Source: an uncultured delta proteobacterium
GTDB taxonomy: Bacteria > Desulfobacterota > Desulfobacteria > Desulfobacterales > JAFDCJ01
Reading direction: 5' to 3'
Length of the DNA stretch: 64,000 nucleotides
NCBI GenBank assembly: GCA_963769935.1
Contig: CAVYNY010000020.1
Location: forward strand, 160,001-224,000
A program made the position numbers and the translations under genes. The notes under the pieces are model-generated. The model saw nothing but the letters and a program-made list of their open reading frames with translations. It searched no databases and was not told the DNA's origin. Below are positions 1-64,000 of this stretch, piece by piece. Numbering within the stretch: the stretch's first letter is position 1; the number at the start of each line of letters is the position of its first letter.

Positions 1-754
1 ATACCGCCGGATTCCTGGATGACTTCATAAACCGTCCTGACCCGGATGCCCTGGCCGTGATGCTGAAAAACGTTGAAACAGCTCGGACAGGCTACCAGAA
101 CGGTCTTGACGCCCCGGCCTGATAAATAAGCGATCATCTCACCGAACATGGATTCGAAATAGGCCCGGCGACCCAGGTCATGGGAAGGTTTGGTGCAGCA
201 GTCGAGCACGATTCCGATGGCGGGAATGATTTTCTGCAAATGCCGAAACATCCGCCGGGTCACCTCCGGCCGGGTTCCCGGCAGATTGCAGCCCGGGAAA
301 AATACCGTATCGCAGCCCCGCGGCAGCCCATACCATGAAAACAGAGGCCGAAGTGCCGCGCTTTTCATAGCCTAAAATCGCTCCGGTAGGCGGCTTTGTC
401 GAAATGGCCGCCGGCCGACATACAGCCGGCGCATCTCCAGAAAAAGGCCGCAGGGATCAAGGTTTTCCGGGCAGACAGCATTGCACAGGCCGCATAAACT
501 GCATTCATAGGCTATCGCCAGATGCCGGGCGCGAGGAGAAATCAAGACTCCGATCGCATGGCTTTGGGTGTGCCGTAATGGGTTAAAAAGGCACACTCCC
601 TGGTGCAGGCGCCGCACTCCGTGCAACGTTGCCGGATATCCTTTAGATACGGTTCCAAAGCGGGCGGCGCCTTGGCCTGGAAACCGCTTCGGCACGGCTT
701 CAAATCCCCTGATTTCCCGCCGGAGCGGTCTCGATTTTTTAATTTTCTGCTCAT
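1..754 (-). CDS. Fe-S oxidoreductase (4Fe-4S dicluster + CCG domain); runs off window start; frameshifted
   Basis: Stitched frames give CTECGACTRECAF...YECSLCGLCNAVCP...VFFPGCNLPG...DCCTKP...VACPSC; at least 2 indels (near 555 and 400). Confidence 0.75.
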
Positions 755-1287
755 TCAGACTTTTCCATCGGATAGCCGGCCCCTTTCCAGGCGAAGATTC
801 CGCCCGGGTAGCGGTAGACATTCTTATAGCCGAGCTTGACGGCCCAGGCCGCCCCGTTGTGGCTGCGCGTGCATTTGACAAACCCGCAGTAGATGACGAT
901 GGTTTTATTTTTGTCGCTGCCCAGCAGTTTTATAAAATCTTCCTGGGATTTGCCGTCGGTCTCCTGGGTGTTCCACTGGGGCATGTCCGGGATGGGAAAC
1001 AAAAACTGCACCGCGCCCGGCACATGATTTTTTTTGTAGCTGGCCTCATAGGGCATGGTGTCCACGATCACCATGTCCTTGCCGGCATCGATCCATTCTT
1101 TGAGTTCGGCGGTGGCGACCACATCGTATCCGCCCCGCTTCACGTCCCGCACGAGCTTGACCGCTTCGGTTTCCTTTTCCACTTCCTGTTCGAATTTGTT
1201 CTCGAACAGGGCGGCGGCCGGCCCGGCCAGGATGAACACCAGAATACCCGCCATCATCAGTTTCCGCACCGAATTAAATGTACGCAT
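751..1287 (-). CDS. Exported rhodanese-like domain protein
   Basis: Signal peptide (MRTFNSVRK...AAA), IVDTMP...HVPGA, active-site loop YCGFVKCTRS, YPGGIFAW; GGAGG RBS. Confidence 0.85.
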   Translation of the reverse strand: MRTFNSVRKLMMAGILVFILAGPAAALFENKFEQEVEKETEAVKLVRDVKRGGYDVVATAELKEWIDAGKDMVIVDTMPYEASYKKNHVPGAVQFLFPIPDMPQWNTQETDGKSQEDFIKLLGSDKNKTIVIYCGFVKCTRSHNGAAWAVKLGYKNVYRYPGGIFAWKGAGYPMEKSE

Positions 1288-1773
1288 CTTCCGTCCTCCT
1301 TTTTTTTGCCAAGTTTTCTGATTATTAATGTTATCTTTACCGGCTGGATGGTACGGTAGCGGCGCCATCCATACATAAACCCAATTCCCGCCAGCATGGC
1401 CAGGTCACGGTAGAGGGACTCCCTGCAGGCCGTGGAAGGCCTTGGCTTCGGGATCGTCCGGGCCGAAGCAGCCGCAGTCCACGTCCAGCCCCATCCGGAT
1501 GCCGTAGCCCAATATGGCGATAAACAGCAACAGCAAACCGGCGATCACCGCCAGGCTGCCTTCGATCTCGCACAGCAGCCCGATGCCGCCGGCCACTTCC
1601 AGGGCCGGCAGGACGACGGCCACCGGCATGAGCAGGACTTGCGGCAGGATGCCGTAGGCCTCTATCAGAACGGCAAAGGTCCTGGGCTCCAGAAGTTTTA
1701 CGCACCCGGCATATATAAAGATGATCCCCAGACCCCAGCGGGCCAGTTTGTAGATCCAATCAACAGTTTTCAT
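1257..1773 (-). CDS. MauE/DoxX family redox-associated membrane protein (frameshift near 1420)
   Basis: LARWGLGIIFIYAG..KL, LPALEV, DVDCGCFG; C-terminus SLYRDLAML continues in another frame. Confidence 0.8.
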
Positions 1774-1817
1774 TGTGATGATCCCGCGAAAAAAACGCCC
1801 GGACTCGTCAACCGTCA

Positions 1818-2564
1818 TCATTCCCGGGCGAGAAGTGCCGCTCCCAGGGCCCCGACCAACTGCGGATCCTGCGGGCTCAGAATGCGACGGTCCAGTTTTT
1901 CTTCCAACAGCACCCGCATGCAGGGGTTTTTGGCCACCCCGCCGGTAAAGACGATATCCCCCTCCGACGACACCCGGTTGATCATGCCGGCGGCCCGGCG
2001 AATGACGCTGCTGTGCAGCCCCCGGGCGATTTCCCGCCGGTTCTGCCCCCTGGCGATCAGGGAAGTGACCTCGGATTCGGCAAATACCGTGCACATGCTG
2101 GAAATGTTGAGATCTTTTTCCGCCAGGAGGGCTTCGCTGCCGAATTCTTCGATTGCAAAGCCCAATGTTCGGGCCATGATTTCCAGAAATTTTCCGGTGC
2201 CGGCGGCGCAGCGGTCGTTCATTTCGAATTTTTTCACCCGGCCGTTGTCGAACAGCGAGATGGCCTTGCTGTCCTGCCCGCCGATATCCAGCACGGTGCG
2301 CACAGCCGGGAAAAACGCGCGGGCCCCTCTGGCATGGGCTTTGATCTCCGTAACCGTCGGGGCGTCAAAGGCGATCTCGAACAGGTTGCGGCCATAGCCG
2401 GTTGCCATGACACGATCATAGGCAATTCCGTCGACCAGCTTTTGGGCCTCGTCGATGGGATCAAAGCCGGTGTCGGCCTGCAGGCTGATAACGATTTCGC
2501 CCGCCTCATCCACCACCACCAGCTCGATGGTGCGTGAGCCGATATCAATTCCCGCAAAGCGCAT
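1818..2564 (-). CDS. ATP-dependent activator/reductase (HgdC, BadF/BcrA family; DCCP-R-like)
   Basis: GIDIGS, ATGYGR, DIGGQDSK, MNDRCAAGTG, SSMCTVFAESE, TGGVAKN. Confidence 0.92.
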   Translation of the reverse strand: MRFAGIDIGSRTIELVVVDEAGEIVISLQADTGFDPIDEAQKLVDGIAYDRVMATGYGRNLFEIAFDAPTVTEIKAHARGARAFFPAVRTVLDIGGQDSKAISLFDNGRVKKFEMNDRCAAGTGKFLEIMARTLGFAIEEFGSEALLAEKDLNISSMCTVFAESEVTSLIARGQNRREIARGLHSSVIRRAAGMINRVSSEGDIVFTGGVAKNPCMRVLLEEKLDRRILSPQDPQLVGALGAALLARE

Positions 2565-2625
2565 ACTCACCTTAACTTCTCATACGATGCTTTCTAAAAT
2601 CCAATGCCGTCAGCCGGAAGCATCT

Positions 2626-2745
2626 AACCGCAGGGATCGCTGAGTACGCAGAGATAATTTAAACTTTTCTTTCTCAACGTTCTTTGCAAGCTCTGCGGTG
2701 AATTACAGTGTTTCTTATTCGATCAGACAGGCTGCTTTTTTGGGC
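2626..2745. repeat. Intergenic hairpin repeat, copy 1 (similar to 50384-50492)
   Basis: Shared ...cgcagagat..aaacttttctttctc..gctctgcggtgaa..gatcagac..ggcc. Confidence 0.75.
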
Positions 2746-2802
2746 CAAAACCCAACGCCGCATTCTACAGCAAGCTTTTAAGATGGTCCAAGATCCTGAC
2801 GT

Positions 2803-4086
2803 CTACCGCAGCTGCTCGACAAAAGCCTCAACCCGGGTCTTCAGCTGGCCGATATCCTCCATGCTGTAGTCGGTTTCGATGCGCAGGCAGGGGATATTCT
2901 TTTCCTCCAGCGCTTTTTCCACCGGGATGGATTCCATCAGATACGGCTGGCAGAACTGCAGGCCGTAATGGATCACACCGTCGGCGTGGTAGGCGGCCAC
3001 CATTTCCCGGATATGGTTCAGGCGGTCCGGATTGGGCGTAAAAATGGCGCAATCGACCTTGAAAATAGCGATCCACGATGGCGTCCATCATTTCTTCCAC
3101 GGTCTGACCGGAATCATCTGTAAGGTTGCGGGTGCCGCGCTCGCCCACGCAGGACTCCTCGCCCACGATCACCCCGCCGGCGGTTTCCACAATCAGGGGC
3201 AGCTTCCAGTTGGGCACGGCCTGCGGGCAGCCGGAGACGAGAATCCGCGGGGTCTTGGGCGGGAAAACGCCCTTTTTTTCCGCAATCCGCTGCTCCAATT
3301 CGTCGCAGATTTTATTGACCGAGTCCGTAAACCGGGCCGGATTGTCGTAAAAGAAGACCTGGTTGGCCAGCAGGGCATCCAGGCCGGAGATGGGCGCCGG
3401 GTCGGCCTTACGCAGAGAGTGAGAGCCGATGGATGGCCGCCCGCTTGGCATTGACGGTCCGAATGGCCTGCTTCAGCGATTCGGCCGTGACAACAACACC
3501 CGTCAGTTTTTCGACCGCCGCCTTGAAACGCCCATATTCGGCCCGCAGCAAGTGCTTTGCCGTTTTCGGACTTGACCTGGGGCAGGTCCATCACGTAGAG
3601 GTTGTCAACCAGGGTATCAAGCGTTTCATAGGCCTTTTTCTTGCCGTCGCAGGTGTTTTCCCCCACGATCATGTCCGCGCTTTCCAGGTAGGGGCAGACC
3701 TTGCCGAGTTTAAACCCGAAGGATGATTTAATCAGGGCACAGGTGTTGCGGGGCAGCAGCTTTTCCACATCCTCGGTGGCAAAGTCGGCCCCGGAGCAAA
3801 GCCCCACCAGGGTGGCGTTGGCGGCCAGCACGATCTCCTCGGGCACGAAAACGCAATAGGAGCCGATGATTTTACGGCCGGCGGCCTTTTCGTCCAGCAA
3901 CTCCTTGATCCGCAAACCGTGGACCTCGCTCATGACGAAGTCAAAATAGCCCATCCCTTCCGGGCGGTCTTTCTGAGACAGGTAAATGTCCTGATAAGCT
4001 TTTCCCAAAACATCCAGCAGGGCGTCATGGGCTGCAAGATCGAGCCCCAGATCGGCCCACATCGAACGATAATCTTCACTCATCAT
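2803..4086 (-). CDS. Double-cubane-cluster anaerobic reductase (2-hydroxyacyl-CoA dehydratase family); several frameshifts
   Basis: N-terminus MWADLGLDLAAHD..RPEGMGYFD..HGLRIKEL and Cys motifs YCVFVPEE, GLCSG, RNTCALIKS, CPY, NTCDGKKK, SGCP, EESC, DCAIFTPN, QFCQPY across ORFs 3193-4086, 2828-3451 and 2803-3003. Confidence 0.85.
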
Positions 4087-4161
4087 GTGCTCCTTTCAAC
4101 GATTGCTGCCTTTTTTCCCCCCGGCGGTCAGGCCGGATGGATGCAGCGGTTGCGTGGTTTT

Positions 4162-4345
4162 TCATTCAGAACGCGGCAGTTTCCGGGAAAGTTCGGCTGG
4201 ACCGATACCGACAGCAAAGATAGCATTTTTGTCCAAATGACGAATTGACGATGGCAGGTTGGATACGATTTTGGCATTCGGCGTCGTCTAACAAACCCGG
4301 TTAGCTGATTCAATGTCCTCAGGTAAAGCCAAAAACGTCACTCAT
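4162..4345 (-). CDS. Putative small UxxU selenoprotein (not in the ORF track)
   Basis: GAGGT RBS then ATG at 4345: MSDVFGFT-TGA-GH-TGA-IS-(TAA)-PGLLDDAECQNRIQPAIVNSSFG; after removing one base in an A-run it reads QNAIFAVGIGPAELSRKLPRSE; hairpin at 4288-4304. Confidence 0.55.
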
Positions 4346-4411
4346 GGCGGACCTCGCGGAAGAGTTGCCCTTTCGATCAATTGGGGAGTAATTTTATAGA
4401 AATTTTATCGC

Positions 4412-4448
4412 ATGGAAAATATCGATATGTCAAACAGGAAATTCCGAT
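4412..4448. promoter_or_regulatory. Candidate tandem LysR boxes flanking a minus-strand TTGACA
   Basis: ATGG-N7-CGAT (4412-4426, contains T-N11-A) and ACAG-N7-CGAT (4434-4448), 22 bp apart. Confidence 0.35.
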
Positions 4449-4463
4449 AGAAATGGGAGGCTG

Positions 4464-5375
4464 TTAAGGTTTTTCCGATAGGAGGAAATCATGCATGGCC
4501 TGGCAGGATGGCGAAGCGATCCGCAGTTTATTGCGAATCAGAAAAAAGCTGCGCGACATCGAAAGTCCTTTGACCTTCAAAGCTTTGAGCAGTCCGGCTT
4601 TAACCTCGGTGTCGATGGCAATGGCGGAGAGGATCGACAGGCCGAGGCCGGATTTGATGCCCTCTTTGACGGCCGTCGAGGAGCCGAAACGGGCGGAGAC
4701 TTGAAGGACGTTGCTGCCGTTCTTATCGGATTCACGCAGATTGGCCTCCAGGATCTTCAGCGTCCCGGAGCCTTCCTCCCGCAATATAAATGGGATTCCC
4801 CGCAGCTCCTGCAGGGAGACGGACTTGCGCCGGGCCCACGGGTGCCGGGCCGGGACGGCCAGCACCAGATCGTCCTCCCACAGTTTCTGGCACAAGAGGT
4901 TGGGGTGCAGACTTTTTTTTCCGATAACCCCGATCTCCAGTTTACCTTCAAGGACCTGATTTTCAATTTCACTGCTGTCCGCGATGGTCAGTTTCACAGA
5001 TAAGTGCGGGTACTTATTCTTAAATCTGCTGACGAGACCCGGAAGAATATACTCACCGGGGATGGTGCTGCCGCCCATGGAAATTTCTCCCTGCTCCAGT
5101 CCGAGAAACTTTTCCATTTCCAATTGGGCCGTTTCTTTCATTTCCAACAGGAGGACGGCATGCTTGTACACTATTTCGCCGGCGGCCGTCGGCACCACTT
5201 TTCTACCCAGGCGGTCCAGCAGCCGGATTCCGATTTTTTTTTCAAGCGAGGCGATCCTTTCACTGACCGAGGCCTGAACCAGAAAAACAGCTTCCGCAGC
5301 CTTCGAAAAACTCTCCAATTCGACTACTTTGCAAAAAATTTCAAGCTCGCGAAAACTGAAATCAATATTCAGCAT
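4464..5375 (-). CDS. LysR family regulator (CysL-like; resembles the selenium-metabolism-associated LysR group)
   Basis: HTH FSKAAEAVFLVQASVS..LLDRLGR; GGSTIPGEYILP; REEGSGT; STAVKEGIKSGLG. Confidence 0.9.
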   Translation of the reverse strand: MLNIDFSFRELEIFCKVVELESFSKAAEAVFLVQASVSERIASLEKKIGIRLLDRLGRKVVPTAAGEIVYKHAVLLLEMKETAQLEMEKFLGLEQGEISMGGSTIPGEYILPGLVSRFKNKYPHLSVKLTIADSSEIENQVLEGKLEIGVIGKKSLHPNLLCQKLWEDDLVLAVPARHPWARRKSVSLQELRGIPFILREEGSGTLKILEANLRESDKNGSNVLQVSARFGSSTAVKEGIKSGLGLSILSAIAIDTEVKAGLLKALKVKGLSMSRSFFLIRNKLRIASPSCQAMHDFLLSEKP

Positions 5376-5390
5376 TTTCTGATTCTTCCT

Positions 5391-5414
5391 AATTAATCCG
5401 CCCTGAAAAATAGC
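5391..5414. repeat. AATT(A/C)ATCCGCC-ended repeat arm (also 9593-9685 and 30593-30687)
   Basis: aattaatccgccctgaaaaatagc is nearly the reverse complement of gctgtttttcagggcggatgaatt at 30664-30687. Confidence 0.65.
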
Positions 5415-5862
5415 TTCAGAAATTGAATATGGCATTCCGCGGCATTTTGCAAGGGTTGGAATTTTAGTTTGCGTTCAAGCATTCTGAAAAGGATTCTTTT
5501 CCCCCTCGGTCTGGAAGAAGCAATATAACCGGCAGTGCTTCAATGGCCGAGTTGTTTAGGGCTGAGCATTCCGCAAAAGTTTCGGAACCTTTGATTGACT
5601 TTATTGTCGATATCAGTATAAATCTTGAGCAGAAGCGTCAAAAGGGGGGCCACAGATTTTTGCGTAAAAGCCTATTCTTTCATTCTTCCCAACCCATCCC
5701 GGACAACGTACCCGCACCTTTGTCCGAAGACGGCATCCCGGCCTGGGATCCGGTGTTCATACACCCGCTCGCATTCAAAGCTAACCCTTATATGGATATG
5801 TCGCCGAATATATCAGTCTCTCCTGAGGCGGCGTTGTCATACCGATTCCGGAGAGCAAATCC

Positions 5863-7216
5863 ATGACGGAAGCTTGTCGCGAACGCTTGATAATCTTCAC
5901 CCGCTACCCGGAACCCGGTACGACCAAAACCCGCATGATACCGGAGCTGGGGCCGAAGGCGCCGCCGATCTCCAGCGCCGGATGACCGAGCACATTGTGG
6001 CCAGAGTTGTCAAGCTGATCGGGAATTGCGCAAAATGCCGGTGGAGATTCGCTATGAAGGCGGCAGTGAACAATTGATGGCCGCATGGCTGGGGAACGGC
6101 TTTTCCTATTGTCCCCAGGGTGAGGGGGACATCGGGCTTCGGATGGGGCGTGCCCTGGAGCAAGCTTTTACCCAGGAATTCGATAGCGTGGTGATTATCG
6201 GATCCGATATTCCGGATATCACGACCGAAATTCTGCAAAATGCGTTTGAGATGCTTAAACATATTGACCTGGTGCTGGGACCGGCCGGAGACGGGGGGTA
6301 TTATCTGATCGGTGTGCATCGCAAAACTTTCCGCCATTGGAATCCACAATTATTCGGCGATATCAGCTGGGGAACCGAAAGTGTTCTCCCCCAGACGCTG
6401 GCCATTGCCGAAAGATTAGGACTGAATTACCGTCTGCTCGATACACTCAATGATGTGGATCGGCCCGAAGATCTCAGCGTGTGGTATCAGGCTTCAAACC
6501 CGTGCCCCCCTTCAAACAACCCTATATCCCTGTCAGTTATCATACCGACTTTAAATGAAGCGGATACAATCGGTGAAACCGTTGCCGGTATTCGGCCAAA
6601 CAGCCGGACGGAAATCATTGTGGTTGACGGGGGCAGCCGGGACGGAACCGCCGAAATTGCCGAATCCCTGGGTGCCAAAGTGCTCAGGACTTCCCCCCCA
6701 AAGGGTGCCCAAATGAATGCCGGTGCTGCGGAAGCAGGCGGCGATGTACTGTTATTTTTGCATGCCGATACCCGCCTGCCGGAAAATTTCGAGGAATGTG
6801 TTCTGGCGGCTGCTGCCCAGGACGGCTTTTGTGCGGGCGCTTTTTCGTTGGGCATCGAATCATCTAAAAAGGGTCTCCGATTGATCGAAAAAGTTGCCAA
6901 CTGGCGTTCCCGCTTTCTTCAGTTGCCTTACGGCGATCAGGCACTATTTGTATTCCGCGACCGGTTTCAAGAGGTCGGAGGGTACCCGGAATATCCGATT
7001 ATGGAAGATTTCGTGTTAATCCGGCGTCTGAAAAATAAATGCAAAGTTAGCATTTTGCCGCAATCCGTGCAGACCTCGCCCCGACGTTGGCAAAACCTTG
7101 GCATTTTCAGAACCTGGCTGTTAAATCAGCTAATTATCGTTGCCTACTACCTCGGTATATCTCCCCGGCGACTCGCGCAATGGTATCGACGCGACAAGGA
7201 TCAACCCAATCAGTAA
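5863..7216 (+). CDS. Fused TIGR04282-like + TIGR04283-like glycosyltransferase; 5' frameshifts
   Basis: LIIFTRYPEPGTTKTRM (from 5863), QGEGDIGLRM, IIGSDIP, LGPAGDGGYYLIG, DVDRPEDL; then SVIIPTLNEA, VDGGSRD, LFLHADT, PYGDQ, IMED, TSPRRW. Confidence 0.85.
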
Positions 7217-7510
7217 AGAATCCTGGCCCAGAGGACCAAGCTTTGACTTCATCCGAGATGGGTGGTCCTGGCCGTCAGAGTACCCATGGAATAATGGAAT
7301 ACTGGAAAAATGGGATATTGGGAATCAGATGCGGAAATAGGAATTATTTTAATTGTTTGATCTCTACCAACCCTATAAAAACAGATCTCCTTCCACCAAA
7401 CCCAATAAAATCCAACATTCCATTGTTCCAATATTCCATATCATTCATCTACGGCAAAGCCAATCTTCTCTGACCTAGCCCAAAGAACCAGGTTTTCAAT
7501 TTTTAAATAC
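7217..7510. repeat. Intergenic element with AAGAATCCTGG.../...CCAGGTTTTCAAT ends and internal GGAATAATGG/CCATTGTTCC inverted arms
   Basis: End motif recurs near 29352, 33477, 46541, 54550 and reversed at 59357-59418. Confidence 0.65.
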
Positions 7511-7679
7511 AAATTATCGCTAAAGTTTTGTCTGAGACTATCCGATAACATTGAAGTCGGAAAATTTCGGCAAAAGAAAAACAACAGTTGCCGAGCAACT
7601 ATTGGACCTCCAACCAACAATAAAGCGGTTTCATAATCTCAGATCATGAATCCGCTTTTAATTATTTTTGGTTTCATTC

Positions 7680-8624
7680 ATGATGCATGCACACACTCCC
7701 CACAAGATCCTTTTCGAGCGCCCTAATCTCGAAGAATTGACCCGACGCTACACAGTTGTCGACCCCCATTTTCATTCGCACTATTCCGATGGATATAATT
7801 CGGTTCAAGCGATTGCAAAGCGAGCTAGGGAATTGAACATCGGCCTCGCCGTCACCGACCATAATGATATCCGCGGCGCGGTTGAGCTCGACGATCACAC
7901 AGATTTGGTCAATATACCGGGTATCGAAGTCACCTCCCGGGAAGGCACCCACATCCTGGTGTACTTTTATGACATAAAAAGCCTGACAGCGTTTTACCTG
8001 AATGATGTAAAACCCAACATGGGCCACGACATCATGAGTTCAACCAAACTGGAAATGGAGGAAATTATCGTGCGGGCCCGGGCGTATGAAACGGTGATTG
8101 TTTTCCCCCATCCTTACAGCGCCACTTTTACCGGTATTCACAATTCCTATTTCTCGGAAGAGCGGCTGGGCCGGTTATTCGAAATGGTGGATGGGATCGA
8201 GGTCATTAATGCCGAAAACCTCAACAAATGGAATCTGCGCAGCGCCCTGCTCGGGTTCAATCTGGACATCGGGATCACCGGCGGCAGCGACGGGCACCGT
8301 CTGGCTCAGATGGGCAAAGTGGTGTGCTATGCTGAATGCAAAAACAATCGGCAGGCCTTCCTGGATGCCATCAAAAAAAAGCAGACCAAGGTTGTCGGAA
8401 AAGAAATTGATCTCATCCGCAAGGTGACGTCCAACGGGGTCAAATTGCGCACCAATATAAAAAATTGTCCGGACCTGGTAGAAAAGAATCTTAAATACAG
8501 TTATACCTTCTTTAATGCAAAGTCGAAGATATTCAGGGACAACGTCAAGCGCAGTTTAAATGACAGATTTAAGGAAAGACGCAAAAAGCACGCGATGCTT
8601 TATAACAATGAGCGCGCTGACTGA
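7680..8624 (+). CDS. PHP-domain metal-dependent phosphoesterase
   Basis: DPHFHSHYSDG, AVTDHN, GIEVT..GTHIL, PHPY, GGSDGH. Confidence 0.85.
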   Translation: MMHAHTPHKILFERPNLEELTRRYTVVDPHFHSHYSDGYNSVQAIAKRARELNIGLAVTDHNDIRGAVELDDHTDLVNIPGIEVTSREGTHILVYFYDIKSLTAFYLNDVKPNMGHDIMSSTKLEMEEIIVRARAYETVIVFPHPYSATFTGIHNSYFSEERLGRLFEMVDGIEVINAENLNKWNLRSALLGFNLDIGITGGSDGHRLAQMGKVVCYAECKNNRQAFLDAIKKKQTKVVGKEIDLIRKVTSNGVKLRTNIKNCPDLVEKNLKYSYTFFNAKSKIFRDNVKRSLNDRFKERRKKHAMLYNNERAD

Positions 8625-8658
8625 AAATGCATTCTATTTTCCAGCCTCCCGTTTGGAT

Positions 8659-9057
8659 TCACTCCGCCACATCGCTGTGAGGCGCATGGCTGAAAGCCAG
8701 GATCTTCGCCACCCGCACAACCAGCTTTCTTTCAACCTGGGGCAGGGGAGCGTGTTTTTCAGTTTCCGCCGAGTAACCGTTCATCATTGCCTGCTCCTCA
8801 ACGTTCACCACTTCGCCGAGAAGCTGGTATCCCTTGTCTAAGGGAGGATCCCAGACTACCAGTGAGATGCGCCGATTTTCATCCAGGTTGGCGATAGTAC
8901 CCGGGCAAAACCAGGCCGATACCGTCACATGGTCTTCCGAAGCAGATTGAATTTGGGCTGCAGCGGCGACATGCGGCATGCCGGATGAATCGGCAGTGGC
9001 CACAAACACATGGCCCAGCTTCTGCGCCAGTTTTATTGCTGCATCAAAGTTATTCAT
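8659..9057 (-). CDS. Pyridoxamine 5'-phosphate oxidase-like (split-barrel) protein
   Basis: FVATADSSGMPHVA, TIANLDENRRISLVVWD, GYQLLG. Confidence 0.8.
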   Translation of the reverse strand: MNNFDAAIKLAQKLGHVFVATADSSGMPHVAAAAQIQSASEDHVTVSAWFCPGTIANLDENRRISLVVWDPPLDKGYQLLGEVVNVEEQAMMNGYSAETEKHAPLPQVERKLVVRVAKILAFSHAPHSDVAE

Positions 9058-9179
9058 TTTCCATGCTTCGATCCCGTCAAAGAGCAAAAGAAAAAGGGTC
9101 GTTTAAGATTTGAGGTGCCTTGGTCTGAACCAAAATGATTCATTTTTTGTGAACACCATTTAACGGTTTTTTATTTCCT

Positions 9180-9323
9180 AAACCGGCTTTAAAACCTTTA
9201 GATATTGTTTGAAGGCAAGGCGTGAGGAGGAGAAAAAGCGCAGCGTACACGGAGTACGTGAGCATCTTTCTCCGACGAACAACGCCGTATTCGAGCAAGA
9301 GATGAAGATTTTAAAGCCGGTTT
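9180..9323. mobile_element. MITE-like element with 15-bp terminal inverted repeats
   Basis: AAACCGGCTTTAAAA (9180-9194) / TTTTAAAGCCGGTTT (9309-9323), TA at both ends, internal imperfect palindrome. Confidence 0.7.
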
Positions 9324-9514
9324 TAGGTTAGTTGGCCGGAGGCCCGGAACTCATCCAAACTCCTTTTTTCAACCAGCACGGCGCCCTTTTCCCGCACGGC
9401 TCTGATCTGGTCAAATTCGATCATTTGATAAATTATCTTGCGGCCGACGCCTATATATTTAGCCGCCTCGCCGACTGTCATCATAGGGAAATATATATAT
9501 GGATCTTGTTTCAT
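9323..9514 (-). CDS. Excisionase-like helix-turn-helix DNA-binding protein
   Basis: MTVGEAAKYIGVGRKIIYQMIE..IRAVR..VEKRSLDEF. Confidence 0.75.
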   Translation of the reverse strand: MKQDPYIYFPMMTVGEAAKYIGVGRKIIYQMIEFDQIRAVREKGAVLVEKRSLDEFRASGQLT

Positions 9515-9592
9515 TGGTATTATTATAACCTCTCATAAAATAATAAACGAATCTAACACCTAAACTAAAGCATAAATAATATATGACAAGAT

Positions 9593-9685
9593 ATTAATCC
9601 GCCGGACTTCCGATCAGACAACGTTCTTCAATTTTCAAAAAACTATTTACAACTCCTAATGTGCAACCTTTGGGGCGGATTAATT
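9593..9685. repeat. ATTAATCCGCC...GGCGGATTAAT inverted-repeat element
   Basis: Terminal inverted repeat shared with 30593-30687. Confidence 0.6.
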
Positions 9686-10399
9686 ACGGAAATGCATCAT
9701 GTAATTAACGTGCGTATTGCCGCCCATGGAGTAGCGCCGCAGAAACGGATTATAGTGCAGCCCGGTCAGATCCTGCAGCGCCAAACCGACCTGCCCGGCC
9801 CAGGCGTCAAGTTCGGACGGTTTGACGAATTTTTTGTAGCTGTGGGTTCCCCGCCGCACCAGCTTCAATATGTATTCGGCGCCGACAATGGCAAACAAAA
9901 ATGACTTGGGGTTGCGGTTTAAGGTGGCGAAAAAGACGTCGCCTCCCGGTTTTACCATTCGGCGGCAGGCAGCGACGACCGAAGCGGGGTCGGGAACATG
10001 CTCCAGCAGTTCCAGGCAGGTCACCACATCGAATTGCTCGGGATGTTCGGCGGAAAATGCTTCGGCGGTGGCCATCCGATAATCCACTTGCAAACCGGAT
10101 TCTTTCAGGTGTAATTTCGCCACCTCCAGCGGAGCCCGCCCGGCATCGATTCCGGTTACTTCCGCCTGCAGGGCAGCCATGGCCTCCGACAAAATTCCGC
10201 CGCCGCAGGCCACATCCAGAACCTTTTTACCTGACAGGCGCGCCCGGTTGTTGATATAGGCGACCCGCAGGACATTGATGTCGTGCAGCGGTTTTTGGAT
10301 GCCGCTTTTATCCCACCAGATCGGCGCCATGGCCTCGAACTTGGCAATTTCAGCGGCATCGATGTTGGCAATCATTTTGTCGGCAGATTCATCTTTCAT
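9680..10399 (-). CDS. ubiG: UbiG-type O-methyltransferase
   Basis: [56 protein letters not shown]. Confidence 0.88.
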
Positions 10400-10666
10400 A
10401 TTTTAAGCTCTCAAACTTTGCATAAGGTATTGCTAAAAATGGACCTTACAAGTGAGATCTATGGTCGTCAAGCCCGCAGGCGCTTAAAATATATTTAAAT
10501 GATTTAATTGAATAGATATTGACAGTAAGAAAATTTTTTGAAAACCTCCCTCTGGAAACAGGGAAACCCTGAACCCCGAACCCCGAACCCTGAATGCTGA
10601 ACCTGAACCTTTGAACATTATCAAAAAATCCGTATCCAAGAATAATATTAAATTAGGAGCGCAAAA

Positions 10667-11665
10667 ATGAATCTGGCCCAATTTCCCCGGCGACGTTATA
10701 CTGAAGGACAAACCCCGATTGAAAAACTGACCCGTCTCTCCGATGCCCTTGGCGGACCGACCCTGTATATGAAGCGGGACGATCTTCTGGGACTGGCCGG
10801 CGGCGGCAATAAAACCAGAAAACTGGAATTCCTGGTGGCCGATGCCCTGGTCCGGGGCGCCGACACGCTGATCACCTGTGGTGCGGTGCAGTCCAACCAC
10901 TGCCGTCTGACCCTGGCCGCCGCAGTCAAAGAAGGCTTGAAATGCCGACTGGTGCTGGAAGAACGGGTGCCCGGCAGCTACAACCCGGAAGCCGGCGGCA
11001 ATAATTTTCTCTATCGCCTGCTGGGCGTCGAGAAAGTCAAAGTGGTGCCGGGCGGCTCGGACATGGCCCGGGAAATGCAGCAGGTGGCCGACGAACTGGC
11101 CGCTGAAGGCCGCAAGGCTTATATTATCCCGGGCGGCGGCTCCAATCCCATCGGCGCCACGGGCTATGTGGCCTGCGCCGAAGAAATATTGGGGCAGCTA
11201 TTCGAGCAGGCCATAAGAATCGACCGCGTGGTATGCGCCAGCGGCAGCACCGGCACCCACGCCGGCCTGGTCACCGGATTCTATGGCAACAACAGCAACA
11301 TTCCGGTCATCGGCATCAATGTCAGCCGGAAAAAGCAGCAACAGGAAGAACTGGTCTACCGCCTGGTAAAGCAAACCGCCGCCCATGTGGGCATCGATGC
11401 AGTCATCCCGCAGGATGCCGTTTTGTGTTTCGACGAATATGTCGGACCGGGTTATTCCCGGCCCACACCGCAGATGGCCGAGGCGGTCCGCATGCTTGCC
11501 GGGCTGGAGGGCATATTGATGGATCCGGTTTACACCGGCAAGGCAATGGCCGGCCTGATCGATCTGGTGCGCAAGGGGTACTTTAAAAAAGAGGAGAATA
11601 TTCTCTTCGTTCACACCGGCGGTTCGCCCGCCTTGTATGTCTACATGAAGGATATACTCGACTGA
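10667..11665 (+). CDS. dcyD: D-cysteine desulfhydrase family PLP enzyme (DcyD/CuyA)
   Basis: KRDDLLGLAGGGNKTRKLEFL, QSNHCR, IPGGGS, GSTGTHAG, DPVYTGK, HTGG. Confidence 0.88.
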   Translation: MNLAQFPRRRYTEGQTPIEKLTRLSDALGGPTLYMKRDDLLGLAGGGNKTRKLEFLVADALVRGADTLITCGAVQSNHCRLTLAAAVKEGLKCRLVLEERVPGSYNPEAGGNNFLYRLLGVEKVKVVPGGSDMAREMQQVADELAAEGRKAYIIPGGGSNPIGATGYVACAEEILGQLFEQAIRIDRVVCASGSTGTHAGLVTGFYGNNSNIPVIGINVSRKKQQQEELVYRLVKQTAAHVGIDAVIPQDAVLCFDEYVGPGYSRPTPQMAEAVRMLAGLEGILMDPVYTGKAMAGLIDLVRKGYFKKEENILFVHTGGSPALYVYMKDILD

Positions 11666-11862
11666 TTCGGCTTCAAAACCATATTCGGAGCTATCGCGCA
11701 CCATACTGCTTTGGCCTTGCCCCGCATGTGGGTAACATCCGCTATCCCCAACTATACCAACTAACCTGGCAGCGTTCCAACAACGTAAAATAATTCATCT
11801 GTAAACTTGAAATCTCAAACTTAAGATTTGACATTTCAACGCTAAGACGTTATCAACAACAT

Positions 11863-13014
11863 ATGAACCTGATTGAAAGAAAGACGGACTTAGCACAGAT
11901 CCGCTCCTTATTGCGAATATTCCCGGTGGTTGCCATCCTGGGTAAGCGCCAGTGCGGTAAAACCACCATCGCCAAGGGTTTTGAATTCGATCATTATTTC
12001 GATCTCGAGAGTCCAAGAGACCTGGCGGCCCTGGACCAGCCGCAGTTGGCTCTGGAGGCCCTGGAGGGATTGATTGTTATCGATGAAATCCAGCGCAAAC
12101 CCAATCTCTTCCCTCTGCTCCGTCACCTGGTCGATAATTTGGCCACGCAGCGTTATCTGATCCTGGGCAGCGCGTCACGCGATTTGATTCGGCAGAGTTC
12201 CGAGACCCTGGCGGGAAGAATCGGGTATTTCAACCTGGGCGGGTTTCGTATCGCTGATGTCGGGTCAAACGAGATCGTTAAGCTTTGGCTCAGGGGCGGT
12301 CTGCCCAGGTCCTTTCTGGCCGCAAACGATGAAGAAAGCGCTGTCTGGAGAGAGAATTATATTGCGACTTTCCTGGAAAGGGACCTTCCCCAACTGGGCA
12401 TCTCAATTCCGGCCAACACCTTGAGACGGTTTTGGACCATGCTGGGGCATTACCACGGCCAAATTATCAACTATTCCGAGCTGGCCCGCAATTTCGGTAT
12501 TTCGGATATGACTGCCCGCAAATATATCGAGCTCCTCGAAGGCACGTTCATGCTCCGAGTACTTCAACCCTGGCACGTCAACATCGGCAAGCGTCTGGTG
12601 AAACGGCCTAAATTGTATTTTACGGATCCGGGCATTTTCCATTCTCTACTTGCAGTCGGCCGGAGAAAAGAGCTTTTGACGCACCCCAAATTAGGCGCTT
12701 CCTGGGAAGGCTTTGCTCTGGAGTGCGTGGTCCGCAGCATTGGAAAGCGAAACGAGGAAGTCTTCTTCTGGAGAACTCACAGCGGTGCCGAAGTCGATCT
12801 TTTCTGGCAGCACCAAGGCAAAAGCTGGGCAGTAGAATTCAAGTACATGGACGCACCCAGAAAATCGGCGGCGATGCAGTCGGCGCTGGAGGATCTCGGA
12901 CTGGCACACCTGTGGGTGGTCTACCCGGGATCTATAAGATACCGCCTTGCGGATAACATCACGGCCCTCCCGCTTTCAGACATGACCGATCCCTGGTCAT
13001 ACCCCAGGCTTTGA
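11863..13014 (+). CDS. AAA+ ATPase (AAA_14) with DUF4143 domain
   Basis: Walker A GKRQCGKTT, IDEIQ, LGSAS, RGGLP, KRPKLYFTD, EVDL..EFK. Confidence 0.88.
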   Translation: MNLIERKTDLAQIRSLLRIFPVVAILGKRQCGKTTIAKGFEFDHYFDLESPRDLAALDQPQLALEALEGLIVIDEIQRKPNLFPLLRHLVDNLATQRYLILGSASRDLIRQSSETLAGRIGYFNLGGFRIADVGSNEIVKLWLRGGLPRSFLAANDEESAVWRENYIATFLERDLPQLGISIPANTLRRFWTMLGHYHGQIINYSELARNFGISDMTARKYIELLEGTFMLRVLQPWHVNIGKRLVKRPKLYFTDPGIFHSLLAVGRRKELLTHPKLGASWEGFALECVVRSIGKRNEEVFFWRTHSGAEVDLFWQHQGKSWAVEFKYMDAPRKSAAMQSALEDLGLAHLWVVYPGSIRYRLADNITALPLSDMTDPWSYPRL

Positions 13015-13151
13015 AAGGCCCAAGTGCAACCCACCTGCTCGTCGGCTGGTCATCTGTAAATATCAACCTGTCAGAGAGGAAGGCTGTCTAATTTTTTTCT
13101 GATGCCAAGATAGTGAAAGACGCAGATTTGTCTAACCCTTTAAACTCTGGT

Positions 13152-13898
13152 TTAACAGAAGAGAAATAAATCGAAATCCGCAAACTCCCATAAGAACTCT
13201 TCAATATGGGCGATTTCATCCATGCCTTCAGCCAGCACGCCGTCCAGTCCCACCTGAAACGGGATGTGGCCGGTAGTATAAAAGTAAAGCTTTTTGGCGG
13301 TCGTCAGGATGGTTTGAAACTCCTCCCTGCTGACAAAGGAATAGATTTTGATGAAGTCGAAGCCCTGGTATTTTTGCCTGATCACGATATTGGCGGGATC
13401 TTCGCTAAAATGTCCGCGCAGCAGGGGCCCACAGGTCAGAATACTGGGGCCGTCGAGCAGCCCGGCATCGATTTGTTTTCGCCATTGGAGCCCGTAGCGG
13501 CCGGTTTTTCCATCAGGACCGAAACAGCGAATCGTGGTTACGCCGGTGGCAAGATACAGCTTCAGAGGGGACACCGGCCAGGCATTGCTCATCCAGTCGT
13601 ATCGCAGATGCATATGCATGTCGGCCAGACCCGGCATCAGGTAGGTGTCCCGGCAGTCGATCACTTTTACATTTGGCGGGATCTCGGTTTGGTTCGCAGG
13701 CCCCACGAAGGAGATTTGTCTACCATTGACGACCACGGTCTGATCGGGCAGAACGGCCTCTGTTGTCATTGGGATAAGGTTGGCATGCGTGAATACGATG
13801 GGAGGTTTTTCCAAAGCCGAGGCGCCTGCGGACAGCTGAATCCAGAACAGACAAACGCCGAAAACTGATAGAAGGGGCAGAAGACGTCTGTACTTCAT
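13152..13898 (-). pseudogene. C-terminally truncated exported amidohydrolase
   Basis: Signal peptide, LMPGLADMHMH, GVTTIR, DFIKIY, TGH, EIAHIEE, then stops at about 249 aa (roughly half a typical barrel). Confidence 0.7.
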
Positions 13899-14147
13899 GG
13901 CAGACTGCTCCTTTCTTACTATCACCGAGTCATCGCGGGTTGGGAAGTTTAGGTAGCTGGCATCATCTCTGCCGGATCATTTCATCGGGTGAAACGATCA
14001 GGCAAGGTCTTGTCTTCTTAAATTCCGCAGTGCATACATTCTGGATACATAGTTGCAGACTGTCAATAAAATCTTGATTTCCTTTTATGTCGCATGGCAT
14101 AAGGAAATTCAATTTTAAACACAACACGATTCTGAAAGGGACCGAAT

Positions 14148-16169
14148 ATGTGGAAACGCGCGGTCTGCACCAAGGATTGTCCCGATACCTGCGGTTTGTT
14201 GGTCAAGGTCGAGGACGGACGTATCGCAGCCGTCAAAGGGGATCCGGATCATCCCTTCACCGGCGGCTTTATCTGCCAAAAAGCCCGCTACTTTCCAGAG
14301 CATGTCCACTCGCCCAAACGCATCACCGCCCCGCTCAGGCGGATAGGGCCCAAGGGCGCCGGCCAATTCGAACCGATCGATTGGGACGAGGCGTTGGATG
14401 AAGTGGCCTCCCGCATGAAGTCCGTATGCGCCGAGTTCGGGCCGGAGGCAATCCTGCCGTACTCGTACGCCGGCCACATGGGCCTCGTCCACCGCAACGC
14501 CGGCCATGCTTTTTTCAACCGGCTGGGGGCCAGCCGTCTGAACTACACCATCTGCGGACCTGCGGCCCAGGCCGGATTTGAAGTTAGTTTAGGCAGGGGA
14601 CCCAGCACCGAGATCGAATCGGCCGCCCGGTCGGACTATATTATTATTTGGGGCAGCAACACCATGACGACCAACATTCATGCCTGGCCCCATTTCAATA
14701 CGGCCCGGAAGGCCGGAGCCACACTTGTCGTTATTGACCCCTATCGAAATCGAACGGCCCGACGGGTCGATATGCACCTGATGATCAAACCGGGCACGGA
14801 TGCCGCGCTGGCGCTGGCCATGATGCACGTTCTGATCGAGCGCGATATGATCGACCATGACTTTATTGCCCGGAAGACTGTGGGCTTTGAGAAATTGAAG
14901 GCCAGGGTCGCTGAGTACACCTCGGCCCGGACGGCCGATATCTGCGGCTTGTCCGAGGACATGATAGTCCGACTGGCCGAAGGTTATGGCCGTGCCAGGG
15001 CGCCCTACATCCGAACCGGGTGGGGGCCGGCACGCCAGCTTAAGGGGGCCATGGCGATGCGCACCATCGCCTTGTTGCCGGCCTTAGTCGGCGCTTTTGA
15101 TAAACCGGGCGGAGGGATTACCCGCGGTTTGGGCGGTGCACCCTCCGACTTGAGCCGATTGACTCGACCGGATCTGCGCCCTCCCGGCACCCGGACGGTC
15201 AACATGGTCCAACTGGGCAACGCTCTGACCAGACTGGATGATCCGCCGGTCAAACTGCTGTACGTTTATCTTTCCAACCCAGCCGTGGTTGCGCCGCAAT
15301 CGCGTGAGGTACTGGCCGGATTGGCCCGCCAAGACCTGTTCCTGGTTGTGCAGGAAATGTTTCCGACCGACACCACCCGCTACGCGGATATCGTTCTGCC
15401 GGGCGCCGGCTTTTTAGAAGTTACCGATATTTACCGGGCTTACGGCCACAATTACATCCAAATGGCCCGGCCGGTCATTCCGCCGGTGGGACAAAGCCGG
15501 TCCACGCTGGCCATCTTCCAGGATCTTGCGGCCAGACTCGGTTTCCAAGACGACGTGTTTTCCTTGGACGAGATGGACTTCATTGAAGGATTTTTAGGCG
15601 AAGACTCGCCCTATCTGGAAGGAGTCGATTTTGCGGCGCTGAAAGCCGGCCGGCCGGTGCGGCTGAACATACCGTCCAATCCATATGCCAATGGATTCTC
15701 CACGCCGTCAGGCAAGGTGGAATTCTACTCGCAGGCCATGGCCGAGCGAGGCCTCGATCCCCTTCCCGACGGGCAGCCGCTAAGGGATCCCGACGGCGGG
15801 CGCAGATACAGTCTGGAGTTTATCACTCCGCCCCATCATTTCTTCCTCAATTCCGCCTTCAACGAGATAGATGAACTCAGGGGAAGGGCCGGCGAGGCCA
15901 AGGTGATGATCCATCCTGAAACCGCCCGTGCCAGGGGCATAACCGACGGCGACCGGGTCAGAGTGTTCAACGACCGTGGCGAGTGCAGCTGTAAGGCACA
16001 GGTAACCGATGACACCCAGCCCGGTCTTTTAGTGGCCGAAGGCCTCCACTGGCCCAGCCTCTCGCCCGGCGGCGGGGCCAACCAACTGACCAGCCAGAGA
16101 CTGACCGACATGGGTGAGACCTGTGCCTTCCATTGCAGCTTGGTAGAGGTTCAACTGCAAGGCAGCTAA
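14148..16169 (+). CDS. Molybdopterin-dependent oxidoreductase (DMSO reductase superfamily)
   Basis: CTKDCPDTC..C Fe-S motif, TIC ligand motif, IWGSN, PGTDAALA, TDTTRYADIVLP, IHPETARARGI. Confidence 0.9.
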   Translation: MWKRAVCTKDCPDTCGLLVKVEDGRIAAVKGDPDHPFTGGFICQKARYFPEHVHSPKRITAPLRRIGPKGAGQFEPIDWDEALDEVASRMKSVCAEFGPEAILPYSYAGHMGLVHRNAGHAFFNRLGASRLNYTICGPAAQAGFEVSLGRGPSTEIESAARSDYIIIWGSNTMTTNIHAWPHFNTARKAGATLVVIDPYRNRTARRVDMHLMIKPGTDAALALAMMHVLIERDMIDHDFIARKTVGFEKLKARVAEYTSARTADICGLSEDMIVRLAEGYGRARAPYIRTGWGPARQLKGAMAMRTIALLPALVGAFDKPGGGITRGLGGAPSDLSRLTRPDLRPPGTRTVNMVQLGNALTRLDDPPVKLLYVYLSNPAVVAPQSREVLAGLARQDLFLVVQEMFPTDTTRYADIVLPGAGFLEVTDIYRAYGHNYIQMARPVIPPVGQSRSTLAIFQDLAARLGFQDDVFSLDEMDFIEGFLGEDSPYLEGVDFAALKAGRPVRLNIPSNPYANGFSTPSGKVEFYSQAMAERGLDPLPDGQPLRDPDGGRRYSLEFITPPHHFFLNSAFNEIDELRGRAGEAKVMIHPETARARGITDGDRVRVFNDRGECSCKAQVTDDTQPGLLVAEGLHWPSLSPGGGANQLTSQRLTDMGETCAFHCSLVEVQLQGS

Positions 16170-16314
16170 AAAAATTTGCTTTTTCAAGAAGATGCCGGTT
16201 CATTCGCCTTCGCCAGGATACTCTGCAGCTTGCTGCGGGGAGCTTCATTATTTATAGCCAACATCGAAAAAATCAAATATACTTATAGTCTCCTGAGATT
16301 TTTGCACCAATTAA

Positions 16315-16675
16315 TCAGAATGCCGCGAAAGCGGGTGTAAATGTCGTCGGCGTAGCGGTTGAGGGAGCCGCCAGGATGAACGAAGCGGACAACGCCATGG
16401 CGACGACCACCAGCCAACGCGAATCGACTTTGCCTCCAGCGGCAGCCATGGCGCAGACGATGAGCCCGAACTCGCTGAAGTTGGCGAGATTCGCCGTAGT
16501 GAGAAAAGAGTTCCTGGCGTTCAGCCTGAAGCGGGAAAACACGAGGATGTAGAGAAGCATTTTTATCGGCAGTGCCAAGACGAGGATAGCAGCTGCGAAG
16601 AGCCCGGATGCTCCGGGCAGGCCCATCATTCCGATTTTAAGAAAAAAACCAACCATCAAAAGCTCCTCGATGTAC
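16315..16675 (-). pseudogene. Internal fragment of a Kef-type cation:proton antiporter
   Basis: LMVGFFLKIG, LANFSEFGLIV, VAMALSASFILAAP; neither terminus present. Confidence 0.65.
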
Positions 16676-16775
16676 ATCAAGGCAGCAACCAATTCCAATG
16701 GTGATAATTGCAGCGGCTATATACATTGTATATGGGTACCATTTGATGAAATTATCAGTGCGTTCTTTTAAGGGT

Positions 16776-17843
16776 TCACTTGGCCGGTTGCAGTTGACCG
16801 CTGTCGATCATCTGTTGAAAAAAGTCGACCACTGAGTCTTTCATCGGGCGGTATTGCATGCCCAAATCTCGCACACCCTTACTGTTGTCGCCCATCCAGG
16901 GCAGGTTCACATTGCGGGAAACCCACTTTCGCGTCATTGCCTTGTTGACCATCGGTGCAACCAGCCATACCAGCCACTTGGGCATCACCTTGCGCGGTAT
17001 CGGATAGTCATTTCCGAACCTGTCGCGAAGCGCTTCGGCCATACTGGAAAAATCTGTATTATGCCCCGAGATAATGTAGCGGCCCTGGGCTTCCGGAGTG
17101 AAAGCCGCCTTGCAGTGTGCATCTGCCAGGTCGCGGACATCGACCACGCCAAACCCTACCCGCGGAGCACCGGACTTCATGGATCCGTCACCGAACTGCT
17201 TTATAATCTTGAAACTTTCAGAGGTTGCATATGGATTAAGGCCGGGTCCGATGACGAACGAGGGGTTAATCGCAACCAAATCCCAGTGTGTTTGCTTTTC
17301 GCTAATCTTCCAGGCTTCCTTTTCGGCCACAGTTTTCGAATATGAATAGGGTTGATGGTCGAGTGATGAGCTCGTATTCCACAGCGCTTCAGTAAAAATT
17401 CCATTCGGTGTCTTTTTCAGGTCGGCATTGTCGCCGTAAATGGCCGCACAACTGCTGGTCAGGACCACTCTTTTCACCGAAGGAGTCCGATTCACTTCTT
17501 CCAAGACATTTCGGGTACCCAATTGTGCCGGATCGACGAGTTCCTTCTGCGGATCAACCACATCGATCTTGAACGGAGATGCCGTGTGGAAGACGATCCG
17601 GCATCCGGCCATGGCTTCCGCATATGAGCCTTGATCAAGCAGGCCTGCCTTGAAGTATACGATCTTGCCCGGCGCTTCCTCAGCGATACGGTCCAGGTAC
17701 TTCAGCTTTTCCGGGTTGTGAGGATCTCGGACCGGAGCATGGACAGTCAGCCCCTCATTGAGCAGTTTTTTGACGACCCACCCTGCAACATACCCGGTGG
17801 CACCCGTAATCATCACCGGCATTTTTTTGTCTATCTTCATCAT
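16776..17843 (-). CDS. NAD-dependent epimerase/dehydratase (dihydroflavonol/aldehyde reductase-like SDR)
   Basis: TGATGYVA, HTASP, LTSSCAAI, YSYSK, DVRD. Confidence 0.9.
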   Translation of the reverse strand: MMKIDKKMPVMITGATGYVAGWVVKKLLNEGLTVHAPVRDPHNPEKLKYLDRIAEEAPGKIVYFKAGLLDQGSYAEAMAGCRIVFHTASPFKIDVVDPQKELVDPAQLGTRNVLEEVNRTPSVKRVVLTSSCAAIYGDNADLKKTPNGIFTEALWNTSSSLDHQPYSYSKTVAEKEAWKISEKQTHWDLVAINPSFVIGPGLNPYATSESFKIIKQFGDGSMKSGAPRVGFGVVDVRDLADAHCKAAFTPEAQGRYIISGHNTDFSSMAEALRDRFGNDYPIPRKVMPKWLVWLVAPMVNKAMTRKWVSRNVNLPWMGDNSKGVRDLGMQYRPMKDSVVDFFQQMIDSGQLQPAK

Positions 17844-18150
17844 GTGAACTTCCCTCCCTGACGCTTCCTTATATCCAATCCGACTCGTTGTTATCTGGAA
17901 ACAATTTAAGCAACCCAAAGAAAAACGCAATAGCGTATCGCGCCAAGCAACAAACAAAACACGCCAACATGCGATATTTTTCCCGCAAGCCGATGTGGCG
18001 CATTTTGCATATTGGAGTTACACTTCTTATCGGCGGGCTTTGGGATTAAATTCGATTGATGCAGGAGAAGCGATCCTTATTTTATCGTTATAGACCTTTC
18101 TGTCGATATCCAGAAAGACAGATTTGGGGAGTATGTTCGAAAATATACTC

Positions 18151-18339
18151 TTACATCATCTTGGGGGTGATTAATTGGACCGTCGGAAAATGTGTACGAT
18201 ATCTTGAAGGATCGCGTGTGAGTAAGTCAATTTTTAAGATAGCGGCTTGTGCACCGATATAAAAGTCGGGTAGTTGAGATCGTTTCGTGCCTTTGTTTTT
18301 TCGATATGCTAAAAAAGCTTTTCCCACCAGAAAATTCAT
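18151..18339 (-). pseudogene. C-terminal fragment of a PIN/VapC toxin
   Basis: GKAFLAYRK..LPDFYIGAQAA..LLTRDPSRYRTHFP; PIN N-terminus absent. Confidence 0.75.
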
Positions 18340-19874
18340 AATTGATAAATACCGGCAAGACTTTCAAAGGTATCTTTTAATTGATGATAAAGATTGCTGT
18401 AAATCGGGTATAACTTTTGATAGATTTTGGCGTTTTTTTCATTCGGCAGCGTTCTTTTTTCGGTTTTGATAAGCTGAACGGCTTCTTCGACCGTCTGCCA
18501 GACGCCCACGCCCGCGCCGGCCACCAATGCAGCACCGAAGGCGCCGCCTTCCGCGCTGCCGCTGACGGTAATCACTTCGCTGTTAAATACATCGGCATGA
18601 ATCTGGCGCCAGAAGTCGCTGAGCGCGCCGCCGCCTGAAGTCCGAATCTGGCCGATTTCCATGCCCATCTCCTCGATCAGCCGCGTCACGTCTTTCAGGC
18701 TGAAAACGACGCCTTCGAGCACGCTGCGCAATATGCTGCGACGATCGTGGCGCAGGGTAAGGCCGATAAATCCGCCACGCGCCTTGGGATCCGGATGCGG
18801 GCATCTTTCACCGATCAAATAAGGCAGAAAAAGCAGTCCTTCACATCCGGCCTCGGCCAGTTCAGCCTCCGCCGTATAGAGTTCGTAAACATCTTTGCCC
18901 AGCCAGCGGGCCGCTTCGTTTTCGGCGCCGCCCAGCATGTCGCGCACCCAGCGCAAAGACCCGCCGGCTGCCAGCGTGACCCCCATGGTGTGCCATTTAT
19001 CCGGCATGTTGTTGCAGAATACCTGCAGTTTGCCCTGCGGATTGTCATAGCATCGATCGAGCGCCATGGCGACATTGCCGGCCGTTCCAATGGTGGTTCC
19101 CAATATTCCGGGCTTGACCAGACCGGTGCCGGTGGTTTGCGCCACGGCATCGCCGCCCCCGCCGGCAATCGGAAGTCCGGCCGGCAGCCCGAGTTCACCG
19201 GCGATATCTTTCAGCAGAAAGCCGCTGATTTCAGGCGACTCATAGCAGGCCGGCAGCAGATCTTTGGAGATATTCAACAGCTCCAGCAAAGCCAAAGACC
19301 ACTGGCGTTCCCGCACGTTAAACAGCCCCGTACCGGAAGCATCCGATACTTCGGTGGCATATTCTCCGGTCAGCCGGTAGCGGATGTAGTCTTTTGGATT
19401 TAATATCGCGCGGGTCTTTTCGTAGGTGTCCGGCTCGTTTTCCCGCAGCCATAGAATCTTGCCCCCGGTATACCCCGGCAGCATCTGGTTGTTTGTGAGC
19501 TTCAGCAGGCCGTCGATCCCGCCGGCCAACGCATGAATTTTGCGGCACTGTTCGCCGGTACGCTGATCGTTCCAGAGAATCGCGCGGCGCAGGACGCTGC
19601 CCTTTGCATCAAGGGCCACCAATCCATGCATCTGACCGCTTAACCCGACGGCCTTGATGGCGTCGACAGGCTGAAACCCGTTCAAGACTTTTTTTAAAGT
19701 CGATAAGACGGCCTGCCACCAGTGCTCGGGATCCTGTTCCGACCAGCCGGGCCGCGGTGTAAACAAGGGATACTCTTCAACCGCACGTCTGACCACCTCG
19801 CCTGCATGATCGATAATGAGGGTTTTACATCCCGAAGTCCCGATATCGATGCCGATGATGTATTGTTTGGACAT
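18336..19874 (-). CDS. xylB: Xylulokinase (FGGY family)
   Basis: GIDIGTSGCK, SEQDPEHWW, SGQMHG, WNDQRT, SDASGT, PYLIGERCP, WRQIHAD. Confidence 0.85.
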   Translation of the reverse strand: MSKQYIIGIDIGTSGCKTLIIDHAGEVVRRAVEEYPLFTPRPGWSEQDPEHWWQAVLSTLKKVLNGFQPVDAIKAVGLSGQMHGLVALDAKGSVLRRAILWNDQRTGEQCRKIHALAGGIDGLLKLTNNQMLPGYTGGKILWLRENEPDTYEKTRAILNPKDYIRYRLTGEYATEVSDASGTGLFNVRERQWSLALLELLNISKDLLPACYESPEISGFLLKDIAGELGLPAGLPIAGGGGDAVAQTTGTGLVKPGILGTTIGTAGNVAMALDRCYDNPQGKLQVFCNNMPDKWHTMGVTLAAGGSLRWVRDMLGGAENEAARWLGKDVYELYTAEAELAEAGCEGLLFLPYLIGERCPHPDPKARGGFIGLTLRHDRRSILRSVLEGVVFSLKDVTRLIEEMGMEIGQIRTSGGGALSDFWRQIHADVFNSEVITVSGSAEGGAFGAALVAGAGVGVWQTVEEAVQLIKTEKRTLPNEKNAKIYQKLYPIYSNLYHQLKDTFESLAGIYQL

Positions 19875-20327
19875 GGCAGAATCCTCTACAGACAATCATT
19901 CTCCGAGTAAATTTTAAATAATCGCCGGCTGAAAATTGTTGATTCACAACTCAAAGATCTAATAATTTCCTTCCCAGACCATGTCAATCTTAATTTTGAT
20001 CACCTCATAATCATCACCGGCCATTGGACTTAGTCGGTTCCGGATTTTATTCGCAGTGCATTACTGAATATCCAGCATCCAGAATCCTGCTACTGGCTTG
20101 TACGCTATGGCCTTTGCTCTTTGCCCTCTTCTATGCGCCCTGCCCTATGCGCACTTCCACGCACCCCGTAACGCGCAACCCGTTTTCGGTTTGACAATTC
20201 CAACAAAAAATCCTATTTACCGGCTTTAGTTCGTGGGGGGACCCGGTCTTTCCATTTTCAATTCAACTTTCAACCTGCCGTCACTTTTCTCACTGTTTAT
20301 TTAACCGCATAAATAAAGGAGGAAGAA

Positions 20328-21224
20328 ATGAAAAAATTATGTTTTTTGGGATTGGTATTTATAGTGGCAATAGCCCTGCTGGCCGGACCGGTTCTGGCAG
20401 ATCAAACCATGGATCAAATCGAAAAAACCGGCAAGATCAGGCTGGGTTTCCGGGAGGGGTCCATCCCCTTTGCGTATGTCGACCCGAAAGTCGGCAAACA
20501 CGTCGGGTTTTCAGTGGACATGGCCGGCGAACTGGCCAAGTATCTGGGTATGCGCTTCGGCAAGACCATTGAAATCGTGCCGTTTACCGTTACCCCAAAA
20601 ACCCGCATCCCCATGGTGGTCAACGGCACCATCGACGTTGAGATGGGGTCGACCACCTACACCCAGAAACGCGAAGAACAGGCCGATTTCAGTTTGATCT
20701 TCTTCTTCTCGGAAACAACCTTTTTGGTGGCTAAAGACAGCGGCGTCCAAACGCTGCAGGACCTGAACGGCAAACGGGTCGGCGCAGCCCGGGGCACCAC
20801 CAATCTCATGGCAGTCCAAAAACTGGCCGAGGAGGGCAAGTTTAAGCCGGCCGATATCGTCGTCACCGAAACCCATCCCCAGGGCATGCTGGCCTTAAAA
20901 AGCGGCAAGATCGACGCCTATTCCACCGATCGCAGCCTGCTGGAGGGATTGCGCATGAAAGACCAGAATCCGGAAAAATGGATGACGGTCCCCTTTGCCA
21001 TTGCTTATGAGCCTTATGCATATATCATGCGCGAAAACGATTCGGATTTCCGCGATTTCGTGAACAACACCATCCTGTGGTCCATTCATAACGGCAAATT
21101 CTTTGAATTGTACGACAAGTGGATGGGGCCCAACGGGGTGGTTCCCATTCCTATGTCGGACGCCTACAAACAATACCTTGAAATGATCGTCTATCCGATC
21201 GAGGACGGGTGGTGGAAGAAGTAG
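20328..21224 (+). CDS. Polar amino-acid ABC transporter substrate-binding protein (GltI-like)
   Basis: Signal peptide; LGFREGSIPFAY, RIPMVVNGTIDVE, STTYTQKR, GTTN. Confidence 0.9.
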   Translation: MKKLCFLGLVFIVAIALLAGPVLADQTMDQIEKTGKIRLGFREGSIPFAYVDPKVGKHVGFSVDMAGELAKYLGMRFGKTIEIVPFTVTPKTRIPMVVNGTIDVEMGSTTYTQKREEQADFSLIFFFSETTFLVAKDSGVQTLQDLNGKRVGAARGTTNLMAVQKLAEEGKFKPADIVVTETHPQGMLALKSGKIDAYSTDRSLLEGLRMKDQNPEKWMTVPFAIAYEPYAYIMRENDSDFRDFVNNTILWSIHNGKFFELYDKWMGPNGVVPIPMSDAYKQYLEMIVYPIEDGWWKK

Positions 21225-21373
21225 AGAGAGGTTGCGCGGTTCAGGGTTCTGCGTTCGGGGTTGAACGGATGGGGACTTGATTTAATTTGCTGAATTTACG
21301 CATTATCGTTTTGATAAGTTCGCTTTTATAACTTGATAATGAAACAATTCTAGCCTTTAAAACTAGCAATAAA

Positions 21374-21395
21374 GAAGGGGGCGGACGCCCCTTTC
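21374..21395 (+). terminator. GC-rich hairpin after the SBP gene
   Basis: GAAGGGGGC-GGAC-GCCCCTTTC. Confidence 0.45.
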
Positions 21396-21522
21396 GGTTT
21401 AGCCGGTTAATATTTATCCATAGGCGTTTATCTGCCTTTTTTCGTGCTTTCGATCTTTCGTGTTTTCGTGATTAGATTATCTTTTTTTGGTGGATCCAGA
21501 TTTCGTATTTCCCGGAGGGTAT

Positions 21523-22240
21523 ATGGGTTTTGCATACCATTTCGACTGGGGGGTGTTGTGGCGCCAGCCCTATGGCATGTGGCTGCTGCAAGGGCTGTGG
21601 CTGACCATCAAGATCGGGTTTTTGGCCTGGATTATCGCCTTCTTCCTGGGAATTTTCGTGGGCACCCTGCGGGTAACCCCCTGGCGCTGGCTGCGCTTCT
21701 ATCGCCGCGGCCTATACCGAGGTGTTTCGCAATATTCCTTTTCTGGTCCAGCTGTTTTTCTGGTATTATGCCGGCCCCATGGTTTTCGGAGAATATTTAG
21801 GGCGCCAAATCAACCATATAATGGGCCTTAACTACTACATAGCCATTTTTGCCCTGGGATTGTACACCGCCTCCCGGGTGGCCGAACACCTGCGGGCCGG
21901 ATTCGCCTCCATCGGCCGCGACCAATACCAGGCGGTGCTGTCTACCGGCATGACCCAATATCAGATGTACCGCTATGTGATCATTCCCTATGCACTGCGA
22001 ATCATTATGCCGCCGCTGACAACCGAGTTTCTGACCATATTCAAAAATTCATCGGTGGCCATGACCATCGGCGTGGCCGAACTCACCTTCATGAGTTATC
22101 AAATCGATGCGGAAACGTTTCACGGGCTGGAGGCAACCACCGGCGCTATGGCGATCTACCTGATTCTGGGTCTGACCGTGGTGCGCATCATGGGCATGGT
22201 TGAAAATAAATTCAAAATACGGGGCCTGATCGGGAGGTAA
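21523..22240 (+). CDS. Amino-acid ABC permease (frameshift near 21705)
   Basis: LQGLWLTI, FRNIPFLVQLFFWYY, AEHLRAG, FKNSS; GGAGG RBS. Confidence 0.85.
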
Positions 22241-22242
22241 GC

Positions 22243-22900
22243 ATGTTCGACGCTGTCACCCGCAATATTACCTTCCTGATGGGCGGCTTTCTCGTGACCC
22301 TCGAATTGACTTTCTTTGCCCTGCTCGGCGGCATTGCCCTGGGCGCCTTGGTCGGGCTGGGCCGGATCTCCAAACGTCCCTGGATTTACTACCCGGTTAC
22401 GTTGTACGTCAACTTACTGCGCAACATTCCGCTGATCCTCGTCATTTTCTGGTTTTACTTTGTGATGCCGATCATCGTCGGACAGCGCGATGGATCCTTT
22501 TCCTTCGGCGGTGATCTCCTTTATTATTTTCGAGGCAACCTATTTCGGCGAAATCTTTCGCGCCGGCTATCAATCCATCAGCAAGGATCTCAGCGCGGCT
22601 GCCTATTCAACCGGCATGACCTATGCCCAGACGGCACGCTACATTCTGGTTCCGATAGCGTTTCGCCGCATGCTGCCGAGTCTGATTACCCAGTCGATCG
22701 TCACCTTTCAGGACACCAGCCTGGCTTTTGTCATCGGCCTGCAGGAATTCGTGCGGCGAGCATCCATCGTGGACAACCTGGAAGTTCGCTCGATTCAGCT
22801 TTTCGGCTTTGTGGCCGTTGTCTTCTTCATTTTCTGTTTCATCGGTTCCAAAATTTCCCGGCATTTCGAGGAAAAAGGCAGAAGGGCAGGCTTGCTATGA
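22243..22900 (+). CDS. Amino-acid ABC permease (frameshift near 22485)
   Basis: RNIPLILVIFWFYF, FEATYFGEIFRAG, FQDTSL. Confidence 0.85.
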
Positions 22901-23620
22901 TTGAAATTAAAAACGTGAGCAAATGGTTTGGTGATTTTCAGGTGCTTGACGGAGGTGAATGAAACGATTGAGCGCGGCCAAACCGTAGTTATTTGCGGAC
23001 CGAGCGGGTCGGGCAAGAGTACCCTGCTGCGCTGCGTCAACGGACTGGAGCCCTACCAGGAAGGCGAAATCTTTGTCGACGGCGTATCGCTGAGCGACCC
23101 CCGGACCAATCTTTACAAGCTGCGGGAAAATATCGGCATGGTTTTTCAGCGATTCGAACTCTATCCGCATATGACCGTTTTGCAAAACATCTGCCTGGCG
23201 CCGATAAAAGTCCGCAAGTGGCCGAAACACAAAGCCGCCCAAAAAGCCATGGCGCTGCTGGAGCGCGTCGGCATTCCCGACAAGGCGGATGCCTATCCGG
23301 CCAATCTTTCCGGCGGCCAGCAGCAGCGGGTGGCCATCGCCCGCTCCCTGGCCATGGAACCCCACTACATGATGTTCGACGAGCCCACCTCGGCCCTGGA
23401 TCCGGAAATGATCAAAGAGGTTCTGGATGTCATGATCGATCTGGCAAAAGAAGGCATGACCATGCTGTGCGTTACCCACGAGATGGGCTTTGCCCGCGAA
23501 GTGGCCGATGAAATCATCTTCATGGACTTCGGCAAAATCGTCGAGCGGGGCACCTACGAGGAATTCTTTAAAAATCCCAAGAGCGAAAGAGCCAAGGAGT
23601 TTTTGGATCAGATTTTGTAA
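22897..23620 (+). CDS. Amino-acid ABC ATP-binding protein (frameshift near 22952)
   Basis: [40 protein letters not shown]. Confidence 0.9.
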
Positions 23621-23831
23621 ATATGCGCTAAGAAGTTTTATTCGAATAGTGTAAATAATGAATGGATTCTATTTTAGGCTTTTAAATAGACAGGATTTAC
23701 AGGATTATTTGGATTTTTAAATTTCCGGTTTCCGGAGGAAACCGAATAAACTCTTGTTCATCCTGCTAATCCTCTCGGAATAAAATATCAAAAAGGAATC
23801 CATTCCCCTATTAGAAGAAGGTCATTGTGAG

Positions 23832-24563
23832 ATGGAAAAAGTAATCGGTATCCTCGGCGGTATGGGGCCGGAAGCCACCGTGGATTGTTTCGACAAGATT
23901 ATCAAAAATACCCCGGCCGCTAAAGATCAGGATCATATCAGGGTCATCATCGATTCCAACCCCAAGGTGCCCGACCGTACGGCGGCCATCATCGGCGACG
24001 GTGAATCACCGGTGCCGGTATTGGTAGCGGGCTGCCGGGCCCTGGCGCGTGCCGGTGCCGATTTTATCATTATTCCCTGTGTTTCCGCGCACGTCTTTCT
24101 ATCAGAGATTCAGCGGCAGATCCAACTGCCGGTTTTGTCCATTTTTGATGCAGTGGCCGAGGCCGTCACCCGGGACCACCCGCAAATTAATACCGTCGGA
24201 CTGCTGGCAACTACCGGCACGCTCAGCGGCGGGCTTTTTCAAAAGCGCCTCGGGCAGGATGCAATAAAAACCCTGGTATGCGAGGATGGGGTGCAGTCAA
24301 GGGTTATGGCAGCCATCTACGACATAAAAAATGCGCATGCCGCCCGCAGCCGATCCGAAATCACGACCGACTTAATTGCGGCGGCCGAGAGCCTGATCGC
24401 CCGCAGTCCGGAGGGCGCCCAAGGCATCATTGCCGGCTGCACTGAAATTCCGCTGGCCCTCAAGCAGGAACACCTGGCGATCCCCTATTTCAATGCCGTA
24501 ACCATCCTGGCTCGTGCTGCGGTTATGCGCGCCGGTATAGAGCCGATTCCCCTGTTGCGTTAA
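23832..24563 (+). CDS. Aspartate/glutamate racemase family (two-Cys; possibly cysteate racemase)
   Basis: GILGGMGPEAT, PDRT, IPCVSAH, LLATTGT, AGCTEIP. Confidence 0.88.
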   Translation: MEKVIGILGGMGPEATVDCFDKIIKNTPAAKDQDHIRVIIDSNPKVPDRTAAIIGDGESPVPVLVAGCRALARAGADFIIIPCVSAHVFLSEIQRQIQLPVLSIFDAVAEAVTRDHPQINTVGLLATTGTLSGGLFQKRLGQDAIKTLVCEDGVQSRVMAAIYDIKNAHAARSRSEITTDLIAAAESLIARSPEGAQGIIAGCTEIPLALKQEHLAIPYFNAVTILARAAVMRAGIEPIPLLR

Positions 24564-24714
24564 GGTGCTCGATGTTTAAATGTAGGTTGTGAATTGTAAG
24601 TTGTAAGTTGCGGATTGAACAAGATTGGATTTTATTTTTATATTTTCGAAAGCTTTGTAAAGAAACTCGATTAATATTGCCCATTTGTTTCCACTAAACT
24701 ATCAGGAGGTCATC

Positions 24715-25062
24715 ATGCCGGTCGGGAGCATTGAAAAATTTCAAACCGAAAGAGAAGAATTGAACAACCTTGTCATGGAATACGCCGGTCTGGGCACCAA
24801 GCGATTTTACAGCCTGGACTCGCAGGCTTACCGGGACGGCGCTCTTCCGGCAAAGTTCAAAGAGCTGCTGGGTCTGGTGGCCTCATTTGTATTAAGGTGT
24901 GACGATTGCATCAAATACCATATTATCCGGTGTTTCGAAGAAGGCGTCACCGACCAGGAATTGGAGGAAGCCCTGTTTGTCGGATTGATTGTCGGCGGCA
25001 CCATCACGATTCCCCATCAGCGGCGAGCCATTCAGGCGTGGGATGAAATGAAAAGTAAGTAA
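24715..25062 (+). CDS. Carboxymuconolactone decarboxylase/AhpD family protein
   Basis: GALPAKFKELLGL..RCDDCIKYH; AGGAGG RBS. Confidence 0.85.
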   Translation: MPVGSIEKFQTEREELNNLVMEYAGLGTKRFYSLDSQAYRDGALPAKFKELLGLVASFVLRCDDCIKYHIIRCFEEGVTDQELEEALFVGLIVGGTITIPHQRRAIQAWDEMKSK

Positions 25063-25076
25063 TTTTCAATTCACAC

Positions 25077-25104
25077 TTGATATATGCATAAATATGTGTA
25101 TAAT
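25077..25104 (+). promoter_or_regulatory. Sigma70-type promoter of brnTA
   Basis: TTGATA-16 bp-TATAAT with an imperfect palindrome in the spacer. Confidence 0.6.
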
Positions 25105-25111
25105 ATAGACC

Positions 25112-25387
25112 CTGACGTTTACCTGGGATGAATCAAAACGTAAAATTAATCTTATTAAACATGGAATGGATTTCGTTGATGCGAAGGATGTATTTCCAGG
25201 TGCAACCTTTACGTTCGAGGACGATCGGTTATCTTACGGCGAACAAAGGTTCATTACAATTGGCTTGTTAAGAGATGTCGTGGTTGTAATTGCTCATACT
25301 GAGCGTAATGACGAAATTCGTATTATTTCCATGCGAAAGGCCACCAAATATGAGCAAAAAATTTATTTCCAAGGATTCACAGACTGA
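25112..25387 (+). CDS. brnT: BrnT family toxin (probable CTG start)
   Basis: (L)TFTWDESKRKINLIKHGMDF..YGEQRFITIG..IRIISMRKA; in-frame TAG at 25106. Confidence 0.85.
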   Translation: MTFTWDESKRKINLIKHGMDFVDAKDVFPGATFTFEDDRLSYGEQRFITIGLLRDVVVVIAHTERNDEIRIISMRKATKYEQKIYFQGFTD

Positions 25388-25685
25388 TTGGCAGCGTATT
25401 AATTCTATGCAGGATGAAGACATCGATACGTCTGATATTCCTGAAGTTACTGAAGATCAAATGGCAAAGGCCAAATTGCGCCTTGGCGGCAGGGATGTGT
25501 CTAAAGGCAAAATCCGAGTGAATATATTCCTGGATGCAGAAGTTGTCGCCTATTTCAAAGCAAAAGCCGGTGGACGGGGTTATCAAACACTTATCAACGA
25601 AGCGCTGAAAACGAATATCCGGAACATCGACCTGGAAAATATCATGCGCCGGGTGATTCGCGAAGAGCTTCATGCGATAGACTGA
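25350..25685 (+). CDS. brnA: BrnA family antitoxin
   Basis: TDWQRI..DIDTSDIPE..VNIFLDAEVVAYFKA..GYQTLINEAL. Confidence 0.88.
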   Translation: MSKKFISKDSQTDWQRINSMQDEDIDTSDIPEVTEDQMAKAKLRLGGRDVSKGKIRVNIFLDAEVVAYFKAKAGGRGYQTLINEALKTNIRNIDLENIMRRVIREELHAID

Positions 25686-25710
25686 TTCAACGTGGAAAGT
25701 GGAGTAGAAA

Positions 25711-27072
25711 ATGGATCATATTCTGGCGGAAGTCATCAAACGGGCAACACGCTATCTTGCCGAACTGCCGGGCAGACGGGTAAGCCCTGCCCCGGATGCC
25801 GTGGACGGCCTCAGGCGCCTTGACGTGCCGCTGCAGGATCATCCGCTCGAACCGGCAACCGTGCTTGCCGAGTTGGACGACATCTGCTCCGCTGCTACGG
25901 TGGCATCCGCCGGCGGACGCTATTTCGGGTTTGTCATCGGCGGCGCCCTGCCGGCGGCCGCGGCGGCCAATATGCTGGCGGGGGTTTGGGATCAGAACGC
26001 TGGTCTGGAAGCGGCCTCGCCGGCGGCGTCATTTATCGAAGAAGTTTGCCGGCAATGGCTGCTGGCATTGTTGGGACTGCCGCCGCAGACCGCCGTCGGA
26101 TATGTCACCGGGGCAACCATGGCCAATTTCACAGGGTTGGCCGCAGCCCGGCATGCGCTGCTGGCAAAGCAGGGCTGGGATGTTGAATCCCGCGGGCTGT
26201 TTGGAGCCCCGCCCATAAAAGTTATCGTCGGGGAAGAAGTGCATGTAAGCGTGCTGAAAGCCTTGAGCATGCTCGGTCTGGGCCGGGATCGGGTTGAAAG
26301 AGTGCCCGTTGACGGTCAGGGCCGCATGCGGGCTGACTTGCTGCCTCGAGTTGATGGACCGGCCATTATTTGCCTGCAATCCGGCAACGTGAATACCGGG
26401 GCCTTTGACCCGGCCGCCGAGATTTGTCTAAAGGCCAGGAAATCAGGGGCCTGGGTCCACGTGGACGGCGCCTTTGGATTGTGGGCGGCCGCCGTGCCGC
26501 AAAAATCTTTGCTCGTGGACGGTGTGGCCGATGCCGACTCATGGGCGACGGATGCTCACAAATGGCTCAATGTGCCTTACGACAGCGGTCTGGTTTTCGT
26601 GCGCGACGTCCGCCACCTGGCGGCCGCCATGTCGACCCATGCCGCCTACCTGATCGAAGGGGCACGAAGAGAGCCCTGTCAGTACGTTCCGGAGCTGTCG
26701 CGCCGGGCCCGCGGCATCGAAATCTGGGCCGCGCTGCGATCATTGGGAAAATCGGGAATGGCGGACTTAGTCGCAAGATGCTGCCGGCATGCGCTTCAAT
26801 TTGCCGAAGGACTGCAGCAGGCAGGGTATCGGGTGTTAAATGAAGTCGTGCTCAATCAGGTCCTGGTTGAATTCGGCGATGAAGAACAAACGCGCCGCGT
26901 GATAAAAGGCATCCAGCAGGACGGCACCTGCTGGTGCGGGGAAACCAAATGGCAGGGACATGTTGCGATGCGAATCAGCGTATCCTCCTGGGCCACCACC
27001 GCAGAAGACGTTGAAAAAAGCCTGGCGGCTATTCTCAGAGTTGCGGCTGAAGAAACAGGAGGCAAGCGATGA
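25711..27072 (+). CDS. Group II PLP-dependent decarboxylase
   Basis: RYFGFVIGG, WDQN, TGATMAN, HVDGAFG, TDAHKWLNVPYDSG, SRRARG. Confidence 0.9.
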   Translation: MDHILAEVIKRATRYLAELPGRRVSPAPDAVDGLRRLDVPLQDHPLEPATVLAELDDICSAATVASAGGRYFGFVIGGALPAAAAANMLAGVWDQNAGLEAASPAASFIEEVCRQWLLALLGLPPQTAVGYVTGATMANFTGLAAARHALLAKQGWDVESRGLFGAPPIKVIVGEEVHVSVLKALSMLGLGRDRVERVPVDGQGRMRADLLPRVDGPAIICLQSGNVNTGAFDPAAEICLKARKSGAWVHVDGAFGLWAAAVPQKSLLVDGVADADSWATDAHKWLNVPYDSGLVFVRDVRHLAAAMSTHAAYLIEGARREPCQYVPELSRRARGIEIWAALRSLGKSGMADLVARCCRHALQFAEGLQQAGYRVLNEVVLNQVLVEFGDEEQTRRVIKGIQQDGTCWCGETKWQGHVAMRISVSSWATTAEDVEKSLAAILRVAAEETGGKR

Positions 27073-27917
27073 AAATTCAGATTATTCAGGTACCGTATGA
27101 CTGCGGCTACAAGGATGTGCGACAGGGACGGGCTCCGGAATATTTTCTGAGTAACAACCTGGTCCCATTGCTCGAAGCCGACGGACACCGTGTCGAGGTT
27201 TCCCGGATCGAGGCCAAATCCAGGTTTACCCTGGAAGTGGGAACCGCCTTCGAACTGAACCGGCTATTGTCTCCGGCAGTCAAGAGCGCCGTCGCTGCCG
27301 GCAGGTTCCCGCTCGTGCTGGCCGGCAATTGCAACAGCTGTCTGGGCAGCATCGCCGGCATCAATTCGGATCGATTGGGAGTTGTCTGGTTTGATGCGCA
27401 CGGGGAATTCAACACTCCGGAAACAACCCTCAGTGGATTTCTGGACGGAATGCCGCTGGCTATCGCGACGGGGCGCTGCTGGAAGGGCGTCGCAGGAACG
27501 ATCCCGGGGTTTACAGCGGTCGGGGAGTCCGATGTCATCCTGGTAGGCGCGTGCGACCTGGATTCCGAGGAACAGCGGCAGCTGGAGCAAAGCGAAGTGA
27601 ATGTGATAAAATCCGCAGGCCGGAATGACGAGGAGATTTTAAAATCGATCGAAGCGGCGCTGGTGCGCCTGCAAGGCCGGGTTGGCGGCATCTACCTGCA
27701 TATCGACATGGATGCCTTTGAAATCAGCGAAGGCCGGGCCAATCATTATGGGGCCACCGGAGGCTTGAGTGTCGCGTTGATTGAAGGGGCTATTGCCGCA
27801 GTCAAGAAGCACTTTAAAATAATGTCCGCCACGCTGGCCTCTTTCGATCCGGCCGGTGATACGAACGGCCTGTTTTTAGAGGCCGGGCTGCGATGTATCA
27901 GAAAGATGACGTCGTGA
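27069..27917 (+). CDS. Arginase/ureohydrolase family protein (atypical ligands)
   Basis: LAGNCNS, WFDAHGEFNTP, FLDGMP, HIDMDAF. Confidence 0.82.
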   Translation: MKIQIIQVPYDCGYKDVRQGRAPEYFLSNNLVPLLEADGHRVEVSRIEAKSRFTLEVGTAFELNRLLSPAVKSAVAAGRFPLVLAGNCNSCLGSIAGINSDRLGVVWFDAHGEFNTPETTLSGFLDGMPLAIATGRCWKGVAGTIPGFTAVGESDVILVGACDLDSEEQRQLEQSEVNVIKSAGRNDEEILKSIEAALVRLQGRVGGIYLHIDMDAFEISEGRANHYGATGGLSVALIEGAIAAVKKHFKIMSATLASFDPAGDTNGLFLEAGLRCIRKMTS

Positions 27918-28021
27918 AGTGATACTTGTCCGGCATTATGGTTTAATATTTCGTATTTTGGTGGAATCCAGCATGATCGGTTCAGGGTCCAAGGTTGATG
28001 ATTTCCTAATAAGTCCGATTC

Positions 28022-28122
28022 CGTCATCTTGCTGGATGCCCGCCTGCGCGTGAATGACAATAAATTAATAAATATCAAGCAGATATGATTACTGTCATGC
28101 CCGCGAAGTCGGGCATCCAGTC
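28022..28122. repeat. Inverted pair of REP-like units (GTCAT..CCCGCGAAGTCGGGCATCCAG); related unit at 61972-62000
   Basis: ctggatgcccgcctgcgcgtgaatgac ... gtcatgcccgcgaagtcgggcatccag. Confidence 0.65.
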
Positions 28123-28213
28123 GTTAAAATGGCTTTTACGATATCACCAGGGTTCAAAGGATACAACACCGGGAGCAATTAGCTATACGGATGTTGCGCG
28201 AGGTTCGGGCAGG

Positions 28214-28729
28214 TCAGCAATCGATGCCCTTGCGGGCCAGGACGCCTTTCTGGTAGTAGTGTTTGATCTCGCGCATCTCACTGACCAGATCGGCCCGTTC
28301 GATCAGCCGCGGATCCGCCTTACGCCCGGTGAAAATCAACTCGACGCCGGGCGGCTTTATATCAATCAGCGCCGTCAGGTCGTCCGCCGACAACAGGCCA
28401 AAGTGAGTGGCAATATTGGCCTCGTCAAGGATGACGACATCATGACCGCCCGCGGCAACGATTTGTCGGACCTCGTCGAGTCCGGATCTGGCAAGCTGAA
28501 CATCCTCGTCGCCCGGCTGCCCCTGCAGCCAGCAGCCGCTGCCGTACTGACGGCAGGTAATCAGGTCCGGAAATCGCTCCAGCGCGAATATTTCGCTGTA
28601 TTTCTCCGACTTGACAAACTGGGCGATAAAAACCTTCAGACCCGCTCCGGCCGCCCGCAGGGCAAGACCCATCGCCGCCGTGGTTTTGCCTTGACCGTCA
28701 CCGGTGTATACTTGGACGTATCCTCTCAT
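28214..28729 (-). CDS. cobO: Cob(I)alamin adenosyltransferase (CobO/BtuR family)
   Basis: VQVYTGDGQGKTTAAMGLALRA, QFVK, ILDE, FTGR, ADLVSEM..KHYY. Confidence 0.9.
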   Translation of the reverse strand: MRGYVQVYTGDGQGKTTAAMGLALRAAGAGLKVFIAQFVKSEKYSEIFALERFPDLITCRQYGSGCWLQGQPGDEDVQLARSGLDEVRQIVAAGGHDVVILDEANIATHFGLLSADDLTALIDIKPPGVELIFTGRKADPRLIERADLVSEMREIKHYYQKGVLARKGIDC

Positions 28730-28733
28730 GGCA

Positions 28734-29339
28734 TTACTGCAACATAGCCTCGTGGAATCTCTCCGCCATTATTTTATAGCCTTTATCGTTTGGGTGAATC
28801 GGATCACTCATCAGATCACGATTTCCCATAATGCCTCCAAGAATATTGGGAATAAGGGAGGCGCCGGTTTCATCGGCCAGTTTTTTATAGGCCCTTCCGA
28901 AACCGCGGTCCCTTAACGGAAAATTCAGCCCGCCGATAACCACCCGCGCTCCCTGTTTCTGGATTGATTCAACAATCATCTTCAAATTCTTAAAAGCAAT
29001 ATCTTTGGCAACACCGTTTTTAAGATCATTGCCGCCTAGCGTGATCAGAACCACATCCGGAGATCTGGCCAGTACATCGCGATCGAGCCTCTGCAGTGCT
29101 CTGGCTGTCGTATCCCCCGGCACACCCATATTTACCACAGGCTTGGCAATAAGTTTCGACAACTGCGCCGGATAGTCCATGCCTTCGCCGGCCCCGGTGC
29201 CGTAAGTTAAACTGTCTCCAAAGCAGATGATGGTCTCATAGGGTATCTTGGTGGAGCCCATGCGGGGCGAAGAGAAAAATAACCTGTAACCCAGAAATAC
29301 AATAGCAACCGCAAGAAAAATATAGAATAGTTTTTTCAT
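28734..29339 (-). CDS. GDSL/SGNH arylesterase (TesA-like)
   Basis: FGDSLT, GVPGDTT, LGGND, DPIHPN. Confidence 0.9.
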   Translation of the reverse strand: MKKLFYIFLAVAIVFLGYRLFFSSPRMGSTKIPYETIICFGDSLTYGTGAGEGMDYPAQLSKLIAKPVVNMGVPGDTTARALQRLDRDVLARSPDVVLITLGGNDLKNGVAKDIAFKNLKMIVESIQKQGARVVIGGLNFPLRDRGFGRAYKKLADETGASLIPNILGGIMGNRDLMSDPIHPNDKGYKIMAERFHEAMLQ

Positions 29340-29418
29340 ACCCTAACAGTAAAGAATTCTGGGCCAGAAGACCAAGTATTCAATGTTGAAATAAGCCTTC
29401 ACGCCAGCTGCATGATCG

Positions 29419-30351
29419 TCATAGTTCCCGGCGGATCGGATAGGCCGGCGCCTCTTTCTGGGGCCGCCAGTGGACCACCAGGATGCCGGACACGATAAAT
29501 ACAAGTGCCAGCAATATCTTAACGGTAATGGGTTCTCCCAGCACCAGCCCCCCCAGAGCGACACCTGAAATCGGCATGATAAAGATGAATGAATGCAGCG
29601 CAACTGCGCCGTATTTTTTGAGCATGGTGTTCCAGGCCACAAATCCGAAAGAGGCGGAAATCAGGCTCTGGTAAGCCAGCGCACCAATGACCGGGCCATC
29701 CAGATTGAATACCATCGGGGTGTCCCATAGCAGGGCCTCCATTAAAAAAATCGGAACCGAAAACAGCGTTGAATACATCACCACCTGAAAAGGACTGAAC
29801 GTGCTGATCACCCGCTTCAGATACACCGAAGCGCAGGCCCAGAAAAAGGTGGCGCAGAGAATGATCAGATCTCCCGTACGCAAGCCGGCGGCGGCCGCAT
29901 TTTTATCCAGAAACATTATGATCACCCCCGCAAATCCCAGCAGGATTCCGAAAAATTTTCGCCGGGTGATCCGGTCCCCCGGTATAAAAAAGTGGGCCAG
30001 AAATAAAATAAAAAAGGGCAGCAGATTCGCAAGCAAGGCGCCGCGGGAAGCGTTTGTTTTGCTGAGCCCCAAATAAAACAGCGACAACTGGATCGTAAAA
30101 AGTATTGAAAATATCAGCACCTGCCTGATTTGCCCCTTTTTCAGAGCGACGGTCCGCCCGGTCAATCTGGCCCACAGGTAAATAGTCACCGCGGCGGTGA
30201 GGAAGCGGAGGGCGGCGGTGGTAAACACCCCCAAACCGGTAAAAGTAATCTTTACGGCAACGGTATTGGACCCGAAAATTGCGCACAAAAAAATTGTGTA
30301 CAGCGCGGCCGCCAGGGGAAGCTCCTGATTGGACGGCAATTGATCTGCCAT
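29419..30351 (-). CDS. DMT/EamA family transporter
   Basis: About 10 hydrophobic segments in two EamA repeats. Confidence 0.88.
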   Translation of the reverse strand: MADQLPSNQELPLAAALYTIFLCAIFGSNTVAVKITFTGLGVFTTAALRFLTAAVTIYLWARLTGRTVALKKGQIRQVLIFSILFTIQLSLFYLGLSKTNASRGALLANLLPFFILFLAHFFIPGDRITRRKFFGILLGFAGVIIMFLDKNAAAAGLRTGDLIILCATFFWACASVYLKRVISTFSPFQVVMYSTLFSVPIFLMEALLWDTPMVFNLDGPVIGALAYQSLISASFGFVAWNTMLKKYGAVALHSFIFIMPISGVALGGLVLGEPITVKILLALVFIVSGILVVHWRPQKEAPAYPIRREL

Positions 30352-30592
30352 TGGGCACCGATTTTTCAAAAGCAAAAGTAATCTTACAGCGTCGATAACA
30401 ACTTGTGATAAATGCCAAGGTAGTTTGATACACCACTTGGATGACCTTTACAAGGATCTAAACTGATAGGAAATCTTTGACAAATAAATATGATTGTGAA
30501 ACAGTCCGCCTCGGAAAAAATTTTTGCTCAATTGAACCAAGGCTTGAACCCAAAGTCCGGGCCGGCGTAAAAAAATATGCGCAGCATAAAGC

Positions 30593-30687
30593 AATTCATC
30601 CGCCGGACCTTAAATCTTACAACTTCCCTTCGTATTAAAAGAAAAATATACAGCCCTGAAAGCGCTGTTTTTCAGGGCGGATGAATT
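30593..30687. repeat. AATTCATCCGCC...GGCGGATGAATT inverted-repeat element abutting the mttB RBS
   Basis: 12-bp perfect terminal inverted repeat directly followed by AGGAGG. Confidence 0.65.
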
Positions 30688-30703
30688 AGGAGGATTTAAA
30701 TCA

Positions 30704-32137
30704 ATGGATCCGAACCTGAAAAGATTCAATTCAAATCCGCTGGAATACCTGTCCGCCGAGCAGATGCGTGATATTCATTCAGCATCGCTGGCTATTTTGG
30801 AAGACTGCGGAACGGTTATTCATCATGAGAAAGCAGTTGGCCTTTTGCACCAGGCCGGCGCCCGGGTCCAAGACGACAAGCGGGTGTTTATTCCGAGCGG
30901 TTTGGTCGAATGGGCTGCTCGCCGGGCGCCGTCGCGCGTCACCCTGTACGACCGCAACGGAAAACCGTTTATGTTTCTTGAAGGCCGCAATGTTTACTAC
31001 GGCACCGGATCCGACTGTCCGAATCTGCTGGACAGTTTCACGGGTGAACGCCGCCAATTCTTATCCAAGGACGTGGCCGATGCCGTCCGGCTGGTGGATG
31101 CACTGCCTTATATTGATTTTACCATGTCAATGGGATTGGCGCCTGATTTTCCAAGCAACCGGCAGTATCAGCATAAGTATGCCGTCATGATTCGCAATTC
31201 CACCAAACCCCAGGTCATAACAGCAGCCGACCGGCAAACTCTCAACGACATCGTCGATATCGCCGCCGCGGCAGTCGGCGGTCGCGATGAACTCAGGCGC
31301 AAGCCCGTTTTCGTTTTATATGACGAACCGACGTCACCCCTGGTGCATATTAAGGAAGCGTTGGAAAAGCTCATGTTCATGGCGGAAAACAATCTGCCGA
31401 CCAACTATTCCCCGGGGATCATGGCCGGCGGCACCAGCCCGGTAACCATGGCCGGCGCCATCGCCCAGGCCAACGCCGAAATCCTGGCCGGTCTGGTCAT
31501 TCATCAGCTGACAAATCCGGGGGCACCCTTTATCTTCGGAGCCGGTATGTCGCCCATGGACATGCAGAGCATGCAGCCGACCTATTCCGCTCCCGAAGCC
31601 ATGATCACCCAGGCCGGCCTTTGCCAGCTCGGGCGCTGCCTTTACGATCTGCCGACCTGGGGCTTCGGCGGATGCAGTGCCGCCAAACTGGTGGATGCCC
31701 AGGCGGTGAATGAAGCGGCTGCTTATGTCATGATGGCGGGCTGGATGGGCACCAATCTCGTCCATGACGTGGGATACCTGGAATTCGGTTTGACCTATTC
31801 TTTCGATCTGCTGGTACTCTGCGACGAAATCATCGGCCAGGTCCGACGCATGATGGAAGGCATCCGGGTCGACAAAGAATATCTGGCCGTTGAAAGCATC
31901 AAGCGCGTCGGACCGGGAGGGCATTTTCTCGGCGATGAACACACCATGCGCCATTTCCGGGAAAACTGGCAGCCCGAGCTAACCGACCGAAAAACATACG
32001 AAACCTGGAAGTCCCAGGGGGCTGCGAGCATGGAGCAGCGGGCCAAGGCAAAAGTTAAACATATCCTGGAAAATCATCGCCCGCAGCCGCTGCCGGTGGA
32101 GGTGGACGCAGAAATCGATAAAATACTGGGTAGATGA
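30704..32137 (+). CDS. MttB-superfamily corrinoid methyltransferase, non-pyrrolysine (copy 1)
   Basis: IHSASLAILE, PTSPL, GGTSPVTMAG, GGCSAAKLVDAQA, HDVGYLE, GPGGHFL; no in-frame TAG. Confidence 0.9.
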   Translation: MDPNLKRFNSNPLEYLSAEQMRDIHSASLAILEDCGTVIHHEKAVGLLHQAGARVQDDKRVFIPSGLVEWAARRAPSRVTLYDRNGKPFMFLEGRNVYYGTGSDCPNLLDSFTGERRQFLSKDVADAVRLVDALPYIDFTMSMGLAPDFPSNRQYQHKYAVMIRNSTKPQVITAADRQTLNDIVDIAAAAVGGRDELRRKPVFVLYDEPTSPLVHIKEALEKLMFMAENNLPTNYSPGIMAGGTSPVTMAGAIAQANAEILAGLVIHQLTNPGAPFIFGAGMSPMDMQSMQPTYSAPEAMITQAGLCQLGRCLYDLPTWGFGGCSAAKLVDAQAVNEAAAYVMMAGWMGTNLVHDVGYLEFGLTYSFDLLVLCDEIIGQVRRMMEGIRVDKEYLAVESIKRVGPGGHFLGDEHTMRHFRENWQPELTDRKTYETWKSQGAASMEQRAKAKVKHILENHRPQPLPVEVDAEIDKILGR

Positions 32138-32206
32138 TCAACCGAAATTTCAGGCAATTTAGGTATTTTGTAATTTTTCTGCATTTTTATTCAGGAGGTT
32201 TCATAA

Positions 32207-33451
32207 ATGAGTGCGAAAGATCTTTTTTTCATGCGCGACCCCTGGGTTTATCGTCCGGATGCCCCTAAGACGGAGCGCGAAGATGCCCGGCTGGGCCTTG
32301 ATACGCGCTGCCTGCACGCTGGATTTCATCCGATGCAGGATTTGGAGAGTTTCCGTTCCTTTGTACCGCCGATCACCCCTTCCATGACCTATCCCTATGA
32401 AACATTTGATAAGATTCCGTGTCCGGTCTACGGCCGCACCCGCACGCCGACCAACTCGCTGCTGGAAGAGCGCCTGGCATCACTGGAAGGCGGCGAGGCC
32501 TGTATTACGGCCGGTTCGGGTTCCCAGGCCTTGTTCAACCTGATTTTTACCATTGCGCGGCCGGGGGACAACGTGGTCACCTCCCTGAATATATTCGGCG
32601 AAGGCTATAAGCAGGCGGCCACTGTCTTTCCGGAACGCTGCCGGGTCGAGTTTCGTTTCGTGCAAAATCCGGCCGATCTCAAATCCTGGGAATCCCACAT
32701 CGATCAGCGGACCAAGCTGGTCTGGATCGAAACCCCCAGCAATCCTTGTCTATTTATCACCGACATCGCCGGGGTGGCTGGCGTCGCGCATGCCTGCGGC
32801 GTCCCGCTGCTGGTTGACAACACCACGGCCACCGCTGCTTTGCAGCAGCCGATGGCCCTGGGAGCGGACATCATATTGCTGTCGATTACCAAGTTTTTAG
32901 CCGGCAATGCGACGGTAATCGGCGGCGCCATCATCGGGGAGGAAGCACTGGTGGAAGATATCCGCTGGAATACAACCGAATTTCTGGGCTCCATCATGCC
33001 GCCCCTGGAGGCCTGGATGACGCTGCAGTATCTTGAAACCCTTTCCATGCGCATGCAACGGCACAGCGCCAACTCCCAGGCCGTGGCCGAATTCCTGGCC
33101 GTCCATGCCAAGGTCAAGCAGGTCAACTACCCCGGCCTGCCGGATCACCCCCAGCATGAGCTGGCCCAGCGCCAGATGAAAGCCCACGGCGGACTGATGT
33201 CGTTTGTGGTCTCAGGCGGCATGCCGGCAGCGGCGCAAGTGATGAACGCCTTGAAGCTTATCGTGCACGCCGTCACCTTCGGCACCAGCCGCACCATCTG
33301 CATGCACCCGGCGACCATCACCCATGAACACATGACCCCCGCCGAGCGCCAAGCGGCCGGCATCGACGACGGCCTGATCCGGCTTTCGGTCGGCCTGGAA
33401 AATCCCGAGGATATCATTGCGGATCTGGATCAGGCCCTGACGAGGCTTTGA
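32207..33451 (+). CDS. PLP-dependent transsulfuration family enzyme (MGL/CGS-like, atypical)
   Basis: YGR..TPT, LEGGE, IETPSNP, VDNT, SITKFLAG, HPATITH, IRLSVGLE. Confidence 0.88.
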   Translation: MSAKDLFFMRDPWVYRPDAPKTEREDARLGLDTRCLHAGFHPMQDLESFRSFVPPITPSMTYPYETFDKIPCPVYGRTRTPTNSLLEERLASLEGGEACITAGSGSQALFNLIFTIARPGDNVVTSLNIFGEGYKQAATVFPERCRVEFRFVQNPADLKSWESHIDQRTKLVWIETPSNPCLFITDIAGVAGVAHACGVPLLVDNTTATAALQQPMALGADIILLSITKFLAGNATVIGGAIIGEEALVEDIRWNTTEFLGSIMPPLEAWMTLQYLETLSMRMQRHSANSQAVAEFLAVHAKVKQVNYPGLPDHPQHELAQRQMKAHGGLMSFVVSGGMPAAAQVMNALKLIVHAVTFGTSRTICMHPATITHEHMTPAERQAAGIDDGLIRLSVGLENPEDIIADLDQALTRL

Positions 33452-33589
33452 CCCCCAAGGATTTAGAGACAAGCAAAGAATCCTGGCCCAAAGGACCAGG
33501 TTTTCAATGTTGGAATACAACCGCTGCCCGGACAGAAACCGGATTATCCTTGACACAACCCAAAGAAATAGTTTAAGCCATCTAGGCCA

Positions 33590-33790
33590 GGGGGTTGCGG
33601 CTACCAAGAACTTGGTGGCGCAACCCATCTGTATTATTAACCTTTTCAGTGCAGCCGGCGTTATTTTTGAGATAAAACCAAAATTCCAGTGCTCCCAAGG
33701 CGATGCACTGCCGAATTTTCCTTTTCTGACACCTTCACGCGAAGGTTTCTAAACCACCAATAGATGGGTGCCGCCTGCGACGGTTTAGGG
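33590..33790 (+). promoter_or_regulatory. Candidate structured 5' leader of the ABC operon
   Basis: Several complementary segments (see findings); TTGACA at 33550. Confidence 0.35.
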
Positions 33791-33833
33791 AGGCATTTCT
33801 TTTGAACCCAGGGGAAAAAAGGAGGAAGTCAAC

Positions 33834-35480
33834 ATGAAGGAACACGAAAAAATTCATTCCGCAGTCAATGAACTCAAAGACGACCTGGACAAGGGTAAAA
33901 TCTCCCGGCGCGATTTTTTGCGCTATGCAACTTTGTTGGGCGTCTCCGCGACAGCCGCCGGCCAGCTGGCCGGGATGGTCTGGCCCCAGAAGGCTTTTGC
34001 CGCTGTAAAGCGGGGTGGAACCATTAAAGTGTCCTCGCCGGTTCACAAAGTGACCCATCCGGCCCAGTTCTCCTGGATCTCGCCCAGCAACCAGCTGCGT
34101 CAAGTGGCGGAATATTTGACCTTCACCGATGCCGATAATATTACCCACCCGTATCTGCTCGAAAACTGGCAGGCCAGCGATGATCTAAAAACCTGGACCC
34201 TGAATCTTCGTAAGGGAATCAAATTCAACAATGGTGACGAATTCGTCGCCGACGATGTGATTTTTACCATGGGCCAGTGGCTGAACAAGGATGTGGGATC
34301 GTCCATGCTCGGTTTGCTGGGGGCTTATCTGGAACCTACCGGAATCGAAAAAACTTCCGCTTATCAGGTGACGCTGCACCTCAAAGCGGCGGAAATTGCA
34401 GTCCCCGAACATCTGTTCCACTACCCGGCCATGATTCTGAACCACCGTACGTTTGAGGGCGATTTCATTAAAAGGCCCCACGGTACCGGTCCTTATACCC
34501 TTGAAGTTTATAAAGAGGGGGAGCGCTGTGTCCTAAAAAGGCGCAACGACTACTGGAAGAAGGGGGCGGACGGAAAGCTCTTGCCGTACATGGATGGTGC
34601 TGAATTTATTGATATGGGAACTGAAATGCCTCCCCAGATCGCGGCCCTGCAGGCCGGCGAGATCGACCTGATCGACTTCGGCGATATCGGCGGCACGGAG
34701 GCCTTTGCAGCCTTGAAAAATGACAAACGGGTCAATATTTACCCGGCGACAACCAACCAAACCCGGGTTCTGCGGATGCGGGTAGACATGAAACCCTGGT
34801 CCGACAACAACGTGCGCACCGCCCTCAAGCTGTGTCAGCACCGCGAAAAAATTCTGGCGTTGGCCTACTTCGGGGAGGGGCTTGTGGGACAGGATGTCCA
34901 TGTCAGCCCCAAGCATCCGGATTACTGTCCGATTGGTACGCCTCCCTTTGATCCGCAGCGCGCCAAGCAGCTGCTGAAGGATGCCGGTTACAGCAATGGC
35001 CTGGATGTCAACCTGGCGGTGGGCAGCGGCTGGAAGGAAATTGTACGCTACGCCGAAATCCTCAAGCAGGATGCGGCGCCGGCAGGCTTCAGGATCAATA
35101 TCCAGACCATGCCCAACAGCCAGTACTGGGAAAAATGGACCGAAGTGGACCTGGGAATTACGACCTGGGCCCACCGTCCGATTGGAACCATGGTGCTGAA
35201 TCTGGCCTACGTCGGCGACGACACCGGAAAACCCGTGCCCTGGAATGAAACCCGCTGGGTCGATGCGGAGTTTTCCAAATTGCTCAAAGAAGCCAACGGC
35301 ACCCTGGATCTTGAAAAGCGCCGCAAGATATTCTGTAAACTCGAAAATATCCAACAAAGCAGGGGCTCGATTGGGATTGCTTTCTGGATCAATGTCTGGA
35401 ACATGACCACCAAGCGCGTCCAGGATATCAAAGCCCACCCAAGCCTCTATTTGATGTTCGACAAGGTATGGCTCACCTAA
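33834..35480 (+). CDS. Dpp/Opp-family ABC substrate-binding protein with Tat signal
   Basis: ISRRDFLR Tat motif; LRKGIKFNNG, GTGPY, RRNDYW. Confidence 0.92.
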   Translation: MKEHEKIHSAVNELKDDLDKGKISRRDFLRYATLLGVSATAAGQLAGMVWPQKAFAAVKRGGTIKVSSPVHKVTHPAQFSWISPSNQLRQVAEYLTFTDADNITHPYLLENWQASDDLKTWTLNLRKGIKFNNGDEFVADDVIFTMGQWLNKDVGSSMLGLLGAYLEPTGIEKTSAYQVTLHLKAAEIAVPEHLFHYPAMILNHRTFEGDFIKRPHGTGPYTLEVYKEGERCVLKRRNDYWKKGADGKLLPYMDGAEFIDMGTEMPPQIAALQAGEIDLIDFGDIGGTEAFAALKNDKRVNIYPATTNQTRVLRMRVDMKPWSDNNVRTALKLCQHREKILALAYFGEGLVGQDVHVSPKHPDYCPIGTPPFDPQRAKQLLKDAGYSNGLDVNLAVGSGWKEIVRYAEILKQDAAPAGFRINIQTMPNSQYWEKWTEVDLGITTWAHRPIGTMVLNLAYVGDDTGKPVPWNETRWVDAEFSKLLKEANGTLDLEKRRKIFCKLENIQQSRGSIGIAFWINVWNMTTKRVQDIKAHPSLYLMFDKVWLT

Positions 35481-35496
35481 GTCATAATTATTACCG

Positions 35497-35538
35497 GAGC
35501 AGGCCTCGCCTGAATTTAAATTCAGGCGAGGCCTGCTC
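35497..35538. terminator. Perfect 42-bp palindrome after the SBP gene (mRNA-stabilising or terminating hairpin)
   Basis: gagcaggcctcgcctgaatttaaattcaggcgaggcctgctc. Confidence 0.75.
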
Positions 35539-35571
35539 ATCGCGACCCCTTTTTCTGCAAAGATTCAATTT

Positions 35572-36639
35572 ATGAAGGGACATGGTGAACATCTGGAGGC
35601 AATTTGCCGCCGCTTTAATATTCCTGATTTTCTTACGCCCTGGCTCGACCGGTTTTTCGAACCGGCCGAAATGACCCTCATCCGGATTTTATCTGAAAAA
35701 CCTTTACGCCCAGCATCCCTGGCCGGCCGGATGGCCGACAGGCCCATCGAGATTTTTCTGGACAGAGCCTACCGGCGGGGGATCATCAACCGCCTGCCGG
35801 ACGGCCGGATCGATATAACAGACTTTCATGTGCGCTTTGAAATCTGGGCCCTTTTTGAAGGGTGGCAGGACATTCCCGCAGAGATTCGCCGGCGTCTCAA
35901 CGACTGGGAAATGGCCTTTTACGAAGCGAGCAAACGGGATCAGATTGAATCCCTGAAAAAGGGGACTGCCGGAGCGAATGCGGATATTGCCGAATACATG
36001 CTGCTGACAGAGGCTGAGGATCTGATCGCGCACGCCCCCCGTATTTACCTGTGGCCATGCAACTGCCGCGCCATGATGGGAGAATGCCGCCAACCCTTGT
36101 ATACCTGCCTGCGCTTCAGCAATGACCGCGGATTGGGTTGGGAAATCTCAGCCGGTCGCGCCCGAGAAATTATCCATGACGCCAACCGCAAGGGACTGAT
36201 GCAGGTCGGTGAAGTTTCAACAACACCTGACGGCAGGTTTACCGGCGCGATATGCAACTGCTGCACGCACTGCTGTTATCCCCATCGCTTATCAAAGCGC
36301 TTGGGCTCTGAGAAGATCTGGCCGACCAGCCGTTATGTAGCCCAGCATCTGGTCGAACTCTGCTCCTGCTGCGGCAAATGCGTTGCCCGCTGCCCATTCC
36401 AGGCCTTTCAATTTCAAAAATCATCTCCGAACCGCAGCCGGGACCGCAAACGTGCTATCGTTTTTAATCCGGACGCCTGCCGTGGGTGCGGCCTCTGCCA
36501 GACCGGCTGCCCGGAGCAGGCCATCCGGATGATTCCACTGGACGCTGAAAATTGCAAACCCTTGTCCGTCCGCTTGGGTGCGGTCCAACAGACTTTCCAA
36601 CAACCCGGGTTCGCTTCCACCCCAACCCTGCACCGTTAA
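35572..36639 (+). CDS. 4Fe-4S binding protein
   Basis: PCNCR..C..C, ICNCCTHCC, CSCCGKCVARCP, CRGCGLCQTGCP. Confidence 0.85.
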   Translation: MKGHGEHLEAICRRFNIPDFLTPWLDRFFEPAEMTLIRILSEKPLRPASLAGRMADRPIEIFLDRAYRRGIINRLPDGRIDITDFHVRFEIWALFEGWQDIPAEIRRRLNDWEMAFYEASKRDQIESLKKGTAGANADIAEYMLLTEAEDLIAHAPRIYLWPCNCRAMMGECRQPLYTCLRFSNDRGLGWEISAGRAREIIHDANRKGLMQVGEVSTTPDGRFTGAICNCCTHCCYPHRLSKRLGSEKIWPTSRYVAQHLVELCSCCGKCVARCPFQAFQFQKSSPNRSRDRKRAIVFNPDACRGCGLCQTGCPEQAIRMIPLDAENCKPLSVRLGAVQQTFQQPGFASTPTLHR

Positions 36640-36710
36640 GGGGGCGGACCCAGGCGGAACTAAAATGGGGATGGGCTAACGCCGCTGGCCGGTTCAAAAG
36701 GTTGTCGAAA

Positions 36711-38009
36711 ATGGCAAAATTTATTTTAAGACGTTTTTTTCTGTTGCTGCTGACGATGTTTCTGGTGTCGATTGCCGTTTTCCTGATCACGGAATCTTCC
36801 CCGGGTAATGTGGCCAAAAACGTCCTGGGTGCCTTTATTACGCCCGAGCAGGAGGCCTCCTTTCTGGCTCAAGTGGGCCTGGATAAACCGATACTGACGC
36901 GCTACATTTACTGGCTTATCGGCAGCGACTGGCAGGCAGCGCACAAAATCGGCCTGCCGTTGCAGCGCATAACCACCCCGAAGGGTTTTCAGGAATGGTG
37001 GGCCGTCCGGCCGGACGGCAAGTTGGTTCGCTGGGAGCTTGAAGGCGAAAACCTCAAAGCCTTTGTGCGCAGCCCTGACGGTCGCATCAGCGAGCAGCTC
37101 GACAATGACCGTTGGACCGTCGGCCAAAAAGGCGTCAGCACCTTCTGGGGGGTCGACCGCCAGAATCACGCCGTACTCTGGGAAAAAGGCTCCGATCAAA
37201 AAGTGTGGACATTTGTGGTCGGAACCGGCTGGATGGAGTCCACCGGCGGGCCCATATCCTATATCCCGTTAAAAAAGGGCTTTATTCGGGGCGATCCGGG
37301 TGTTTCGCTGCGCACCGGGCGCCCGGTAGGCAACAGTTTGTTTGTACGATTGCGAAATTCCCTGGTGCTGGCCGGCATCGCCTTTGTGATCGTGATGCCG
37401 CTGGCTCTGCTTCTCGGGATCATTGCCGGTCTAAAAGAAGGCTCGCTGAAGGATCGTTTCCTTTCAATCTCAGGGATGATGTTTTCGGTGATACCCGAGT
37501 TTGCCACCGGTATTTTTCTGATTTTGATTGTGGCCGTGTGGTGGGGCCTGGTACCCGGCGCCACGGTATTCGGCGAAAAAGCGCCCTGGGAAAGACCGGA
37601 CATGCTCATTTTGCCGGTACTGACGCTGACCCTCATCGAGCTGGGCTATGTGCTGCGAATTACCCGGGCCAGCATGGTCGAGGTTATGCGCGCACCGTTT
37701 ATTCGCACGGCTTTTCTCAAAGGCCTGCCGTATTGGCGCATCGTCTTCAAGCATGCCTTACGCAACGCGCTGATGGCGCCGATCACGGTCATCATGCTCC
37801 ATATCAACTGGCTGATGGGAGGAATTGTGATTGTGGAAGTCGTGTTCGGCTATCCCGGCCTGGGGCAATATTTGCTGGACTCGGCCCTGTATAAGGATAT
37901 CAACGCACTGGAGGCGGGCGCCATGATACTGGTCACGGTGGCGGTCGGCACCCAGCTGTTCGCCGATATCATATACACGTTTTTAAATCCCAGGATACGC
38001 TACGGTTAA
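36711..38009 (+). CDS. DppB-type ABC permease with a long loop insertion
   Basis: FILRRF..PGNVA, GDPGVSL, TRASMVEVM, KHALRNAL, VEVVFGYPGLG. Confidence 0.9.
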   Translation: MAKFILRRFFLLLLTMFLVSIAVFLITESSPGNVAKNVLGAFITPEQEASFLAQVGLDKPILTRYIYWLIGSDWQAAHKIGLPLQRITTPKGFQEWWAVRPDGKLVRWELEGENLKAFVRSPDGRISEQLDNDRWTVGQKGVSTFWGVDRQNHAVLWEKGSDQKVWTFVVGTGWMESTGGPISYIPLKKGFIRGDPGVSLRTGRPVGNSLFVRLRNSLVLAGIAFVIVMPLALLLGIIAGLKEGSLKDRFLSISGMMFSVIPEFATGIFLILIVAVWWGLVPGATVFGEKAPWERPDMLILPVLTLTLIELGYVLRITRASMVEVMRAPFIRTAFLKGLPYWRIVFKHALRNALMAPITVIMLHINWLMGGIVIVEVVFGYPGLGQYLLDSALYKDINALEAGAMILVTVAVGTQLFADIIYTFLNPRIRYG

Positions 38010-38061
38010 AGCGGCCGACGGTGCCACGCAACGAATTTTTGAAATATCATCCGGAGAGTTT

Positions 38062-38994
38062 ATGACAGCCTCTGAAGAAGCCATGGATACGGCCGAAGTA
38101 TCGCAACCCGGCAGCTTTCCTAAACGCATGTGGGGCGGTATCTCCATTATTTTCTCCTCCAAAGTGGCGCTGGTCGGTTTTGCGCTGGTCTTTTTTTGGA
38201 TGTTCACGGCGGTTTTTGCACCCTTTCTGACCCGATACACCCCGGTTGAGCAGGACTGGAAAGCACCCAATGAAGGGCCATCCCAAGCGCATATCCTTGG
38301 TACCGATGAGCTGGGACGGGATCTATGGTCCCGGTTGATATACGGTGCCCGGGTCGTCCTGATCGTCCTGCCGATTACGGAAAAATACTGGCTGCCTGGC
38401 GGCACGGCGATCTGGGGGGTTCTGGCAGCCCTTCTGGTGGGAATGGCCTTCGGACTGGTGGCCGGTTTCTATGGCGGGTGGATTGATGAAATCGTGATGC
38501 GTCTTTTAGACGCCATGATGGCGGTGCCCATCATCCTGCTTTATTTAATTATCATGGCCGCCCTGGGGGCATCCGCCTTGAATGTGGTCATCGCCATTAC
38601 CATCGTGGGCACCCCCGGGATTGCCCGTCTGGTGCGCAGTTTGACGCTGGATATCCGCACCCGGGAATACATCCGGGCAGCCGAGACCCGGGGTGAGAAT
38701 CCATGGCACATCATGTTCGTTGAAATCCTGCCCAACGCACGCGGTCCGATTATCGTCGATGCCATGCTGCGCGTTGGTTATGCCATATTCGCCATGGGAA
38801 CCCTGGGTTTTCTCGGTCTGGGGCTGCCGCCGCCGTCCCCCGACTGGGGCAGCATGGTAGCCAAGGGCCGGGAGTTCATCCTGTCGGGCAGCCCCTGGGC
38901 CGCCCTGTGGCCGTCGCTGGCGATTGCCTCACTGGTGGTCGGGCTTAACTTGTTGGCCGATGGGTTGCGGGAAGAAACGATGCGCTATCAGTAA
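38062..38994 (+). CDS. DppC-type ABC permease
   Basis: HILGTDELGRD, EYIRAA..RGE, EILPN, LGFLGLG..PDWG. Confidence 0.92.
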   Translation: MTASEEAMDTAEVSQPGSFPKRMWGGISIIFSSKVALVGFALVFFWMFTAVFAPFLTRYTPVEQDWKAPNEGPSQAHILGTDELGRDLWSRLIYGARVVLIVLPITEKYWLPGGTAIWGVLAALLVGMAFGLVAGFYGGWIDEIVMRLLDAMMAVPIILLYLIIMAALGASALNVVIAITIVGTPGIARLVRSLTLDIRTREYIRAAETRGENPWHIMFVEILPNARGPIIVDAMLRVGYAIFAMGTLGFLGLGLPPPSPDWGSMVAKGREFILSGSPWAALWPSLAIASLVVGLNLLADGLREETMRYQ

Positions 38995-39066
38995 TTTCGG
39001 CGGTCGGCGGCCGGGGATGATTTTTTTGGAAGATCCGCCGGCACAGCCAAATGGAAGGAGTTTAAC

Positions 39067-41196
39067 TTGATGGGTTCTGAAACAGTGGTCGAGGTCGAAA
39101 ACCTTTCCATTGCCTATGACACCCGCAGAGGTGAGGTCGAAGCGGTGCGGGATGTCTCCTTTGTGGTCAAGGAAGGCGAAACGGTCGGCCTGGTGGGAGA
39201 ATCCGGCTGCGGCAAAAGTACCATCGCCTATGGAATGGTCAACTTTCTGGGACCCAACGGCAAGATTACCCATGGCCAGATCCGCTTTCAGGGGCAAGAG
39301 CTTGTCGGTCGCTCCCAGGCGGAACTTAAAAAGCTCCGAGGCAACCGGATTGCCATGGTGTTTCAGGATCCCATGCAGGCCCTGAACCCCTCCCTCAAAC
39401 TGGGTGCGCAGCTGGCCGAAGTACTGACCTGTCACCAGGCCGTAACCTGGGAAGAAGCTTGGCAGCGCTCGATTGAGATGTTGCAGCGGGTGAACATGCC
39501 CGATCCCCAGGAGGTCATGAACCGCTACACCCATCAGATCTCCGGCGGACAGCAGCAGCGGGTGGTCATCGCCATGGCGATGCTCAACAATCCGGCCCTG
39601 CTGATCATGGATGAACCCACCACGGCCTTGGACGTGACCGTGGAAGCTGCCGTGCTGGATTTGATCGAGGAACTCAAGGCGGATTTTCGGGCGGCCAATA
39701 TTTTTATTACCCACAACCTGGGCGTGGTCGCCCGGGTCAGCGATCAACTTTGCGTGATGTATGCCGGCCAGATGGTGGAAAAGGGCCCCGTCTCAGAGAT
39801 TTTCCGCAACCCCAGTCATCCTTATACCATCGGGCTCTTAGGCTCCGTACCGCGCCTGGGACAGGACAAGTCCGGATCGGTCCTCGAGCCCATTCGCGGG
39901 CGCGTGCCGCCGCCGGCGAGACGACCAAAAGACGAGTGTATATTTGCGCCGCGCTGTGACTACGCCACCGACACATGCCGCCAGGGGATGCCTCCCTTTG
40001 TGGCGGTCAGCCCCCAGCATACCGCACGCTGTATTTACGCCCTCGAAATTGATTCCCGCCAGCGCACCCGGAAGCGGCCCCAAGCATTGAAACCATCGGC
40101 CAGGACTCAAGATTCGCAGCAAGACCTGCTCAAGTTTGAACATCTCAAGGTCTATTATCCCCAGGAATCCAACTCGGTTGCCAGTCTTTTTGGCATGGGT
40201 GAAAAGAAATATGTCAAAGCTGTCGATGATGTCAGTGTCGGAGTGGCCAAAGGCCGAACCCTTGGGGTGGTGGGTGAATCAGGCTGCGGTAAATCATCCC
40301 TCGTCAAGGGGTTGATCGGTCTGGAGCCGATAACCGGCGGCGACGTGCATTTTATGGGTATCGACAACACCATGCCGGTAACACAGCGCGATACCAACCT
40401 CATTAAAGAAATGCAGATGGTCTTCCAGAACCCCGATTCCACCCTCAACCCCTCTTATACGGTCGGCTCCCAGATCGCCCGGCCCATTCGGCGCTTCAAG
40501 ATCGTACCCAGAAATCAGGTCAGGGACGAAGTAATCAGACTTCTCAAGGCGGTGCGTCTTTCGCCGACCTTCTACGATCGACTTCCCCGCCAACTCAGCG
40601 GGGGTGAAAAACAGCGGATCGGGATTGCCCGCGCATTGGCCTGTCGTCCCGATTTGATCATCTGTGATGAGCCGGTTTCGGCCCTGGATGTTTCGGTTCA
40701 GGCCGCGATCATCAATCTTTTGCTGGAAATTCAACAGATGTTCGGCTCTTCCATGATTTTTATCGCTCATGACCTGAGCGTGGTGCGTTTTTTCTCGGAC
40801 GATATCGCGGTTATGTATCTGGGACAGATTGTGGAAATCGGTCCGGCCGATGCCATCTATATGCCACCGTATCATCCTTACACCGAAGCACTGCTTTCGG
40901 CGGTTCCCATCCCGGATCCGGATGTCAGGCAAAAAGAGCTTCGTCTCAGCGGCAACGTGCCCAGCGCCCTTAATCCGCCCGCGGGATGCCGCTTTCATAC
41001 CCGCTGTCCGCGGCGCCGGTCAATGCTCCCGGACGGCGGCAAAATCTGTGAAACCGAAATTCCACCCTGGCGCACACGGGATAGAAATCATCGGATATTT
41101 TGCCATATTCCGCTGGAGGAGTTATGCAAGATCGACCCGGTTGTAAAAGTAAAAAGAGCCGACGGTGACTATAGCCGTGTTCCAAATGAGATTTAG
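39067..41196 (+). CDS. Fused DppD/DppF ABC ATP-binding protein
   Basis: Two GESGCGKS motifs, SGGQQQR and SGGEKQR, two HPYT + C..RC oligopeptide-type tails. Confidence 0.93.
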   Translation: MMGSETVVEVENLSIAYDTRRGEVEAVRDVSFVVKEGETVGLVGESGCGKSTIAYGMVNFLGPNGKITHGQIRFQGQELVGRSQAELKKLRGNRIAMVFQDPMQALNPSLKLGAQLAEVLTCHQAVTWEEAWQRSIEMLQRVNMPDPQEVMNRYTHQISGGQQQRVVIAMAMLNNPALLIMDEPTTALDVTVEAAVLDLIEELKADFRAANIFITHNLGVVARVSDQLCVMYAGQMVEKGPVSEIFRNPSHPYTIGLLGSVPRLGQDKSGSVLEPIRGRVPPPARRPKDECIFAPRCDYATDTCRQGMPPFVAVSPQHTARCIYALEIDSRQRTRKRPQALKPSARTQDSQQDLLKFEHLKVYYPQESNSVASLFGMGEKKYVKAVDDVSVGVAKGRTLGVVGESGCGKSSLVKGLIGLEPITGGDVHFMGIDNTMPVTQRDTNLIKEMQMVFQNPDSTLNPSYTVGSQIARPIRRFKIVPRNQVRDEVIRLLKAVRLSPTFYDRLPRQLSGGEKQRIGIARALACRPDLIICDEPVSALDVSVQAAIINLLLEIQQMFGSSMIFIAHDLSVVRFFSDDIAVMYLGQIVEIGPADAIYMPPYHPYTEALLSAVPIPDPDVRQKELRLSGNVPSALNPPAGCRFHTRCPRRRSMLPDGGKICETEIPPWRTRDRNHRIFCHIPLEELCKIDPVVKVKRADGDYSRVPNEI

Positions 41197-41204
41197 AAAA
41201 CTCG

Positions 41205-41440
41205 GATAAATCCCAAATTCAAAAGCTCAAATCCGAAACAGTCTCCAAAATTCGATGACTTAATCCGATCCGCTTGTCTCTGACTTTCAACATTCGCTCT
41301 GAGTTCAAATCAAGGAAACACACCCTCGGCCTAAGCTCGGGTCGAATGCTTGCGATAGGCCAAAACTTGTTTGGAGCATTGGTGCTTTGAATTTGGATTT
41401 TGTTTGTTATTTGTGATTTGGAGCTTGTAATTTTCTATTT
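41205..41440. repeat. Short-period degenerate inverted repeat; related element at 42017-42232, the two flanking usp
   Basis: aaatcccaaattc...ttggagcattggtgctttgaatttgga..ttgtttgttatttgtgatttggagctt. Confidence 0.6.
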
Positions 41441-41515
41441 TCAAAGATTCTGGTTAGATATCCTGTTCTACTTGTTTTATTTCATTCCCGGGACGCCGCA
41501 CCAGAATCGAACCCA

Positions 41516-41908
41516 TCAAGTAACCGTGATAACCGGGCAGGGAGCGCTCAGGATGACAAACTGAGCATTGGAACCGAACACCAATTTGCCGACTTTCGAC
41601 CTTTTTTTCACTCCGATAACGATTTCGTCAATGTTGTTGTCCTGCGCAAACTCAACCAGATATTCCCCGGGGCTGAGAAAGCTGACCGATGCGCTGGTTT
41701 CGCAAACAAGATCATTGATGTTATGGGTTCTTTTTAATTTCTCCAGTTTGTCTTCGGCCGCTTCGATATCATCTTTTTGCAGCTGGGGGCTTTGTTCCAG
41801 GACGGTAACGATAAATAAATCGGCATTAAAAGCTCTGGCTTGTTGCAAGGCGACCTGCAAAGCTTCCTCAGCTACCTTGGATTCTTCATAACCCACTAAA
41901 ATCTTCAT
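41516..41908 (-). CDS. Universal stress protein
   Basis: KILVGY, IVIGVKKRSKVGKLVFGSNAQ..CPV. Confidence 0.92.
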   Translation of the reverse strand: MKILVGYEESKVAEEALQVALQQARAFNADLFIVTVLEQSPQLQKDDIEAAEDKLEKLKRTHNINDLVCETSASVSFLSPGEYLVEFAQDNNIDEIVIGVKKRSKVGKLVFGSNAQFVILSAPCPVITVT

Positions 41909-42342
41909 TTTGACCTCCCTTGCCTATATAATGAAACCTATCGAAATTAAGGTGGCTGTCGTGTCAAATCGCCTGAAGCTAAAAAATTAGGAGCAATGCA
42001 TAGCCGGCAGAGTATAAATTCCAAATTCCAAGCACCAAATAACAAATAAATCTCAAATTACAATAATCAATGACCGAAGCCGGCCAAACCAAGAGAATCC
42101 GGCTGGTTACTTTTTCCGTGCACTCTTTATTGTCAGAAGCGGTGACCAAAACAGATGCAGTCCGGTTTGGAATTTTAAATTTTGGTCATTGTTATTTGTT
42201 TGGAATTTGCTATTTGGAATTTGTGATTTTAATATAAGCCGGCCCTGAAAACGGAATAAATTATGCGGCAGGTTCGCCGGCAACTCCTTATTTTCCAATT
42301 GCCTCTTTACATAGTTTACAATCCTCGCAAACGGACCAGTAT

Positions 42343-43674
42343 TCAGCCCACCGGCATCGTAATCAACGGCAGGAGCTGGCCTGCATCCGGAAGCTCCTCG
42401 CAGCGCCATAGCATCTGCTCTAAATCGGCCGCTCGTTCTTGGGGCATTTGTTCGCCGGCCAACCAGCGAAATTTTTCCCGCAGCGCCCGGTCTGTCGGCG
42501 GGCGGGTCGCTTCCCAGTTCGCTTCCACTTCACCGGAGTCAAATATTCCACCGCCCTGGGTTTCAATTTCAACACGCGCATACCGTTGAGCCGGAAACCG
42601 CGCACTATAATTTTCAAATTCGATCAGTTTCACGCAGTCACAAAGCTTTAATACTACCGGATTGGTCAGGGACTGTCCGCTGAGCTCCGAGACACCCAGG
42701 CGGCCGAACACAAGGGCCGCCGCCAGCGGAAAGGGCAGACTGTACTGCGCCTCCTCGGTGGACCGGGGGCGGCGGCAGTTTAGCCTGACAGCTTCATGAA
42801 AGGTGAAAACTCTTATCTGCCGCACCTGCTCGGGCTTTACACGGTAATTTTGCTGCAGCGCCAGGGCGGCTTCGATAGACGGCTGGGCCCAGCGGCAAAC
42901 GGCATGGGGTTTAAAATATTGTCCGGTAAATTGCCAGCTGCCGGCCAGATCATGCCATATTTCTTTGACTTCATCAGACACCACCGTCAACGCAGGGGCT
43001 CCCGTGAAACCGGCCTGTGCCAGCAGTGCGGCACTGACGCCGGCCATGGCGCCCCATCCGGAGCCGTCCTTTACCATGGTCGGATGGTCGATACAGCGCA
43101 TCATTTGAGAGCGCGGGCCATGGTACTCAGCGATCCCTAAGGCATGTGCAGTTTTCTCCCTGTCCAAACCGAGCCGCCGGGCAGTCACGGCAGCCGAACC
43201 GATGGCATTCCAGGCACCGGAGGTGTGATAATCGCAGGTGCTGGCATGCAGCGCCATGCCGGCTCGCAGAGCTATTTCATAGCCGATGACCAGAGCCGTC
43301 AGAAAGTCTTTGCCCGATTGGGCGGCCGGACTTCTCAAACCAATGGCAGCCAACAGGCTCGGCACTACGGCGGCGCCGGCATGCCCCTTGGTTAAACAAT
43401 GGCCGTCGTGGATATCCAGAGAATCGATGGTCATTCCGTTTGCCAAAGCCGCTCCCGGCGGCGAAACCAGGCGGCCGTCAAGCCACAATTGCGCGCCCTC
43501 CCCGGCGAATACCATCGCAGCGAAATCGTGAATAATCTGCGATAAGGTCGTGGCCCGGCCGCTGATGCCGGAACCCAAGGTATCCAAAAGGCATCGGCGG
43601 GCCTGATGACGAACGTTTTGCGGCAAATCGTTCCAGGTTGTTTCATGGATAAATTGAGCTACCTTGGTTTCCAT
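42343..43674 (-). CDS. MmgE/PrpD family protein
   Basis: RRCLLDTLG, ALANG..LDIHDGH..GH, IGYE, YFKPHAVCRW, AQYSLPF. Confidence 0.9.
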   Translation of the reverse strand: METKVAQFIHETTWNDLPQNVRHQARRCLLDTLGSGISGRATTLSQIIHDFAAMVFAGEGAQLWLDGRLVSPPGAALANGMTIDSLDIHDGHCLTKGHAGAAVVPSLLAAIGLRSPAAQSGKDFLTALVIGYEIALRAGMALHASTCDYHTSGAWNAIGSAAVTARRLGLDREKTAHALGIAEYHGPRSQMMRCIDHPTMVKDGSGWGAMAGVSAALLAQAGFTGAPALTVVSDEVKEIWHDLAGSWQFTGQYFKPHAVCRWAQPSIEAALALQQNYRVKPEQVRQIRVFTFHEAVRLNCRRPRSTEEAQYSLPFPLAAALVFGRLGVSELSGQSLTNPVVLKLCDCVKLIEFENYSARFPAQRYARVEIETQGGGIFDSGEVEANWEATRPPTDRALREKFRWLAGEQMPQERAADLEQMLWRCEELPDAGQLLPLITMPVG

Positions 43675-43686
43675 AGCAAATTCGCC

Positions 43687-43848
43687 TTAGGGTTCACAAA
43701 AAAATTAATTCACAGTTTTAGGCGCTGAGGCGCTCTTGCGGCAAGGCGCGAAAACGCAGGAATATCCGGATATTCCGAGCTTTCGCAACGCAGCCGCAAG
43801 AGATGCATCGGCGTATAAAATGTGAAGTTATTTCTGAGTGAGCCCTTA
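43687..43848. mobile_element. About 160-bp MITE, copy A
   Basis: AGGGTTCAC.../...GTGAGCCCT ends with TA flanks; near-identical inverted copy at 55389-55550. Confidence 0.8.
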
Positions 43849-44096
43849 GTTTGGCCTTGAAGGGAAGTAGGCAGATAGCCAGAAGGCTTGGAAGCTGGGA
43901 GGCTCAGAGGCTGGAATGCTCGAAAGCCGGTCAGGACAAAATCTCTTCTTGTTTCCGAATTTCTCAACTTCCAACCCTCACAGCCGCCAATACTCCAGGC
44001 CTGCAAGTCTTTTAGCCTGTCGACCTTCAGGCTTCACATCTTCCCAACCTCCCGACTTCTCAACTTCTCAGCTTCCCGGCCTGTCAGCCTCCCAGC

Positions 44097-45548
44097 CTAA
44101 AGCAGTATTTCATACTTTTCCCGTATCGCCTTTTCTACGTCGGCCGGGATGTAAGCTTTTTCTTCCCGGGCCAGAATTTTTTTCGCAATCTCCCGCGCCC
44201 GTGTGCGGGCATCCTGCGAACCTTTCTCCAGCCATTTTTCCCGGCTGTCCTGATCGGCAACTCCAATGCCGTTAAAATATTCCCGGCGCATATGCGTCAA
44301 CGTGTGCGGTGAAGTAATAAATGACCCGCCGGGGCCGACCTGGTTAATGGCTTCCAATGCCAGGTGTTCATCATCCACCTGGATGCCTTGCAGGACTTGG
44401 CAGCACATGCCGATAATTTCGTCATCGATAACAAACTGCTCGTAGGCGACGGCCAGCATGGACTCCAGCATGCCGGCGGCATGGTGCACAAAGTTGGAGC
44501 CACCCATGGCCGCCAGTACGGTTGTCAGCGCTTTTTCCCAGGCCGCCTGCGCGTCCGGGATTTTAGCATCGGTCAGTCCGGACGAATTATAATTCGGCAC
44601 CTTTATAAAGTGCGCCAATTGGTGGATGGCGGCATTCATCATCCCGCACTCAACCGCTCCGCCCAGGTAGCCCAGGCTGCGCAGATTGGCCCGGCCGGGA
44701 ATACCACCGTACAGGACAGGTGCTCCGGGATTGGTCAGCTGGCAAATTGTAATCCCCGCCAGCTGTTCGGCGTGAAGCTGCGCCAAAGTTCCGGCCATCG
44801 TCACCGGTGAGGTGGATCCGGCCATGGGGGCGGCCGAAAGCGCCACCGGTATTCGATTGCGCACCGCTTCCTGCATGATCAAGGTCGACTGCGTGCACAG
44901 CTTCAGGGGGCTGATCGCAAAAGAAGCGATTACCGAAATAAAAGGTTTTTCCACCAGCGCCTGCTGATTTCCGGCGATCATAGACGCCAACTCCAGGACC
45001 TTGTGAAATCCTTCTTCGTTGCCGACGCCGGCCATGACATGCTTGGCGGTGGCCTTCAGGCAGGCGAAAAATGAATTGACGTCATAGGCCGCCACGGGAA
45101 TATCGGTGGGAATGCAGGGTCGCAGGAAAAAATGGATGTTGTCCAGAGCGTCCACCAGCCGCCCCAGCCGGTACAGGTCGCTCAAAGTAGTTGGGCGGGC
45201 CTGCCCGTCTTCAAGATCCAGAATTTTAACCGCCGCCCCACCTGTGCCGAGATAGACACGGTGGCGGGTCAGATCCAGATCATTTTTTCCATCACGGCTG
45301 TACAGAATCACCTGTTCCGGAGCCAGCGCGGCCTGGGACATGACCAGCTCAGGCTTGAGAAAAATTCTTGACCGTTCTCTATCTACCGATATGCCGCGGT
45401 TTTGGAGCATGTCGATAGCGGCTTCAAGGCCGGTCTCGTATTTCATCCCGGTGCTTTCCAGGATACTTAACGCAGCCCGATGGATGGCTTCGATATCTTC
45501 AGAAGACAACGGCTTATACAACCCGCCGCTGAGGCCTTTTAATGACAT
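44097..45548 (-). CDS. MttB-superfamily corrinoid methyltransferase, non-pyrrolysine (copy 2)
   Basis: IHRAALSILE, ISPL, GSTSPVTMAG, SGLTDAKIPDAQA, HHAAGMLE, GPGG; no in-frame TAG. Confidence 0.92.
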   Translation of the reverse strand: MSLKGLSGGLYKPLSSEDIEAIHRAALSILESTGMKYETGLEAAIDMLQNRGISVDRERSRIFLKPELVMSQAALAPEQVILYSRDGKNDLDLTRHRVYLGTGGAAVKILDLEDGQARPTTLSDLYRLGRLVDALDNIHFFLRPCIPTDIPVAAYDVNSFFACLKATAKHVMAGVGNEEGFHKVLELASMIAGNQQALVEKPFISVIASFAISPLKLCTQSTLIMQEAVRNRIPVALSAAPMAGSTSPVTMAGTLAQLHAEQLAGITICQLTNPGAPVLYGGIPGRANLRSLGYLGGAVECGMMNAAIHQLAHFIKVPNYNSSGLTDAKIPDAQAAWEKALTTVLAAMGGSNFVHHAAGMLESMLAVAYEQFVIDDEIIGMCCQVLQGIQVDDEHLALEAINQVGPGGSFITSPHTLTHMRREYFNGIGVADQDSREKWLEKGSQDARTRAREIAKKILAREEKAYIPADVEKAIREKYEILL

Positions 45549-45641
45549 GCTTGACTCCTTTATAAAGGATCTTAATATACTTTTGATTCTATTGAAACCA
45601 ATTTTTGCATAGCCTTAAATACGGCGAGATGGGGGTAGAAC

Positions 45642-46541
45642 ATGCTGCTGGGGTTGCACACCTACAGTTTCTATCTGCACGGCATCGGGCAGGCCTGGGC
45701 CGATTTCAAACTGCCCTGGTCCAGGCAGATGAGCACATTTGAACTCTTCGATGCGGCGGTTGCGATGGGTCTCGACGGGCTCCATCTGGACGACGGGGTC
45801 TTGGAAACCCTCGACCCTTCCTACCTGCGGGAAGTAAAGGCGGCCGCTGAAGATCGAAAGCTTTACCTTGAGTATAACTTTTCGTTGGATATGGGCGGCA
45901 TGGGAATCGGGCTCCAGCACGATCTTGCTGAAGCCATTGCAACGACCGCGGCTTTGGGATCAGACGTCGTTAAAGTCAGCATGGATTTGAAGCGCCCGCG
46001 CCCGTTGGCCGCCAGCCGCTTCCATCCGCAGGTAAAGGCGCAGATGCAAAAAATTGCGTCCCAATTAAAGGCCGCGGCCCCGGCCGCCGAAGCTGCCGGG
46101 GTTAAGATCGCAGTCGAAAATCATTGCGACAGCTTTTCCGAGGAGATCCTCTGGCTGCTGGATCTGGTAGGCCATCCGATGGTGGGTGCCTGCATCGACA
46201 CCGTCAATGCCCTGATGGTCATGGAAGATCCCATGCAGGCTATTGCCAACCTGGCTCCGCGGGCGTTTACCAACCATTTCAGGGACGACCGGATTGAACT
46301 GCAGCGCTACGGGTTCAAACTGACGGGCGCCGCCGTCGGAGAAGGCGACATCGATATGAAAGGCGCCTACGAAATTATTAAAACCAAATCAAGCATGCGC
46401 CGCATCAACATTGAGACGGAGATGGAAATTCCGCTGGACGATATGGCGCAGGCGCTGCGCATGGAAAAGGAAACCGTTGAACGCAGCATCCGCTACTGCC
46501 GCGAAGTGCTGGGAATTAAGAGGGAAGATCGGGAGGAGTAA
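45642..46541 (+). CDS. Sugar-phosphate isomerase/epimerase-like TIM-barrel metalloenzyme
   Basis: AVENH, CIDTVN, NHFRD, GEGDID, INIE. Confidence 0.82.
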   Translation: MLLGLHTYSFYLHGIGQAWADFKLPWSRQMSTFELFDAAVAMGLDGLHLDDGVLETLDPSYLREVKAAAEDRKLYLEYNFSLDMGGMGIGLQHDLAEAIATTAALGSDVVKVSMDLKRPRPLAASRFHPQVKAQMQKIASQLKAAAPAAEAAGVKIAVENHCDSFSEEILWLLDLVGHPMVGACIDTVNALMVMEDPMQAIANLAPRAFTNHFRDDRIELQRYGFKLTGAAVGEGDIDMKGAYEIIKTKSSMRRINIETEMEIPLDDMAQALRMEKETVERSIRYCREVLGIKREDREE

Positions 46542-46558
46542 AGAATCCCGGTCCGAGG

Positions 46559-47272
46559 CTATCTGCTGCGGCATTTGTTGATTTTTTCCAGACTTGCAAG
46601 ATACAGGAAAGTATTCACCCCCGCCCAATGCCCTGCAGGAGGTTGATTCTTGTACTTGTTGTAAAAGGCGACCAGATCTTCGAAAGTATCCAGATCATTC
46701 CACCAGGGCAGCAGGTCTGATTTGACACCGAGTTTTTGGGCCTTCGCAAGGGTGTCGGACAGCACCCGCGCGGTACTCCAGGGAATATTATCAAACAGTT
46801 CCGGATGGGGTCGGCGCATGCCCACCAGATAGTAGCCGCCGTCGTGACAGGGGCCGAACACGACCTCGGTTTGATTGGACAGCAGGCGCTTGAATGATTC
46901 CCGAATTGACCAGCACGGTAAATCAGGGGTGTCGCTGTCTATAATGGAAACAGCGTCGTAGCCGCCGGCAAGTTTTTCAACGAAGATATTATTCAACCTT
47001 TCCCCCAGGTCCCGGCCTTTTTGGCAAAAAAGACCGATTCCATTCCGGCTGAACGGGACGAACACCTCCCCGGCATCCGCCGGCGTAAAAGCAATGGCCA
47101 GTTCGACCCCCCTTAAGGTGTCGAGGGTCATTAGCCGGTCCTGCAGGAAACATCGATACAGGTCGGCCGCCTCTTCGGATGTCAGGTGGGGGATGAGACG
47201 CGTCTTGACTTCGCCCGGCACCGGCGCCTTGGCAACCACGACTAAAAGCAATTTTTCGTGTTGTTTGTCCAT
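46559..47272 (-). CDS. TIGR04282-like glycosyltransferase/nucleotidyltransferase-fold protein
   Basis: AKAPVPGEVKTRL, QKGRDLGERL, DSDTP, GPCHDGGYYLVG, DLDTFEDL. Confidence 0.88.
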   Translation of the reverse strand: MDKQHEKLLLVVVAKAPVPGEVKTRLIPHLTSEEAADLYRCFLQDRLMTLDTLRGVELAIAFTPADAGEVFVPFSRNGIGLFCQKGRDLGERLNNIFVEKLAGGYDAVSIIDSDTPDLPCWSIRESFKRLLSNQTEVVFGPCHDGGYYLVGMRRPHPELFDNIPWSTARVLSDTLAKAQKLGVKSDLLPWWNDLDTFEDLVAFYNKYKNQPPAGHWAGVNTFLYLASLEKINKCRSR

Positions 47273-48279
47273 CACAGGCTCCAGCGAACGCCGCATCCCC
47301 GGCAGCATTGCGGCGGTGTTTCAGATTGATGCTGTTTTCGGAAGTTGCGGTATCCGGAACCCCACCAGATTTCTTCCAGTGATTCTTTGAAGGCATTGCC
47401 CAAAACAATGGAAGCATAATCAACCGTGGCAAACGGGGAAATGCAGCAAGGCAGCACATTGCCGTTGGCGGTGATGTACATGAGGCTTGACGGTCGATAG
47501 CACTTGATCCAGGGCAATCCGGCGGCCGCCTGTCCGCGCAGACTTTCAGCAGGCTGCGATAATCCGGAGGCGTTGAATTGGATCCGCCGTTTCACAGCCA
47601 GGGCCTGGCTTTCCTCAATCAGCGCCGCAGTCCCGGCATCGGAGTCCTGCAGGCTCTTGGAATCCCGGGCCAGCCCATGGCCGTGATCATCCTGAAAATA
47701 TACCAGCCGTTGCAGGTATACCTCTCCGATGCCGATCTCGGCTGCCAGTTTCACAAAACCCGGTAGCTCGGAAATATTGTCCCTGGTTGCCAAAAACCAC
47801 AGCGAGGGTTTGGGGTGGGTCGCCCGGTGCTGTTTTTGAAGCAATACAAAGGACCTGAGATTTTCTAAAACCTGCTCAAATTTGTCGCTGTTGCGGATTT
47901 TTTGGTATCCGATGGCCGAGGCGGCATCCAGCGAAATGCGCAGTTCGTCCAGCCCGGACCGGATGAGATCGCGCTGCATCCGGCCGCTGAGAAGTGTGCC
48001 GTTGGAATTAAACAGCACATATACATCACGCCTTTTGAGGTGCCGGATAATTTCGCGAAGCGCTGGATTTAAAAGCGGTTCTCCGATGCCGTGCAAAATG
48101 ACCTTCTCCAGTTCCGGCAGCTGGTCGGTAATCATTACGACTTCTTCTAAAGAAAGATCCCGGCTCGGCTCCCGGCGGCCGAGGTATAAAATACAGCCTT
48201 TGCATCTGAGATTGCAGCGGTTGGTCGATTCGAGGTATAAAGTTTTGGGCAGTTTCAAATTTTGATGGACCACCAGCAT
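47272..48279 (-). CDS. Radical SAM protein with SPASM/Twitch-type C-terminus (start uncertain)
   Basis: CNLRCKGC, GIGEP, SNG, ISLD, C..P..YITANGNVLPCC..CRGC. Confidence 0.88.
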   Translation of the reverse strand: MLVVHQNLKLPKTLYLESTNRCNLRCKGCILYLGRREPSRDLSLEEVVMITDQLPELEKVILHGIGEPLLNPALREIIRHLKRRDVYVLFNSNGTLLSGRMQRDLIRSGLDELRISLDAASAIGYQKIRNSDKFEQVLENLRSFVLLQKQHRATHPKPSLWFLATRDNISELPGFVKLAAEIGIGEVYLQRLVYFQDDHGHGLARDSKSLQDSDAGTAALIEESQALAVKRRIQFNASGLSQPAESLRGQAAAGLPWIKCYRPSSLMYITANGNVLPCCISPFATVDYASIVLGNAFKESLEEIWWGSGYRNFRKQHQSETPPQCCRGCGVRWSL

Positions 48280-48332
48280 ATTTTTGTTTAGATATTTAAT
48301 TGTGATTTCTTGCGCTTTATGAAAAAATAATT

Positions 48333-48452
48333 TCATCACGAAAACACGAAATATAGAAATCACGAAATTTATCTTTTAACCTTTTCGTGTTTTCGTCCTT
48401 TCGAGCTTTCGTGATAAATTCGTTCTTTTGGTTTCGCTTTGTCCGAGTTAGG
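48333..48452. repeat. CACGAAA/TTCGTG inverted-repeat element between the two rSAM genes; half copy at 21440-21472
   Basis: cacgaaaacacgaaa..cacgaaa / ttcgtgttttcgtc..ctttcgtgat. Confidence 0.65.
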
Positions 48453-48504
48453 GGTTATCGACTTACCAACTTAACAGCTCACCAGCTCATCAGCCTAAAC
48501 GTTT

Positions 48505-49506
48505 TTACACCCCTCTCACAATGGTTGTACAAATGCTTCCGGTCCGCAGCGGTTTTGCGACCGGAGATAATTGTCCCGTCAGCTTTACGGTTTGGCCTTT
48601 ATAAATCGGACAGTATTCATCGGGCGCTTCCAAACTTCCGCGCAGCCTGCGCCTGGCGGCGCATCCGCCGCCGCAGTTGCGGACGTATTCGCAGCTGGTG
48701 CAAAATTGCGGGGTGTAATGGGTTGATTGAAATTGGGGCGTATCTAAAATGGCTTCTTTTTTTTCGGCAAGGTCATCGATGGTTAGATCCGAATCAGGCC
48801 AGTAGACGCAGGCTTTCAGTTTGCCGTCCGGTGTCACCCGCAGGCTGCGGCCGCCGCAGGCCGTGCCGCTTAAACCGTTTAATCCCAAAAATGTGTTCAC
48901 CAGCGGTTCCGTAACGGAGATGATTTCACTGTGGTCGAAGAGAATTTCGTAGGCATCCCAGTACTGCTCGAAACTCGGCATAAATTTTTCGGTGTACATG
49001 GGCTGGTAGGCATTGACGCGAAAATCTACATCGAGTGAGGCTGCCAGACGCGCAATGCGGCCCAGATCCGAGCAATTGAGATTCATCAGAACCGCCAGAA
49101 TCGACACGCGGATTCCCAGTCGCTGACATCTTTCAATACCTTGCATCACCGTCTGCCAGTTTCCGGCCCCGCGAAATCGATCCTGTCGAACCTGGTCCGG
49201 AAAATCGACTGAAAACTCGACATCCTGAAAGTACTTGAGCTTCTCATCCGGCGTAATCGCCAGCGTATAACCGTTGGAGGCCAGGGTCATCTTGATGTCA
49301 CGGCTCTGCAGGTAGTCTATAATCTGGAAATATTCCGGGTTTAATCCGTTTTCACCGGTTCCGAAGCCGATGGAGCTGATCTCGAGACTGGAGCAGACTT
49401 TTTGAACATCGGCCAGCGTCAGATTATAAATCAGATCCTGATCACGGTAGCAATGGGCACAATGCAAATTGCAGTTGCTTGTCAGTCCGATTCCCAGGGA
49501 AATCAT
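48505..49506 (-). CDS. Radical SAM/SPASM domain protein
   Basis: CNLHCAHC; ACGG..TPDGKLKAC..CTSC..CGGGC..DEYC. Confidence 0.9.
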   Translation of the reverse strand: MISLGIGLTSNCNLHCAHCYRDQDLIYNLTLADVQKVCSSLEISSIGFGTGENGLNPEYFQIIDYLQSRDIKMTLASNGYTLAITPDEKLKYFQDVEFSVDFPDQVRQDRFRGAGNWQTVMQGIERCQRLGIRVSILAVLMNLNCSDLGRIARLAASLDVDFRVNAYQPMYTEKFMPSFEQYWDAYEILFDHSEIISVTEPLVNTFLGLNGLSGTACGGRSLRVTPDGKLKACVYWPDSDLTIDDLAEKKEAILDTPQFQSTHYTPQFCTSCEYVRNCGGGCAARRRLRGSLEAPDEYCPIYKGQTVKLTGQLSPVAKPLRTGSICTTIVRGV

Positions 49507-49547
49507 TTGGTTACCTCCGACCCAGATCGACTGGAAAAAAAAATTAC

Positions 49548-50231
49548 TTAAACTTTGACAATAAGGTATTTCAGCGGCACCAGAAACATATAGTAGGCGG
49601 CCAGGATGGTACCTCGAATGGTTCCGGTTACCTTGGATTGGCCGATGCGCCGGCGGTAATTGACCGGCACGCTTTGAATCCTCAACTTCTTGCGGGCGGC
49701 TTTAACCACCATTTCCACCGGCCATCCATATGTCATTTGCTGCATGCCCAGATCAAACAGCCGGTGCGCTTTGATCGCACGAAACGATCCGACATCGGTT
49801 ATATTTACGCCATATAGCCGCTGCAGTAAAAACACGATAAAGCGATTTCCCAGACGACCATGCAGCGGCATGGCGCCTTTCTCCAGCAATCCCTTGATGC
49901 GGCTGCCGATCACCAGATCCGCCCGGTTGTCTAATAGAGGGCCGACAACCGCCTCCAACTGGGCCGGATCATCGCTGCGGTCGCCGTCCAAAAATACAAT
50001 GACATCGGCATCCACGGCGGCCTTCGCGCCGGCCAGACATGCGAATCCGTAGCCGGGCCGGGGCTCAACAATAACCCGCGCGCCGGCTGAAGACGCCTGG
50101 GAGGCGGTATCATCGGTGGAGCCGTTGTCGACCACGATAATCTCATGCACCCGGTCGGCGGGTACGGCTCGGACAACTTCACCAATGGCCTGCCCCTCGT
50201 TGAGGGTCGGTATGACGACGGATATTTTCAT
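49548..50231 (-). CDS. GT2 glycosyltransferase (polyprenol-phosphate sugar synthase-like)
   Basis: VVIPTLNE, VDNGSTD, GYGFAC, FLDGD, LVIGSR, YGWPVEM, IGQSK. Confidence 0.9.
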   Translation of the reverse strand: MKISVVIPTLNEGQAIGEVVRAVPADRVHEIIVVDNGSTDDTASQASSAGARVIVEPRPGYGFACLAGAKAAVDADVIVFLDGDRSDDPAQLEAVVGPLLDNRADLVIGSRIKGLLEKGAMPLHGRLGNRFIVFLLQRLYGVNITDVGSFRAIKAHRLFDLGMQQMTYGWPVEMVVKAARKKLRIQSVPVNYRRRIGQSKVTGTIRGTILAAYYMFLVPLKYLIVKV

Positions 50232-50383
50232 TATGCCTCTGGTGCCTTTTATCTGACATCATGCTCGGATGAAACTATATGAATTCCGAAGATTTTTTTC
50301 GATCAAACTGGCCGCCTTTCAGGCCAGCGGCGGTGCTCGTGTGAAACTTCATTGAATTCGATGCCATTTTTACGAAGTGTCTC

Positions 50384-50492
50384 ACCGCTGAGAGCGCAGA
50401 GATTAATTAAACTTTTCTTTCTCGGCGTTCTCAGCGGGCTCTGCGGTGAACTATTATGTTTCTTTTTTGATCAGACCGGCCGTTGTTTTGGC
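50384..50492. repeat. Intergenic hairpin repeat, copy 2 (similar to 2626-2745)
   Basis: Sequence similarity seen directly. Confidence 0.75.
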
Positions 50493-50539
50493 CGACGGTC
50501 CGGCTGAGGCGGAACACCTGAAACCCAATCACAAACTGC

Positions 50540-51313
50540 CTATTGCAGCGGCCCTTGGGCATTCAGCGCCCAATTATAGTCCAGGTAGGCAATTTTGGGC
50601 CCATGCTGCAAAAATGCCAGCGTCTTTTCGTCAAGATAGGGCTTTATGAAATTCAGCACCGAACCCGACTTAGACTCGAAATCACCTTTGTACCAGTCAA
50701 ACAGTTTGGAAAGATAGAGGGTGTTATCCGCAGAGTCGGTGCGCGTGCCGCGGTTCGAGTTCAGGTACTTGCGGGTCTCTTCTTCCAGCTTGGCCTGCAC
50801 ATTTTCGGCGGTATAGGCAAAACGGGGCAGCGGCGGGCAGCTGGAAGATGCACAGACGATGGCGAAATGAATTCTGGGGTCTTTAAACTGCTTGCGTAAA
50901 ATATCGTTCTCGATATCGTCCTGGCTCAAATGTTTGCCGGCCACTATATGGTCCCGGGTGGTAAAAAATTTGGTCGAGGTCCAAATCCCCGGCACAAAGG
51001 TTTCGCGCACACTTTTTTTGGGCTTCCACTGGATTACCTTGTCGATGGTAACGGCATTGTAGGCATCGATCCAGAAAGCCAGCTGCCCGTCGCGGGACAT
51101 GGCCTCCGGATTGGCGGTTTCCAGGGATTTCATGTAGGCCCGGAACATGCTATCCCCGGCAATGCCGTTGTAGTCGACCAGCCCCTTGTCGTTGACATAA
51201 GTTTTCAAAACCTGATCGAATTTTGATTGATCGAAATCCGATGCCGTCGCCGGTCGGCAGAGGCCCATGACGATCAATATGGATGCAATAACGATGATTG
51301 TGTTGATTTTCAT
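50540..51313 (-). CDS. Exported DUF547 domain protein
   Basis: Signal peptide; GLVDY, AFWIDAYN, DPRIHFAIVCASSSCP, SKLFDWY, YNWALN. Confidence 0.9.
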   Translation of the reverse strand: MKINTIIVIASILIVMGLCRPATASDFDQSKFDQVLKTYVNDKGLVDYNGIAGDSMFRAYMKSLETANPEAMSRDGQLAFWIDAYNAVTIDKVIQWKPKKSVRETFVPGIWTSTKFFTTRDHIVAGKHLSQDDIENDILRKQFKDPRIHFAIVCASSSCPPLPRFAYTAENVQAKLEEETRKYLNSNRGTRTDSADNTLYLSKLFDWYKGDFESKSGSVLNFIKPYLDEKTLAFLQHGPKIAYLDYNWALNAQGPLQ

Positions 51314-52725
51314 AATTTTACCCCCGCGATGTCTTCTTTTTTGCGGCTGAAGTCCAGGCCGGCTGTTTGCCCGCTGTTGGCAGCCTTTTTTAATATATAA
51401 CCGCCGGCCAGAAGTGCAAACAGGGGCAGGTATTCGGCCAGCAGAATCCAGACCGGCATTTTCCCTTCGGGCGGCACATATTTTAAATAGGACAGGGTCA
51501 CGGTACAGGTAAACATCAGCCAGGCCGGGCTGGGAAAAAAGATCAGAAAGGGAATGATCAGGATGACATACCACGGATGCAGCGAAGCCGGCATCAGGAC
51601 CATCAGCAATCCCGTTAAAATATAGGCATACCACACTACCTCAGTGTCTTTTTTTTCTTTCAGGAAAACGACCAATCCGGCTGCTGACAGAACGATGATA
51701 AACAAAAAAGTCAGCGGGTAGTAGCCCAGCCCCGGGATCAGGTGCATCAGAAAATATTTTAAGCCTAAATTGAAGCTCTCATGGGAATCATTTAAATAAA
51801 CCGGCAAAAATCCCGCAATTTTGCCGCCTGCACCGGCAAACGGCAGATAGAGCACCAGGATGGCTGCCGCAAAGATAACCAGGCCTTTTATTCTGTCGCC
51901 GCGATTTAAGAGGGCCGCCAGCAGCAGGGCCGGATACACCTTGACCGCAGCCGCGAGGGTCAGCATGATGATTGCCGGTATTTTTTTTCGGATGGTATAT
52001 AAATAAAGGGCAGTCACCATCAAAAAAACGGTCAGCCCTTCGAGATGGCCGCTGTAGGCTATTTCCCATATGACCAGGGGATTCCAGGCATAGACGATGA
52101 TTTTCGCTAAGGCGAATCCCCGGGTCTGAAGCAACGCGGCCAGCACCAGCAGGGTCAGGATATCAAAAAACACCATGATAGCCTTGTGCCCGGTGACACT
52201 GTCTCCCGCCAGGATATAAAAAATCCGGAAAAAGACCTGGGCTCCGGCCGGATACACGGTAGGATAACCTTTGCGGTTGATGTTGGGGAAAATCCGATCT
52301 TCGCGCAGGTTTTTCAGTTCGGCGGCTCCCGGCGGGTAAAGGTAGGGGTTGATCCCGTTATGCTGCACCCGGCCGTCCCAGATATAGCGATACATGTCTT
52401 TGGATAGCACGACCGGGTCCGGCGCGATCAGACCGAGCCTGAACACAATCGCCAGCAGGATAATGATGCCCGCCAACCACCGGGGTGTTTGTGTGGGCGG
52501 CATCTTTAGAACCAGAAAGACGCAGATCAGATAAAGAACGCCTAAAAACAGAAATATGACGACATAAAGCTGAAGCTCCGCCAGCCCGGAAAATATGGAA
52601 ACGAGATCATCAATTTTAAAATTTATCCAATAAATTGAAGCCGATAGAATTCCCAAGCCAATGATAACGGCCGATACGACCCGGGAGTTAAGGCGGGTTG
52701 TATGTTTAGGATTGCGTCTTTCCAT
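51310..52725 (-). CDS. GT-C membrane glycosyltransferase (GT87-like)
   Basis: LSKDMYRYIWDG..NPY, TVYP, YAWNPL..E..SGHLE, HPWY. Confidence 0.88.
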   Translation of the reverse strand: MERRNPKHTTRLNSRVVSAVIIGLGILSASIYWINFKIDDLVSIFSGLAELQLYVVIFLFLGVLYLICVFLVLKMPPTQTPRWLAGIIILLAIVFRLGLIAPDPVVLSKDMYRYIWDGRVQHNGINPYLYPPGAAELKNLREDRIFPNINRKGYPTVYPAGAQVFFRIFYILAGDSVTGHKAIMVFFDILTLLVLAALLQTRGFALAKIIVYAWNPLVIWEIAYSGHLEGLTVFLMVTALYLYTIRKKIPAIIMLTLAAAVKVYPALLLAALLNRGDRIKGLVIFAAAILVLYLPFAGAGGKIAGFLPVYLNDSHESFNLGLKYFLMHLIPGLGYYPLTFLFIIVLSAAGLVVFLKEKKDTEVVWYAYILTGLLMVLMPASLHPWYVILIIPFLIFFPSPAWLMFTCTVTLSYLKYVPPEGKMPVWILLAEYLPLFALLAGGYILKKAANSGQTAGLDFSRKKEDIAGVKL

Positions 52726-54205
52726 ATCCGTGCTTTACCGAGAGAAAAAAGACGTAGAAAAAGCCCGAGGTGTAGATCAGCAGGAAGGGGCTGACAAGAT
52801 ATTTGCTGAAAAGAAGAAACATCAGAAGCCCGCCCAGCGAATAAAGCCCCAGTAAAAATTCGAGAATCGACACGGCGCTTAAAGGAATCGAATAGTTTTT
52901 GCCGCGCCAGCTGTCCTGCTGCTTATTAATACCGTATTTGGGAGTGCGCACAAAACCGCTTTTTATATTCAGCAGTGCTTCCAGGACCGCCTTGGTGTTA
53001 TTCACCGCAATGCCGGTTCCCAGGCACATGAGAAACGGCAGAAATTTGATACGGGTTTTCCAGTCGCGATAAAGAATTTTCTGAGAGAACAAATACATCG
53101 ACGATGGTCCGAATGTGGCCAGGCTGAGCATGGTAAATATCAAGACCGGGTAGGAAAGGTTGTCAAAAAACCATTGCGAGTAGAGCATCGGAATGGATGT
53201 CAGCACCACCAGGAGCATCATCGGATGGACCATGTAGTGGGTCAGGTGCAGAAACGCCTGGATTTTAACCAGCAGCGGTGCCTCGGACTTGAAAAGTTTG
53301 CCGAGATTTTTTTTGGCGGTCTGGATTGATCCCTTGGCCCAGCGATGCTGCTGGGATTTAAAGGCATTAATGGTCACCGGCACTTCCGCCGGACAGACCA
53401 CTTCGGTTACAAACTTTAGTTTCCAGCCTTTAAGCTGAGCCCGGTAGCTCAAATCGAGATCTTCGGTGAGGGTGTCGGCCTGCCATCCGCCGGCATCTTC
53501 GATGGTTTCTTTGCGCCAAATGCCGGCCGTACCGTTAAAATTCATAAACAAGCCGCTCCAGGCGCGTGCGGCCTGCTCCACCCCGAAGTGGCCGTCGATT
53601 CCAATCGACTGTGCTCGGGTCAGCAATGAATAATCGTGGTTGATATGCCCCCAGCGGGTTTGCAGCATGCCGACCTTGGGGTCGGTGAAATACGGGATGG
53701 TTTCTATTAAAAATTCCGGATTAGGAATAAAATCGGCGTCAAAGATTCCCACAAGTTCGCCTTTGGCAGTTTTGAGACCCTCTTTCAGGGCACCCGCCTT
53801 GAAACCGGTGCGATTGTCGCGGTGAATATATTGAACATCGAAGCCCCGGTCATTCATCTGCCTGGCCAAGGCCTGGACAATATCGACGGTGTCATCGGTG
53901 GAGTCGTCCAGAATCTGGATTTCAAGCAGTTCCTTGGGGTATTCAAAGCAGCAAACCGATTTGATCAATCGGTCAACCACATAGCGTTCATTGAAGATCG
54001 GCAGTTGGATGGTGACCCGCGGCCAATTTTTGACGGGAAAATCCCGGTAAAATCTTGTTTTTATCTCTGCATGCTGCTGAAGGTTTTTGGGGCGGTTCAG
54101 ACGATAAAACAGCATGAGCAAATAGCAGTTCATGCCGTAGGTAAGCAGCGCTGCCAGGGCAAACAAATATATTCCCAGCATTGCGTATTGAAATGAGTCC
54201 GTCAT
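52706..54205 (-). CDS. Cellulose-synthase-like processive GT2
   Basis: IQLPIFNE, LDDSTD, FKAGAL, FDADF, TEDLD, QQHRWAKG, FVRTPK. Confidence 0.92.
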   Translation of the reverse strand: MTDSFQYAMLGIYLFALAALLTYGMNCYLLMLFYRLNRPKNLQQHAEIKTRFYRDFPVKNWPRVTIQLPIFNERYVVDRLIKSVCCFEYPKELLEIQILDDSTDDTVDIVQALARQMNDRGFDVQYIHRDNRTGFKAGALKEGLKTAKGELVGIFDADFIPNPEFLIETIPYFTDPKVGMLQTRWGHINHDYSLLTRAQSIGIDGHFGVEQAARAWSGLFMNFNGTAGIWRKETIEDAGGWQADTLTEDLDLSYRAQLKGWKLKFVTEVVCPAEVPVTINAFKSQQHRWAKGSIQTAKKNLGKLFKSEAPLLVKIQAFLHLTHYMVHPMMLLVVLTSIPMLYSQWFFDNLSYPVLIFTMLSLATFGPSSMYLFSQKILYRDWKTRIKFLPFLMCLGTGIAVNNTKAVLEALLNIKSGFVRTPKYGINKQQDSWRGKNYSIPLSAVSILEFLLGLYSLGGLLMFLLFSKYLVSPFLLIYTSGFFYVFFLSVKHGYGKTQS

Positions 54206-54652
54206 AATTCAACCGGAAAGTTATACTCCGTTGATAGACGATACCTATTTGAATCTTATTTAAATAATAAATTATTTAAGGGATAGCCCCTCTGCCCATA
54301 ATACTGACACTATTTATATGAATAGCCTTTGAAAGACAAGTGAATTTGCACGGACCTGCCTTTTATATGTGATGTTTGGAATTGAATAAAACTCCCGTTC
54401 CGCCTGAAGCATTTCAAGACCATTTTCTGGCGGATCGGCAGCCCATCCTTATCAAAGGCAGGGATTCTGCCATCGGATGATGGTTTGATCCTTTGGGTTT
54501 GAATTAAAAAATCCCATTGTCTATAAAGAAAAAAACCGGTAGAAAGGTAAAGAATCCTGGGCCGGCTTCCGGCCGGCAAGCAGGGCCGGGCTTTGGTTTC
54601 AGCCCGGGCGGCGGCGTTTGCCCTCAGGCAACCGATGGAGAAAGGGAATGAT

Positions 54653-55381
54653 ATGGCCGGCGTAAAAGAACACTATGATAAATTGCTTGCCCCCTACTAT
54701 GCGTGGATATACGGCGGGTCAGAATTAAAATTTGAGGAAAACCGCAAATTTTTTCAATCCCACGGTATCCGTCCGGCTCAATCCGGAGCGGCAGTGGATT
54801 TGGGTGCCGGATCCGGCTTTCAGTCGATACCGTTGTCTCAAGCCGGGTTTAAGGTCCTTGCGATTGATGGATGCCATGATCTGCTGATGGAACTTAAATC
54901 ACATGCCGCAGGATTGGTCATTGTCACGGTTGAAGACGACCTGCTGAATTTTACCGAACACATCGCCGGAAAAGTTGAACTCATCGTTTGCATGGGCGAT
55001 ACGCTGACCCATCTGCAGACTCTGGCGGAAGTTCAGGCTCTGGTTGAAGAGGGGTGTCGGGCTTTGGAGGATAACGGCCGTTTGATTTTGGAATTCAGAG
55101 ACTTAGCTGCTGAATTGAAAAACCTGGACCGCTTCATTCCCGTGCGAAGTGATTCCAATAGAATTTTTACATGCTTTCTCGAATACGAAGAAAAACATGT
55201 AAAAGTTCATGACATTGTTCATGAAAAAACCGGAAACCAATGGGTGATGAAAAAAAGCTATTTCCGCAAGCTCCGCATCCCGCAGCAGTGGATGAGCGAA
55301 TGTTTGCGAAAAGTCGGATTTACGATTGAAAAGTTAGATATTCATAATGGCATGATAACGATCATTGCCCTTAGGTGCTGA
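54653..55381 (+). CDS. Class I SAM-dependent methyltransferase
   Basis: AVDLGAGSG, VCMGDTLTHL. Confidence 0.85.
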   Translation: MAGVKEHYDKLLAPYYAWIYGGSELKFEENRKFFQSHGIRPAQSGAAVDLGAGSGFQSIPLSQAGFKVLAIDGCHDLLMELKSHAAGLVIVTVEDDLLNFTEHIAGKVELIVCMGDTLTHLQTLAEVQALVEEGCRALEDNGRLILEFRDLAAELKNLDRFIPVRSDSNRIFTCFLEYEEKHVKVHDIVHEKTGNQWVMKKSYFRKLRIPQQWMSECLRKVGFTIEKLDIHNGMITIIALRC

Positions 55382-55388
55382 TGGCAAC

Positions 55389-55550
55389 TAAGGGCTCACT
55401 CAAAAATAACTTCACATTTTATACGCCGATGCATCTCTTTCGGCTGCGTTGCGAAAGCTCGGAATATCCAGATATTCCTGCGTTTTCGCGCCTTGCCGCA
55501 AGAGCGCCGGAACAACTAAAACTGTGAATCAATTTTTTCGTGAACCCTAA
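55389..55550. mobile_element. About 160-bp MITE, copy B (inverted relative to 43687-43848)
   Basis: TAAGGGCTCAC...GTGAACCCTAA. Confidence 0.8.
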
Positions 55551-55575
55551 CCATAGGAGATGCGGGAAAAATTTT

Positions 55576-55851
55576 TCAACTATCTTCGCGGTCGTTTTCA
55601 TCTGCCGGCCTTTTCCTACCGCCATATGAATAAGACAGTTTGATGTCTTTTAGAATTTCTCTGGCTATATTGGCCTGATCCTTTCTAACCATCAGCCTCA
55701 TCGGCAACGCATTGAATATATAGGGTGCAACATATTCACCCTGGATAAAATAGGTGATGCCTTCGGCATCCAATATGGATTTTAGAAAAACGCGGTCACC
55801 TGCATTGTAAGTTTCTAAAATCGGTACAAATTCTATGAATTCATTTTTCAT
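55576..55851 (-). CDS. DUF2007 (putative signal-transducing) small protein
   Basis: FLKSILDAEGITYFIQGE..RLMVRKDQANIAREIL. Confidence 0.8.
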   Translation of the reverse strand: MKNEFIEFVPILETYNAGDRVFLKSILDAEGITYFIQGEYVAPYIFNALPMRLMVRKDQANIAREILKDIKLSYSYGGRKRPADENDREDS

Positions 55852-56067
55852 GATTTCTCATAAATCTTACTTTTCGATTCATATCTCCGGGCGCGATAAC
55901 TCGGATTCGCTTATCTGTCAATACGAAGCAGATAGGAAATGACTTCGGAATGTTCCCAATTTCCCGACTGTATGTTTGGTAATTTGAGAGGTTGCCGGGA
56001 CCGGCTGCTGGCGAATTGGAAAAAGAGCCTTACCTTTTAGGAAGCTTTAGGATAAGACCACGCCAAC

Positions 56068-57105
56068 ATGCCGATCCCGAACCGGGCAGGGAGGAATCTA
56101 ATGGCCGCCAGCTATATTGCCACAATGACGCCGGATGCTCACCAGCTCAGCACACTCGCAGCTGCCGCCCGCATGTTTCAGACAGCCGACACTTTTTTGA
56201 ATTCGCTTTCGTCCGAACAGCGCCGGGTCGCCTGTTTTCCCTTTGAAGACGGCGAGCGCTATGGCTGGCATTACGTACCCCGCAGACGGAACGGGCTGGC
56301 CCTGAAGGACATGACCGCCGATCAGCAGGTGCTGGCCCGGGGGTTTTTAAAGACCGGGTTGAGCCAAAGCGGCTATTGGAAATCAGCCACCATCATGAAG
56401 CTGGAGACGGTCCTGCGTGAAATTGAAGCCTTTAACATGGGTCGTGACCCGGAAAAATACTTCTTTTCATTTTTCGGACGTCCGTCCGGGAACGGCACCT
56501 GGGGCTGGCGGGTGGAGGGGCATCATCTATCGCTCAACTTTACCATTGTCAAGGGACGTCTGCTGGCAACCGCCCCGCGCTTTTTCGGTGCCAATCCGGC
56601 CAAAGTCGCGGCAGGGGAATTGAGCGGTTTGCGGACCCTGGCCGCTGAAGAAGATTTGGCCCGGCAGCTGTTAATTTCTCTGGATTCGGAGCAGAGACAA
56701 AAAGCAGTTTTTCGCGAACAAGCCTATGGCGACATTGTGACCGGCAACGCGGCAGAGGTTTCGCCCCTCGAGCAGGTGGGCATTGCAGCAGCTGCCTTGG
56801 ACGAGGCGCAGATGGATTTTCTGATAAGGCTGATCGACGAGTATGTATCGGCCTTGACGCCTGAAATCGCACGGCAGCGCAGCGCAGCAGTCCGCAACAG
56901 CGGTTTGAATCAGATTCATTTCGGCTGGGCCGGCAGCCTCGAACCGGGCCGCCCCCACTACTACCGTATTCAAGGGACCGCCTTTCTGATCGAATACGAC
57001 AATGTCCAAAACAGCGCCAATCACATCCACACGGTGTGGCGCGATTTCGACGGCGATTTCGGCCAAGACCTTTTAAGGGAGCACTACCGGAGGGCGCATC
57101 GGTGA
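56068..57105 (+). CDS. DUF3500 domain protein
   Basis: WHYVP, WGWRVEGHHLSLN, FFGANP, HYYRIQG..IEYDN..NHIHTVWRD. Confidence 0.88.
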   Translation: MPIPNRAGRNLMAASYIATMTPDAHQLSTLAAAARMFQTADTFLNSLSSEQRRVACFPFEDGERYGWHYVPRRRNGLALKDMTADQQVLARGFLKTGLSQSGYWKSATIMKLETVLREIEAFNMGRDPEKYFFSFFGRPSGNGTWGWRVEGHHLSLNFTIVKGRLLATAPRFFGANPAKVAAGELSGLRTLAAEEDLARQLLISLDSEQRQKAVFREQAYGDIVTGNAAEVSPLEQVGIAAAALDEAQMDFLIRLIDEYVSALTPEIARQRSAAVRNSGLNQIHFGWAGSLEPGRPHYYRIQGTAFLIEYDNVQNSANHIHTVWRDFDGDFGQDLLREHYRRAHR

Positions 57106-57131
57106 AAAACCCGGGCTCCGTTTCCGGCGCG

Positions 57132-57203
57132 TTATTGTAAGAACATCCCCCCGGACGCCTCAATCCGTTGGCCGGTGATCCAATGTACCTCTTCCGAGGA
57201 AAG
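57132..57203 (-). pseudogene. C-terminal remnant of an SDR oxidoreductase
   Basis: LSSEEVHWITGQRIEASGGMFL. Confidence 0.6.
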
Positions 57204-57213
57204 GAGATTGATT

Positions 57214-58173
57214 GTGAGAAAAAGCCGGATCATAGTGGACGATAACTTACTTGTCTTCGGGTTGGCGGCATGCCATGCGTCAACCACCGCCCCGGTAAAG
57301 ACACGAACCGACAATTCTCCAAGGGTCATTGCCCACCGTGCGGGCGGCGGCCAGTGGCCGCAAAATTCCCGAACCGCCGTGCTCAACTGCATAGCAAAGG
57401 CTCAAGACCCCACCCTTCAAAATCGTTATGACGGCATGGAGATGGATATTGTTCTGACCAAGGACGGTATTCCGGTTTTATCCCATGACCCATGGGTTCA
57501 CACCGCCCTGTGCACCACGGCATCCGGCGAACCGATCCGCGACCGCGTCTTGATCCGTGAAAAAACCCTGGCCCAACTTCAATCCCAATACATTTGTGGA
57601 GGAGTTCGGGAGCCTGACTTTCCACAGGTCCATCCGAAAGCCGAGCCGATCATGACGTTGGATGAAGTTCTGCAGGCATTGAAAAAGGCGCCGAAAATGA
57701 TGCTGTATCTGGACGTCAAAATCGACGGTGACCTGACCGCAAGTGCCGAAGATTACGCCAAAGCAATATCCGCGCTCTGGGAGGCCGCTGGATTGTCAAA
57801 TCGTCTTTATGTTGAGGGGCCTTCGCCGGACAGCCTGGCGGCCTATCGCGCGGCGTTCACGACGAACTTTGTGCCCGTGTTGTCCTATCCGGCTTTCAGC
57901 GCAACGGAAAATTTCACCTGGACGGCGCTCAAGGCACGCTGGCTCACCAAACTAAAGCTGCGCAGCCCTCTGGCGGCGGCTCGCAAAGCGCAGGCCGGAG
58001 CAGTGGCCGCTCCAACGCAGGTGGTTACCCGGCACGCGGTCGGGGAAGCCCGGGACAACGGCGTTGAAGTGGTGTTGTTTACTCCAAACACCCGGGATGA
58101 TCTTGAAAGGTATTGCCAATGGCCCGTGGATGTCTTGATTACCGATTATCCGGACCTGGGGCACTGCCCATAA
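57214..58173 (+). CDS. Glycerophosphodiester phosphodiesterase (possible lipoprotein)
   Basis: IAHRAG..PQNS, EMDIVLTKDG..SHD, LDVK, ITDYP; LAAC lipobox; AAGGAG before GTG 57214. Confidence 0.82.
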   Translation: MRKSRIIVDDNLLVFGLAACHASTTAPVKTRTDNSPRVIAHRAGGGQWPQNSRTAVLNCIAKAQDPTLQNRYDGMEMDIVLTKDGIPVLSHDPWVHTALCTTASGEPIRDRVLIREKTLAQLQSQYICGGVREPDFPQVHPKAEPIMTLDEVLQALKKAPKMMLYLDVKIDGDLTASAEDYAKAISALWEAAGLSNRLYVEGPSPDSLAAYRAAFTTNFVPVLSYPAFSATENFTWTALKARWLTKLKLRSPLAAARKAQAGAVAAPTQVVTRHAVGEARDNGVEVVLFTPNTRDDLERYCQWPVDVLITDYPDLGHCP

Positions 58174-58197
58174 CTGCCGGATTCATAGCGAAATCTG

Positions 58198-58395
58198 CCT
58201 GATGCTTCACGATGATCTCTGCTTCGTCGGTAGTGAATCCTGTGCCTGAGAAAGCCGAGAGCGGTTGAAATCGCACCCCCTCCTCTGATAAACCCGTCAT
58301 CAAAAAAGGAAGGCAACAGAGCCCATCCGAATTACTAACATCGAAAGGGCTAATACGAGAATAAGTAACACGACAGAAACCATAGCGGCCACCAT
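58198..58395 (-). pseudogene. N-terminal fragment of a TrkA-C-associated membrane protein
   Basis: Hydrophobic start, then frameshifted MTGLSEE..ARFQ..SAFSGTGFTTDEAE. Confidence 0.55.
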
Positions 58396-58415
58396 CTTGA
58401 GGAGGATGCCTCAGC

Positions 58416-58520
58416 GAGGTTCGACTGAGCTAACCTGCCGGCCACCATACCTTCGCGCCTGCGCTGGTCTTTACGGAAAACCGCATACTTTTTCCGTTCA
58501 AGTGCAGCGGCAGGTTGGCT
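58416..58520 (-). mobile_element. attC site 1 (R' non-canonical)
   Basis: Minus strand AGCCAAC-ctgccg-CTGCAC...AGGTTAG-ctcagtc-GAACC; clearly homologous to attC 3. Confidence 0.75.
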
Positions 58521-58535
58521 GGTATCATGCTACTG

Positions 58536-58937
58536 CTACTTACCGAACGAATTCAATGACATTGCCACTGAGGAAAACTCGCGCAGCAGCTGCTTATCAA
58601 CAGTTACTAAAGGAACCTTCAGGTCCTTTGCCGTAACGATAAATTCACAATCATAAGCAGAGCATTTGCTTTTTGAGGTAAGCCTCAAAACTTCATATGA
58701 TGGAACCTCATACTCTCGATCCCTTAGTAATTTCAAAGCACTATTCATTATTTGCTGAGCTTGCTCCAACTTTATGATTTTTTTTCGCATATAAAAGGCA
58801 AGAACATTGCGAAATTCGCTACGCCATAAAATGGGTGCCGCCCACTCATTGTCCTTTTGCAGGGTTCGTTCGGCTAAAACGGATTGCTCGCTCGATAGGA
58901 AGAGATAGCCGATAACATTTGTATCAACCACAATCAT
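58536..58937 (-). CDS. vapC: PIN-domain VapC toxin
   Basis: MIVVDTNV, SEFRNVL, SAYDCEF, LVTVD. Confidence 0.9.
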   Translation of the reverse strand: MIVVDTNVIGYLFLSSEQSVLAERTLQKDNEWAAPILWRSEFRNVLAFYMRKKIIKLEQAQQIMNSALKLLRDREYEVPSYEVLRLTSKSKCSAYDCEFIVTAKDLKVPLVTVDKQLLREFSSVAMSLNSFGK

Positions 58938-59176
58938 AGCCGGCCTTCTGCTTTTGCCCGGTTGAATTCCTTATCACTGATCAGATGTCCGGCTGTCAAT
59001 TGACGGAGCTGACGAGCATTCTCAAGCACCTCCTCGAGATCGATCCGGCGGCTGACAACATTATTTTCAATGCACATGATAATCTCGCTATTGATGGAAC
59101 GCCGATTTATTTGTGCGACTGACTTAAGCCGCTCGTAAAGCTCATCAGGTATATTCTTGACTGTAACAGTTGCCAT
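58934..59176 (-). CDS. Arc/FitA-like ribbon-helix-helix antitoxin
   Basis: MATVTVKNIPDELYERLK..NRRSINSEII; ATGA overlap with vapC. Confidence 0.88.
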   Translation of the reverse strand: MATVTVKNIPDELYERLKSVAQINRRSINSEIIMCIENNVVSRRIDLEEVLENARQLRQLTAGHLISDKEFNRAKAEGRL

Positions 59177-59260
59177 ATTAGCGCCCCCAAATGATTTCAA
59201 TATGAAACCAATATGAAACCAAATGGAGTTGTTGTCAAGCCCAAAACAGACATTTATGTT

Positions 59261-59359
59261 TGCCAACCTCCACAAATAAGCTGCGTGTCAAAAGCGTTTC
59301 GAACTCGCACCGCCCTTACGGTAAGCCGCCTTCACCGCACTTGAACAGATTGGTTTTAT
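59261..59359 (-). mobile_element. attC site 2 (degenerate)
   Basis: ATAAAAC...GTTGGCA with partly paired arms; R' is complementary to R'' of attC 1. Confidence 0.6.
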
Positions 59360-59755
59360 TCCAACATTGAAAACCTGGTCCTGTGGGCCAGGTCAGAGGA
59401 GATTGGCTTGTGCCGTAAACAGATGCCGTGGAATGATGAAACAGCATTCACGCCGCGCAGCGGGAGGGATACCACCCCAAAGAGCGCATCACCTTGATCA
59501 TGGGTCCGACAGCTCAGCTGCCGTTCGTTTTAATTTTGAAGAGGTCCTTGATTCTGGTTGCCACAATGGATATTTTATTAGTTGTTGATGGAGCTTGTAT
59601 CTGACAGCAATCTATCATTTGCGGGCTTCGCAAAAGCGAATATTTGGCCGATTATTTTTAAATAACTTGTTCCAGCCAATGCGCGCAGTTCGCTTTTGTT
59701 TGTCTGAGTTGTCGCTGCGCGTCGTTGAGTTAAATACTGCCAGGAGGTGAATGAC

Positions 59756-59920
59756 ATGGATATGGAAGTTAGGGAAGAAGAAAAAGAGGTTGTTTGCCAT
59801 GCGCTTAACATATATTTAAAAGATCTGAGGGGGGAAATCACTAAGACCGAAAAACATGACATGAAAGTCGACCTGCATCGCGAGGAAGACCTCATTAAGA
59901 AATTCATCGCGCGTTGTTGA
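59756..59920 (+). CDS. 54-aa hypothetical helical protein (not in the ORF track)
   Basis: AGGAGGTGA RBS; MDMEVREEEKEVVCHALNIYLKDLRGEITKTEKHDMKVDLHREEDLIKKFIARC. Confidence 0.6.
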   Translation: MDMEVREEEKEVVCHALNIYLKDLRGEITKTEKHDMKVDLHREEDLIKKFIARC

Positions 59921-60108
59921 TGGTTTATCGCGTTCCATGCGGATTTTATATCCGGTGGCGTGATTTTTCCTGTGACAATTTTTTGCAGAGCGAGCCCGAA
60001 AGTTTATGCGGGGGGGGCGGGGTTGACTTTCTAACTTCGGCCTCAGAAGGATAAGTACGATCCAAGGTGAGTAATTTACTCCGTTAAACCTTTTCCAAAT
60101 CAACTTTT

Positions 60109-60214
60109 GCCGAACGTTTTGAGCTAACCTGCCGGCCACCTTACCTTCAAACCTGAACAGGTCTTTACGCAAAATCGCATATTTTGCCGGTCAGGTTAAG
60201 CGATTGGGTTAAGC
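60109..60214 (-). mobile_element. attC site 3
   Basis: GCTTAAC-ccaatcg-CTTAACCtgaccggc...gccggcAGGTTAG-ctcaaaac-GTTCGGC, directly after the stop codon of 60219-60659. Confidence 0.88.
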
Positions 60215-60218
60215 GTCA

Positions 60219-60659
60219 TCAACGCCTCCAAACTGGCGACCAATCGCGAGCCATCTCGCTACGGCACGCGTGAGCTATGGCAAGGGAGCGCGTGTTGTCC
60301 GATTCGGCTGAGCCGGACCGGAGTCCGTTGCCGAATGCCACCATGGCGTCTGTGACGTCTTGGTTTTCGACCATGCCCATGACGCCCCAGTAGAGGGACC
60401 AAAACCGATCGACTCTGCGGACAGGCGGAGCCGGTGCAACAGCCGGCACAGCTGAATCTCTGCCGTAGATGGCGATGCCGGCTGCAACTTCAACCGCCTC
60501 TTCGCACCACCTCAGCTTTCGCTCAAGAAACGGCCGCGCGGCTTCCACTGCTTGATTCCGAGTGAACTGATATGTACCGGCAAGCAGGCCGACGAGCGTA
60601 AGGGCTACGCCGGAAATCTTCAGCCAATGTTCCAGGGACTTCGGTGCTTCTGCGGGCAT
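60219..60659 (-). CDS. Hypothetical cassette protein with one N-terminal TM segment
   Basis: GAGG RBS; RFWSLYWGVMGMVE..AMVAF..AHACRSEM; followed by attC. Confidence 0.7.
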   Translation of the reverse strand: MPAEAPKSLEHWLKISGVALTLVGLLAGTYQFTRNQAVEAARPFLERKLRWCEEAVEVAAGIAIYGRDSAVPAVAPAPPVRRVDRFWSLYWGVMGMVENQDVTDAMVAFGNGLRSGSAESDNTRSLAIAHACRSEMARDWSPVWRR

Positions 60660-60785
60660 GATGCTGTCCTCGCTGATTAACTGGCATTTTTTAATCACAA
60701 ATCAAGACACGACCCCTTGTTTCTTTTTCAGCTTGGTACTATTTTCCAAATGCGCCCGGCCTTGGCAGTAACCTGGACTGAGAGG

Positions 60786-61061
60786 TCATGATTCTATTTC
60801 GTTAAATTCCGCCTCAATGCGGTTCAATTCTTTTATTTCCTGTAAGATTTTGCTTTCATCTATCTCATTTAGTGGTTTTTTTAAATCCAACAGCGAATTG
60901 GCTTACATCGAGCTAAAACTAAATTTTTTCGTAAGTATTTTTACAGCGCTATCTCTGTTCCTTAAAATCGCATTTATTTTATCAGCGTTTTTCCGTGCTT
61001 TTAATAAACCAGCCATAATATGCTGGCGGGCATAATTTATTGAAAGATCTTTTCGTGCCAT
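60786..61061 (-). pseudogene. Stand-alone GyrA/ParC C-gate-like mini-gene with one internal TAA
   Basis: ARQHIMAGLLKARKNADKINAILRNRDSAVKILTKKFSFSSM*ANSLLDLKKPLNEIDESKILQEIKEL; TAA at 60903-60905. Confidence 0.55.
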
Positions 61062-61078
61062 AGATTTATCTGAGCAAA

Positions 61079-61212
61079 TCATAACGCAGCGCTTCACTCA
61101 GCGGGCGGTGATATACAACAGACTTTGAAAAATGTGACAAAGCTCGCGAATCACACAAATAGATGGAAAACCGCCAGCAGAGCCCGGTCGGCTGTGAAAG
61201 CGCTTGTTGGGC
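61079..61212 (-). mobile_element. attC site 4
   Basis: GCCCAAC-aagcgc-TTTCAC...GTGAAG-cgctgc-GTTATGA. Confidence 0.85.
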
Positions 61213-61277
61213 GATTATCCTCTTCATTCGCCCACCCGGAAAATGCTGATCCGCTAGACACCAGTCTTTTGTAAAGA

Positions 61278-61667
61278 TTAGGCGGAACTCGTGAGTGCCT
61301 CTGCCAGAGCCTCGGGCTCAGCTATACTCACCATGAGTTGTCGCAAGCGGACCGGAAATCCCATCACATAGCCACGCTGGACTGGTGCCAGATTGATAGT
61401 CAGGATTCCCCGTCCTGATCCATTCACCAGCCATCGACCTGCGAACCCATGCACCCCACGGCTCAATGGCTTTCCATGCGTTTTCGCAGCTAAGACAACA
61501 GCTGTTCTCCGAAAACGAGATCGAAACGCCCAGCCCATTTGCACTCGCACTTCCTCACCATTTACTTCCACGTAGGAACTCGAAGGAGGCAAAAACAAAG
61601 CGCTCGAAAGCATCCCATACCATGCATCGAACTGAATGGGAAATCGTTGTAGGCCCATGCATTCCAT
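61278..61667 (-). CDS. Hypothetical cassette protein
   Basis: Open frame between attC 5 and attC 4; QMGWAFR..GVHGFAGRWLVNGS. Confidence 0.7.
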   Translation of the reverse strand: MECMGLQRFPIQFDAWYGMLSSALFLPPSSSYVEVNGEEVRVQMGWAFRSRFRRTAVVLAAKTHGKPLSRGVHGFAGRWLVNGSGRGILTINLAPVQRGYVMGFPVRLRQLMVSIAEPEALAEALTSSA

Positions 61668-61728
61668 TGCTCCGCCAAATCGCTGCGGATGATCATCCGC
61701 AGCGAGTGTCGAGGGCGCGCAGCGTCGT

Positions 61729-61786
61729 CGACAACGACGCAAATAAGGCGTGAGTTTACGAATCGCCTGAATTTGCTATGTTAGGT
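61729..61786 (-). mobile_element. attC site 5 (58 bp)
   Basis: ACCTAAC-atagcaaattcaggcg..cgccttatttgcgtc-GTTGTCG. Confidence 0.8.
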
Positions 61787-61787
61787 T

Positions 61788-61816
61788 ATTAAATTCGAAC
61801 GATATCGATATATCAA
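61788..61816 (-). promoter_or_regulatory. Candidate sigma70 promoter in a gene-less cassette
   Basis: TTGATA-17 bp-TTTAAT on the minus strand. Confidence 0.5.
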
Positions 61817-61834
61817 TACCCGTCCCTAATATTC

Positions 61835-61892
61835 CCCTAACGCCGGCTTCAGCCATGAGCGAAGTGAGTCGGACTGAAAAACAAGGTTATGA
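61835..61892 (-). mobile_element. attC site 6 (58 bp)
   Basis: TCATAAC-cttgtt-TTTCAGtccg..ggCTGAAG-ccggc-GTTAGGG. Confidence 0.8.
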
Positions 61893-62161
61893 TATTTTAG
61901 CCTCTGGTTTATAAAGTCCAAGTGCCATAATAATAACTTAAGCCCTCTGATCCTTATTTGGTGGCCGTTTGCGTCATTCCGGCGAAGGCCGGAATCCAGT
62001 CTGATCAATCTTCTCCGGCCTCCAGAGTTCTGCGAGAGATAGTTCCGGTTAAAAATATTTTTCTTAAGTTAACAGCATTAGGACCAAGGTAACGTATTGA
62101 TTTTCTATCTATTGATGTAAAATATTCGCCTGTTTTCTGGCTTAGAGCCCTCTTTTTAGGC

Positions 62162-62632
62162 TCAAAATGATCCCTCTAAGCTCATATTCGAATCCAGATA
62201 ATTCTCTGGCCCATTTTGCCAGTAAATTGTATTATCCTCCGGCTGCTGCCGTAGCGCTCTGTCTGAAATAATCATGCATCGAATTAGATGATCATCTGGG
62301 GCCACAGCGGTCGCATGATACCGGTCCCGCCAGAAAGCGCCTTTTCTGCCTTTGCGGCTATTGAATTCCTGGCCCGTTTTTCCCGCGATCAATTGAATCG
62401 ATTTCGGAATCGTTTCATTCCTGTTTCCGGTATCATAGACAAGAAGGTGAACATGATTTGACGTGACGGTAAAATTCAGAACGCAGAGCCCGAATCGCTT
62501 TTTGGCCTCAAACAGCCATTACATCCAGCGCTGTTTATCCTTTGCAAACTTTAGAAGAAATTCGCGCTTATGACAGCGGTGGGTCAGGTGCCAGGCATAT
62601 CCGGATATAAAGTGTCGATTCGCTCGGGCCAT
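62162..62632 (-). pseudogene. REP-associated (Y1/HUH, RAYT-like) transposase pseudogene
   Basis: MARANRHF..WHLTHRCHKREF..WM*WL..TSNHVHLL..GAFWRDRYHAT; internal stop, truncated. Confidence 0.82.
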
Positions 62633-62649
62633 TTTAATTCCAGTATCCC

Positions 62650-62793
62650 TCAAAAGCTATTTTGTTGTTCCCTAGACACTGACTTTTCCTCACATTTTGC
62701 AATCGCAGTAACGTCTTTCACTTTTTCATCTGCTAATCTTATCTTCTGTTCCTCAGATCTTCCTGGATAAAGTTTCACAATGACATGAGGCAT
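62650..62793 (-). pseudogene. Truncated 4-oxalocrotonate tautomerase family cassette gene
   Basis: GGAG RBS; MPHVIVKLYPGRSEEQKIRLA..SVS then diverges. Confidence 0.7.
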
Positions 62794-62817
62794 AATTGTT
62801 CTCCAATTTCATGGGGA

Positions 62818-62947
62818 GCATAACGCCAAGCTTGAGCAGCGCCGAAAATTAGGCGCCCATATTGTTAAACTGACAGAATGAAAAATAAACCAACTACTTA
62901 CGAAAATCGCACGGAATAAGGCGTCGGACTCAAAGCTTTTGTTGGGT
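62818..62947 (-). mobile_element. attC site 7 (130 bp)
   Basis: ACCCAAC-aaaagc-TTTGAGtccgacgcc...ggcgctgCTCAAG-cttggc-GTTATGC. Confidence 0.85.
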
Positions 62948-62960
62948 AAAAATTTTTATC

Positions 62961-62999
62961 TTGACAGTTATGACAACCAGTTGTACATTATTCTGTACA
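62961..62999 (+). promoter_or_regulatory. yefM-yoeB promoter/operator
   Basis: TTGACA-17 bp-TACATT; two TGTACA hexamers (62982 and 62994) 12 bp apart. Confidence 0.75.
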
Positions 63000-63018
63000 G
63001 TTCACATGGAGGTGTCAA

Positions 63019-63270
63019 ATGAAAGCCATTACATATACCGCCGCACGACAAAATCTTGCAAAAACGATGGAGAACGTGTGCAAAGACCACGCGCCTGTTA
63101 TCGTCACACGTAAAACAACCGATTCGGTAGTCATAATGTCACTTGAAGACTATGAAGCCTTGGAAGAAACTGCCTACCTTTTACGTTCCCCCAAAAACAC
63201 AAGGCGCCTGGTTGAATCCATCGCTCAACTCGAAGCGGGCCGGGGGTCAGAAAGAGAACTTTTAGATTGA
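63019..63270 (+). CDS. yefM: YefM/Phd antitoxin
   Basis: ITYTAARQNLA..PVIVTR..MSLEDYEALEETAYLLRSPKN. Confidence 0.93.
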   Translation: MKAITYTAARQNLAKTMENVCKDHAPVIVTRKTTDSVVIMSLEDYEALEETAYLLRSPKNTRRLVESIAQLEAGRGSERELLD

Positions 63271-63521
63271 AGCTCATTTTTTCAGATCATGCGTGGGACG
63301 ATTACCTTTATTGGCAAAAAACTGATAAAAAAATCCTCCGGCGAATAAACACCTTAATTAAAGAAATTAAACGAAATCCCTTCGAAGGAATCGGTAAGCC
63401 TGAACCGCTAAAACATGCTTTGTCAGGATATTGGTCCCGTCGAATAAACGATGAACACAGAATCGTTTACAAAGCTTCTGCCGATTCTATTCTAATAGCA
63501 CAACTTCGATACCACTATTGA
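63267..63521 (+). CDS. yoeB: YoeB/Txe toxin
   Basis: AWDDYLYWQ..GIGKPEPLKH..WSRRINDEHRIVY..RYHY. Confidence 0.93.
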   Translation: MKLIFSDHAWDDYLYWQKTDKKILRRINTLIKEIKRNPFEGIGKPEPLKHALSGYWSRRINDEHRIVYKASADSILIAQLRYHY

Positions 63522-63553
63522 TTGTGCCCACCCTCTGCGATCGATACCCAAGG

Positions 63554-63584
63554 GCGCCTTCACCAGTTTATCTGGTGAAGGCGT
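63554..63584 (+). terminator. Hairpin after yoeB
   Basis: gcgccttcaccag-tttat-ctggtgaaggcgt. Confidence 0.6.
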
Positions 63585-63804
63585 GGTTAGAATTTTGGTC
63601 AATAAACTCAAACAGGTTATCGCTATAAATAAAACGAGCTGTGAAGAATGAAGACCTACCCCCTTTTGCCAGGCTTTAGCCAGATGATTACTTAAATCGC
63701 CATTTTTAAGTCCAAAAACATCGCTCTAAGACCAAAAAACGGTCTTATTTTTTACCTAAACCCGCATCAAATAAGCATCCAGTTTGGTCCGACCCCGCCC
63801 CGCA

Positions 63805-63888
63805 TCACACTGCAAATTCTCTCTTATGGCACCGATGGGTTATATGCCAGACATAACCGGGTATGTAATGTCTTTTAGCACGAGCCAT
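63805..63888 (-). pseudogene. N-terminal remnant of a second RAYT-like transposase
   Basis: MARAKRHYIPGYVWHITHRCHKREF then stop; paralogous to the copy starting at 62632. Confidence 0.75.
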
Positions 63889-64000
63889 TTTCCGTCAATT
63901 TTCTTAATAGGTCAGTTTTTGAGGAAAATCGGTCGATTAAGACCGGTTCAAAGTCTTTTTTAAGGAATTCTATCAGCAATGTAAAAAACTTAGCGTGGCC

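Follow-up and report, generated by a model that had tools for sequence, protein, structure and literature searches.

A portable UGA-SECIS leader in Desulfobacterota is predicted to be a selenocysteine-sensing attenuator of selenium-linked operons

Decoding of UGA as selenocysteine (Sec) involves SelB, which reads the apical G-U of the SECIS hairpin, and without Sec-tRNA RF2 normally releases the peptide at UGA. In E. coli, Thanbichler and Bock are said to have found in 2002 a SECIS-like element in the selAB leader that is read by SelB and serves as a translational operator without a mini-gene. Bacterial selenium sensing and the swap between Sec and cysteine (Cys) enzymes have so far been explained by a LysR regulator and by polarity within a single selenoprotein gene. 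For the regulator, HrsM / LysR_Se, PMC9312934 and PMC11097638 report that selenium starvation brings in Cys isoenzymes. For polarity, Matson et al. 2013 (PMC3892789) describe Treponema primitia fdhF-Sec, in which a UGA-SECIS inside the selenoprotein gene turns that gene off without selenium; the same paper speaks of a rare-amino-acid attenuator as engineered, not as reported in nature. A back-up system that places Cys at UGA uses selC* tRNA-Cys, defined in PMC5389517 and PMC7609411 by U73, a UCA or GCA anticodon, A1:U72, and a following selB copy. Finally, double-cubane reductases occur in selD genomes in 955 of 970 cases, according to the preprint by Haft and Gwadz.

Here we show that a double-cubane reductase cluster of an uncultured delta proteobacterium is headed by a mini-gene that ends at a UGA with its own SECIS-like hairpin, and that this UGA-SECIS leader is real, widespread and apparently undescribed. 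The window, i.e. the whole stretch of DNA analysed, comprises 64,000 nucleotides (contig CAVYNY010000020.1, positions 160,001 to 224,000; assembly GCA_963769935.1). Its element is a cis-acting regulatory leader and not a redox carrier. Judged by comparative sequence analysis, the leader is very probably a translated UGA-SECIS selenium sensor, and it likely turns genes ON in selenium scarcity. Taken as a whole, it is probably a selenocysteine-sensing leader-peptide attenuator that is ON when selenium is scarce, with Rho as its probable agent; Rho-dependent transcription, considered by itself, is the output that we favour somewhat more cautiously. A literature search of main texts that covered few subscription journals found no description of such a leader. 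In their main texts, PMC9312934, PMC5389517, PMC3892789, and the preprint by Haft and Gwadz do not use the word "leader" at all, and PMC8124441 has it once, in another sense.

Leader homologues were collected with a pattern scan of GTDB contigs (34 of 64 parts), in which the ATG was left free at 9-18 nt and at least 121 matches were obtained. The ATG lay exactly eight codons before the TGA in 101 of the 121 pattern matches, with four or fewer at any other spacing; 19 of the 121 were dropped as chance matches, namely 17 with other ATG spacings together with L093 and L105, which are non-deltaproteobacterial and without hairpin. Eight duplicates were removed, 118 leaders were aligned, and a covariance model was then built. 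Left out were L058, in which leader and next gene are fused, and loci that were too short or contained N; L120, with a join right after the pairing strand, was excluded from downstream tests. Downstream ORFs were sent to NCBIfam (81 of the 137 listed). Contigs of public sequencing runs were compared with the window, leaving out runs with small shares; the RNA run X18 yielded no contig across the leader.

The core pattern matched once in the window versus 0.00 in 100 shuffles, and a stretch of approximately 140 nt (4367-4226) proved to be conserved in many families when 301 genomes of the order were searched at the DNA level. The same element stands upstream of the orthologous reductase genes of two same-genus genomes. 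Within the order, the covariance model matched 50 of 151 genomes, and within the phylum 9 of 151; the window's genome holds a single match. Of all matches, 70 were examined, and 61 of these were new and had not been selected for TGA. Among the carriers with a name are Desulfosarcina, Desulfobacca, Dethiosulfatarculus with three copies, and Syntrophales and Geobacteraceae records; Desulfosarcina alkanivorans and Dethiosulfatarculus sandiegensis are cultured. Of 151 genomes of the order, 149 gave a selA match; both of those that gave none carry leaders. Rfam covariance models gave no matches up to E 5 in window positions 3900-4700. At five loci (L230, L235, L236, L239, L240) two leaders stand back to back and face outward; in three of these one leader precedes selC*-selB and the other a Cys-type HdrC-like operon, and in the remaining two both precede redox operons. 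In L058 (418-1053) the leader's first eight codons are fused in frame to yedF and the UGA and hairpin are gone, either through a natural constitutive deletion or through an assembly join.

Features of the window are summarized in Table 1. The LysR gene lies directly upstream of the leader in the same direction, and the leader heads a cluster that begins with the double-cubane reductase. This gene run closes with selD (Sec form) and yedF, which are encoded on the same strand but outside the window, 1.5-3.3 kb beyond its first base. They are followed, again on this strand, by an ABC transporter whose binding protein has 529 aa (G000:C20:153971-155558 and neighbours), a candidate selenium-compound importer. 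The sequence-only reading from which this work started had made its proposal depend on a Sec machinery, and tRNA-Sec (selC), selA, selB, and two selD genes are all present in the genome; selA is in two pieces in the assembly (G000:C22:678107-679262), probably another indel error. The reductase gene shows one-base gaps at 3417 and 3552 in alignment with the contig of run X1; since that contig is without these one-base insertions, the breaks in the double-cubane gene are probably assembly errors. Elsewhere in the window, the ORF 6026-7216 matches both TIGR04282 and TIGR04283 above cut-off (arsenosugar-type glycosyltransferases), through either a fusion or an assembly frameshift.

Table 1. Positions of the leader elements and neighbouring genes within the window.
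Feature	Position	Strand	Remark
Selenium-metabolism LysR regulator gene	4464..5435	-	NCBIfam NF040786, 275 bits vs cut-off 250
LysR-type box (ATxG-N7-CxAT-like), putative binding site	4434..4448	-	Abuts -35 hexamer
TTGACA, likely -35 hexamer of leader promoter	4428..4433	-	-10 unclear in window copy
Second LysR-type box	4412..4426	-	Within promoter spacer
Shine-Dalgarno of mini-gene, GAGGT	4351..4355	-	SD-like word in 101/118 homologues
Mini-gene codons 1-8, MSDVFGFT	4322..4345	-	Family consensus M-x-x-x-F-G-F-T
Helix P1 5' strand	4328..4338	-	Mini-gene codons 3-6
Invariant UGA, predicted Sec/stop decision codon	4319..4321	-	TGA in 179/179 leaders
Second TGA, incidental	4310..4312	-	Outside family; 6/179
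SECIS-like hairpin	4288..4304	-	5-bp stem, G-U apex +23/+24 after UGA
TAA within hairpin stem	4301..4303	-	Ends read-through product at 14 residues
Helix P1 3' strand	4265..4275	-	Complementary to mini-gene
C-rich, G-poor tract	4205..4264	-	Predicted Rho loading (rut) site
Double-cubane reductase gene, first of controlled cluster	2828..4086	-	NF040772 in two pieces
ATP-dependent activase	1818..2570	-	TIGR00241, 228 bits
DoxX-like membrane protein, rhodanese, Fe-S dicluster protein pieces	3..1821	-	

That the mini-gene is translated is predicted from several features of its homologues. These include the Shine-Dalgarno word, which coincides with a purine peak at -12 to -8, the fixed ATG spacing, in-frame insertions (L006, L170, L237), and synonymous changes around an in-frame UGA; an in-frame ATG is absent from the expected place in 4 of 179 copies. 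Before the UGA, synonymous codons for Gly, Phe, and Thr are used freely (all four Thr and all four Gly codons occur in G-F-T) and residue changes are rare, bearing in mind that approximately 100 of the copies came from a pattern demanding the core motif. No leader has TAA, TAG, or a Cys codon in place of the UGA, although TGA makes up only 1446 of the 3664 stops of long frames in the window's genome. The covariance-model matches made no such demand, and 58 of the 61 new ones have TGA at codon 9; in the remaining three the same motif is likewise followed by TGA.

Two helices accompany the mini-gene. In the 118-row alignment, 92.7% of cells are paired in the SECIS-like hairpin, where four of five pairs change on both sides, and 95.5% are paired in P1; for both helices together 93.9% of cells pair, compared with 17-49% when the partners are slid. 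The covariation score was reached by 0 of 500 shuffles, a control that is inflated by relatedness among the leaders. One P1 pair is C-G in 63 leaders and U-A in 41. The 3' strand of P1 lies approximately 26 nt past the hairpin apex and pairs with codons 3-6 over a median of 11 contiguous pairs (approximately 6 in shuffles), with at least seven pairs in 107 of 118 leaders. Pairing of P1 exceeded a probability of 0.5 in 71 of 104 folds and reached 0.77 in the window copy. As in known attenuators, P1 is a helix that involves the ORF and that a ribosome would block, and the short ORF, which contains a codon that fits the controlled pathway, lies behind the promoter and ahead of the first gene.

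By linking these elements, the following course of events can be proposed. With selenium present, SelB and Sec-tRNA would decode the UGA, and the ribosome would run 5-10 codons to the next stop and leave; P1 would then close over the mini-gene, the C-rich tract would lie open, and Rho would end transcription. With selenium absent, the ribosome would wait at the UGA, where the G-F-T peptide would slow release by RF2. The waiting ribosome would block P1, and the freed hairpin and pairing strand could pair with sequence beyond the C-rich tract and hide it, such that Rho would be kept off and transcription would continue. Stalling by G-F-T at the undecoded UGA is an assumption made by analogy, and ribosome arrest at the UGA and the alternative fold are the weakest links of the model.

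The proposed output draws on the C-rich tract of 60-80 nt that follows the P1 strand. C exceeds G in 110 of 117 leaders with a pooled C/G ratio of 1.84, compared with 45% and 0.99 in 2838 control upstream windows, and the window copy holds 15 C to 10 G. An intrinsic terminator (hairpin and U-tract) was found in 6 of 178 leaders and not in the window copy. A C-rich, G-poor tract after the ORF and a rho gene in the genome are the features expected of a tnaC-type leader, termination itself being a prediction. That the same UGA-SECIS sensor, working in the same direction, acts instead on translation or RNA stability, through a hidden downstream SD, SelB as repressor, or nuclease access, is unlikely, but it is the rival that survives best, and it draws on the folding data. 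The alternative helix, in which the hairpin and P1 strand pair beyond the tract, beats shuffles (p<=0.05) in 45 of 178 leaders, as opposed to 12 of 149 in a far control. Some subfamilies (L062, L109) show it clearly, but the window's subtype has almost no signal (p 0.22 in the window copy, not significant). In a duplex test of the pairing strand alone, best partners fell at +50 to +59 in 39 of 104 leaders, with an energy signal in only 13 of 104 and a negative result for the window copy. Masking of the ribosome footprint shifted the predicted exposure of the tract only slightly, the mean unpaired fraction going from 0.53 to 0.51 with a decrease in 67 of 104 leaders. The anti-termination fold as part of the attenuator is weakly supported. 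Against a translational or stability output stand the prevalence of the C-rich tract, the next start codon, which is usually 150-400 nt away at a variable distance, and the 20 of 179 leaders that are directly followed by a long-arm tRNA; such a first product speaks for transcription as the output.

A second control layer, at initiation, is suggested by promoter elements at fixed offsets. In 78 of 149 leaders TTGAC lies between -70 and -61 relative to the ATG, and LysR-type boxes, which follow the T-N11-A rule, occur in 137 of 149 leaders versus 84 expected from shuffles, most commonly at offsets to TTGAC of -15 (75), -46/-47 (67), and +7 (42). A promoter scan of the window copy returned only an alternative weak site at 4418-4391.

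The direction of control that we prefer, ON in scarcity, follows from the genes behind the leaders. Named matches include selD, selB, yedE, yedF, ExtI/Opr porins, and PstS- and ModA-like binding proteins, as well as double-cubane reductases with activase, DoxX/rhodanese, Fdh, HdrA, HdrC-like proteins, and MvhD; 12 of the 81 ORFs scanned have no family at E 1e-8. This composition of uptake, activation, and selenium-free back-up matches the needs of a selenium-short cell. The redox paralogues behind leaders are Cys forms throughout (Fdh 5/5, MvhD 16/16, HdrA 15/15; 36/36 in total), and the window genome's own set shows Sec in 11 of 18 motif matches. Among 43 MvhD matches better than E 1e-31 in five leader-bearing genomes, TGA was found in 0 of 9 within 10 kb behind a leader and in 19 of 34 elsewhere (Fisher p 0.0025, for kin that are not independent). 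SelD is the exception to the Cys pattern, being the Sec form in 7 of 7 cases. Among the transporters, PstS-like and ModA-like ABC binding proteins under the leader (L033, L045, L108, L099, L135) are candidate selenite or selenate importers. Another recurrent product, of approximately 165 aa and without NCBIfam match, is encoded immediately behind leaders and ahead of selD or HdrC-like genes (G000:C20:158982-159483; L065, L098, L101, L107, L122, L136, L190).

The tRNAs that directly follow leaders (L067, L068, L069, L076, L083, L115, L119, L124, L145, L167, L168, L179, L201, L203, L230, L232, L236, L240, L254, L256) are called tRNA-Sec by ARAGORN, yet they look like selC*-type tRNA-Cys: all 20 have U73, where this genome's tRNA-Sec has G73. 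Most carry a UCA anticodon, many show A1:U72, and a selB copy often comes next. In the five loci checked, cysS* was not seen. Partial tRNA remnants occur in L106 and L188, and the copy in L202 has the anticodon ATA. L109 and L195 hold a second kind of long-arm tRNA-Cys (GCA) between mvhD and hdrA, approximately 620 nt behind the leader.

These gene contents bear most on the opposite logic, whereby read-through would couple the ribosome to RNA polymerase and genes would be ON with selenium and cut off without it. We regard this as quite improbable, although fdhF-Sec of T. primitia provides a natural precedent (PMC3892789), the tract would become exposed if RF2 released the peptide at an undecoded UGA, and the SelD behind leaders is itself a selenoprotein. 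The Cys forms among the redox paralogues, the absence of TGA from leader-linked MvhD, and the selC*-type tRNA-Cys all argue against it, as does the predicted read-through, which would stop after 5-10 codons and hence before the tract.

An in-frame UGA, a 3' hairpin with an apical G at SECIS spacing, and the selA, selB, selC, and selD genes together make the UGA a predicted Sec insertion site. The apex at +23/+24 compares with approximately +20 (Fdh) and +25 (HdrA) after the Sec codons of the window's own genome. The alternative that the UGA is an ordinary stop, with a hairpin of structural significance only and a leader that senses RF2 activity, a charged tRNA, or a small molecule acting TnaC-like on a G-F-T arrest peptide, gains something from TnaC, which also arrests at UGA (PMC8429421), and from the hairpin, which is thermodynamically weak (stem pairing p>0.5 in 23 of 104 ViennaRNA equilibrium folds). 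It is nevertheless rather implausible given the match of hairpin spacing and G-U apex to real Sec codons, the covariation of the stem, and the selenium-specific regulon.

The UGA-to-hairpin spacer is 16-22 nt among homologues, so all three frames occur after the UGA; the frame is not conserved, and the next stop follows after 9 to 71 codons. An unconstrained frame speaks for a decoding test rather than a product. A functional selenopeptide of 14-19 residues, serving as selenium store, carrier, or RiPP precursor, is accordingly a very remote prospect: G-F-T-U is conserved at the protein level, but frame, length, and sequence after the U all vary, and the element goes together with promoters and forms base pairs within the mRNA that carries it.

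The sequence-only reading had seen here a hidden protein of approximately 60 aa with two Sec residues in UxxU spacing. Its SD and its positions for the ATG (4345), both TGAs, and the TAA were exact, with GH encoded between the two TGAs and IS ahead of the TAA, and the hairpin, beginning 14 nt after the first TGA, is confirmed in the sequence. It was also correct on the selenium link and in holding that ORF callers miss the mini-gene, and its identification of the first UGA as a Sec codon with its own SECIS-like hairpin is very probable. The second TGA is another matter, since codon 12 is TGA in only 6 of 179 homologues and Cys in a further 6 of 179. The TAA had been suspected as a read error and is intact in contigs of all four public runs (X1, X2, X6, X8): the X1 contig, from a run possibly of the window's own sample, covers 4090-4480 with one substitution and no gap, and the related X2, X6, and X8 contigs list no change at 4301-4303. 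TAA stands at codon 15 in 21 of 116 homologues, and the third option that had been offered for it, the true end of a 14-aa peptide, is the correct one. The proposed removal of one base from an A-run did find a counterpart in the contigs, as the base at 4226 is absent from the X2, X6, and X8 contigs; the TAA, however, closes the frame at codon 15 before this position is reached. In the X2 contig the second TGA reads TGT (Cys at codon 12). No NCBIfam family was found for the frame read through both TGA and TAA. As a candidate UxxU/CxxC redox selenoprotein, the frame shows neither two conserved Sec/Cys in xx spacing nor conservation after the Sec codon. A role as redox partner of the double-cubane protein was misjudged, since many unrelated operons with a link to selenium have this leader in front of them. 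Thus, in spite of assembly indels nearby, the real deletion in three related contigs, and the one Cys codon, a UxxU selenoprotein broken by sequencing error and partnering the reductase is largely refuted and of negligible probability, the TAA being kept in relatives as well and most leader copies not lying beside a double-cubane gene.

Returning to the attenuator, we lean slightly towards its fullest form, a natural Sec attenuator in which a portable UGA-SECIS leader and a G-F-T arrest peptide run a selenium-starvation regulon via Rho with built-in feedback. In Desulfobacterota this regulon would comprise uptake, selenophosphate synthesis, Cys isoenzymes, and the selC*/selB* Cys-at-UGA system; the feedback would arise because induced Cys-tRNA(UCA) could read through the sensor codon. 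The leader of approximately 140 nt marks members of the selenium regulon and thereby links the double-cubane reductase, PstS/ModA-like transporters, and porins to a shortage of selenium; it could also be used as a compact biosensor for the incorporation of Sec.

Among described systems, the leader resembles E. coli tnaC (PMC8429421), a Rho-dependent leader-peptide attenuator in which a short ORF likewise terminates at UGA and is followed by a C-rich tract but no intrinsic terminator; ribosome dwell time at the UGA is the proposed signal. The two differ in that the Sec leader would respond to Sec-tRNA/SelB at the SECIS, whereas tnaC responds to free Trp in the tunnel, and in ORF length (8 versus 24 codons). 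Unlike in tnaC, moreover, the tract starts approximately 55 nt after the UGA, beyond ribosome cover, so an RNA switch is needed. With the trpL/hisL attenuators, as outlined in the introduction of PMC3892789, the leader shares an ORF that tests the supply of one charged tRNA, mutually exclusive helices that involve the ORF, and supply genes that are ON in starvation; it differs from them in relying on one recoded stop codon, with SelB and SECIS, rather than runs of sense codons, and in being without the terminator hairpin and U-tract save for the few leaders noted above. A SECIS-type hairpin in the leader of selenium genes is a likeness to the selAB leader of E. coli, from which the Sec leader is set apart by its conserved SD, ATG, frame, and UGA.

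Coupling of UGA-SECIS decoding to transcription elongation is shared with T. primitia fdhF-Sec, as described in PMC3892789; unlike that gene-internal element, however, the Sec leader is a dedicated and portable one that stands before supply and back-up genes with the opposite predicted sign. The selenium-type LysR gene and LysR-type boxes upstream of the window leader recall HrsM/LysR_Se, which is protein control at initiation; the Sec leader would add a second, post-initiation layer. With the selC*/selB* system, as characterized in PMC5389517 and PMC7609411, the connection is the tRNAs behind 20 leaders, which share its U73, mostly its UCA anticodon, and often its A1:U72, and the Sec leader would be the missing control element of this back-up system.
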